A DNA stretch of 43,195 nucleotides from a virus (Duplodnaviria > Caudoviricetes): the IMG/VR virus record IMGVR_UViG_3300037756_000030, positions 1 to 43,195 of that record, one strand, 5' to 3'. The position numbers and the translations under genes are program-made. Under the pieces are notes generated by a model. The model made no database searches. It saw nothing but the letters and a program-made list of their open reading frames with translations, and was not told the origin of the DNA. Of the stretch, positions 1 to 43,195 are shown piece after piece. Positions within the stretch are counted from its first letter, which is position 1; the number at the start of each line of letters is the position of its first letter.

Positions 1-156
1 TGCAGAGACTTCAAAGCGCCTGGTCTCGCATCCCATCCGAGATTGAAAGCGTCGCGTGGGGAGCCCTTGCCGGAAACCCTTGGATTGAGGGTGTCCCCAG
101 AGCTTTGCGAGTGGCTTCAGGGCCTGCCAAAGAATTGGACCGTAGGCAGCGAATAG
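1..156 (+). CDS. Overlapping-frame C5 MTase small subunit (motif IX-type), partial
   Basis: Frame 1 reads CRDFKAPG...LRVSPELCEWLQGLPKNWTVGSE*, matching the P...EWLMG.P..WT motif IX pattern. Confidence 0.6.
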   Translation, partial: CRDFKAPGLASHPRLKASRGEPLPETLGLRVSPELCEWLQGLPKNWTVGSE

Positions 157-257
157 AGGCCATCGGCGACGCCAATCCACCGATCATGGCCACCGTCATA
201 GCCAGAGCGATACTCTCTCTCCCATCACATCAAGCGGATGGAGGCGCACATGACTGA
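3..257 (+). CDS. C5 cytosine DNA methyltransferase, C-terminal fragment (motif X frame; 5' truncated by window)
   Basis: My translation of frame 3: ...RALRVASGPAKELDRRQRIEAIGDANPPIMATVIARAIL..., resembling the phage C5-MTase C-terminus (RV.DG...DR.R..A.GNA..P..A..I..AI). Not in the ORF track because the start lies outside the window. Confidence 0.7.
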   Translation, partial: QRLQSAWSRIPSEIESVAWGALAGNPWIEGVPRALRVASGPAKELDRRQRIEAIGDANPPIMATVIARAILSLPSHQADGGAHD

Positions 258-531
258 GAAGAACTACGACAGACTCATCCGCTGGCTGTTTGATGCAGGT
301 CATCATCATGCGGCGGAATCGTTCAACAAGTTGCTCGAAGAAAATACCGCGCTGATCGGGGCAGCGGAGATCGCCTATTCCGAGATGGCATTCGCTGTTC
401 AGGACATCGCAGATCCGCGCCGACGCGAAGACGATTTGTCGTGGTCCGAAATGCGAGGCGCAAAGCTCGCGAAAGCCGCCGACCTGCTCTACTCCATCCT
501 CTCCTCTACGAAGGGAGGCGTCAATGTCTAA
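250..531 (+). CDS. hypothetical early phage protein
   Basis: GGAGG at 240-244, ATG at 250, overlaps the upstream stop. Confidence 0.7.
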   Translation: MTEKNYDRLIRWLFDAGHHHAAESFNKLLEENTALIGAAEIAYSEMAFAVQDIADPRRREDDLSWSEMRGAKLAKAADLLYSILSSTKGGVNV

Positions 532-736
532 GCTCAAACCCGGAGATCGCATCGAAACGAATGCAGCTTTCGCCAGGATGTTCCCGCGGGACAGAATCCT
601 CCCCAAGACCGGCGTCATCGTAGCGCCGCATCCGTTCACAGACAGGCGTTTCAAGGTCTTATTGGACGGCCGGAAACAGCCTGAAATGATCCACGTGTCG
701 TTTCTCGAACTTTCTGAGGGAGGCGTCAATGGCTGA
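524..736 (+). CDS. small hypothetical protein (SH3/KOW-like appearance)
   Basis: GGAGG RBS, coupled overlap; LKPGDRI...TGVIV...FKVLLDG. Confidence 0.65.
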   Translation: MSKLKPGDRIETNAAFARMFPRDRILPKTGVIVAPHPFTDRRFKVLLDGRKQPEMIHVSFLELSEGGVNG

Positions 737-1010
737 GATCGTTCAACTGACGCCCGACACCGGCTTCAAGTGCACCGGCCCCAGCGGAGAGCTGCCGCAT
801 GGTAGCACAAACGTTTGGGGGAAGTCGCTCTTTTCCGGAAGCAAGGTGCATTTCTGGCTCCGCAACAAGTACGGCTATGACAGCCTCTGCAAGAGCGTAG
901 AGGCCCCGGCGTTCCTCCACAATGGCCAGTGCCCGCTATTTGCACCCGGAAACTTCACAAAATGCAAGAAGTGCATGAATCTCCTGAGAAAAGGAGGCGT
1001 CAATGGCTGA
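729..1010 (+). CDS. hypothetical Cys-containing protein
   Basis: GGAGG RBS; CKKC near C-terminus; flanked by 21-bp direct repeats. Confidence 0.65.
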   Translation: MAEIVQLTPDTGFKCTGPSGELPHGSTNVWGKSLFSGSKVHFWLRNKYGYDSLCKSVEAPAFLHNGQCPLFAPGNFTKCKKCMNLLRKGGVNG

Positions 1011-2133
1011 GATAGGGCAGGGGCACAATAGCGCCGTCGTGATCCCAATGGAACGCGCGACTGCGCCGGCCAAACAGGAATACACCGAAGCGATCCACCA
1101 CTGGTGCCAGTCTCGCAACGCCGCCGACGCCTTGTCGAAGGAAGAGATCGGCGCGATGCAGGCGTTCGATCGGATCGACGCGCAACGCAAGGCGCTCATT
1201 CTCGGCTTGGCGCAGTACCTTCGAGAGCATCAGAGGTCAGACGTGGCGCTTGGCGTCTACACGGTCTTGATGTTCCTTTCCGACAATAACGAAGGCGCTT
1301 CGCAGATATCACAGGATATGCTCGCCAAGCTGTTTGGGCGATCGCGGACGGCGATTTACCAAGCGCAATCCAGGCTCAAAGAAGGCGGCCTTATTGTCAC
1401 CGGTCGTGGTCGATTTGCCAAGACATATCCTGTGATCCCGCGTGCTGTCGCGGACGGCTACAATCACATCGTTTGGACGATCAGCGCAATCTGTGAAGAT
1501 AACACCAATTGCAAAGTCTCCGCAAGCAATTGCGAATTGCTAAGCCAGCCTGAGCAATTGAAAGAATTGCCAAGTGGGCCTGAGCAATTGACCTCGCTCA
1601 ATTGCCAAGTCGAGACCGTTTCAATTGCTAAGGCCCACGCTACCCAACTTCACTATAAGAATTCTACTATTGTTGATAGGGCGGCGAAGGTTGTGGCGAC
1701 AGGACTTGCAACCGCGCTTGGAGCGCTACCTGTCGCGGCGCAAACCTACGAACCGCCGGGCATTCTGCAACCCGACAAGCCAGCCGGGGAGAAGCTTGCC
1801 GACAAGCTGTTCGATGCAGCCGGTGTGGCCATGAACCGAACGAAACCGATGCTCGAATTCATGGAGGTACCGCGTCGGTGGATTGAGGCTGGCTGCGATC
1901 TGGATCTGGACATCCTGCCTATCGTCAGATCGCTAGCCTCCCGAAAACCTCCCAACAGCATCAGTTCATGGAAGTTCTTCGAGCAGGCCGTTGCCGATGC
2001 CAAGGCAGCCCGCATGGCTCCGATGCCGGAGGGTCGAGCGCCGCCTGGACCACGATCGGAAGCCCGCGAATGGCACAAAAAGCAAGACGCAGCAAGGACA
2101 TTCATATTGAGAAGGGAAACCGTAGATGGGTGA
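1003..2133 (+). CDS. phage replication initiator (lambda O-like, winged HTH)
   Basis: HTH-like ISQDMLAKLFGRSRTAIYQAQSRLKEGGLI; internal iteron array; C-terminal ISSWKFFEQAV domain. Confidence 0.7.
   Translation: MAEIGQGHNSAVVIPMERATAPAKQEYTEAIHHWCQSRNAADALSKEEIGAMQAFDRIDAQRKALILGLAQYLREHQRSDVALGVYTVLMFLSDNNEGASQISQDMLAKLFGRSRTAIYQAQSRLKEGGLIVTGRGRFAKTYPVIPRAVADGYNHIVWTISAICEDNTNCKVSASNCELLSQPEQLKELPSGPEQLTSLNCQVETVSIAKAHATQLHYKNSTIVDRAAKVVATGLATALGALPVAAQTYEPPGILQPDKPAGEKLADKLFDAAGVAMNRTKPMLEFMEVPRRWIEAGCDLDLDILPIVRSLASRKPPNSISSWKFFEQAVADAKAARMAPMPEGRAPPGPRSEAREWHKKQDAARTFILRRETVDG
1505..1680. promoter_or_regulatory. probable replication origin (iterons plus AT-rich tract)
   Basis: About 8 AATTG cores, several as palindromic CAATTG; 30-bp near-tandem repeat at 1534/1564; AT-rich 1651-1680. 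Confidence 0.7.
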
Positions 2134-2767
2134 CGTGAGTGAGTATTTCATCAAACCTATGATGAGACATTTCAACCTGCCGAAGGGTGCGGCTGACGAT
2201 CCTGAAGGATGGTTGCGGGACTACGAGGAAAGCCTCGGAAGCTTTGGTGACGACGTGCTGAGACTTGCGGCGAAAATCACCCGTGAGAGACCGGCGGCAA
2301 CCAGGACGTTTCCGATAATCGACGACTGCAATGCAGCGTGCAAGCAGGCGTTTGACGAGATTCACTACAGCCACTTGCGCGGCGATCGTCCGAACAACCG
2401 CAACGATGATCAGGCATTCTACGACAAATACCCCGAGTGGAGCGAACTCCGTCGGCAGCAAGCCTATTCGCTGATGCGCGGCGAGATGGGCATGGAAGCG
2501 GCAGAGGATCTGTGGGTGTGTGCGCTTTTCGACTTCTGCCGTGTCAATCGAAGGTTGCCGGACAGATACGAGAAAGAAAACGTTGTAAAAGTTGGTGCAA
2601 AAACCTTGGATGTTATTGGACTTTCTGGGGCGGACGCCAGTATACTTAAAAGTATGACGAAATTGAGCAGCCAGTTTCTGAGAGATTTCTTCAGGCGTCA
2701 TGATGCGATATGCAAGAAAATCGGGGCAGAACAGCATTTGCTTATGGCGAAGACAAACTTGGGATGA
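2126..2767 (+). CDS. hypothetical protein, putative replication accessory/helicase loader
   Basis: Overlaps the initiator gene; position and a TFP.I motif like lambda P/G39P-type loaders (inference). Confidence 0.5.
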   Translation: MGDVSEYFIKPMMRHFNLPKGAADDPEGWLRDYEESLGSFGDDVLRLAAKITRERPAATRTFPIIDDCNAACKQAFDEIHYSHLRGDRPNNRNDDQAFYDKYPEWSELRRQQAYSLMRGEMGMEAAEDLWVCALFDFCRVNRRLPDRYEKENVVKVGAKTLDVIGLSGADASILKSMTKLSSQFLRDFFRRHDAICKKIGAEQHLLMAKTNLG

Positions 2768-2773
2768 AGCCGC

Positions 2774-2938
2774 ATGACCCCTAGCTACCAAGAAAACATC
2801 CAGCCCCTGACGCCTGGCGAGGAGAAAATCCTTTGCCGGATCATGGGGGCGATCCACGCGGCAATGGAGCGGAAACACGGCCCCACCTTGATCAACAGGC
2901 ACAGGGCGCGGATGCGGGAAGAAGGGAAAATCAGATGA
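2774..2938 (+). CDS. small hypothetical protein (54 aa, below ORF-track cutoff)
   Basis: MTPSYQENIQPLTPGEEKILCRIMGAIHAAMERKHG...; ATGA overlap with the next gene. Confidence 0.55.
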   Translation: MTPSYQENIQPLTPGEEKILCRIMGAIHAAMERKHGPTLINRHRARMREEGKIR

Positions 2939-3153
2939 GCAATTTTGACATCACGATAGACTGGCGTAAGCCATCACCGTCAACAATCGGGATGACCAAG
3001 CGGCCGGCAACTTTTGCAACATCCCGGCTTTACGACCTTATCGACGGAATGATCAACCAGGCGAACAGTCACGGCGAGGCGGAAGTCACGATCCGTTTGG
3101 CACTCAACCCTGAAACTGGCACTCAAACAGACAATTCTGGCACTGAAACATAG
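2935..3153 (+). CDS. hypothetical protein
   Basis: ATG at 2935 coupled to the upstream stop. Confidence 0.55.
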   Translation: MSNFDITIDWRKPSPSTIGMTKRPATFATSRLYDLIDGMINQANSHGEAEVTIRLALNPETGTQTDNSGTET

Positions 3154-3170
3154 TTTTTGGCACTGAAAAA
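3096..3170. repeat. four direct repeats TGGCACT(C/G)AA spaced 19-21 bp, directly upstream of tnpB
   Basis: Copies start at 3098, 3117, 3138 and 3158. Confidence 0.92.
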
Positions 3171-3173
3171 ACG

Positions 3174-4256
3174 ATGCAGGTTCTAACGTACAAATTCCGT
3201 CTTCGCGACAAGCATGCCGCCGAACTCAATCGGCAGGCGCGGGCGGTTTCGTATGTCTGGAACTATTGTAATGAGACGCAGCAGAAAGCTGTGCTGTCTG
3301 GACGCAAGTGGCTGACGTGGGTGGACCTCAAAAAGCTTACCGCCAGCACGTCGAAGCTGCTTAATCTGCATTCCCATACGATCCAGCAGGTTTGTATCCA
3401 GTACGACCGTTCCCGTTCCGGGAAGCGCAAGCCGTGGCTGCGATGGCGCGGTCGCAAGTCATTGGGCTGGGTGCCCTTCTGCACAGGTCATGTAAGTTTC
3501 GATGGTGAGACGTTCAAATTCCGTGGCATCAGATACGAAACGATGCATCTGCGCGACCTGCCGGTCGGCGTGAAGATCGCTGCAGGATCGTTCAATCAGG
3601 ACAGCAAGGGCCGCTGGTACATCAATGTCCCGGTCGAAGTGGCCACCGCAGATCACGCGCCACTCACCCGGGTCGGCATCGATCTCGGCCTGAAAGATCT
3701 CGCCACGCTGAGCGACGGCCGCAAGATCGAAACACCGCGCTTCTACCGCAAATCCGAGGCAGCGCTCGCAACCGCGCAGCGCGCCCGCAAGTCGAAGCGC
3801 GTTCGCTACATCCACGCGAAGATCGCGAACCGCCGCAAAGATTTCATGCACAAGCTGAGCGCTAGGCTCAGCAAGGAATACGGGCTGATCGTCATCGGTG
3901 ATGTAAGCCCGTCGAAACTGGCTCAGACCAGGATGGCGAAGAGTGTGCTCGACGCCGGCTGGTCGGATCTCAGGGGTAAGCTGGCGTACAAGTCCATTAG
4001 GAATGGCGGCAGCACCCTTGAGGTTTCCGAGCGCATGACTACCCGAACTTGCTCTGCTTGCGGATCAATCCCGGAGCGGTGGCCGAAAGGTATCGCAAGT
4101 CTCGGAATCAGGGAGTGGACGTGTGCCTGTGGTGCATCTCACGATCGCGACGTGAATGCTGCGCGTAACATTCTCCGTCTCGGGCTGGAGACGCTTGTTG
4201 AAGGAACCCCGTATTGCGTAACGGGAGCAGCCAATGCCAAAAGCGAGGACGCATGA
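3174..4256 (+). CDS. tnpB: RNA-guided endonuclease TnpB (IS200/IS605 superfamily), rearranged RuvC-II type, no tnpA
   Basis: YKFRL N-terminus, VWNY, RuvC-I GIDLGLK, NRRKDFMHKLS, Zn finger CSACG...WTCACG, RuvC-III HDRDVNAARNI; canonical RuvC-II E is G (VIGDV), alternative E in VSERMTT. Confidence 0.95.
   Translation: MQVLTYKFRLRDKHAAELNRQARAVSYVWNYCNETQQKAVLSGRKWLTWVDLKKLTASTSKLLNLHSHTIQQVCIQYDRSRSGKRKPWLRWRGRKSLGWVPFCTGHVSFDGETFKFRGIRYETMHLRDLPVGVKIAAGSFNQDSKGRWYINVPVEVATADHAPLTRVGIDLGLKDLATLSDGRKIETPRFYRKSEAALATAQRARKSKRVRYIHAKIANRRKDFMHKLSARLSKEYGLIVIGDVSPSKLAQTRMAKSVLDAGWSDLRGKLAYKSIRNGGSTLEVSERMTTRTCSACGSIPERWPKGIASLGIREWTCACGASHDRDVNAARNILRLGLETLVEGTPYCVTGAANAKSEDA
4100..4252 (+). ncRNA. 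putative TnpB omegaRNA (scaffold overlapping tnpB 3' end; guide from ~4235); 5' boundary approximate
   Basis: GGAACCCCGT-loop-ACGGG-AGCAGCCAA (4203-4234) resembles the IS605-type right-end hairpin plus terminal tetranucleotide; omegaRNAs are known to overlap tnpB 3' ends. Confidence 0.55.
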
Positions 4257-6043
4257 GCAATCAGGAATTTTTCGAGAAAGTCGGAACGTCTGCACCGCGA
4301 TATGATGGTGGTCGCCAAGGCGTCGAAATGTCTGCACAGTCACAGCCGTGCCCGCCAGACGAACCGCACCGTGGGCCTTCCCCGACCACGGGCGCAAAGC
4401 GCTGGGCGGCGAACCATGATACGTTCTGGGGTGCGACGCAAACCTATGATCAGCTTCCCGCCGGTCTCTACCGTTGCGGCGAAGCGCCGAACGTCGGACC
4501 AACTCTGCACCGCATCCAGGTTGAAACAGATAATCTGCTCACGCTTCCGGATGACGACAGCACCGAAATCATAGCAGAATTCAAGCGGTTTTGGGAAGTG
4601 GAAGACGAGTTCCGCAAGCGCGGTTTTCTGATGAAGCGCGGTTTTCTGCTATGGGGACCGCCCGGCTCCGGCAAGACATCGACGATCCAACTGCTGATCA
4701 AGGAGCTGATTGAGCACAATAACGGAATTGTCCTGCTTGTCGAGCACCCGCATCTGGCGGCGGTGTGCCTGCAAATGGTCCGGCAAATCGAGCCGAAACG
4801 CCCGATCATCGCCGTGATGGAGGACGTTGACGCGCTCATTGAGCGGTTCGGAGAAAACCAGTATCTCGCATTGCTGGACGGCGAAGCGCAAGTCGATAAC
4901 ATTACATTCGTTGCATGTCCCGCGCCAGAAACACTCATTCTGAAAGCAGACCTAACATGGGTGAGAGCGGATACACTAGTCGAAGGTGATGAAATCATCG
5001 GTTTCGATGATGACATTCCAAACCGTAAGTACCGCACGGCAAAAGTGGTGTCCTGTCCGATTGTTGAATGCCCGAAGCGTTACAAGGTCACCTGCGACGA
5101 TGGTACGGTAGTGGTTGTCAGCGAGAATCATCCGTTTCTGATCAGACTCGGGAACCGTCCCTTTGAATGGAGAAAAGTTCAAGATCTAAACGTTGGCAAC
5201 CGGATCACGACCATAGGCCACCCTTGGTCCACCGATGAAACGCGAGAGGGCGGGTATCTTGCGGGTCAGTTTGATGGCGAAGGTCATATAGGGATTTCCT
5301 ACAATTCTGCCACGAAAAGTCGTGGATTCCATGTTGGCTGGGTTCAGGCCAGCGGAGAAATCGTCGAACGTGTCCAGTGTCTGATTGAGGAGAAGGGGTT
5401 CTCGGTCTCCCGTTATGAGAGAGAACCTACCGGAGCCTCTGAAGATGGAACCCCACACAAGCATCAGACGAGCTTGCGCGTAGGTGGCGGCAAGTGGGAA
5501 ACGCTTAGGTTTATAGGATCAATTCGTCCGTACAGGCTGCTAGCTAATCCGAAGTTAAGGCAGGGATGGGAGGATTGCAGGCTATGTTGCAATGTCACCG
5601 AGGTTGTGTCTCTCGAAGAGATTGGACGCGGCCCCGTGGTTGCATTGGAAACAACTACAGGAACCTTTATCGGTGAGGGTCTTCTGCAGCACAATTCGAC
5701 CAACTACCCGGAGCGGCTGGACAAGCGCTTCGTTGACCGGCCGTCCCGCTTCGACACCGTGCGCTATATCGGCATGCCTTCAGCGGAGGCGCGCGAAGTC
5801 TACCTGAAGACGAAGGAACCGAGCCTTGAAGGCGGCGAGCTCGCCGAATGGGTCAAGGCTAGCGAGGGCTTCTCCGTCGCTCACCTGAAGGAAATGATCA
5901 TCGCGGTCAAGTGCTTCGGGCAAACGCTTTCCGAGGTTGCCGAGCGCCTGGAAGCCATGCACAGCCGGAGGCCAACGAGCGCTGATGCGCCAGACCGGGC
6001 GACTGTGGGATTTGCGGCGCAGCTTGGACGCAGGATCGCATAA
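4253..6043 (+). CDS. AAA+ ATPase containing an intein
   Basis: Walker A GPPGSGKT, Walker B VMEDVD, sensor-1/SRH STNYPERLD...DRPSRFD; ATG at 4253 overlaps the tnpB stop. Confidence 0.9.
   Translation: MSNQEFFEKVGTSAPRYDGGRQGVEMSAQSQPCPPDEPHRGPSPTTGAKRWAANHDTFWGATQTYDQLPAGLYRCGEAPNVGPTLHRIQVETDNLLTLPDDDSTEIIAEFKRFWEVEDEFRKRGFLMKRGFLLWGPPGSGKTSTIQLLIKELIEHNNGIVLLVEHPHLAAVCLQMVRQIEPKRPIIAVMEDVDALIERFGENQYLALLDGEAQVDNITFVACPAPETLILKADLTWVRADTLVEGDEIIGFDDDIPNRKYRTAKVVSCPIVECPKRYKVTCDDGTVVVVSENHPFLIRLGNRPFEWRKVQDLNVGNRITTIGHPWSTDETREGGYLAGQFDGEGHIGISYNSATKSRGFHVGWVQASGEIVERVQCLIEEKGFSVSRYEREPTGASEDGTPHKHQTSLRVGGGKWETLRFIGSIRPYRLLANPKLRQGWEDCRLCCNVTEVVSLEEIGRGPVVALETTTGTFIGEGLLQHNSTNYPERLDKRFVDRPSRFDTVRYIGMPSAEAREVYLKTKEPSLEGGELAEWVKASEGFSVAHLKEMIIAVKCFGQTLSEVAERLEAMHSRRPTSADAPDRATVGFAAQLGRRIA
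4916..5695 (+). mobile_element. intein (260 aa) with LAGLIDADG-type motif
   Basis: Starts CPAPETLIL, block B VSENHPF, YLAGQFDGEGHI, ends GLLQHN followed by Ser +1; removal restores TFVA-STNYPERLD. Confidence 0.92.
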
Positions 6044-6095
6044 CTTGCGCATAGAGCGCCAGATAGTTGCGCATTGCGCATAGGGAAAATGGAAC

Positions 6096-6554
6096 ATGAC
6101 TTGTATCGCATTTGACGGACGTTTCGTGGCATCGGACATGCTTTGCAAATTTGGAGGCTACCGGGGACCGCTGCCGGTTGTGAAAATACGCGAGCATAAC
6201 GGCATCGTCTACGGCCTGACAGGCTATCCCGCGTGGTTCGATGCGTGGATCGACTGGCACCAGAAAGGCGCTGACCCGAACAACACGCCAAAGTGCACAT
6301 TTGCTGGTGACAATACAGGTAATTTCCTTGTTTTTCAAGAAGGTAAGGCGTTTGTGTGCTATTATCAGCTACCTTATTTGCAAGAAGCCGGAGCGCCTGA
6401 CGCTTGGGGCAGCGGAGCGGAATTCGCCATCGGAGCGATGAAAGCCGGGGCGAGCGCAAGGCAAGCAGTCGAGATCACCATCGAATGCAATCCCGACTGC
6501 GGCGGCCCTGTTCAGGTCATAGACCTGCAAAGCCTGAAAGCGAAGGCAGCATGA
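6096..6554 (+). CDS. Ntn-hydrolase, HslV/proteasome beta-subunit-like peptidase
   Basis: N-terminal M-T-CIAFDG...ASD, VKI, GSG.EFAIGAM..GAS..QAVE..I...P.CGGPV pattern. Confidence 0.75.
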   Translation: MTCIAFDGRFVASDMLCKFGGYRGPLPVVKIREHNGIVYGLTGYPAWFDAWIDWHQKGADPNNTPKCTFAGDNTGNFLVFQEGKAFVCYYQLPYLQEAGAPDAWGSGAEFAIGAMKAGASARQAVEITIECNPDCGGPVQVIDLQSLKAKAA

Positions 6555-6868
6555 GCACATCTGAACAAAAAGCCAGAGACATCATGGACGAGGCGTGTCT
6601 GCCTCAGAGCTTTCACGACAACGGCGTTTATTCTGCCTGCGTCTCCGCCATCGCTAAAGCGATAGACGATGAACGGGAGGCATGCATTCAAATCGCTGTC
6701 GCCGTTCAAGACGAGTGCTCCGACGAAATGAACCGCATGTTTGCTGAGAACAAGCCCGGTGCGGCGGAGGTTCATAGATGTCGCTTGGAAGGTGCCGCGC
6801 GCGTGGTTCAGAAGCTAGACGCCGCCGCGATAAGGAACAACGAGATCGATCTGGCTGAGAAGGAATAA
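6551..6868 (+). CDS. hypothetical protein
   Basis: ATGA coupling at 6551; EREAC..IA phage motif. Confidence 0.6.
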   Translation: MSTSEQKARDIMDEACLPQSFHDNGVYSACVSAIAKAIDDEREACIQIAVAVQDECSDEMNRMFAENKPGAAEVHRCRLEGAARVVQKLDAAAIRNNEIDLAEKE

Positions 6869-6872
6869 TCCA

Positions 6873-7097
6873 ATGCATCTCATGCACACCGGCGAATGGC
6901 GCTTTGAAAAGAACGATCTGGTCATCACGTTGCGCAGCGAATACGGCGGCGATGACAACGACGGCGACTATTACGCGGCAGATACCGAATGGCGCATACC
7001 GCTTGCGGAACTTGCCGAGGCGCTGCGCAAGGCCACTCAGGACGCCGTACAGCGGGCTGAAGCCTCCGGGGCTACCATCGACACTAAATCAGACTAA
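6873..7097 (+). CDS. hypothetical protein
   Basis: AAGGA RBS, ORF in operon. Confidence 0.55.
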   Translation: MHLMHTGEWRFEKNDLVITLRSEYGGDDNDGDYYAADTEWRIPLAELAEALRKATQDAVQRAEASGATIDTKSD

Positions 7098-7158
7098 CCT
7101 GGCGTCACGGCGCAACGTCGCAGGTTTGAGAGCATAAATCCGAGGGGATAGAAGCAGA

Positions 7159-7383
7159 ATGAGCGCGCTGGCTACCGAATGCTACGACTGCGGCTTACCT
7201 TACGCAAGCGCCCGTTTCGAAGATTTGCTGCTTGCCGACGACATATGGAAAGAGATTTCTCCGGATGAAAACGGCAACGGCTTGCTATGCCCGAACTGCA
7301 TAATTGGTCGATTGAATATTTCAGGACTTCACGATCCGACGGCGCGATTTGTGAGCGGTCCACTAGCGGGGAAATCTGAATGA
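7159..7383 (+). CDS. small Zn-finger-like protein
   Basis: CYDC...LLCPNC. Confidence 0.6.
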   Translation: MSALATECYDCGLPYASARFEDLLLADDIWKEISPDENGNGLLCPNCIIGRLNISGLHDPTARFVSGPLAGKSE

Positions 7384-8330
7384 GCAAACGCACGACCGCA
7401 AAGCAGAAGATCGAGGCGATTGAGGGTGTACACCACGCATGGTGCAATCAAGCTGCTCAACCCCGCGAGGGCTGCAAGCAGTGCTCGTTCCTCTACAGCA
7501 CCTATCCGCTCCGCTACGACGAGACGCCGGACCAGGCGATGGAGCGCTATTTTCCGAAGGCCCAGAATATCCCGCCGAAGGAACCGGAGCCGGGCCTGGT
7601 GATGGTCAAGCGCGGCAGGTCGGTCATCGAAGCCAACGAGCAGATGGAAGAGGCAATCCAGAAGCTCCAATACACGCGGCAGGAAATGGAGGAATTCTTG
7701 CGCGAAGAGAGCGAGACTTTCCGCCGCGTCGTCGTGCGTCGTGGTCACGAGGTCGAGCGGATCGAAGAAGTCAGAACGCGCAAGAGCAAGTACGAACGCC
7801 GCCGGACCGACTACGCCATCGTGCGGACGGAAGAAGGCCAGCGCGAAATCAAGCGGGTCAGGACGACCGCGAGCAAGCTGGAAAAGGATGGACGGCTAAC
7901 TCGCGAGATGATGAACTATGTCCAGATTTTCGCGCGCATCGTGGCGGAAGGCATGGGCATGGCGACCGAAGACGGGCACGACAGCACCAACAAGCTTACC
8001 GCCTCGTATGACGGCTTCTACATGGCTGAATTCCGCTCGCGGACGCTCTCTGATCGCCAGATTGACGGGACATGGCTGCACCAGGAAATGCGCAAGCGCA
8101 TTCCAAGGGAATTCGTCCCGCTATTTGAGCAAGTCCTGAACGAAGAAGTCTCCGGCTATAGCCCTCTCGCCAGAACTCTGTCAGAATTGGGTGAGAAGCT
8201 CGGATACAAGCACAAGCAGTCCAGCGCCAGCGGCGGCACGCAAGTCTATTTCATCGCAGCGCTGATCGCTCATTTCTTGCAGGAAAACGGGATTTATACG
8301 CTAAAACCGCGACAAAGTGACGCAGCTTAA
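7380..8330 (+). CDS. hypothetical protein, possible late-gene regulator
   Basis: Last gene of the early operon; C-terminal HTH-like TLSELGEKLGY; function inferred from position. Confidence 0.45.
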   Translation: MSKRTTAKQKIEAIEGVHHAWCNQAAQPREGCKQCSFLYSTYPLRYDETPDQAMERYFPKAQNIPPKEPEPGLVMVKRGRSVIEANEQMEEAIQKLQYTRQEMEEFLREESETFRRVVVRRGHEVERIEEVRTRKSKYERRRTDYAIVRTEEGQREIKRVRTTASKLEKDGRLTREMMNYVQIFARIVAEGMGMATEDGHDSTNKLTASYDGFYMAEFRSRTLSDRQIDGTWLHQEMRKRIPREFVPLFEQVLNEEVSGYSPLARTLSELGEKLGYKHKQSSASGGTQVYFIAALIAHFLQENGIYTLKPRQSDAA

Positions 8331-8425
8331 GCTATTTTCGCACGAAACGCTTGCTTTGGTGCACGAAAAGTGCCATTTCCTAGCCCCAAGGCGAACTGCG
8401 CCTACTTTACTTTTTGAGGCGCAGG

Positions 8426-9112
8426 ATGGCATTTTTAGACGATGATGTTGAGTTAGATTTTGGCGAAAAAATCATCAGCAATCGCCGCTTCGCAAAAGAG
8501 CTGGGCGTCTTAAACAGAAACGCCAAACCCCCGGCGGATCACCTAGTCCTCAAAGCTCAAGAGCATGGCGGCAAGTTTCTCCATATAATTTCTTCAGATC
8601 TGCATTTGAATTCGATCTTTGCTCGCTGCATTGCGTGCGGCAAGGCTCTTAAGGTAGTCAATTTCGATGCGGATCGAAATGCAGAAGGCTTAGCAACCCG
8701 CCGTAATTTTGTGTTGGAAGCCACATGCCGAGACTGTAAGCAGCGCGAACTGGAAACAGCGGTTGCTGATCATCCGGATTATCGCCCAGAGTTAGACGAG
8801 TATTGGCGAAAGCATTACGTTTCGCTGTGTGCGAACGCCAATACGAGAAGGATACTGGTCTCAATCACCAAAGACGAGATTCTGGAACGCTATTTATCGA
8901 ATGGCGGTAAGTGTGAGGTGACCGGCGTTTTGCTCAAACCTGAGAAGGGAAAGTCCAACAGGTTTGCGCCAAGCGTCGATCGAGTTGATAGTTCAGGAAG
9001 CTACGAAGCTGGAAATATCCAGATCGTAGCGAGGGCCGTCAACATGATGAAAGGCACTATGAGTACAGACGAGTTCTATGAGTGGTGCGATTTGGTCGCC
9101 AAGCGCGACTAA
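8426..9112 (+). CDS. HNH/His-Me finger endonuclease with Zn-ribbon
   Basis: CIAC, CRDC; CEVTG...SVDRVDSSGSYEAGNIQIVARAVNMMK. Confidence 0.75.
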   Translation: MAFLDDDVELDFGEKIISNRRFAKELGVLNRNAKPPADHLVLKAQEHGGKFLHIISSDLHLNSIFARCIACGKALKVVNFDADRNAEGLATRRNFVLEATCRDCKQRELETAVADHPDYRPELDEYWRKHYVSLCANANTRRILVSITKDEILERYLSNGGKCEVTGVLLKPEKGKSNRFAPSVDRVDSSGSYEAGNIQIVARAVNMMKGTMSTDEFYEWCDLVAKRD

Positions 9113-9456
9113 GTCATTCTGTTTTGCCCGCCTTTCCCCAAGGCAACGTCACACCTTCACAAGCAGTCGATTTGATCATCAGCACAGCAAGGTTTGTGAC
9201 CCGATGCCTATTGTGGGAAAACTGGCTCCAGTTGAACGGAAAACGTCAATGACAATTGAATACCGCGTCTCCCCAATTACGATATACAGAGTGTATCGCA
9301 GCCATCGGTGAGTACCAAGGATTGGCGTAAGCCGGTCGCCCGCTCCAGTTTAGCCTCCCGGTCCGACAGCCCCGGACGATAAGCCGGCAAGCTCCTCGGG
9401 TCGCCAGCCAGAGGTCGGTTCAGCCACAATCTGGATCGGCTTCTGGCATCAAGTTC

Positions 9457-9657
9457 ATGTGGGACCATAGGCAGCAAATGAAAGCAGTTCTCCTACTTCT
9501 GGCCTTGTCGCCGATTATAGTTCTAGCGGCAATCGGCATTGCGAACGCGCCTTCGGCTGGCGCAGATTGTGATGCAAGAGGCGGCGTTGTTGTTGCGCGG
9601 GGCTTCGGAACGGCTTGCGTGATGCGCGCTGACTCAAGGAGCTTAACCGATGAGTGA
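9457..9657 (+). CDS. small membrane/secreted protein
   Basis: Hydrophobic N-terminus, C..RGGV...C. Confidence 0.5.
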   Translation: MWDHRQQMKAVLLLLALSPIIVLAAIGIANAPSAGADCDARGGVVVARGFGTACVMRADSRSLTDE

Positions 9658-9723
9658 TAGACGCACAGGCAGTCAAGCTTCTCGCTCCGCCCGTTAGAAA
9701 CATGGAAAACAATCAAAACTATC

Positions 9724-10008
9724 ATGGCTGCCGGAGGTAAGAGGGAAGGTGCCGGACGAAAAAGAGGCGTCCCCAACAAAGTCAACGTCGAGATCAGGGC
9801 AGCAGCTCAACAACACACGGCCAAAGCCATCGCTGTTATTCACGAGCTGATGCTGAATGGCGAAAGCGAACAGGTCCGTCTCGCCGCCGCCAAGGAACTC
9901 ATTGACCGCGGCCACGGCAAAGCCCCGCAATCTGTAGAACATACCGGAGAAGGTGGTGGCCCTATCAAAGCCAGCGTCGAAGTCGCCTTCGTCTCAGCAA
10001 AGGACTAG
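9724..10008 (+). CDS. terS: terminase small subunit
   Basis: GGKREGAGRKRGVPNK N-terminus, RLAAAKELIDRGHGK, EHTGEGGGPI; directly upstream of terL. Confidence 0.85.
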   Translation: MAAGGKREGAGRKRGVPNKVNVEIRAAAQQHTAKAIAVIHELMLNGESEQVRLAAAKELIDRGHGKAPQSVEHTGEGGGPIKASVEVAFVSAKD

Positions 10009-11845
10009 AGTTGAATTCCCCGAGGCGATGCGTGATCTGTTCACGCCGTCCCGGTATAAAGCTTTCCACGGCGGGCGCGGTGGTTCAAAGTCTCACAGCT
10101 TTGCTCAAGCTTTGATCCTGATGGCGGCGCAGAAGCCGTTACGCATTCTATGCTGTCGTGAAACGCAAAAATCAATTCGCGATTCAGTCAAGCGACTTCT
10201 TGACGACAAGATCGCAAGAGCGGGTCTGAAGGACTTCTACGACTCGATTGAGACTGAGATCCGCGGCGCGAATGGCTCGCTCTTCGTTTTTGCTGGCCTG
10301 CGCACCGACCCGGATACGATACGCTCAATTGAAGGTATCGACATTGCATGGGTTGAAGAAGCCCACAATGTCAGCCAAGCTTCACTGAAGGTTTTGATCC
10401 CGACGATCCGCAAGGATGACTCGGAGATCTGGTTTTCATGGAATCCGAGGGACAAGAAAGATCCGGTGGACGCCATGTTCAGGGGTGGAACGCCCCCGCC
10501 CCGGTCGATAATACGCGAAGTGAACTGGGATAGTAACCCCTGGTTTCCGAATGTGCTCCGAGATGAAATGGAGTATGATCGGGGGCGCGATCCGGACAAA
10601 TACGCCCATGTATGGGGCGGTGGCTATGTGGTTCACTCAGAATCCCGCGTCTTCAGGAACTGGAAGATCGGCGAAGAGGAGATACCAGCGGATGCACGGC
10701 CATATTATGGTGGCGACTGGGGGTTTTCTACTGACCCTAGTGTACTGGTCCGGTCTTGGCTTATCGGCCCCAGGAAGCTATACATTGATGCTGAAGCTTA
10801 CCGTGTAGGGTGCGCGATTGACAAGACGCCATTTTTGTTCGGCGGATGCGATGATCCGGCAGTCATTAAGGCGAACACCCAAGCTTACGAAGCACTTACT
10901 GCCGATGAAAAAAGAGAATTCAAGGGCATAAAAGGCGCGAGGGAATGGCCAATCAAGGCTGACTCTGCGAGGCCTGAAACCATCGACTATATGCAGCGTC
11001 ACGGCTACCCGCATATAGTCCCGGCAATTAAAGGTCCGGGCTCAGTTGAAGACGGCGTTGAGTTCCTAAAAAGCTACGACATCACCGTGCATCCGGAATG
11101 CGTGCACGTCATCGATGAACTGACTTACTATTCGTATAAGGTGGACAAGCTCACAGGCGAAGTTTTGCCTGTCCTTGAGGACAAGAAGAATCACACAATC
11201 GACTCCATCCGGTATAGCACAGAGAGCATTCGCATGGCCTTGGTAGGCGACCAGCCGGAGCAGGATTTCCTGTTCGATCCCGCAAAAGTCCAGGTGCTAA
11301 CGGAATGGCCGCAGGTCTATGCTCTGGACATTGACGGCGGCACGGCCTCGGTAATCTGGGGCGCTCACGATCCTCACAGCGACACCGTATATCTATACGG
11401 GGAATATGTTGAGGACAAGGCGAGACTTGAGACTTGGGCAGCCGGAATTCGCAAGCGCGGCCGCAATATACCCGGTATATTCGACATGACGGCCCGGCGG
11501 CGGACCGAAGAGCAGGGCGAACGGATTGTCGAGCAGTTGCTTGACCAGAGCCTTGATATCTACACCAGCGAAGCCGATGTTGAAAGCGCGGCCTCGGAGA
11601 TCAACGCAAGGATAGCGACGCAACAGTTTAAAGTCGCCTCGAACCTCACCAACTGGCTTACACAGTACCGCGCCTATCGCCGTGACGCCAAGGGTGATAT
11701 CGTCGAGGAACGCAACGGGTTGATGCATGCGACGGGCTTGCTGCTGATATCGGGATTGAGCGTTTCCCACGTAGACGAGCGTGTTGCCGACGATGCAATG
11801 GCGGAATGGGGGGACAGTAGCCGGAATCCGGTGACGGGGTATTGA
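9953..11845 (+). CDS. terL: terminase large subunit (PBSX-type) with extra C-terminal nuclease-like domain
   Basis: GGRGGSKS Walker A, WVEEA Walker B, SWNP, GDWGFSTDP, ADSARPE, NHTIDSIRY; GTG start at 9953 or 9956. Confidence 0.95.
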   Translation: MVALSKPASKSPSSQQRTRVEFPEAMRDLFTPSRYKAFHGGRGGSKSHSFAQALILMAAQKPLRILCCRETQKSIRDSVKRLLDDKIARAGLKDFYDSIETEIRGANGSLFVFAGLRTDPDTIRSIEGIDIAWVEEAHNVSQASLKVLIPTIRKDDSEIWFSWNPRDKKDPVDAMFRGGTPPPRSIIREVNWDSNPWFPNVLRDEMEYDRGRDPDKYAHVWGGGYVVHSESRVFRNWKIGEEEIPADARPYYGGDWGFSTDPSVLVRSWLIGPRKLYIDAEAYRVGCAIDKTPFLFGGCDDPAVIKANTQAYEALTADEKREFKGIKGAREWPIKADSARPETIDYMQRHGYPHIVPAIKGPGSVEDGVEFLKSYDITVHPECVHVIDELTYYSYKVDKLTGEVLPVLEDKKNHTIDSIRYSTESIRMALVGDQPEQDFLFDPAKVQVLTEWPQVYALDIDGGTASVIWGAHDPHSDTVYLYGEYVEDKARLETWAAGIRKRGRNIPGIFDMTARRRTEEQGERIVEQLLDQSLDIYTSEADVESAASEINARIATQQFKVASNLTNWLTQYRAYRRDAKGDIVEERNGLMHATGLLLISGLSVSHVDERVADDAMAEWGDSSRNPVTGY

Positions 11846-12174
11846 TGAAAACTGTAACGAACATAGCTGACCATCGCGCAAGCTGGATCAAGGCGCGCCC
11901 GCTGAACTGCGATATCAAACTCAAGGAAGACGAGCGCTGCCCGAACTGCAAGCAGGTTCATTCACGCCCCGGCTATTGTCAGGCGCTTGATCCGATCAAC
12001 GCGAAGCAGTATCCTCATTTGCACCAGTCTCACAAGCCGGTTCTGGTTGAGACTGAGTCTCACGGTGATGAGACTGAGACTGATTTTGAGACCGGTCAGT
12101 CTCAGCCTTGGATAGCTGAAGGAATTTCGCGCGCAACGTATTTCAGGCGTAAGCGCGCCGAGGAAAAGTCATGA
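11842..12174 (+). CDS. small putative DNA-binding protein (Zn motif plus C-terminal HTH)
   Basis: CPNC..H....C; PWIAEGISRATYFRRK. Confidence 0.6.
   Translation: MMKTVTNIADHRASWIKARPLNCDIKLKEDERCPNCKQVHSRPGYCQALDPINAKQYPHLHQSHKPVLVETESHGDETETDFETGQSQPWIAEGISRATYFRRKRAEEKS
12027..12104. repeat. cluster of 7 TGAGAC/GTCTCA hexamers
   Basis: Copies at 12027, 12048, 12057, 12069, 12075, 12087 and 12099, in both orientations. Confidence 0.85.
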
Positions 12175-12434
12175 GCGTCATCACAGAATCGGAAAAGCAG
12201 AAATTAATCTCACAGGCCAAAGCAACGCTTGGTTTGCAGGATGAGGCATTCTGGCGCTGGGAAGGTCTTGTATGGGATATTTTCGACCGCGTTCCGACTG
12301 ACTACAATTGGGGCGAACCGACGAGGCGTGACATCTGCGTATTGATCGATAGAGCGGTTGAATCCGAATTACGCAAACGTGAGGACGAGATCAAGAGGCT
12401 TACGGGTGCGTGCATGCAGGCTGAAAGCGCATAG
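12171..12434 (+). CDS. hypothetical protein
   Basis: ATGA-coupled ORF. Confidence 0.6.
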   Translation: MSVITESEKQKLISQAKATLGLQDEAFWRWEGLVWDIFDRVPTDYNWGEPTRRDICVLIDRAVESELRKREDEIKRLTGACMQAESA

Positions 12435-12440
12435 AGGTAA

Positions 12441-12827
12441 GTGATGGCAAATCCATCAGGGCTGAAGCCCGCTACGATTGAGGCCATGTTCGCGACCATG
12501 ACCGGCAACGACCCAAACCAGAAATGGAAGTTGGACGAACGTACTGGCGAACTTGTTGAAGACAATGAAGCGGGCGGCGACGGCATAGTCCTGACATCAA
12601 CTTCCCATCCGATCTCCGAGGACGCTCTCGAAACCGTTGAGATCGAGATCGACGACTATCAACTCGCATGGAACCACGCTCGGCGTATGGTTGAATTCGC
12701 GCTGTGCCACACGCCGGACATGGATGCTGGCCAGATCATCCGCGGCGTCATGACCTCGATGGGCGGCAAGTTCAATCCCGATACAGTCCGTCAGATGATT
12801 GACGAGCGCCGCGCCGAGGGTAAGTGA
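12441..12827 (+). CDS. hypothetical protein
   Basis: GAGG RBS; C-terminal GVM..MGGKFNP..V resembles a Yqey/GatB-like tail. Confidence 0.55.
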   Translation: MMANPSGLKPATIEAMFATMTGNDPNQKWKLDERTGELVEDNEAGGDGIVLTSTSHPISEDALETVEIEIDDYQLAWNHARRMVEFALCHTPDMDAGQIIRGVMTSMGGKFNPDTVRQMIDERRAEGK

Positions 12828-12965
12828 TGAGCACTCTCCGCTTATATTGGACCCTGATCAAGGGTGTTTGGAACTTACCGCCCGATAAGCAGCGTGCATT
12901 GCAAAAATGCATCCGTGAACTCTGGCGCAAACGCCGCGCCATGAGTGCACAAGACTAGGAACACA

Positions 12966-13139
12966 ATGAGCGACAACCAGAACGAAGCAGCAGATCGTGA
13001 TCTGAAAATCCGTCAAGGCTTGGTAGCCGAGTGTTTCGAGTACGCAGCCAAGCAAGTACGCGACGGCGAAATTGATCCACACACTGCCGCCGAGAGGCTT
13101 ATGCAGTACGTGTCCATGACATTGCCGCGCTTAAACTGA
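12966..13139 (+). CDS. small hypothetical protein
   Basis: AGGA RBS before ATG at 12966. Confidence 0.45.
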   Translation: MSDNQNEAADRDLKIRQGLVAECFEYAAKQVRDGEIDPHTAAERLMQYVSMTLPRLN

Positions 13140-13334
13140 TCTGATTGGCGACACCTGCCAAGGCCTTCCATGGAAAGGCAAGTGGTGTGACAGGGGCAGC
13201 GTTGCTGGAATGCGGCGTGGGTGAGAGAACTGGCCCCAGTCTCCAATAAACTCAAAATCAACAAGCCTCCCCACTCCCATCGACCAAATCCGGGCGAAGG
13301 GCGTTTTCTGCTGTGCCTAATCAAAGGACGCATC

Positions 13335-13580
13335 ATGAACTTAGTACTGCCGATCAACAAGCAGGCGACGAAGATTATCCGTACCGCTCGTTGTGAGACT
13401 TGCAAATACGCCGAGCGCGAGCAGGGGCCGAAGCCGGTCTATAGCTGCCACAAGAATCCGCCGGGCGTCTCGATCCTGCCGACGCAGCACGGGCCGATGC
13501 CTTTTGCCGCTTTCCCGCTGGTTGAAGCCGAGCACTGGTGCGGGGCGCATAAGTTGAAGCTGAACGGAGGTAGCGAATGA
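13335..13580 (+). CDS. small Cys-rich metal-binding phage protein
   Basis: CETCKY...CHKNPP...FP.V....WCG.H; AAGGA RBS. Confidence 0.65.
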   Translation: MNLVLPINKQATKIIRTARCETCKYAEREQGPKPVYSCHKNPPGVSILPTQHGPMPFAAFPLVEAEHWCGAHKLKLNGGSE

Positions 13581-13855
13581 ACGAGTATGTCAGCCCAGGT
13601 TCGCTTTGCAAAGTGCAAGTTCAGATGGATTTGTGTGCGAGCGCTATTGAAGATGTAGCCTGTGAGATGGGCGTTGCTGCATCGGAACTCGTCTTGTTTT
13701 GCCCGAGAGCGTACGCGCCGCAGATGCGTAAGATCGTTGAAGAAACTGGCTGCGCCTTCATTCTCGTCCCCAATGAGATTGTGAAAGATCTCGACCATTG
13801 GGCGGTCCACCATAAAGACCGCCACGAATTCGGCATGTGGTCCGAAGGTGTATAG
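13577..13855 (+). CDS. hypothetical protein
   Basis: GGAG RBS, ATGA overlap. Confidence 0.55.
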   Translation: MNEYVSPGSLCKVQVQMDLCASAIEDVACEMGVAASELVLFCPRAYAPQMRKIVEETGCAFILVPNEIVKDLDHWAVHHKDRHEFGMWSEGV

Positions 13856-13870
13856 AAGGATTTCCCCGAC

Positions 13871-14032
13871 ATGGAAAAGATGACTGAAACCGCGATAAAT
13901 CTCCGCAAGCAGATCGCGATGGGCATGCACGAAGAAATGTACAAGGACGGCGGCAAGATGGAAGCCAAAGCCGGCAAGAAGAAGCCGAAGAAGGCCAAGC
14001 CCATGGGCCGCAAATCAGGCAAGCGCTACTGA
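13871..14032 (+). CDS. small Lys-rich protein (53 aa, below ORF-track cutoff)
   Basis: MEKMTETAINLRKQIAMG...KAGKKKPKKAKPMGRKSGKRY; AAGGA RBS; TGATG overlap with portal. Confidence 0.65.
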   Translation: MEKMTETAINLRKQIAMGMHEEMYKDGGKMEAKAGKKKPKKAKPMGRKSGKRY

Positions 14033-16389
14033 TGGCATTCCTCGATGCTGCCATGACCGGCGCGGCAGGTCAACCCGCGCCGCCGGCGAACGGCCAGCTA
14101 TTCGACGAGATCCTCGCGCTTGAAGGGGAAGGCGTCCAGACCGAGCAGGAGGAGCGCCCCTTCGAACAGCTCGTCAACTGGATAAAGTCGAAGAACATCG
14201 CGGAAGAATTCGACGATACCGAGTTGCAGAAGATCGGCCGTCAGGTTATCCGCGAATTCGATATAGATGACGACAGCCGCAAGGAGTGGATGGAGGAAAA
14301 CCGCGAAGCCTTCAAGCTCGCGATGCAGGTGGCGGAAGAAAAGACCCATCCGTGGCCGCGCGCAAGTAATGTCATCTTCCCGCTGATGACGGTTGCTGCG
14401 GTCCAGTTTGCCGCCAGGGCTTACCCTGCTATAGTTGCCGGACGCAATGTCGTCAAGGGCGTCGTCATCGGGTCTGATGAAGGCACGCCACAGATCGGTC
14501 CTGACGGCACGCCGGTCGTCCAGATGCCGCAAGGGCAGCCCCAAGAGGCGATGCAGGGGCAGATGGGGCAAGGCCAGCCTCAGCCGCCGATGATGCCACA
14601 GGGCCAGCCGGGAGAGGCTGAGCAACCCCAGCAACCGCCACAGCCCGTATGGCAAACCCCGCCCGGCGCAAAGCGCCAGCGTGCCGACAAGATCGCGTCC
14701 CACATGTCGCACCAGCTCCTTGACGAGATGGACGATTGGGAAGAAGATACCGACAAGCTCCTGCATATCCTGCCGATCGCCGGGTGCTGCTTCCGTAAGA
14801 CCTATTTCGATCCGGGCACGGGCCAGAACATTTCCGATCTGGCGATGGCGGAAAACGTCGTCATTAACTACTGGGCCAAGTCGATGACCCGCGCGGCGCG
14901 GATCTCCGAACGCGTCTGGTTCTATCCCCATGAGATCGAAGAAAACGAACGCTCCGGCATCTGGCTGGAAAATGAATATCGACATGCCGTCGAATCTGGC
15001 GATGATGAAGAGAGCCGGATTTCATCCGATGATGACGACGCCCCGCATGAGTTCATCGAACAGCACCGCCGGCTTGACCTCGATGAGGACGGCTATGCGG
15101 AACCCTATATCGTCACGGTTCACCGTGCAACATCCAAGGTGGTGCGGATTGTTGCACGGTATGACCCCGAGGGCGTGAAGATCCGCGGCGACAAGATTGC
15201 CCGCATCGAAGCCGTCGAGTATTATACCAAATACGATTTCATGCCGAATCCGGAAGGCGGGATCTACGGTATCGGTCTCGGCAAGCTGCTGTCACCGCTG
15301 AACCATTCGGTCAACACGATCATCAACCAGTTGATCGATGCCGGCACGCTGGCGAACACGCCGTCCGGCTTTATCGGGCGCGGACTGTCGATGCATTCCG
15401 GCGCCGTCAAGTTCAAGATGGGCCAGTTCACGCCGGTCAATTCGCCCGGCTCCCGCATTCGTGAAGCAATCGTGCCGTTTGAGTTCAAGGAGCCGAGCCA
15501 GGTATTGTTCATGCTGCTCGGCCTTGTCATCGATGCGGCCAAGGATGTGGCATCGATCAAGGATGTCCTGACCGGCGAAACGGTATCCGCCAACATGTCG
15601 CCGACGACGCTGATGGGCATGATCGATCAGGGCTTGCAGGTGTTCGTCGGAATCTACAAGCGCGTGCACCGCGCGCTGAAGAAGGAACTCGACAAGCTTT
15701 ACCGCCTTAACCGTGTCTATCTGGAAGACAATGCCGGATTCGAGAATGGCGGGATCTGGACGCAGATCACCCGCGATGATTATGAACACGGCTCCGGCGT
15801 CCAGCCGATCTCCGACCCGTCGATGGTGTCCAACCAGCAGAAGCTGGCGAGGGCGGAACTCTTGCGCAGCTATACCGGCGACCCGGACATTGATCAGATC
15901 AAGATCAAGCGGCGCACGCTTGAAGCGGCGGATATCGAGGATATCGACGATCTGTTCGTGAAGCAGAAGGGGCCGGACCCGGCAATGGTTGCGATGCAGG
16001 CGCAGATGGAACTGGAGCAGAAGAAAGTCCAGGTCGCCGAAGCCAAGGAAATGCGCGAGGCGCAGCAGTTCGCGATAGAGGAACAGCGCGAGGCGTCGCT
16101 GTCAAGGGCCAAGGAAATCGAGACCTACGCTCGCGCCGTGCACTATCTGGCGCAAGCCGACAAGGCAAGCGCAGATCAGGATATCGGCTGGGCGCGGGAG
16201 CAGCTCAGTTTCCTGAAGCTCCGCATGGAGGGCCTCAACGGGCGGACGGCACAACCGAAACCAAAGACGCAAGGGAACAGGCAACCGCCAATGCCGAACG
16301 CCCGCCTTGCGCCAGATGGGAATTTCTACGTACCCGACGAGACGCGGCCGGGACGGTTCTTGCGCGTGATTGAAGACATGGCTGCCTGA
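14032..16389 (+). CDS. portal protein (podovirus type)
   Basis: 785 aa after terL; DSRKEW, PWPRASNV, VQFAARAYP, INQLIDAGTLAN; Q/P-rich insert; coiled-coil C-terminus. Confidence 0.85.
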   Translation: MAFLDAAMTGAAGQPAPPANGQLFDEILALEGEGVQTEQEERPFEQLVNWIKSKNIAEEFDDTELQKIGRQVIREFDIDDDSRKEWMEENREAFKLAMQVAEEKTHPWPRASNVIFPLMTVAAVQFAARAYPAIVAGRNVVKGVVIGSDEGTPQIGPDGTPVVQMPQGQPQEAMQGQMGQGQPQPPMMPQGQPGEAEQPQQPPQPVWQTPPGAKRQRADKIASHMSHQLLDEMDDWEEDTDKLLHILPIAGCCFRKTYFDPGTGQNISDLAMAENVVINYWAKSMTRAARISERVWFYPHEIEENERSGIWLENEYRHAVESGDDEESRISSDDDDAPHEFIEQHRRLDLDEDGYAEPYIVTVHRATSKVVRIVARYDPEGVKIRGDKIARIEAVEYYTKYDFMPNPEGGIYGIGLGKLLSPLNHSVNTIINQLIDAGTLANTPSGFIGRGLSMHSGAVKFKMGQFTPVNSPGSRIREAIVPFEFKEPSQVLFMLLGLVIDAAKDVASIKDVLTGETVSANMSPTTLMGMIDQGLQVFVGIYKRVHRALKKELDKLYRLNRVYLEDNAGFENGGIWTQITRDDYEHGSGVQPISDPSMVSNQQKLARAELLRSYTGDPDIDQIKIKRRTLEAADIEDIDDLFVKQKGPDPAMVAMQAQMELEQKKVQVAEAKEMREAQQFAIEEQREASLSRAKEIETYARAVHYLAQADKASADQDIGWAREQLSFLKLRMEGLNGRTAQPKPKTQGNRQPPMPNARLAPDGNFYVPDETRPGRFLRVIEDMAA

Positions 16390-17849
16390 TGCCTCGTTTC
16401 GAACCTGTCGATCACGATCCATTCGCGCCTCGGCCAATGGCGCTGATGCCGGTAGACAACGATCCGTTCGCATCGCCGGAAGACGCGTTTGCCTATGGTA
16501 AGGGGATTTCTCCCGATGCGACATGGCGCAATCTGTTGCCTGCCGCCGAGCTTGGCCTTGGGCTTGCTCCCGGCTCCGGTGAGGCAATGTCCGCCCGCGA
16601 TGCCTGGGACGCATCAGGACGGGCTGGCGCGGCGCTCACAGAGGGTAATTTCGGCGACGCCGCCTCCGAGTATCTCAACATGGGAACCGGCCTCCTCGGG
16701 GCAATCCCCGGCGCTGGCATCGTCGCACGCGGCACGAAACGCGGCGCCGCATGGATGGACCGGAACCTGCCGGAAGGGTTTAACCGGCTGCTGGATTCTG
16801 TGTATCCGAGCGATCCGCGAAGCACCACGAATATCTTTGCAGGACCGACCGCAAAGACGGCGGATCATGCCGCGCTTGCCAAGGCGCAGGAGATGAAGGC
16901 TCAGGGCGCATCGCGTGCTGACATCTGGCGTGAGACGGGCTGGGATTTGGAAAAGAGTGATCAGATCCCACGGTTTGAGATCGATGATAGTACATCATAC
17001 GTAAAGCCTGGCGCAATGGAAAGGTCTACGGATGATTCTGTCCAATTTCGTTCATTCCTGAATCACCCCAAGTTCACCAAAGCTTATCCGGAAGCCCGAA
17101 AGTGGAATGTCGAATCCTATCCGGATGAAGAACATGCAAAATGGCTTCCCCGCGCTAAGGCCATGATATTGAATAGTGATGTTGACGACGATACTGCAAG
17201 GTGGGTTTCCCTCCATGAAGGGCAGCATGGTGTTCAAGATATCGAGATTTTTGCGCAAGGTGGGTCAGGAAGTCAATTTTCGCCGCGAGACGTTGCCAAT
17301 GAGCAGAAAAGACTTATGGCTCTGACGCCAAGCGATGAGCAGGCCAGAGGCTTTCTGTATCACCGCCTTGCTGGCGAAGTCGAAGCCCGCAACGTCCAGT
17401 CCCGCATGAACATGACAGCCGCCGAGCGCCGCGCCATTCCCCCGTGGGAAACGCAGGACGTTCCAGACGACCAGCAAATTGTTAGATTTGGCAACCAGGG
17501 GCCAGCTCACTCGGCCCCTGTGGGAGGCCCTTCGGTGTCATTGCAAATGGTTGAGGACGGGACAGACGGCTACAAAACCCTTCATTTGGTACAAGATGGC
17601 AAAACCATAGGGAAAATTCAGGCACATCTGGATGAAACAGGCGACCTTTTCATCAACGATATGGCCGGTTTTGACGGGAGCAAGTGGACGGATTTCGACG
17701 CGCTGTCTAACAAAGTTGGAACGAGAGGCATGCTTCAGGTCCGCAAAGAACTGCAAACGATGTTCCCTGATATAAAAACGTTTAGCGGCGATCGTGTTGG
17801 CGGGGCGCGAGCTGATCAAATGCCCTATGTGAAAGTCAAAGCCAAATGA
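16389..17849 (+). CDS. LPD23-type polyvalent protein with HExxH zincin-like motif and appended C-terminal module
   Basis: FAGPTAKTAD...IWRETGW...RFEIDD; LHEGQHGVQ..E.FA.GGS; YHRLAGEVEARNVQSR. Confidence 0.7.
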   Translation: MPRFEPVDHDPFAPRPMALMPVDNDPFASPEDAFAYGKGISPDATWRNLLPAAELGLGLAPGSGEAMSARDAWDASGRAGAALTEGNFGDAASEYLNMGTGLLGAIPGAGIVARGTKRGAAWMDRNLPEGFNRLLDSVYPSDPRSTTNIFAGPTAKTADHAALAKAQEMKAQGASRADIWRETGWDLEKSDQIPRFEIDDSTSYVKPGAMERSTDDSVQFRSFLNHPKFTKAYPEARKWNVESYPDEEHAKWLPRAKAMILNSDVDDDTARWVSLHEGQHGVQDIEIFAQGGSGSQFSPRDVANEQKRLMALTPSDEQARGFLYHRLAGEVEARNVQSRMNMTAAERRAIPPWETQDVPDDQQIVRFGNQGPAHSAPVGGPSVSLQMVEDGTDGYKTLHLVQDGKTIGKIQAHLDETGDLFINDMAGFDGSKWTDFDALSNKVGTRGMLQVRKELQTMFPDIKTFSGDRVGGARADQMPYVKVKAK

Positions 17850-17880
17850 TTCCAGACGACCAGCAGATAGTAAGGTTCAA

Positions 17881-18177
17881 ATGACGGACGACCTCAAACC
17901 CCAAGACCTGACCGAAGACAATTTCGGTTTATGGCGTCGGCATCCGGCGACCAAGGCATTCATGCAATATCTGAATGACTATGCCCAGACACTTGCCGAT
18001 GGCCACATGAACAGATGGCTCGAAGGCAAGACGGAACGGGAACTTGAAGCAGAAGCATGCGGCCGCGTGCTGACCCTGCGTGAAATCACGGCGTTGGAGT
18101 ACAGTGACATCAAAAATCAATACCCAGATCCAATAGACGAGGAAGACATCGACAATGCAGGACAAATTACTGAGTAA
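17881..18177 (+). CDS. hypothetical head-region protein
   Basis: F..WRRHP.TK motif; coupled ORF. Confidence 0.65.
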   Translation: MTDDLKPQDLTEDNFGLWRRHPATKAFMQYLNDYAQTLADGHMNRWLEGKTERELEAEACGRVLTLREITALEYSDIKNQYPDPIDEEDIDNAGQITE

Positions 18178-18577
18178 AACCCGTATCGGGCAGTATGTTG
18201 AGAACGCATGGACCGGGGAAAATCTTTCCGGCGTCATGCCAATCGGCGATCAGGTGCTCATACTGCCGGATAAAGCGGCGGAGAAAACCATCGGCGGTAT
18301 CTACATCGCACAGTCGACCAAGGAAACGCAAGACCTCGCCGCAGAAACCGGCGTCATCGTCGCAATCGGCGATGGTGCGTGGACATGGAACATGGACCGC
18401 ACCCGGAAGTTCGAGGGCACAAAGCCCGTTATCGGACACCGGGTTTGCTTCACCCGTTATGCCGGGATGGAAGTCATCGGCGATGACGGTGAGATGTACC
18501 GTATCATGAACGATGCCTGTATCGGCGGAATACGCGGCTCCGCCCCGAGCGAATCCACACCGCTCGAAGCCGCCTGA
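18155..18577 (+). CDS. groES: phage-encoded co-chaperonin GroES
   Basis: PIGDQVLI, mobile loop KTIGGIYI, G.IVAIGDG, V.FTRYAG.EV, YRIMND. Confidence 0.85.
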   Translation: MQDKLLSKTRIGQYVENAWTGENLSGVMPIGDQVLILPDKAAEKTIGGIYIAQSTKETQDLAAETGVIVAIGDGAWTWNMDRTRKFEGTKPVIGHRVCFTRYAGMEVIGDDGEMYRIMNDACIGGIRGSAPSESTPLEAA

Positions 18578-18608
18578 TCAACGCCTGCCAATCCAAATCG
18601 AGGACATC

Positions 18609-19541
18609 ATGGACGAATTGAACACCGAAACGGTGAACGATGACGTGCGTCCTGACAATCAGGAACACGAGAATCACGAACCCAGCGATGCGGAGACACG
18701 CGCCCGCCGCATGGGATGGATACCGGAGGCCGAATGGGACGACAGCGGCATGGATCGCCGCCCGCGCAAGTTCCTGTCAGCCGACGAGTATGTCGAGAAG
18801 GTTGAAACGGATCTTCCGATCCTGCGGGAGCGCAATCGTTTCCTTGATCAGACCGTATCGAAGTTGGAAACCAAGCTAACCGAAGCCACGAGCACCATCA
18901 AATCGACGAATGATCGTGTTGGCGAACTCGGCGAACTTGTCGAGTCTCTCCACGAGCAGAACATCGAAGTCGGCAGGCGGGCCTATGAACAGGCTAAACG
19001 CGATCTGGAATCTGCAAAGCGGCGAGCTGTTGCGGAAGCAGACGAGGAAACCTACGATGCGGCCGAGCGGCGGCTGAAGGAAATCGAGCAATACAAGCCC
19101 GTCGAAAAGCCGCCGAAACAGGAAAAGAAACCTGATCCGCAACCGGCGCAAGACGCCGTGCCGCCGGAAGCCGTGGCCTGGGTCAACAAGAATCAGGACA
19201 TCTGGAACGACCGGGCTATGAACGCCACCGCCACCGCCTATCATGCGGACAATCTGGCGAAAGGCATGACGATGACGGAATCCCTTGAAAAACTGAGGGA
19301 TCAGGTCAGAACGGAATTCCCGCACAAATTCGCGAACGAACGCCGCAACGATCCTCCGGCGGTTTCCTCAACGTCGCCGCCCAAACGCGGCGGGAGCAAG
19401 GAAACATTCGAATCCATCCCGGCGGACGCCAAGCAGACCTATGAGCGGCTGAGAAAGTTCTACGAAGCCAAGGGCAAGAAATACACGCCCGAGCAGTACG
19501 CCAAATCCTATTATCTCAATCTGAAGGAGCAGCGGACATGA
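18609..19541 (+). CDS. capsid scaffolding protein
   Basis: Acidic coiled-coil, ARRMGW.P, position before capsid genes; GAGGA RBS. Confidence 0.7.
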   Translation: MDELNTETVNDDVRPDNQEHENHEPSDAETRARRMGWIPEAEWDDSGMDRRPRKFLSADEYVEKVETDLPILRERNRFLDQTVSKLETKLTEATSTIKSTNDRVGELGELVESLHEQNIEVGRRAYEQAKRDLESAKRRAVAEADEETYDAAERRLKEIEQYKPVEKPPKQEKKPDPQPAQDAVPPEAVAWVNKNQDIWNDRAMNATATAYHADNLAKGMTMTESLEKLRDQVRTEFPHKFANERRNDPPAVSSTSPPKRGGSKETFESIPADAKQTYERLRKFYEAKGKKYTPEQYAKSYYLNLKEQRT

Positions 19542-20164
19542 CGGCAACGCAGCCCGTGCGGCAGACACTGAACACCACCCCCGAAAATGAGGGTGACATC
19601 GAGGCATTACGCGAAGAAGCCAAGGAACTTGGCATCAACTCGTTCGGCCTTTCCCGCAATGCATTGCGGGCATCGATCGCGGCGGTAAAGAAGGCGCTGG
19701 AAAATCAGCCCCAGCCCCAGCCTCAGCCCGTGACCGATACTGAAGCCGATCCGGGCGAGATCCGAGCCGATGCGCTCGGCGAGGCGCTCGGCCCGAACAG
19801 CATCAAGCGCATTCCGATGGGAACGCGGGCAACCCGCCTTCCCACCGAACAGCGCGCCGGCTACTACCGGCGCTCGTTCAATGACGTGCCGGGACGCATC
19901 GAACGCGCCCGACGCGCCGGATACGAGCACGTAAAAGACCCGACCGGAGCGCCTGTGTCAACGCCAGTCGGAACCCATGAACATGGCGGCGGCATGCGCG
20001 CCTATTTCATGGAAATCCCGCAGGAATTGCGGGAACAGGATCTGGCGCAGAAGCGCACCATCAACGATGATATCGACAAGGTTCTGAATCGCGGCAAGGT
20101 TTCCGAAACCAAGGAAGACCGCCGCTACGTTCCCGATACCGGCATCAGCATCAAACGCCGGTAA
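19538..20164 (+). CDS. head-associated hypothetical protein
   Basis: GYYRR.FND.PGRI..A..AGY motif; between scaffold and capsid genes. Confidence 0.6.
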   Translation: MTATQPVRQTLNTTPENEGDIEALREEAKELGINSFGLSRNALRASIAAVKKALENQPQPQPQPVTDTEADPGEIRADALGEALGPNSIKRIPMGTRATRLPTEQRAGYYRRSFNDVPGRIERARRAGYEHVKDPTGAPVSTPVGTHEHGGGMRAYFMEIPQELREQDLAQKRTINDDIDKVLNRGKVSETKEDRRYVPDTGISIKRR

Positions 20165-20250
20165 GACTGCCCAATCGACCGCCCCAATCGAGGCCATGAC
20201 TGTTCTCGCGGGTTCGCCCCGCTTTCCCTCAACATTTGGAGATTTCCAAA

Positions 20251-20856
20251 ATGGCTAACGCTGACATTCCGCGCGGGCTTGTCCCGGTGCGGTATCGTAG
20301 TGGCGCGCCGTACAATGGGGCGGCCAACGTCTACTACGTTCCGTCGACCTATGCTACGGCGCTTTATGTCGGTGATCCGGTTCTCACGGTCACTGACGCA
20401 TCTGATGCCAATGGCATCCAAGTTGTCGAATTGGCTGCTGCAGGCGGCACGACCACTGAAGTCCTTGGCGTCATCGTTTCGTTGGCGTTCTTCGACGGGT
20501 CGCCGGTACTTCGCGATAGCGGTCGTTATCACGCGGCCAGCACTGCTGGTTATGTGATGGTTGCCGACGATCCTGATCTTCTCTTCGAAGTCCAGGAAGA
20601 TGGCGTCGGCGGTGCAATGGGCGTAGGTGCTGTCGGGCGAAAGGTCCAACTGGTTTCCGGCACCGGGTCAACCGTCACCGGCTGGTCCGGCTGGGAACTC
20701 GACTCTTCGGAACTCGCCACGACATCTACGCATCAGATGCATATCGTCGCTCCGGTTCTCCGAGCCGATAACGACCCGACGCTCACCCACGCCAAATGGC
20801 TGGTCAGCTTCAATACGGGTCGTCATGTGTTCAACACTGCCGATTCCGGCATCTAA
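20251..20856 (+). CDS. minor capsid/decoration protein
   Basis: MAN.D.PRGL.PV, LYVGDPV, V.DDPD..FEVQ; immediately before the MCP. Confidence 0.65.
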   Translation: MANADIPRGLVPVRYRSGAPYNGAANVYYVPSTYATALYVGDPVLTVTDASDANGIQVVELAAAGGTTTEVLGVIVSLAFFDGSPVLRDSGRYHAASTAGYVMVADDPDLLFEVQEDGVGGAMGVGAVGRKVQLVSGTGSTVTGWSGWELDSSELATTSTHQMHIVAPVLRADNDPTLTHAKWLVSFNTGRHVFNTADSGI

Positions 20857-20869
20857 GGGAGGCTGAAAC

Positions 20870-21778
20870 ATGTCTGTTATTACACGCGCCCAGCATCCCG
20901 CCGCCGCTTGGCCCGGAATCAAAGATTGGTTCGGGATGAACTACAAGGAATGGGAGTCCGTCTGGACACAGATCTATGAGGACAACCCATCATCCCAGTC
21001 CTATGAAGAGAGCGTCGAAGAAGTGCCGTTCGGCATTCTGTCCACCAAGACGGAAGGCGGTTCGATCGTCTACGATACCTCGCATCAGGGCTACACCCAG
21101 CGTCACACCCATGTGACCTACGGGCTGGGCTACAAGGTAACGCTTGAGGAAATGCTTTTCAACCAGTATGAAAAGCTGTCCCTGAAGCGCGCTGGACGGC
21201 TTGCGCGCTCGGTTCGCGAAACCGAAGAAATCCTGCATGCGCGGGACTTCAACAGGGCGTTCGATACCAACTTCACCTTTGGTGATGGAACGACGTTCCT
21301 TTCGACTTCGCACCCGACCGACGCCGGCAATCAGTCCAACCGGCTGACGAACGATGCGGATCTGTCCGAGGCTTCGATCGAGGATATGTGCATCCAGATC
21401 GACGACTCCAAGGATTCGCGCGGCCTTCGCTTCAACAACAACATTCGCCGGCTGATCATCCAGCACGCGAACCGTTTCGAAGCAACCCGCATCCTCAAAT
21501 CCGTGCTCCAGAACGATACCGCAAACAACGCGGTGAACGCCATCAAGGCGGAGAACGTCTTCCCTGAAGGCACTCTCGTCTGGCGTTATCTCACCGATCC
21601 GGACGCATGGTTCGTCCAGACCGACTGCGAGAACGGCATGGTGCACTACACCGCGATGGATGCGACGTTCGACAAGGACCAGTCGTTTGACAACAAAAAC
21701 GCCTGTGCATCGGTGATCACAATCTTCACGCATGGCTTCGACGATTGGAGATGTATGTGGGGAACCGAAGGCGCGTAA
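20870..21778 (+). CDS. major capsid protein
   Basis: 302 aa; K.EG..I.YD, DG..FLSTSHP, ADLSEASIE, YLTDPDAWF, DWR..WGT.GA; GGAGG RBS. Confidence 0.85.
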   Translation: MSVITRAQHPAAAWPGIKDWFGMNYKEWESVWTQIYEDNPSSQSYEESVEEVPFGILSTKTEGGSIVYDTSHQGYTQRHTHVTYGLGYKVTLEEMLFNQYEKLSLKRAGRLARSVRETEEILHARDFNRAFDTNFTFGDGTTFLSTSHPTDAGNQSNRLTNDADLSEASIEDMCIQIDDSKDSRGLRFNNNIRRLIIQHANRFEATRILKSVLQNDTANNAVNAIKAENVFPEGTLVWRYLTDPDAWFVQTDCENGMVHYTAMDATFDKDQSFDNKNACASVITIFTHGFDDWRCMWGTEGA

Positions 21779-21807
21779 AGTCAATAAAATCAATGGCTTA
21801 GCAAAAG

Positions 21808-21840
21808 CTCTGCGCCGAATTTAAAACCCTCGGCGCAGAG
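21808..21840 (+). terminator. stem-loop after the MCP gene
   Basis: CTCTGCGCCGA...TCGGCGCAGAG; no clear U-tract. Confidence 0.45.
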
Positions 21841-21966
21841 ACTGTGCGCACTGTAGCTCACGCGTTCTTCGCATCAATTTCACCTCACCACACCAAAATC
21901 CCGCGCATGAGTGGAGTAACCCGCTCTGGCTGACTCCGGCTGCTCATGTGCTTACAGGAGACTACA

Positions 21967-22968
21967 ATGGGACTTACAAACTTTCCAGGCGGCATCAGCA
22001 GCTTTGGTGTTCCGGTTCTGCCGGGCAGCATTCCCTTCGGCGTTGATTCCAAGGTGTTCTTTGTCGCGCCTTACCGCACGACCGCGAACGGGGCGTCTGA
22101 CGGCAATAGCGGGCTTAGCCCGAATCGTGCCCTGAAAACCGTCTTCGGCACCAATGGCGCCTTCTCGAAATGCCGCGATAACAAGAACGACACGATCGTC
22201 CTGATTGCCAGCGGCGAATCGGCGGCCGAGACCACCGAGGACATCACAGCCACGGCGACGTGGAACAAAGACCTTGTGCATCTGATCGGCCAATCCCGCA
22301 ACAAATATGGCCAGCGCTGCCGGTTCAACAATACCGGCACGGACGTGACGCCGATGATCGACATCACCGGATCGGGTTGCGTCTTCGCCAACTTCCAGGC
22401 CTTCTGCGGTAATGACGACGGAAACCTCGTCAACGTCCAGGTGACCGGAAACCACAACTACTTCGAGAACATCCACTTCGCCGGCATGGGCCTGACGGCA
22501 CTCGCGGGTGTGGCTGGTGCAACCTCTCTGAAGCTCGACGGCGGCACCGAGAACGTGTTCAAGGACTGCATCATCGGGCTCGACACCATCCTGCGTGACG
22601 GCGATTCCAAGGGCGAGCTTTGGTTCGACGGCGGCGCGTCGCGCATGTGGTTCGAGGACTGCATGTTCACCACCTATCTGTCTGCCGACAACCAGACCGT
22701 GACGATCGAGGATGGCACGGCGATCGATCGCACGATCGTCTTCAAGAACTGCGTCTTCTTCGCTAAATCGACCAACAAGGCGACCGCGCAGACGACGGTG
22801 TTCTCGATCCCGGCCGGCATCAGCCAGGGCGCGATCCTGCTGATCGATAGCTATGCCGGAACAGATGGCGGCGCGGCTGAATGGGACAGCGGCGATCGCG
22901 GTATCATCTGGACGAACAACGTTGCGGCGGCAGATTCTGCGGCTGGCGGCATCCTCACTAACCAGTAG
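21967..22968 (+). CDS. virion protein with pectin-lyase-like beta-helix (head fibre/decoration)
   Basis: TNFPGGISSFGVPV N-terminus; repeated N..F.NC/DC beta-helix motifs; AGGAG RBS. Confidence 0.6.
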   Translation: MGLTNFPGGISSFGVPVLPGSIPFGVDSKVFFVAPYRTTANGASDGNSGLSPNRALKTVFGTNGAFSKCRDNKNDTIVLIASGESAAETTEDITATATWNKDLVHLIGQSRNKYGQRCRFNNTGTDVTPMIDITGSGCVFANFQAFCGNDDGNLVNVQVTGNHNYFENIHFAGMGLTALAGVAGATSLKLDGGTENVFKDCIIGLDTILRDGDSKGELWFDGGASRMWFEDCMFTTYLSADNQTVTIEDGTAIDRTIVFKNCVFFAKSTNKATAQTTVFSIPAGISQGAILLIDSYAGTDGGAAEWDSGDRGIIWTNNVAAADSAAGGILTNQ

Positions 22969-23021
22969 TCTCATCCCCGCCGCGAGCTTAGCCCGGCAAG
23001 ATTTCCCTCAGGAGAATACAA

Positions 23022-23585
23022 ATGGGCATCAATAGCCTTGGAAAATACTATGATCAGGTCAAGCTTGGCCGGGTTTTTATCGGTTCAACAGCGGCTGCAG
23101 GCACGGCCTTCCCCATCGTTACTGGGACTGCCGCAACGTTCGGGCTTTGGAACACCAATCCCAACAAGGTCGCGGTGCTGCTAAGCCTGTCTGGCGGCTT
23201 TACCTCCGGCACTATTGCCCTCGGTACGATTGGCCTTGGTGCCGTTGCCGCAACCGTAGTCGCGACCGGCAGCAATATCACCGCGTTCACCGACGCTGCT
23301 CTAGGTACTACGCTTCGCAATGGTCTTGTTGGGGGCGGGGACGCGACGACTATGCGATTCACACCGTCCGCCGCCACGATCGCATCGAGCGTAGCGTTCC
23401 CGCTTTTGTGGACCGGGCCAAGTTTCCACGCCGCAACGACCGTCACGCCGAACCAACAGCAGTTCCATGTAGATTTCGATGGCAAGGTTGTTGTGCCTTA
23501 CGGCCAGTTCGTCTTCGTCGCCGGTTCGGTTGCCCAAACCGCCCTGTTCAGCATGTCGCTCGCTTGGGCTGAATACGACCTATAG
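23022..23585 (+). CDS. putative structural protein
   Basis: AGGAG RBS; G/A/T-rich beta composition. Confidence 0.55.
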   Translation: MGINSLGKYYDQVKLGRVFIGSTAAAGTAFPIVTGTAATFGLWNTNPNKVAVLLSLSGGFTSGTIALGTIGLGAVAATVVATGSNITAFTDAALGTTLRNGLVGGGDATTMRFTPSAATIASSVAFPLLWTGPSFHAATTVTPNQQQFHVDFDGKVVVPYGQFVFVAGSVAQTALFSMSLAWAEYDL

Positions 23586-23600
23586 TCAAAGGGGTATATC

Positions 23601-23993
23601 ATGGCCATCGAGACCACCACGCAAATCCTGTACGACGGCGTGCGCAATGCCGTCGTACAGATCACCGGCCGCTCCGATGGCAGCGGGCAGGAGACGGATG
23701 TCGTCAAGATCGACGTGTCTGAACTTCAGCCACCCGCCGCCCGCGTGGCCCTCAAAAACCTCACATATGACGTTGCCGGCGGGACGGTCACGCTTTCGTG
23801 GAAGGCCGATGCGAACGTGCCGTTCGCCCAGCTCCAGGGCAACGACAAGATTTGCTATGAGGCGATCAGAGGTCAGCAGAACGCCGCATGGGGCGAGTTG
23901 GGGGCGAATGGCGATATTCTGCTTTCAACGCGCGGCTTCGAACTTGACAGCATCTATACGATCAAGTTCGACCTGATCAAGAAGTACGCCTGA
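23601..23993 (+). CDS. putative structural protein
   Basis: QIL.DG.RNAVV...VVK.DVS.L...GDILLST. Confidence 0.6.
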   Translation: MAIETTTQILYDGVRNAVVQITGRSDGSGQETDVVKIDVSELQPPAARVALKNLTYDVAGGTVTLSWKADANVPFAQLQGNDKICYEAIRGQQNAAWGELGANGDILLSTRGFELDSIYTIKFDLIKKYA

Positions 23994-24160
23994 TGGCAGC
24001 AGTCCGCTCCCGCCAAGGCATGAGCCAGATCGCCATCCGTGCCGTCATCACCCGCGCTGACGGCACGGTCGAGGATCTCGGTACGATTTCCTACTGGAAT
24101 AAAAACCCGCTCAGGCGGCTTGCTTACCGCATTGGGAGGCTATTCAAATGGCGTCATTAG
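23993..24160 (+). CDS. small hypothetical protein (55 aa, below ORF-track cutoff)
   Basis: MAAVRSRQGMSQIAIRAVITRADGTVEDLGTISYWNKNPLRR...; overlaps both neighbours. Confidence 0.6.
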   Translation: MAAVRSRQGMSQIAIRAVITRADGTVEDLGTISYWNKNPLRRLAYRIGRLFKWRH

Positions 24161-24537
24161 TCGTAAATACCGGCCTCGCCAATGCTACAGCGGCTTGGCA
24201 CGCCTATGCGTCGCGAGCGCGTTATCTCGGCTGGGGCACAGGGTCCGGGCAGACCGCAACATCAACTGATCTTGCCACGGCGGCGGCTGAGGCTCGCACC
24301 GCGGGCACGACAAGTCAACAGACGACAACGACGACCTCGGATACCTACAGAATTACGGGCACCATCACTGCGACCGGCACACGGGCAATCACCGAAGTTG
24401 GCGTGTTCGATGGGGCAGGAACCGGCAGCCCTCCGTCAGGGGATAACCTGGCTGTGTACGGCGACCACACTGTAATCAACCTCGCATCAGGCGACAGCAT
24501 CCAATATACGGTGGATGTCGTGCTTGATCAGGCTTAG
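24148..24537 (+). CDS. tail/fibre-associated structural protein
   Basis: YLGWGTG, AITEVGVFD, VINLASGDSIQYT. Confidence 0.65.
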   Translation: MASLVVNTGLANATAAWHAYASRARYLGWGTGSGQTATSTDLATAAAEARTAGTTSQQTTTTTSDTYRITGTITATGTRAITEVGVFDGAGTGSPPSGDNLAVYGDHTVINLASGDSIQYTVDVVLDQA

Positions 24538-25342
24538 ATGCTGTCCCGTCTGTAGTCCTTTTGTGACAAGGCTTGCTCTTCACTCAGTCCCCTTTTCAGG
24601 CGTCTTTTGATTGTGGACATGGCTATGCCAACCTCTTTTGCAGCCTCAGCTAGGCTGAGCTTCTTGCCATTGACTAAAAACAGTCTGCACTTTCTATCGC
24701 ACTTTCTGTAGTCTTTGCTTGATATGGCCTGCTGTTCACTGAGGCCTCGTTTTAAGCGCCTCTGTAGAGTGGTCATCGATATGCCAACTTCTTTAGACAC
24801 ATCGATCAGATTGAGTTTTTTGCCGTTGACCTCAAAAAGTCTGTGTCTTCGTTGGTTACGGTTCTGTACACCCCGGGTGGCCCAACGGCAATTGCCGGGT
24901 TCGTAATCGCCGTTGCATTCAATCCGGTCCAGTGAATAGAGTTTTGATGGTCTAGGCCCCATGTCAGCAAAGAAGTTTTCAAACTTACGCCAACGTTCGC
25001 AGATTTGAATTCCTAATGCTCAGATTTTGGATTTAAGCATCGTTCGGCCATGCCTGTCCAAACCTTGTATTCAGGCAGGTGGCTTAGGCCATGCGTCTTG
25101 TTCTTGTTGATTGCATTTTCAGACTTCAGGCATCCGCAAGACTTATTATTGCCCGTACGAACGGCACTGCTGGTGGCAATGACATCGTTTCCGCACTCGC
25201 ACTTAAACTTCCAATAAGATCCGGGTCTGTTTGCTATTTTCTCAATCACCGTTAACCGGTGAAACTTTTCGCCAGCGACAATAGGATGAGGTGGATGACG
25301 CTCACGTCTGGAAATGGTAGCTTTTTCAGCAGCCTTGGTCAT
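24534..25342 (-). pseudogene. frameshifted HNH homing endonuclease with tandem C-terminal HTH repeats
   Basis: 5' part RLTVI..W.FKCECG..KSCGC..HG.S..PEY..W..M..RC.NP; continues in another frame GIQICERW..FENF.ADMG.RP..SLDRI..NGDYEPGNCRWAT; lower GC. Confidence 0.85.
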
Positions 25343-25368
25343 TGGGTGTCTCCATTGACTTGGGTTAG

Positions 25369-25400
25369 GCTCGACTTGACGCAGCAACGTCAAGTCGAGC
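25369..25400. other. perfect 13-bp inverted repeat upstream of the HNH gene
   Basis: GCTCGACTTGACG-CAGCAA-CGTCAAGTCGAGC. Confidence 0.85.
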
Positions 25401-25441
25401 TGCTGGTAATATAAGCTCGCTGATTGTTGGATTAAAGAGCT

Positions 25442-25972
25442 TTGATAGGTTCACCAGTCGGTTCCGCCATCGGTGCGGCTTTTCCCGACAATGTTGCAAC
25501 CATCTTCGATCAGGCCGTTACGGCAAACATCACAGCATCCGTCTCGGTGACGAACAGCGTCGGCAAGATCGTGACGGCTGGCGTTGATCTGGCGGCGGCA
25601 CTGGGCAATTTCACCGTTGGCAAGCTGGTGACGGCAACCGTCAATGCAACCGTATCGGTCACGAAAGCCATCGCCTACACTGTAGCAGCGGCGCTGATCG
25701 ATGCAAGCGGGACCGTCGTCAAATCTGTCGGCAAGATCGTTCCTGCTGCATTGCTTTCGGTTGCAGTCGGAGCCATCACCAAGTCTGTCGGCAAGATCGT
25801 GACGGCAACCGTCACATTGGGCGTCTCTGTTTCACGTGCAATTTCAATCACGATCACAGCGGCGCTGATGTCACTGTCCGCCGTGATTGCCACGCTGCGC
25901 CGTCATCCAGGCAAACCGCTGTTCTTCCGCGGCGCGAGCGGCAAGCGCGGTTATTGGCGAGGTTCAAGGTAA
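25442..25972 (+). CDS. structural protein with VGKIV repeats
   Basis: Repeated SVGKIV/VGKLV units; V/A/T-rich. Confidence 0.55.
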   Translation: MIGSPVGSAIGAAFPDNVATIFDQAVTANITASVSVTNSVGKIVTAGVDLAAALGNFTVGKLVTATVNATVSVTKAIAYTVAAALIDASGTVVKSVGKIVPAALLSVAVGAITKSVGKIVTATVTLGVSVSRAISITITAALMSLSAVIATLRRHPGKPLFFRGASGKRGYWRGSR

Positions 25973-26439
25973 TGCCGATACGCAAAAGATGGAAGCTCGG
26001 CGACCATTTGGTCGTAGATGACCGGACGGGCTTCACCCGCTATGCCTCACAGACCCGCAAGGAATGGAACGGCTTTCGGGTAGCGAAAAACATCTGGTGG
26101 CCCCGGCACCCGCAGGACATGGTGCGCGGCCTCACCGACAAGCAGGCCGTTGACGATCCGCGCCCGCAAGGCGTCCCCGAATATACCGGACCGCTCTCCA
26201 CGGAATTGACCGCCGATCATGCCGCCGGGGATCAGACCATCACCATCTTATCATCCACGCGCTTCGCGATCAACGACCGGCTTCTGATCGGCCTCGATAA
26301 CCGGCAGATGTTCTCGGTCCTCGTGCAGACCATCCCTGACGCAACATCCCTCACACTCGCAACAAAACTGCCCTGGGCGGCTTCAAGCGGCAACGCCGTG
26401 ATGAATACGACGGCGGTTTCGGCTTCGGATATCAGCTAG
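25972..26439 (+). CDS. hypothetical virion-region protein
   Basis: GD..V.DD.TGF..Y...RKEWNG...PRHPQD. Confidence 0.6.
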   Translation: MPIRKRWKLGDHLVVDDRTGFTRYASQTRKEWNGFRVAKNIWWPRHPQDMVRGLTDKQAVDDPRPQGVPEYTGPLSTELTADHAAGDQTITILSSTRFAINDRLLIGLDNRQMFSVLVQTIPDATSLTLATKLPWAASSGNAVMNTTAVSASDIS

Positions 26440-27392
26440 TGGCAACATCGAATTCAAGTGATTTCAACGCGACGAGAGACGAAATCATAAAGGCGGCATA
26501 CCGCAAGCTTAACGTCATCCGCTGGACACAAACGCCGAATGCCCAGCTTATCACGGACGGCGCTTTTGCTCTCAACTCCGTGGTCAAGCATTTGCAGGCG
26601 CGCGGCATCCATGTCTGGACGGTGACCGAGGCAACCCTGTTTCCCCAGCCAGGACAGGTGCAATATGCCGTCTCAAACGCCTCCGGCTCCGATCATATCA
26701 CGCAAAGTTTTGTCTCAACGGCCATAGCAACCGCTGCTTCGAGCGGAGCTTCCACGGTGACGGTGGATTCTGATACAGGCATATCCGATGGGGACTACAT
26801 CGGAATCGTCGTCGATGACGGCACCGTGCACTGGACGACGGTTAACGGCACGCCCGCATCCGATGTTATCACGCTGACTGATGTTCTCGACGATAGCGCC
26901 GCTGTTGACCAGAAAGTCTATGCCTACACCACCAAGATCGTCCGGCCCCTCAAGATCGTCAATGCCCGCTGGATTGATTCCGACACGCTGCTCGAAAGTC
27001 CGACCATCGAGATGATGGCCCGCCTCGACTATCGCCGTCTGCCGAACAAGACGCAAGCCGGATCTGTCACTCAGATGTTCTACGATGCGCAACTGACGAC
27101 CGGGCAAGCCTTTCTGTGGCATGTTCCATCCGTATTCGAGGGGTATGTCAATTTCACATGGCATCGCCCGATTGAGGACTTCGACGCGGCCGGCAACAAT
27201 CCCGATCTGCCGCAGGAATGGATCAGAACCCTGATCTGGCTGACGGCAATGGAAATGGGGCCGGAGTTTACTGTCCCTGAAGCAACATGGAATCGCGTCG
27301 TGACGATGGCGGCGTCATCGCTTGATGACATGGAAGGCTGGGATCGCGAGAACGAGCCGGTGGACCTCCAGCCGGATATGGGCTGGGGCTGA
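26439..27392 (+). CDS. head-tail adaptor / tail tubular protein (P22 gp4-like)
   Basis: MATS...FN..RDEII..AYR; Y..LPNK...G; D.PQEW; precedes the gp10-like gene. Confidence 0.65.
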   Translation: MATSNSSDFNATRDEIIKAAYRKLNVIRWTQTPNAQLITDGAFALNSVVKHLQARGIHVWTVTEATLFPQPGQVQYAVSNASGSDHITQSFVSTAIATAASSGASTVTVDSDTGISDGDYIGIVVDDGTVHWTTVNGTPASDVITLTDVLDDSAAVDQKVYAYTTKIVRPLKIVNARWIDSDTLLESPTIEMMARLDYRRLPNKTQAGSVTQMFYDAQLTTGQAFLWHVPSVFEGYVNFTWHRPIEDFDAAGNNPDLPQEWIRTLIWLTAMEMGPEFTVPEATWNRVVTMAASSLDDMEGWDRENEPVDLQPDMGWG

Positions 27393-28810
27393 TGCAGATT
27401 CCATTCGCCGTCCAGAGCTACAGGCACGCCAGCCTGCCGCTATCAGCGCAGCGCTGTGTCAATCTGTATTCCGAGGCGCAGCCGCAGGGCGCAAAGGCAC
27501 AGATGCCCATTCTGGGCTGTCCCGGCATTGACTCCCGCGTAACGCTCGGCTCCGGGCCGATCCGCGGCGCGCATGTGATGGACGGCACGCTCTATGTCGT
27601 CTCGGGTGGAACGCTTTCTCAGGTTGATGAAGACGACACCGTCACGACGCTCGGTGGCGTCATCTCCGGAACTGGCCCGGTTTCCATGGCGGATAATGCC
27701 TCCGAACTCGTCATCGTCAACGGCACGAACGGCTATATCTGGTCGTCTCTGGCAGGCTTCCGGCTGATCTCCGATACGGATTTTAATGCGGCCGATACCG
27801 TGACGTTCATAGACGGGTTCTTCATGTTCAACGAAACCGGGACGGGGCAGTTTTTCCGGTCCGATCTGCTGGACGGCACGAGCTATGACGGCACGGCGTT
27901 TGCGACCGCGGAAAGCCAGTCCGACGATCTGCTCGCTGTCCGCAACCACAAGCAGGTGCTTTATCTGCCCGGCGCGCGCTCGATAGAACTGTGGAGCAAT
28001 GTCGGGGCGGCGAACTTCCCATTCCAGCGCATTCCCGGCGCGACGATCGACCGGGGCGTCGCCGGATCGTTCGCCATCACCGATGAGGATGAATCCCTGT
28101 TTATCCTCGGTGACGACCGGATCGCCTACCGTCTTAACGGGCGCAGCCTGCAGCGCATCTCCACGCACGCCATCGAAATCGAGTGGCAGAACTACTCTAC
28201 CATATCCGATGTGATCGTGTTTTCCTATACGTGGAACGGTCACAAGTTCATCTGCTACACCTTCCCCGAGGTCGCATCGACATGGGCGTTCGATGTCGCC
28301 ACGAACCTTTGGCATGAGCGCAAGAGCCATGACCGGCTCGGCAATGATCTCGGGCGCTGGCGGGCGAATATAGCAATCTCGGCCTATAGCCGAGTCTATA
28401 TCGGGGATGCGTTCTCAGGCAAGCTCGGCACGCTCAGCAACTCGACATATACCGAGTTCGGAGAGGATACCCGTGCAATCGCCGTTTCGCCGCCGCTTCA
28501 CGATCCGAACGGCAAGCGCATGTTCATGCCGTGGTTCGAGCTGGATATGGAAACCGGCGTAGGGCTGACATCGGGCCAAGGCTCCGACCCGCAGGCGATG
28601 CTGTCGATCTCCGATGATGGCGGCCGGACCTTCGATCCCCCTGAAGTCTGGTCGTCTATGGGCAAGATCGGCGAATATGGCGGCGGCTACCGCGTCGCAT
28701 GGGATCGCCTTGGAGAATTTTACAACCGCTGCATGATGATCGAAATCTCCGATCCGGTGCGCCGGGCGATCTACGGCGCGCGTGCGCCTGAATTGAGCGT
28801 GGGGATATGA
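27392..28810 (+). CDS. packaged DNA stabilization / tail nozzle protein (P22 gp10-like)
   Basis: QRCVNLY, GPIRG, VSMADN, AESQSDD, RISTHAIE, TWAFD.AT..WHER, SDDGG.TF, GKIGEY. Confidence 0.85.
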   Translation: MQIPFAVQSYRHASLPLSAQRCVNLYSEAQPQGAKAQMPILGCPGIDSRVTLGSGPIRGAHVMDGTLYVVSGGTLSQVDEDDTVTTLGGVISGTGPVSMADNASELVIVNGTNGYIWSSLAGFRLISDTDFNAADTVTFIDGFFMFNETGTGQFFRSDLLDGTSYDGTAFATAESQSDDLLAVRNHKQVLYLPGARSIELWSNVGAANFPFQRIPGATIDRGVAGSFAITDEDESLFILGDDRIAYRLNGRSLQRISTHAIEIEWQNYSTISDVIVFSYTWNGHKFICYTFPEVASTWAFDVATNLWHERKSHDRLGNDLGRWRANIAISAYSRVYIGDAFSGKLGTLSNSTYTEFGEDTRAIAVSPPLHDPNGKRMFMPWFELDMETGVGLTSGQGSDPQAMLSISDDGGRTFDPPEVWSSMGKIGEYGGGYRVAWDRLGEFYNRCMMIEISDPVRRAIYGARAPELSVGI

Positions 28811-29034
28811 TGGATACAGAAGATCTGAAACTTCTCTCCGAGACCGACCCCGAGATGATCTATCATGTCTATCCGACGAATGACATTCGGGAGCATGTGG
28901 TTAGCAATTCCCATCTTCAACCGCCATGCTGGTGCGATCCGGAATTGCAGATCGAGGGCATGGGCGTCGTTTTGGTGCACAATAGCGCCGATGGCCGGGA
29001 AGCCTTCGAAACTGGCGAGCGCAAGTTAAGCTGA
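28807..29034 (+). CDS. small His/Cys-rich phage protein
   Basis: HVYP.ND.REH...CWC.P...VHNSADGRE. Confidence 0.6.
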   Translation: MMDTEDLKLLSETDPEMIYHVYPTNDIREHVVSNSHLQPPCWCDPELQIEGMGVVLVHNSADGREAFETGERKLS

Positions 29035-29480
29035 TGACGATCCCCACAGCCTACCGTCCGACGCCGATCCCGGAGCTTGATGGCAACGTTCCCATCGTCG
29101 ATCCGAAAACCGGACTGCCGACAATGCAGTTCCTGCAAGCCTACGAGCGGTTCAGGAACTATGTCAATGCCGGCAACAGGGTCATTCCGTGCTCGGCCTC
29201 GACGACATCGAACAAGATCACGCTGACGCCGAATGATGCCTCGCCGATGATCGAAGGCTATCGGGACTACGAAATATTCGTCTTTGAAGCCGACGCCACG
29301 AGCGATGGCGTTGTCACGGCGACGGTGGTTCCGGCGACGGGAGTTTTAGATACGCTCAAAGTGTACGATGACGTTTCGACGCAAACCACGACCGGTGGCA
29401 TCGTCGATGGCGATATATACGCACTGATCTTCGCGGATTCGCTCGACGGCGGCAATGGCGGCTTCAAAAAGATAGGATAG
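29034..29480 (+). CDS. putative tail protein
   Basis: PIVDPKTG.PT..F; position after the nozzle gene. Confidence 0.55.
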   Translation: MTIPTAYRPTPIPELDGNVPIVDPKTGLPTMQFLQAYERFRNYVNAGNRVIPCSASTTSNKITLTPNDASPMIEGYRDYEIFVFEADATSDGVVTATVVPATGVLDTLKVYDDVSTQTTTGGIVDGDIYALIFADSLDGGNGGFKKIG

Positions 29481-29486
29481 GTTATC

Positions 29487-29762
29487 ATGTCAGAACGCGG
29501 GACGGGTAGAACTTCACGGCAGATGCAGATCGCCGCGCATGGCGCATATTTTGTTGTGCCGTCCGGGATGCAGAACTATGCACGATTACTTGCTCGACAT
29601 ATGGCGCGAAGTGACCTGCAATTTGTGCCTCAGTCCGAGCTGAACCGTAGCCATTTTGATGGCCGGCGCATCGCTGACTTGGTGGTGGATCACGCAGTGA
29701 CTTTGACGCCAGTCCAATCCGCCATCGTGGAATACGTGCAACCGCTCATCGGCCGCGCTTGA
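29487..29762 (+). CDS. hypothetical protein
   Basis: RGTGRT..QM...VVDHA. Confidence 0.5.
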   Translation: MSERGTGRTSRQMQIAAHGAYFVVPSGMQNYARLLARHMARSDLQFVPQSELNRSHFDGRRIADLVVDHAVTLTPVQSAIVEYVQPLIGRA

Positions 29763-30562
29763 TCCGCGAAGCCGTCCTTGCCGACATTCCGCACCTTGTC
29801 AGAGATGCGAAGCCTCTTAATGCGATAGCCAACCATCCAGCAGTTCTGCCTTGGGTCAGTTCATCAGGTATGGAACCGCTTGATCTCACCGCCCCGGTTT
29901 CGGACGTGAGAAATGTTGCATTAAAAGGGGAACATGGCGCGATGCTCTTCGCCTTCCTGCAGCAGGGGCTTTATGAAGCACACACAATGGTCTTGCCGGA
30001 TGGTCGCGGCAAGTGGACGCTGAAGTTTGTACAATCATGCCTAAAGTACATGTTCTGCTGTACGCCTGCAATGGAGATCGTGACACGGTGTCCGAAAGGT
30101 AACCTTCCCGCTAAGGCTCTGGCAAAGGCAGTCCACGGAACGTATTGCTTCACCAACGCGTCAGGATGGGTACGGAACGGCAGGCCAATCCCGGCCGATG
30201 TCTACTCATGGACCATTCAAGACTGGATGCGACTTTCCCCTGATTTAGTCAACTGCGGTAAGTGGTTTCATGACCGCTTGGAAAGCGAATTTAAACGGCA
30301 TGGAAAGACTGATGATAATCATCCGGATGACGAGATTCACGACAGATATGTCGGCGCGGCTGTTGAGATGTGCTTTGGCGGACAGCCAGACAAGGCTGTC
30401 ATTCTGTACAACCGTTGGGCGGTCATGGCCGGATACCTCCCAGCTTCGATTATGATTCGTGATCCTCTGTATATCGACATCGGTACAGCAGTTCTTAGAA
30501 TTTCCAACGGCGATTTCTCGGTTCCTTACATTCGGGAACGCCCTAAAACTTCTTCAGGATAA
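29759..30562 (+). CDS. GNAT-like virion assembly protein (P22 gp14/DUF2824-like)
   Basis: LNAIANHP.V, YEAHT..LP..RG; position before ejection genes. Confidence 0.6.
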   Translation: MIREAVLADIPHLVRDAKPLNAIANHPAVLPWVSSSGMEPLDLTAPVSDVRNVALKGEHGAMLFAFLQQGLYEAHTMVLPDGRGKWTLKFVQSCLKYMFCCTPAMEIVTRCPKGNLPAKALAKAVHGTYCFTNASGWVRNGRPIPADVYSWTIQDWMRLSPDLVNCGKWFHDRLESEFKRHGKTDDNHPDDEIHDRYVGAAVEMCFGGQPDKAVILYNRWAVMAGYLPASIMIRDPLYIDIGTAVLRISNGDFSVPYIRERPKTSSG

Positions 30563-30568
30563 TAGCTC

Positions 30569-31213
30569 ATGCCAATAGGAGCAACTATCGGTGCCGGCGT
30601 CCTTGGTCTCGGCGGATCTTTTCTGTCCTCGCAGGCATCGAAGAAAGCCGCCAAGACACAGGCGGCAGCGGCGCAGCGCGCGGAAGCGAAGTTTGCGCCT
30701 TTTTACAATGCCGGACAAGGTGCGGTGACAACGCTCGGCCAGCTATTTGGCATCGGCGCGGACGGCCAGCAGACGGGCCAGGCGGATTTCAGCAATTTCT
30801 TCCAGTCGCCGGACTACGAATTTGCCCGCGGCGAAGGCTTGAAGGCGCTGGAGTTCTCGAACGCGGCGAAGGGCCAGCTTAATTCCGGCAATAACATGCG
30901 CGATCTGGTCTCGTTCGGTCAAGGGCTGGCGACGCAGAATTTCGGGAACTATTTCAACCGGCTCATGCAGCTTTCGCAACTCGGATCGAACGCGGCAGCA
31001 GGGCAGGCCGAACAGATCGGCAATCAGGGGCAGGCTCAGGCATCCGGGATTATCGGCTCGGCAAACGCGATCAATCAGGGATTGTCGAGCTTCGGCAATA
31101 ACCTGATGATGTCCAGCGTTTTCGGCGGCGGCCAGAGCAATCCGAGCGCCTACAGCCCGGCGCAGCATAATCTCTACAGCCCGCAAGCCTGGGCACCGGC
31201 AGGATACGCGTAA
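30569..31213 (+). CDS. DNA ejection/transfer protein (P22 gp7-like)
   Basis: Hydrophobic G/A N-terminus, ASKKAA..QA.AA, SPDY.F...EG, A.ASGI.G.ANA. Confidence 0.75.
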   Translation: MPIGATIGAGVLGLGGSFLSSQASKKAAKTQAAAAQRAEAKFAPFYNAGQGAVTTLGQLFGIGADGQQTGQADFSNFFQSPDYEFARGEGLKALEFSNAAKGQLNSGNNMRDLVSFGQGLATQNFGNYFNRLMQLSQLGSNAAAGQAEQIGNQGQAQASGIIGSANAINQGLSSFGNNLMMSSVFGGGQSNPSAYSPAQHNLYSPQAWAPAGYA

Positions 31214-32775
31214 TGGCCAATTATTCAATTGCCCTCGGCTCTCAGCCTCCACAAATCGACGTTGGCAACGCGCTCGCGCTCGCCGCGCAGATGCAGCGCC
31301 AGAAGGCCGCCGAAGCGCAGGCGCAGCAGGGCATGGAACTGGAGCGCGAGCGCTTCGGATTGCAACAGCAGCAGTTAGCAGCACAGATCCAGCAGCAAGA
31401 GCTTGCAGGCCAGCGGGCGCAGCAAGGTATGGAGCTTGATCGCCAGCGCTTCGGGCTACAGCAACAGCAGTTCGGCTTGCAACGAAGTGAACATGAGACC
31501 GCACAGGAGGCTCAGCAGGCACAGAGAAACGCGCTCGCAGAATATACCAAGGCGCAGCAAGGAGGCGACGAGAACGCATTGTCGCGCCTCTCAGCCTATC
31601 CTGAACTGCAACAGCGGGTTCTGCAAGTGCGCGGCCAGATGGAGGAATCCGAGCGCGGCCAGTTCGATCAGAAATTGATCCGCAACGCGCGCCGAGCGCA
31701 GCAGGTCATGGGCGTACAGGGCGAAGCCAAGCAGCAGGCATGGATGGGAGCGCTTGATGATGCGGTGCAGTCCGGTGACATCACCCCGCAAATGTACGAG
31801 CAATACGCAGCACAGCCGCCGAACGATCTGATGCTGCAGAATATCGTGGAACAGGCGGTTCCGATCCAGAATCTTTATCAAGCCCCTACGGCAAAGATGC
31901 AGGAGCTGGAAGCTGCCGGCATTGAGCAGGGTACGCCGGAGTTCAGGCAGGCTATTCTGCCGTCACCATTCGCCGACGAACCGGCTGCCGTCAAAGAATA
32001 CGCGCTCGCCAAGCGGGAGGGCTTCGAAGGCAACTTTACGGATTTCCTGAAGGAGAAGAAAGGCCCTCTCGTTACCATTGACAACAAGGGAGAGGAAGAA
32101 TACGTCAAAACGCGCGGCAAGGCCTTGGCCGAAGATTTCGGCACGATCCAGACGCAATCCCAGCAAGCGACCGATAGAATCGGGCAACTCCGCCAGATTG
32201 ACGAATTGCTGTCCAACCCGAATGTGTACACAGGGACCGGCGCTCAGGCCATCAACGCGCTGAAACGAACGGCGCAGACATTATTCGGTCAAGATAGCAT
32301 CGAAGGCGTTGCCGACGCCGACGCGGCGCGACGGATTTCCACTGAAATGGCGCTCAGCCTCAAGGAAAACCTTCCCGGCCCAATGTCTGACTCGGATCGT
32401 GAGTTCCTGCAAGGCATTCCTCCGGGCATTGGCGACACGGCGCAGGGCCGCAAATTGCTGGTTGAACTGATGACAGCAAAGGAACAGCGCAAAATCGAGA
32501 CGGCGGAACTGGCGCGCGAATATGCCGAGCAGAATAACGGTCGTCTGGACGATGGCTGGTACACGGCGCTTGCTCGCTACAATGTGCAGAACCCGGTCTT
32601 TTCTCAAGAGCAGATGGAACAGGCGCGGACCGTTGCAGGACAAGGACAGCAGCAATCGCCAGCGGCTGGTGTGCTCCCGCGCGTCACCGACGTTAAATCA
32701 TATAATGCCGTGCCTCCAGGCGCTCGCTACATTGCCCCTGACGGCAGGGTGAAGACGAAAGGCGGCGGTCGATGA
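31213..32775 (+). CDS. DNA ejection protein (P22 gp20-like)
   Basis: Q-rich helical protein, GPMSDSDREFL; position. Confidence 0.6.
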   Translation: MANYSIALGSQPPQIDVGNALALAAQMQRQKAAEAQAQQGMELERERFGLQQQQLAAQIQQQELAGQRAQQGMELDRQRFGLQQQQFGLQRSEHETAQEAQQAQRNALAEYTKAQQGGDENALSRLSAYPELQQRVLQVRGQMEESERGQFDQKLIRNARRAQQVMGVQGEAKQQAWMGALDDAVQSGDITPQMYEQYAAQPPNDLMLQNIVEQAVPIQNLYQAPTAKMQELEAAGIEQGTPEFRQAILPSPFADEPAAVKEYALAKREGFEGNFTDFLKEKKGPLVTIDNKGEEEYVKTRGKALAEDFGTIQTQSQQATDRIGQLRQIDELLSNPNVYTGTGAQAINALKRTAQTLFGQDSIEGVADADAARRISTEMALSLKENLPGPMSDSDREFLQGIPPGIGDTAQGRKLLVELMTAKEQRKIETAELAREYAEQNNGRLDDGWYTALARYNVQNPVFSQEQMEQARTVAGQGQQQSPAAGVLPRVTDVKSYNAVPPGARYIAPDGRVKTKGGGR

Positions 32776-35066
32776 CTGAGCGCCCTTGGGAGAATGATCC
32801 GGTCGTCATGGATCTCGGCGAAGCTCCGTGGGAGAACGATCCTGTCGTTGAAGGCGGACAGCAGCAAGAAAGCGGCTTTTTCAACGACACATGGGCCGGA
32901 CGCCGGATGAAGGGCGCGGGCGAACTGGCTCAGGGTGCGTATGAGGCAGCGTTTCCTGATCGCGATCCTCGCTATGCCGAAACGCCAGGCTTTACCGGTG
33001 AAGGTCTGCCCATGCAGGATGTCATGGGCGTGCAGCGCGGCAAGCATTCGGCTGCTGGCTTCGAGGATAAGCCATATCGACAATTGGTCGTGAAGGCGTT
33101 GGGCGATCGTGTTCAAGAAATCAAGGCTGATGCGCAGGGCAATGAAATCGTGCGCTATAGCGGCGACGATGGAAAAACCTACGAAACCTATATCAATCAG
33201 CCCGGACTTGATTGGCAGGATGTGGATAGGTTTATCTCAGGGTCTCTGCCATATGCGGCGGCGGCTTTCATTACATCAAAAATCCCTGGGATTGGCAGAC
33301 ATCTGCTGGCGCGTGCTCCCGCACAGGGCATTGCTGCAAGTGGCGTCAGCATTGGGCAGGACATAGGGGCGGATCAGTCCATTGATCTGGGGAAGGCCGG
33401 GATCACCGGCTTGTTTGGCGGGGCCGGAGAAGTGGCTGGCGTTGTTGGTTCGAAACTCTGGCGCGCCATCGCACAACCTCGATATTACGACGAAGCCACG
33501 GGAACGCTTACCAAGGCCGGACGAAATGAGGTTGAACGTCTCGGCCTCAACCCAGATCAGGTTGAGGGGGAAGTCGCGCAAAAACTTTCCCAGATCCGAC
33601 GTGCCGAAAATCCACAAGCGGCGGCGGCGGGGATAGAGTCCGGAGAGTTCGGCATTCCGACGACCAAAGGCCAGCGCACAAAAGACCCGGAACAGCTCAA
33701 CATCGAAGAGCAGATGCGTCGGTCGTTGTTCGGGCCGGGCGCGCGTGAAGTCATCAGCGAATTCGACGCCGCACAGCAGGGAGCCATCAGGCAGGCCGCA
33801 GAAGACGTACAGGGTCGTCTTGCGCCGAAGTCCGCAGCCACCTTGCCGGAAGCCGGTCAGGAGATCGGGGAGGGCCTGCGGAGCGCTCGCGCCGGCTCTG
33901 ACGCTCAGATTGCGGCAGCGTGGAAGGAGATCGAAGATCTCTATCCAGTCCTGACAGAGACCACTACGGGGAACGAGGCTCGCTCCATCATGACGCAGCA
34001 CTTGCGTCAGCAGTTCGATAATCTCGGTTTCTTTCCGGATGAAAAACTGACGCCGACCGCTCATCAGATGATGAATGAGCTGACGGACTATTCAAAGAGC
34101 ATCCCGACAAATACACCTTACGAGCTGCTTGGCAAGACCGGGCGTGCGCCGTCAATCGACAATATGCGCCGTCGCCTGCTCGCTCGATATGAAGGTGCTG
34201 CGCCTGGGCAGGATAAGGCCGCTGCACGCGCGATCTATAACAGTTTTAATGACTGGATCGATGATGTCAGTACGAACCAGTTCATTCGCAATCCGGAAGG
34301 TCGGTTTGTCACGGGTCAGTCCGGCGAAAAGATGAAGCAGGCCCGGCAAATCACGCGCGAGCAGCGCTCTCTATTCGAGCCGAAGGACAAGCGCGGCAGG
34401 CTGACGCCCGCAGGCAAGATACTCACGGAAGTCGCAGAGAACGGCGACACGCCGGAACGCATCGTGCAAACTGTGTTTGGCGCGAATGTAACCGGCACGC
34501 CGAAAGCTGGAACCGTCGACGCCCTCCGGCATATGAAGCAGGTGTTTGCAAACGATCCTTCGAAAACCGATCAGGTCAAGGCGGCATATTTCCTGAAGAT
34601 GGTCACCGGCAAGGACGGTAATGTCCTGTCCCCGAAAAACCTGACGACTTCCGTGAACAAGTCTTTCGCAAATCAGAAATCCGTCATCGGCGAGCTGTTC
34701 ACGCAGCAAGAGCAGGAGTTCATCAGACGGTTTCAAAAGGCTGTAGGAACGGCTGCTTATACGCCGCCGAATCCTTCCGGCACCTCCTACGCGCTTGAAT
34801 CGATGCGCCGGAAGAAGCGCGACAGCGGACTGCAGTACACGCTGCGCCGCCTCGGCACCCGCGCAACGTTCCAGGGGAACGTCTGGCAGGGGACGATGTA
34901 TCACTGGTTGGCACGGACTCTGCCGAACATCTTCGGTGCTCAGGAGGCAGCATCGCGGTCTCTGGCCCGCAAGGCCATCGGCCAGACGATCGACTTCAAG
35001 CCGGACCAAGGCTGGATATTGAGCGCGATCGCCTCTTCACATGCCGCATCCGACCGTCAGGAATAG
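32772..35066 (+). CDS. DNA ejection protein (P22 gp16-like)
   Basis: YINQPGLD.QD, IP.T.GQ.T, PNPSGT; large helical protein. Confidence 0.65.
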   Translation: MTERPWENDPVVMDLGEAPWENDPVVEGGQQQESGFFNDTWAGRRMKGAGELAQGAYEAAFPDRDPRYAETPGFTGEGLPMQDVMGVQRGKHSAAGFEDKPYRQLVVKALGDRVQEIKADAQGNEIVRYSGDDGKTYETYINQPGLDWQDVDRFISGSLPYAAAAFITSKIPGIGRHLLARAPAQGIAASGVSIGQDIGADQSIDLGKAGITGLFGGAGEVAGVVGSKLWRAIAQPRYYDEATGTLTKAGRNEVERLGLNPDQVEGEVAQKLSQIRRAENPQAAAAGIESGEFGIPTTKGQRTKDPEQLNIEEQMRRSLFGPGAREVISEFDAAQQGAIRQAAEDVQGRLAPKSAATLPEAGQEIGEGLRSARAGSDAQIAAAWKEIEDLYPVLTETTTGNEARSIMTQHLRQQFDNLGFFPDEKLTPTAHQMMNELTDYSKSIPTNTPYELLGKTGRAPSIDNMRRRLLARYEGAAPGQDKAAARAIYNSFNDWIDDVSTNQFIRNPEGRFVTGQSGEKMKQARQITREQRSLFEPKDKRGRLTPAGKILTEVAENGDTPERIVQTVFGANVTGTPKAGTVDALRHMKQVFANDPSKTDQVKAAYFLKMVTGKDGNVLSPKNLTTSVNKSFANQKSVIGELFTQQEQEFIRRFQKAVGTAAYTPPNPSGTSYALESMRRKKRDSGLQYTLRRLGTRATFQGNVWQGTMYHWLARTLPNIFGAQEAASRSLARKAIGQTIDFKPDQGWILSAIASSHAASDRQE

Positions 35067-35311
35067 AAGATCCATCCGGCGAATATCTTGAGCGGGCCAA
35101 GGAAAAAGCCGATTGCGGCGGCGACGAACAGCAAGAAAACGCAGATACGCAGTGCGAGGGGAAGTTGGCTAATGGCTTGCTCGAAACGCCATTTTTCGCC
35201 GGTGAAGTCGCTGTCAGCTATGGCTTCCCTTACCGCGCGGCGGGCTTGCGCCTGACTGCGCGTCATCCATTTGCCGGGTTCGACTTCCGTCAAATCAATC
35301 GGATCGCTCAA
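35057..35311 (-). CDS. antisense small membrane protein (sieA-like position)
   Basis: Probable TTG start (MSDPIDLTEVEPGKW...); C-terminal TM ICVFLLFVAAAIGFFLG. Confidence 0.5.
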   Translation of the reverse strand: MSDPIDLTEVEPGKWMTRSQAQARRAVREAIADSDFTGEKWRFEQAISQLPLALRICVFLLFVAAAIGFFLGPLKIFAGWIFYS

Positions 35312-35363
35312 CCCTGCCCCCGCGCCGCTCTCGCAATCCGAATAGAAGACATGGCTGATGTGC

Positions 35364-35507
35364 TCATGATAGCCAGTTTCCGACAGCCCAAGACAGCGCC
35401 AGAACATTGCCAAGCAGACACCCTGCAATGATCAAATCCGGTATGCGGTCAACCCACGACGTGCCCGGTTCAACTTTAACCAGATCAATAAGGTTTTTCT
35501 GAAACAT
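35364..35507 (-). CDS. possible second antisense small membrane protein
   Basis: MFQKNLIDLVKVEPGTSW...LIIAGCLLGNVLALSWAV; shares the IDL..VEPG motif with its neighbour. Confidence 0.35.
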   Translation of the reverse strand: MFQKNLIDLVKVEPGTSWVDRIPDLIIAGCLLGNVLALSWAVGNWLS

Positions 35508-37113
35508 GGACCCTCGCGAACAGCTTTTGCAGAACCTGATGGAGCAGCTCAACAGTTTCGAGCTGCCAGCGCGCTTTGATCAGGCCCAAAAAGACCAGAT
35601 CATGAAGGGACGGAAAGGCCAAGCCGAAATTGACGAAGGCCGCCGCGCCATTTCCGAGAATGAACGACTATATCAGGATGCGGTGACGCAACGCAAGCAG
35701 CTCTCCGATCAGATCCAGTCTGTTCAGAATGAACTGACGACTTCTCAGGAAACGGAGCAAGCCAACAGCCCTTACGAACAGTCGCGTCAGGCCCTGCTGT
35801 TCGGAGCGCCGCTTGCTGCTGGCGTGCCGTTCGGCATCTGGAAGGGTATGAGTTCCACGGCGAGTGCAAGGGACGTGCTGGCCGAGCGTGCGAAGAACCT
35901 TGCCGGATTGGCGCAGGACGTTAGGTCCGGAGAGGTCCCCCGCACCGATGCCTCTCGGGCCGCAAAGAGCATGGGGCTGCTGAAGACGAAGCCGGGCGGC
36001 GGACCGCTTCTGGCCGGCACAGCCCTGATGGCAACAGGAGCTTTGCATCGTGCCGGAGCACCGTATCTTGCTGAAAGCGAGATGGGGCAAGATATAAACC
36101 GAGCGTTCGGCGGATTCGAGGCTGGCATCGGAACCGGCCTACTCGGTCAGCAACTGGTTGGCGGGAGAAATATTCCGCCATATGCCAGTGCATCGGACGT
36201 TGCCACTGTCACGGGCAGCGGTGCGCCGCAATCTACACCGCCACAGGCCGCGACCCCGCAAAGCCGCCCGGCCGTTACGCCGACTTCCCAGACGCCTGTG
36301 CCGACGAACGCACAAACGCTGATCGCAGGTGCACGGGCTGCCGGTCTGGAAGGCAAGATCACGAAGGCAAGCGCCGCCAAATATCTCCTGAACAAGAAAA
36401 CCATCACCGATCAGAACCGGGGATCGATTGCAAAAGCCCTTCGTGTCAGCCCCGGCCCGAACTTCACCGAGCGCCTCAGCAAGAAGATCAAGGGGCTTTC
36501 ATCTTCGCGAAAAACTCTTCCCGGTCTTGCATGGCCTTTTATTGCCGGTGCGATGGCGTATGATACAGTCACGAGTAACGCTGAAGCTAGTAGCGGCGGC
36601 ATCACGAATGCTGATCGCCTGAAGGGCGCGGCAACAGGCACCGCGGCAGGCGGTGCCGTTTATGCTGGGGGCCGCATGCTGGATGCCTTGGGGCGCATAG
36701 CCCCACATTTGGGGGGCGTGATGTCGCCTGTTGCCACGATGGGTTACGACCCCCTTGAGGGCGGATCACGCGAAGCCACGGAGCAGAACATCTCCGAAGC
36801 GCGCGGGCAGGCGTCGTCTTTCGCTCCGGGAATGGCCGAGAACATCATGGGTATCCCCCGCTCGGAAGGCGAGATGTACAGCAAGGCGCAAGTTCCGACG
36901 CCAAATCCCGCTCGGGGATTGCCGCCTGGCGCAGATCCCGATGTAGCGAAAGCATGGCGTAAAAGCCCACGCCGGACAATCATCGAGCTTTCCAAATCAT
37001 CCGGCCTCGATGCTCAGGACATCGCAACGCTTGCCGGTGTTGCTCCTGATGAAGTCAATGAGATTATGGGCGCGATACCGCAACAGGCTATGGAAATGCG
37101 GGCGTCACCGTAA
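35506..37113 (+). CDS. additional putative internal virion/ejection protein
   Basis: Coiled-coil N-terminus, G/A-rich hydrophobic segments; between ejection and tail-fibre genes. Confidence 0.55.
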   Translation: MDPREQLLQNLMEQLNSFELPARFDQAQKDQIMKGRKGQAEIDEGRRAISENERLYQDAVTQRKQLSDQIQSVQNELTTSQETEQANSPYEQSRQALLFGAPLAAGVPFGIWKGMSSTASARDVLAERAKNLAGLAQDVRSGEVPRTDASRAAKSMGLLKTKPGGGPLLAGTALMATGALHRAGAPYLAESEMGQDINRAFGGFEAGIGTGLLGQQLVGGRNIPPYASASDVATVTGSGAPQSTPPQAATPQSRPAVTPTSQTPVPTNAQTLIAGARAAGLEGKITKASAAKYLLNKKTITDQNRGSIAKALRVSPGPNFTERLSKKIKGLSSSRKTLPGLAWPFIAGAMAYDTVTSNAEASSGGITNADRLKGAATGTAAGGAVYAGGRMLDALGRIAPHLGGVMSPVATMGYDPLEGGSREATEQNISEARGQASSFAPGMAENIMGIPRSEGEMYSKAQVPTPNPARGLPPGADPDVAKAWRKSPRRTIIELSKSSGLDAQDIATLAGVAPDEVNEIMGAIPQQAMEMRASP

Positions 37114-37143
37114 GGCACAAAAGCAGCAAATCGGAATTCACTG

Positions 37144-37164
37144 GCCCGCTTAGCGGGCTTTTTT
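37144..37164 (+). terminator. rho-independent terminator
   Basis: GCCCGC-TTA-GCGGGC followed by TTTTTT. Confidence 0.8.
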
Positions 37165-37183
37165 ATTGCAAGAGGTTTGACCC

Positions 37184-38599
37184 GTGGCTGGACGTTTTTC
37201 AGATCCCTTTATACAATACCTGGATTCAACGCCGAATGTGCGCAGCAGCGCGCGGCTGTTCTTCTACGAGAACGGCACCACCACCAAGCTGGACACATAT
37301 CCGACGCTTGCCGACAGGATAGCGGGAACGAACGCAAATACCAATCCGATCGTGCTAAATTCGACCGGTCATCCATCTGTCGGCGTCTTCCTGCAAAATC
37401 AGGGCTATACGGTTGTCCTTGCGCCATCCGGCTCGGATGATCCGCCAACATCGCCGATCTGGACCGCCGATGACGTTTACGGTACGGACCTTTCGACGGT
37501 CACGGAGACGAAAGTAGGCTCCGGCTCGCCGACCGGCGTCGTTGCCGGAACGGCAGGCTCTGCCGGCGTTCTGCCAACGCTGTATTGGGACTATACAAAC
37601 GAGATTCTTTACGTTGCATCAGTCACCGGCACAGCCGCAACCACCGAATGGACGGCGCTGAACGCATCATCGTCAACGCCAGCGGTCCCGCCCCCACAAG
37701 GCTATCTGACGCTCGTTACCGGCACGCCGGTCATTACCTCGGATCAGGCGGCGAAAACCGCCGTCTTCTACACGCCTGACAAGGGCAATCTGATCCCGAT
37801 CTATAACGGCTCGAAATTCACGCCGACCGAGTTCTCCGAACTGACACTGACCCTCGTTGCCTCGCATGTCGCCAGCACGCTCTACGATATATTTGTATGG
37901 TCGGAATCCGGCGTCGTGACTGTCGGGACTGGCCCGGCGTGGGATGATTCAGCCGCAGGTTCGGGCGATCGCGGGACCGGCGCGAGCACCACACAGCTTA
38001 CGCGCATCAAAGGCCTGCTCGTCAACGCCGTGTCTATGACCGCTCGCAACGGCAACACCACATATACGGTCGGGGCAAATCTGGGAACCTATGTCGGCTC
38101 CATCTTCATGGATGGAACGAATGGACAGGTTACTTGTCACCGCGCGTTCGGGCAGAGTCGGAAGTTCGGGATTTGGAATGCTTATAACCGCAGACCAATT
38201 ATCTTGAAAGCTGGTGATGCAACGGCATCTTGGACATATGGGACAGATACATTCCGGGCCTCCAATAATGCGGCCGCGAATAGTCTGACTGTGTTCACTG
38301 GACTCGCCGAGGAGTTGTTTCACTGCGATTTCCGCCAGACCGTCAGCGAATCCACCAGCACTAACGAAGTGCCAAGAATTGGAATAGGTTGGGACTCAAC
38401 AACTTCAGCAAGTGGTTTTGTGGGCCGTGTAGGTGTTGACATTGCAAACGGTCCCGTGATGTCAATTACCGCCCAGAATATCCAATCTCCTCAAATCGGC
38501 ATATCTGTTGTCAGCTGCATTGAAGCCTCTGCAGCTAACACGTCAACGTTTCATGGCGGAAACGACGACATGCAACTCGTCGTCGGATGGATGGGGTAA
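37184..38599 (+). CDS. tail fibre/spike with P22-like head-binding N-terminus
   Basis: L.FYE.GTTT...TY...NTNPIVL...G; PPQG.LTL.TG.PV; G.WNAYNR. Confidence 0.7.
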   Translation: MAGRFSDPFIQYLDSTPNVRSSARLFFYENGTTTKLDTYPTLADRIAGTNANTNPIVLNSTGHPSVGVFLQNQGYTVVLAPSGSDDPPTSPIWTADDVYGTDLSTVTETKVGSGSPTGVVAGTAGSAGVLPTLYWDYTNEILYVASVTGTAATTEWTALNASSSTPAVPPPQGYLTLVTGTPVITSDQAAKTAVFYTPDKGNLIPIYNGSKFTPTEFSELTLTLVASHVASTLYDIFVWSESGVVTVGTGPAWDDSAAGSGDRGTGASTTQLTRIKGLLVNAVSMTARNGNTTYTVGANLGTYVGSIFMDGTNGQVTCHRAFGQSRKFGIWNAYNRRPIILKAGDATASWTYGTDTFRASNNAAANSLTVFTGLAEELFHCDFRQTVSESTSTNEVPRIGIGWDSTTSASGFVGRVGVDIANGPVMSITAQNIQSPQIGISVVSCIEASAANTSTFHGGNDDMQLVVGWMG

Positions 38600-38602
38600 T
38601 CC

Positions 38603-39319
38603 ATGCCAGCACCCGCCAATCTTATCCATGAGACCAGCACCACAACGGGGACTGGCAATCTAACGGTTGCAGCAGTCAACGGCAAGGTTCGCTTTTCGGA
38701 TTCCACTTACGGTTTTGGAACCGGCGGATCTGATGTGTTCTGGTATTTTATCAGCAATCAGAGCGCCGCTGAATGGGAGATCGGCACCGGCAGCATGTCG
38801 GATGCCAATACCCTTGTGCGCGATACGATATTGTTCTCGTCGAATTCGGACAATGCCGTGAGCTTCTCTGCCGGGACGAAGGATGTCACAAATGATGTTC
38901 CGGCGGCAAGCCAGATTACGACGGAGCACGTTGCTACTCAAGCGCAGCAGGAAACAGGCAGCAGTACGGCTGTATTCGTTTCACCGGGCCGCCAGCATTT
39001 TCACCCGGGCCATCCAAAATGCTGGCTTCTAGCAACGGTTTCGGGTGGTACTCCATCAAATGCGGCTTCGTACAATATTACCAGCATAGCCGATACCGCC
39101 GTTGGACGATTAACCGTGACTATCGCAACGGATTTCTCATCGGAAAGTTGGGTTGGACTGACAACGTTCGGCAAACCAACTGGCGTTTCTGATTTTTTCT
39201 ATGCGGCAACCCTTGTTAGTAAAGCTGCCGGGTCCGTCATTATTGAAGGCATCGCAGACGGCACCGGTTTCGCAGACCCGCTGTCATATAACTTCGCTGG
39301 ATTGGGCGACTTGGCGTGA
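38603..39319 (+). CDS. tail fibre protein
   Basis: ETSTTTGTG, WEIG.G, L.RDT...SSN...V.FSAGTKDV; SYNI.SI.D...G. Confidence 0.7.
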   Translation: MPAPANLIHETSTTTGTGNLTVAAVNGKVRFSDSTYGFGTGGSDVFWYFISNQSAAEWEIGTGSMSDANTLVRDTILFSSNSDNAVSFSAGTKDVTNDVPAASQITTEHVATQAQQETGSSTAVFVSPGRQHFHPGHPKCWLLATVSGGTPSNAASYNITSIADTAVGRLTVTIATDFSSESWVGLTTFGKPTGVSDFFYAATLVSKAAGSVIIEGIADGTGFADPLSYNFAGLGDLA

Positions 39320-39900
39320 CGACCGATCGTATTGTATACACACGACCGGATGGCTGTGTCACAATCATGCAGCCATCTGATGAATTTCTGACGTGGCTCG
39401 GTAATGGCGGCTATTGGCAAAACAAGCCAATTCAGGCAATGGATCAATGGATTGAAGGCAAAATCGATCAAGGCCATTTGCCATTTGCGGTCAAAGCTTA
39501 CGCTAACGCGCTGCGTGGGGGTGGCAACACACTCGCTGAATGCTACGGTCTTGCACGTGACTTTGATTGCGCTCATCTTGGCGTAGGGTTCGAGCGCTGG
39601 CCATTTAGTGACATTCCTCAGGACCGCTGGTTCCGCGATGCATGGCGACGCTCTCATAATGGTGGACCAATCAAGATCAATATGGATGCTGCACGGTCCA
39701 TTCAGTTCCGTAAAATAAAATCTGCCGTTGTCAGAGAGAACAAGCGTAGATCTGATGACATTCAAACCTTCGATAGTCTACTCGACGTGTCATTCGGGAA
39801 GATTGTAGACCAAATCCAGAAAGCGAAAGATGTAGGTAGTCTGCGTCTGGTATGGCCGATGGAACTGCCCACGATCGATGCCGGTCAGGTTTATAAATAG
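39316..39900 (+). CDS. tail fibre assembly-like protein
   Basis: IVYTRPDG.V.I..P; DIP.DR.FR.AW; INMD.AR.I; LR.VWP. Confidence 0.65.
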   Translation: MTTDRIVYTRPDGCVTIMQPSDEFLTWLGNGGYWQNKPIQAMDQWIEGKIDQGHLPFAVKAYANALRGGGNTLAECYGLARDFDCAHLGVGFERWPFSDIPQDRWFRDAWRRSHNGGPIKINMDAARSIQFRKIKSAVVRENKRRSDDIQTFDSLLDVSFGKIVDQIQKAKDVGSLRLVWPMELPTIDAGQVYK

Positions 39901-40007
39901 TAATACGCAGCGAATATCAAAAATCCAACCAATGCCATGACAACCGCTTCACCTAACGTTGGTATAAGTTCTCCTTTTTCAAAGAGATCGTCATCACCGC
40001 GATTCAT
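39891..40007 (-). CDS. 38-aa antisense membrane peptide (not in ORF track)
   Basis: GGAGG RBS, then MNRGDDDLFEKGELIPTLGEAVVMALVGFLIFAAYYYL*; AT-rich. Confidence 0.55.
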   Translation of the reverse strand: MNRGDDDLFEKGELIPTLGEAVVMALVGFLIFAAYYYL

Positions 40008-40082
40008 AATAAAATCCTCCATATCGTTCGTAGTATCTGATCATCTTACCGCCTGACGCCCACTCCCGCAATCTCAAATCCC

Positions 40083-40102
40083 GCCCCTTCTCAGGGGCTT
40101 TT
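40083..40102 (+). terminator. rho-independent terminator
   Basis: GCCCCT-TCTC-AGGGGC followed by TTTTT. Confidence 0.7.
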
Positions 40103-40128
40103 TCTTTGAAAGCCAGAAGGAATAGCGC

Positions 40129-41361
40129 ATGACATTTACGCTTGTGGCTGATCACATTCGACGCCTTGCCCCGCGGGCGCGTCAGGATTACGTCGATGCG
40201 CTCACGGGCGGGATCCTTGACAAGTGGGGCATCAACACGCCGCTCCGGCTGGCTGCGTTCCTGGCGACGATCTGCCATGAGACCGGCGGCCTGACGATCG
40301 TTCGCGAGAACATGAACTACACCGCTCCGCGGATCCGCGCCGTCTGGCCGTCGCGTCCAAAAGCCGCGCAGTATGCCCGCAATCCCAAGGCGCTCGCCAA
40401 TTCCGTCTATGGCGGCCGCATGGGCAATGAGCGCAACGGCACGAATGACGATGACGGCTTCCGTTACCGCGGCGGCGGGTTGATCCAGTTGACCTGCCGG
40501 GACAGCTACGAACGCGCCGGAAAGGCGATCGGCATCGATCTCGGATCCGAACCGGAGCTGATCGAGGATGCCAGCATTTCACTGCAAGCCGCCTGCTGGG
40601 AATTCAGCCAGCACCTCAAATATTGTGACATGGGCGAGCGTGGTTGGAAAGCAGTATGTAACGGAATTAACAGGGGAAATCCTCTCTCAAAACTGGATCC
40701 TATCGGCTGGGCCGACCGCCAGATATGGTATAGTCGCTGCTGTGATTTGCTCGGGATTACTGGCAAAGTCGAGGATGATCTGATGCGGCTTGGCGACCGC
40801 GGCGAACTGGTCAAGGCGATGCAGGAGCGTCTGGCTCAGCTTGGCTTCGCAACCGGCCGCGCCGATGGCATCTACGGATCCCGCACGCGCGCCGCGGTGC
40901 TGGCGTTCCAAGTTGAGAACGGGTTGACCACGGACGGGCTGATCGGCCCGGCGACGCGCAACGCGCTGAACAGCGAAACCGCCATCCCGATGGCGCTTGG
41001 CGAGCGCGCCACGGAAACCGCCGCGGATCTCCGCGAAGCCGGATCCGAAACGATGACGACCGCCAAGGCGATCAAGGACGCCGCGGGCGCAACGGGCGGA
41101 ATCGCCGCCACGGTCGGCGCGGCGAAGCAGGTCGCAGCAGAGCAGCCGCCCGCTGATCTGATCGCCACCACGAAGGATATCGCGACTGAAATCAGCAGTT
41201 GGAAGTCGATTACGAGCCTGATCGGCGACACCTTCGCATGGGCTACCTCGCACTGGTGGATATTCGCGATCGTCTTTGCTTTCATCGTTTACCGCTGGGG
41301 TAGCAAGATCGAACTCCGCCGACTGATCGATCATCAACTCGGCAGCAACCTAGGGCGCTGA
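40129..41361 (+). CDS. endolysin: GH19 catalytic domain, peptidoglycan-binding domain, C-terminal TM
   Basis: FLA...HETGG, ENMNY, ANSVYGGRMGN, DG.RYRG.G.IQLT; PG-binding LGDRG..V..MQ.RL..LG...DG.YG..T..AV..FQ...GL..DG.IGP.T. Confidence 0.9.
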   Translation: MTFTLVADHIRRLAPRARQDYVDALTGGILDKWGINTPLRLAAFLATICHETGGLTIVRENMNYTAPRIRAVWPSRPKAAQYARNPKALANSVYGGRMGNERNGTNDDDGFRYRGGGLIQLTCRDSYERAGKAIGIDLGSEPELIEDASISLQAACWEFSQHLKYCDMGERGWKAVCNGINRGNPLSKLDPIGWADRQIWYSRCCDLLGITGKVEDDLMRLGDRGELVKAMQERLAQLGFATGRADGIYGSRTRAAVLAFQVENGLTTDGLIGPATRNALNSETAIPMALGERATETAADLREAGSETMTTAKAIKDAAGATGGIAATVGAAKQVAAEQPPADLIATTKDIATEISSWKSITSLIGDTFAWATSHWWIFAIVFAFIVYRWGSKIELRRLIDHQLGSNLGR

Positions 41362-41362
41362 C

Positions 41363-41689
41363 ATGCCATTCATTTTCAGTCTACTCGGTGGCGCGGTCGG
41401 GAAATATCTGGTTATCGCGCTGGGCTTGTTCGCCGCGGTCACGTGGATCCGCGCCGAGGCGGCCGCACCGTATAAGCGGGAAGTCATCGTGTTGCGCCAA
41501 GCGGCAGCGGACAAGGAACGTCTCGCCAAGGCGAATGAACGTCGCGCCGTGGAAGCGGAAGCCGAGCGTCAGCAATTTCAGCAACGGTTACAGGTACTGA
41601 TCGATGAGACGAATAGCCAAGGCAATGCTTGCGTGTTTTCTGATGGCGAGCGCCAGCGGTTGCTCGACCTCGCAGCCGGTAATCGTTGA
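41363..41689 (+). CDS. Rz-like inner-membrane spanin
   Basis: N-terminal TM plus coiled coil, C-terminal Cys; follows the endolysin. Confidence 0.65.
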   Translation: MPFIFSLLGGAVGKYLVIALGLFAAVTWIRAEAAAPYKREVIVLRQAAADKERLAKANERRAVEAEAERQQFQQRLQVLIDETNSQGNACVFSDGERQRLLDLAAGNR

Positions 41690-41867
41690 TACGGCGTTGC
41701 GCTGCCCAGCGCTGCCGTCTGATCTATCCGCGGAAGCACGGCGCAAGCCGGTCATACAGGGCGCTACAGCGGTCGAAGTGGCGGGCCTGTTGGTGACGCA
41801 GGTGCATGAGAAAAACTCGGCTCTCAAGCGCGCCATCGCCGCTCATGAGGAATGCCGCCGTGATTGA
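41625..41867 (+). CDS. Rz1-like outer-membrane lipoprotein spanin
   Basis: Lipobox-like ASGC, CPALP; overlaps the Rz-like gene. Confidence 0.65.
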   Translation: MLACFLMASASGCSTSQPVIVDTALRCPALPSDLSAEARRKPVIQGATAVEVAGLLVTQVHEKNSALKRAIAAHEECRRD

Positions 41868-42069
41868 TTTCAACGCACCAGATTTATATAAACGCCTCGG
41901 AGAGATGACCGAGGAAGAACGCGAGGCCACGCTTGACCCGATTTGCGAAGCTGTCCGCGGCAAGGTCAAGCTTTTCGAAGGCGCTGAGGTTATGGCCAAT
42001 CGCCTGTTTGCGCTCGCTGTGCTTGATCTTTACCGTGATTATCAGGAACAAATCTGGAATCGCGACTAA
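41860..42069 (+). CDS. hypothetical protein
   Basis: GAGG RBS, GTG start, overlaps the spanin stop. Confidence 0.5.
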   Translation: MIDFNAPDLYKRLGEMTEEEREATLDPICEAVRGKVKLFEGAEVMANRLFALAVLDLYRDYQEQIWNRD

Positions 42070-42148
42070 AATTAAGTATGGTTTTAAACCATACTTCACG
42101 CGACCTATTTCGACACGTCTCGGAAATGGTGTTTTTAAAACACCATTC

Positions 42149-42253
42149 ATGTCCGGTTTTTTGTCCGGTTTCCGCGCAGGATGAAAGCCTTATGCAGCAA
42201 CGCTTTTAGCGGCTTCCGATGGGCATTCCCGCCCGGTTAAATGTCCGGTTTTC
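42149..42253. repeat. TGTCCGGTTT direct repeats (3 copies) in an intergenic region
   Basis: Copies at 42150, 42162 and 42242. Confidence 0.8.
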
Positions 42254-42301
42254 TGCACACTGAACATGGCCGTGGCGTCACGAAGATGATTGGGTCGCCG
42301 C

Positions 42302-42643
42302 TCACTCGAACCGGAAGATTTTCGTTTCCTTGCCGGTGAAAAGGATCACGGTGTCATCCGGTAAGCTGGGATCGACGCGAAATTCACAACCCGCAGCAAG
42401 TGCATACTCCCGTTTCGCCATCTTGAACCAGCAGAGCCGTTGCGGAAGATCGGCGGCGGCATAGGCCGGGCCGAATAGTCCCTTCGCAATTCCACGACAC
42501 GCGGCGGCTCTCAGGTTTTCAGGCATCTCTCCATATGAGGCGATAGACTGGCGAACTGCGATGGCTACGCATTCATCTTGCGTGCGCGGGCGGTGCAGGT
42601 CGAGATGTCTGGCGAGAATGTCGTTCTTAACCGATTGAATCAT
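42302..42643 (-). CDS. hypothetical protein (antisense)
   Basis: ORF from MIQSVKNDILARHLD...; start uncertain. Confidence 0.45.
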   Translation of the reverse strand: MIQSVKNDILARHLDLHRPRTQDECVAIAVRQSIASYGEMPENLRAAACRGIAKGLFGPAYAAADLPQRLCWFKMAKREYALAAGCEFRVDPSLPDDTVILFTGKETKIFRFE

Positions 42644-42792
42644 CTGTAGATTATACCATAGATTAAGCAGCGTGGCAACGACGATCCTAGAGAAATCGCC
42701 GCCGCCACTGACCACCAAGCGATAAGAGGATCGCCCGATGGCTTCCAATAACATCAAGTAAAATCGGGACTGAAACATGGCAGCTACTACAA

Positions 42793-43062
42793 ATGCGGAG
42801 CAGGGTGCAAATGGATTGGGTCGCCGGTATGCTCGACCGGATGCGGGAAAGTCAGCACGCGGATCGACAAGTACTGCTCAAGGTGTTAGAACATCAGGAG
42901 AAAATCATCGACCTGCTGTCAAACATGGAGCATACTCACAAGTCGCGGCTCAGCGGACTGGCGAGCGCCGCGAGCGGACTGATCGGCAAGGGGATCGCCG
43001 TGGCGGCGCTGCTGGCGCTCCAGGTGCCTCTCAAGGACATCGTTCTGGCGGTCATGCCATGA
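42793..43062 (+). CDS. hypothetical protein with C-terminal TM (holin candidate)
   Basis: Coiled-coil then hydrophobic IAVAALLALQV. Confidence 0.45.
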   Translation: MRSRVQMDWVAGMLDRMRESQHADRQVLLKVLEHQEKIIDLLSNMEHTHKSRLSGLASAASGLIGKGIAVAALLALQVPLKDIVLAVMP

Positions 43063-43195
43063 TGGACTGGGAGAAGCTGTTATCGGTCCTGATTGCATGC
43101 CTGCTGATCTTTACGCTGATACGGGCCAGCATCATTGCAGCGGGGAGCCAGGAGCAAGAGCCGATGTCGGCTGAGATTTCGTTTTTCGCCGCGCC
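43059..43195 (+). CDS. small membrane protein, probably truncated by window end
   Basis: ATGA overlap; MMDWEKLLSVLIACLLIFTLI. Confidence 0.35.
   Translation, partial: MMDWEKLLSVLIACLLIFTLIRASIIAAGSQEQEPMSAEISFFAA

Follow-up and report, generated by a model that had tools for sequence, protein, structure and literature searches.

The Geobacillus ISGst elements are a described case of TnpB-omegaRNA homing (10.1101/2023.03.14.532601). According to the accessible part of that report, the guide is the sequence that flanks the right end of the element, the full target is the empty site, and cutting of the empty site is followed by restoration through recombination. The locus presented here has the same relation between guide and target, and the same cut-and-copy inheritance is predicted for it. 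Unlike ISGst, its tnpB is phage-borne, is not adjoined by tnpA, and has lost the end hairpins. Its target is a repeat in a linker of mosaic phages with different neighbouring genes, and its tnpB is translationally coupled to the next gene. A second related group consists of TnpB proteins with a rearranged RuvC domain (TnpB2, RIIr-5), exemplified by TvTnpB (PMC10530073, PMC10691335, accessible parts). They share with the protein studied here a glycine at the RuvC-II position and an alternative glutamate about 45 residues further on. TvTnpB is a tested, active member with the TAM NTGAC (PMC10530073), and it is accompanied by TnpA and both transposon ends, whereas the native pentamer of our locus is TTGAG or TTCAG; the likeness is drawn from residues and implies no clade placement.

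TldR proteins (Wiegand et al., 10.1101/2023.11.30.569447) are, in the available text of that work, derived from TnpB, in some cases encoded by phages, and able to bind a TAM followed by a seed of about 6 nt. They are nuclease-dead and aim at the promoter of another gene, and the prophage copy of fliC escapes self-targeting. In contrast, the active site of the TnpB at our locus is complete, and the sequence that its guide matches in full is the empty allele of other phages. The expression of tnpB is held down in some elements by Arc, which represses the IS605 tnpB promoter (10.64898/2026.09.24.754181, accessible part); in that case the repressor is a separate ribbon-helix-helix protein and not the guide. 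Arc was the sole regulator of tnpB found in our literature search, which covered titles and the openings of abstracts, with subscription papers mostly outside its scope. Within the same limits, the search returned no guide-directed self-repression by TnpB and no homing of a phage TnpB into a shared linker.

The tnpB gene and its predicted omegaRNA

The analysed DNA (the window) is a whole virus record of 43,195 bases that encodes terminase, portal, and capsid genes. The tnpB gene (3174..4256, plus strand, 360 amino acids) is located within a group of co-oriented small early genes, with two larger unassigned ORFs upstream and an AAA ATPase gene (4253..6043, plus strand) downstream, and its stop codon overlaps the ATPase start. 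No ribosome-binding motif was visible 5′ of the tnpB start. The preliminary description had named ATPase and peptidase genes downstream of tnpB; the ATPase is real and contains an intein, but the putative peptidase (6096-6554) gave no Pfam match. The intein (about 4910-5698) is missing from the ATPase relatives in sediment runs X2 and X3 and in contig L235. It bears a motif resembling what we take to be a LAGLIDADG homing endonuclease, so that two probable homing elements, tnpB and the intein, are likely to adjoin each other. Further downstream, the ORF at 8414-9112 gave no Pfam or NCBIfam match, and by eye its C-terminus resembles an endonuclease, presumably of the HNH type.

The product of tnpB was assigned to the TnpB family by NF040570 (225.6 bits against a cut-off of 100), PF01385, and PF07282, and it matched ISDra2 TnpB (8bf8). 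It is of the rearranged RuvC type with a zinc finger, and its AlphaFold model had a mean pLDDT of 88.7. Among GenBank phages, only relatives with less than 60% identity were found. The active-site residues are D170, G242, E286, and D326. G242 aligns to E278 of ISDra2 and replaces the RuvC-II glutamate, and the alternative glutamate E286 lies 44 residues further on. D170, E286, and D326 were invariant across 37 homologs, and the pair G242/E286 fits the active rearranged-RuvC TnpB2 type (PMC10530073). Judged by its sequence, the catalytic set is complete though rearranged, and the protein is not nuclease-dead. A reading of the absent RuvC-II glutamate as the mark of a nuclease-dead TldR was considered and ruled out by D170, E286, and D326, together with the activity of the rearranged type.

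The transposon ends of the element are degenerate. We found no left-end hairpin motif and no tnpA adjoining tnpB. The right end (4208..4234, plus strand) is shortened to a small hairpin at 4208-4225, lacks the canonical TnpA hairpin, and terminates in CCAA in place of TCAA/TCAC. These features set the element apart from mobile IS605/IS1341 transposons, and since the left-end motif is missing and the right end is shortened, its mobilisation by TnpA is unlikely.

The boundary between scaffold and guide had been placed at 4234/4235, and this position is upheld by three lines: the right-end motif, the pseudoknot, and the tnpB-less contigs together with a tnpB relative. Close homologs share a common right-end motif followed by unrelated sequence. 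In tnpB-less contigs, the match to the window resumes at 4235. The tnpB relative in run X2 (record 13) matches through 4234 and then continues with another guide. A predicted omegaRNA hairpin (4176..4193, plus strand) inside the coding end of tnpB covaries across homologs and is present in the minimum-energy fold. Its loop (4183-4187) is predicted to form a pseudoknot with 4228-4232, the five bases before the terminal dinucleotide. All 5/5 pairs are formed in the window and in 125 of the 130 hairpin-detected loci (147 loci used), in many covarying forms, compared with 93 of 650 mixed forms in the control; the count is somewhat favourable, as the motif filters partly constrain both strands. The 170-nt RNA region was no more stable than its shuffles (z = +1.24). 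Taken at the level of motif, covariation, and empty alleles, the predicted scaffold ends at the right end and the flank would serve as the guide.

The predicted guide (4235..4254, plus strand) consists of the right arm of an inverted repeat copy and the ribosome-binding linker of the next gene, and tnpB reads through its own right end and guide into this linker. The nearest relatives of the element, in contig L265 and in X2 record 13, have the same shortened right end with other guides; given these guides, an element that has lost the TnpA hairpin may still acquire a new target.

The upstream repeat array in related phages

As had been described, four exact TT(G/C)AG-TGCCA sites are present on the minus strand at 3098-3167, with the pentamer directly 5′ of a 5-8 nt match to the start of the guide. 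Repeat 1 (3098..3107) and repeat 2 (3117..3126) consist of TTGAG with seed matches of 7 and 5 nt, and repeat 3 (3138..3147) and repeat 4 (3158..3167) of TTCAG with seed matches of 5 and 8 nt. Repeat 4 ends 6 bases before the tnpB start. Repeats 1-3 form the final codons of a small ORF of 72 amino acids (2935..3153, plus strand), the start of which overlaps the stop of the preceding ORF. The four sites are the sole exact copies in the window, where 0.14 would be expected, and no full-length match to the guide was found elsewhere in the window, in agreement with the earlier inspection by eye. A chance match between array and guide was ruled out by this expectation, and the match is accounted for by the empty alleles.

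The array was present in 5/5 related phage records, none of which encodes a TnpB of this family. Completeness was 90-100% for four of these records and 12% for the remaining one, a fragment. A TnpB search gave no match in four of the records and only distant matches (38% and 27%) elsewhere in the fifth, G004; for these distant genes, no family right-end motif was seen by eye in the stretch inspected. A scan for the repeat pair returned 8 loci: four related phages, three simple tandem repeats, and one locus (L229) without similarity to the window. A scan for the guide pattern returned 27 loci, two of them with the array (one of these two is the L233 contig again); the remaining 25 seem to be unrelated. 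The tnpB gene was found in 0/27 guide-pattern matches and in 1/49 loci of the metagenome contig pattern scan, and apart from the window and the run from which it probably derives, no filled allele was seen. The upstream region of the nearest ATPase homolog (L235) differs and contains no array. The relatives examined have 2-3 direct copies, with repeats 1-3 represented in tnpB-less phages, and their similarity to the window extends no further than 3149. No allele other than the one with tnpB was seen to have a fourth direct copy, a feature that the explanation favoured below does not account for.

At the place of tnpB, several relatives have an extra inverted repeat that consists of TT(G/C)AG and 15-22 guide bases. 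This inverted copy closes the array in L233/L260, which represent one contig (TTCAG and 15 guide nt), and in L254 (TTGAG and 15 guide nt). In sediment run X2, the array is joined directly to 4235 via TTGAG and runs on into the same ATPase. The corresponding joints in runs X5 and X6 read TTCAG followed by 22 guide nt, with 1 and 0 differences, respectively, and the joint in run X4 reads ACGAG; the short sides of these sediment-run joints are 22-51 bases. The expected pentamer is therefore seen before the full target in the empty alleles as TTGAG or TTCAG, with ACGAG instead in X4. The inverted copy is absent from L228 and L231, and L231 retains only the distal part of the target. Near 3022-3045 of L231, the array is followed by this distal part with pentamer and seed gone, which has the appearance of an escape allele or a hairpin deletion.

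Comparison of these alleles shows that the phage repeat family is older than the insertion and that tnpB occupies its inverted member. The left half of the inverted member is the pentamer and its right half starts the guide, so that every sister copy presents a match to pentamer and seed without any regulatory selection. The preliminary description had taken the four sites for an RNA-guided operator array of this TnpB. The constant pentamer beside the seed, the spacing of roughly 20 bp, and the position directly upstream of tnpB are in line with an array that evolved for this role, but the same array with the same spacing stands in the phages that lack this TnpB. These carriers largely refute the idea that the repeats arose, or are kept, as an operator, and we consider it highly improbable. 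A tempting false case of TnpB autoregulation is thereby removed.

The array is one of several gene-boundary blocks of 25-65 bases that are common to otherwise mosaic related phages. The shared blocks are 83-100% identical and lie at 494-536, 990-1035, 2889-2942, 3096-3148, 4235-4258, 6037-6099, 6500-6554, 6635-6679, and 7378-7408. They are likely to be linkers for cassette exchange with overlapping stop and start codons. Unrelated ORFs in L228, L233, and L234 terminate in the same repeat-coded peptide, and the stop of the upstream ORF in L233 overlaps the ATPase start, just as tnpB does in the window. The array itself most likely acts as a recombination linker that would also bear a protein-binding site. 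The palindrome arms of the empty allele match a Desulfovibrio variant of CIRCE, the operator of HrcA, listed in the accessible part of PMC545781. However, CIRCE has 9-bp arms and a 9-bp spacer, while the spacer of the palindrome is 10 (G003, X2) or 11 (G005) and extra direct copies are present. With the wrong spacer, identity with CIRCE was rejected and the palindrome is a resemblance only. The palindrome lies at 3020-3048 of L233 and near 2479-2508 of L254. A second small repeat family is located at 6042-6083 of the window (TTGCGCAT at 6045 and 6067), and in L228 it stands directly 3′ of the first array.

Probable homing against empty alleles and the TAM

The explanation that we favour, and consider reasonably likely, is that tnpB inserted in the inverted repeat member encodes an RNA-guided homing nuclease directed against tnpB-less relatives, the four seed matches being sister repeats. 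An IS605-type element would have entered on the 3′ side of the pentamer, and its left end would later have been lost. We infer this history, because the left junction is not a clean junction between a TAM and a left end. In this way, tnpB would have turned into a cassette of the early operon whose translation is coupled to that of its phage neighbours. During co-infection, TnpB would cut the empty allele, and tnpB would be copied in by recombination or the competitor would be disabled. Cutting of the sites in the phage itself is not predicted, as their matches of 5-8 nt should be too short. The TnpB of ISDge10 bound a 10-nt match without cutting it (PMC13507860, accessible part), so the shorter sites of the window should be safe. 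Since the linker is common to phages with different neighbour genes, the range of targets would exceed true alleles.

The alternative that tnpB is an inert passenger depends on the TAM. According to this reading, the gene is a decayed IS remnant that is kept for translational coupling to the ATPase, and its TAM would be NTGAC, which is found neither in the array nor at the empty alleles. The left junctions of close canonical homologs are mostly TGAC-like. The pentamers at the empty alleles are TTGAG, TTCAG, or ACGAG, with no TGAC-type TAM beside any target copy, and if the enzyme still required NTGAC, it would be without a known target. Degenerate transposon ends, a filled allele seen once, and the lack of a visible ribosome-binding motif point in the same direction. 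On the other hand, the frame and the active site are intact, and the pseudoknot is compensated. In addition, residues 49 and 103 of TnpB differ from those of most homologs, which may reflect a shifted TAM; the alignments with ISDra2 reached only the C-terminal half. One homolog, L033, shares W49, has a residue other than Asn at position 103, and carries GTGAG before a 7-nt seed copy. This gives weak support to an NTGAG TAM, although the GTGAG could instead be left-end sequence. We consider an inert passenger rather improbable.

The feature is real, and its cause is mostly ordinary: probably a variant of TnpB homing with useful natural targets. The locus provides a natural test system, in which one element with its guide boundary is accompanied by several empty alleles with different TAMs. 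Should these alleles be cut by the enzyme, homing or interference between phages would be RNA-guided, free of transposase, and aimed at a linker of mosaic phages.

Possible self-binding and homologs with a CCA right end

Binding of TnpB to its own array as an incidental event is possible. A stronger form holds that autoregulation arose as a by-product or later adaptation, in which TnpB binds the upstream sites with TAM and seed, chiefly the fourth copy, and dampens the expression of its own gene or of the operon. In the accessible parts of the reports, a TAM and about 6 nt of seed suffice for TldR ChIP peaks (10.1101/2023.11.30.569447) and TnpB ChIP peaks need little seed (10.1101/2023.03.14.532601), but a ChIP signal does not equal repression. 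Of the four copies, the fourth matches the guide over the greatest length (8 nt), adjoins the start, and is seen only in the filled allele; the other three sites are older than tnpB. The reading also requires a TAM that is loose at a position fixed in NTGAC, and an NTGAG TAM would admit just the two distant sites (7 and 5 nt), without the fourth.

The orientation of the sites also speaks against a transcriptional effect. In the available text on TldR 5′-UTR assays, repression required that the TAM end be turned towards the polymerase (10.1101/2023.11.30.569447). All four sites of the window have the opposite orientation, which gave no roadblock in those assays, and no promoter-like site was found nearby; the roadblock suggested in the preliminary description is not supported. 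A promoter scan of 2700-4400, which may miss the host's own promoters, gave no sigma70-like promoter, and the terminator scan was also empty. A sigma54 promoter, judged by eye against the consensus, was dropped, as the spacing was wrong.

Sites of another arrangement were found in homologs. The homolog set comprised 345 sequences, 259 of them with a tnpB match. After removal of redundancy, 147 near-full-length loci in which the right end was recognised were used, and 26 others of near-full length were dropped because they had no right-end motif. The right-end class was assigned by the terminal four bases, because classifiers based on compact or canonical hairpins misassigned rows. A direct copy of the own seed (8-11 nt) within 200 nt upstream was present in 7/18 homologs with a CCA end, one of which (L275) has a doubtful end call, compared with 1/128 of the others; guide swapping gave an expectation of about 0.56 across all 146. 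Three of the seven copies follow ATGAC, one follows CCGAC, and three follow something else. The seed copies of these seven homologs vary with their guides; the array of the window, in contrast, is kept in tnpB-less phages, which comes close to the refuting condition named in the preliminary description. On the minus strand, 0/18 CCA-end homologs matched their own seed over at least 8 nt, and the inverted array of the window is an arrangement distinct from their direct copies.

The direct seed copies argue for autoregulation, but they fit a repair scar after one-sided homing equally well as a selected self-binding site. Taking both sides together, we regard autoregulation at our locus as unlikely. 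With their upstream seed copies, the homologs make self-repression by an active TnpB testable, and better so in direct orientation than in the window.

In a 49-row tree, from which L043 (broken frame) and L275 were excluded, 12 changes are required to explain the distribution of the CCA end, and well-supported branches force at least 8 of them. All CCA rows derive from virus or metagenome contigs. The repeated loss of the TnpA end in virus-borne TnpBs, with the pseudoknot kept, suggests that transposon genes have become phage genes in this manner more than once. A more far-reaching proposal, which we regard as doubtful, is that phages repeatedly domesticate TnpB as a transposase-independent RNA-guided weapon or homing element. 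In the present case it would be aimed at a gene-cassette linker common to mosaic phage lineages, so that one guide could cut many non-allelic relatives, with the TTCAG, ACGAG, and deleted variants as escape alleles, and through the seed-only 5′ sites the nuclease, though active, would keep its own expression in check.

The seed copies of the seven homologs (L030, L031, L018, L040, L286, L065, and L337) lie 7 to 137 bases before tnpB, with an overlap between the site and the probable start codon in L040 and L065. L040 also has a second right-end-like motif about 40 bases past its first right end, after the guide.
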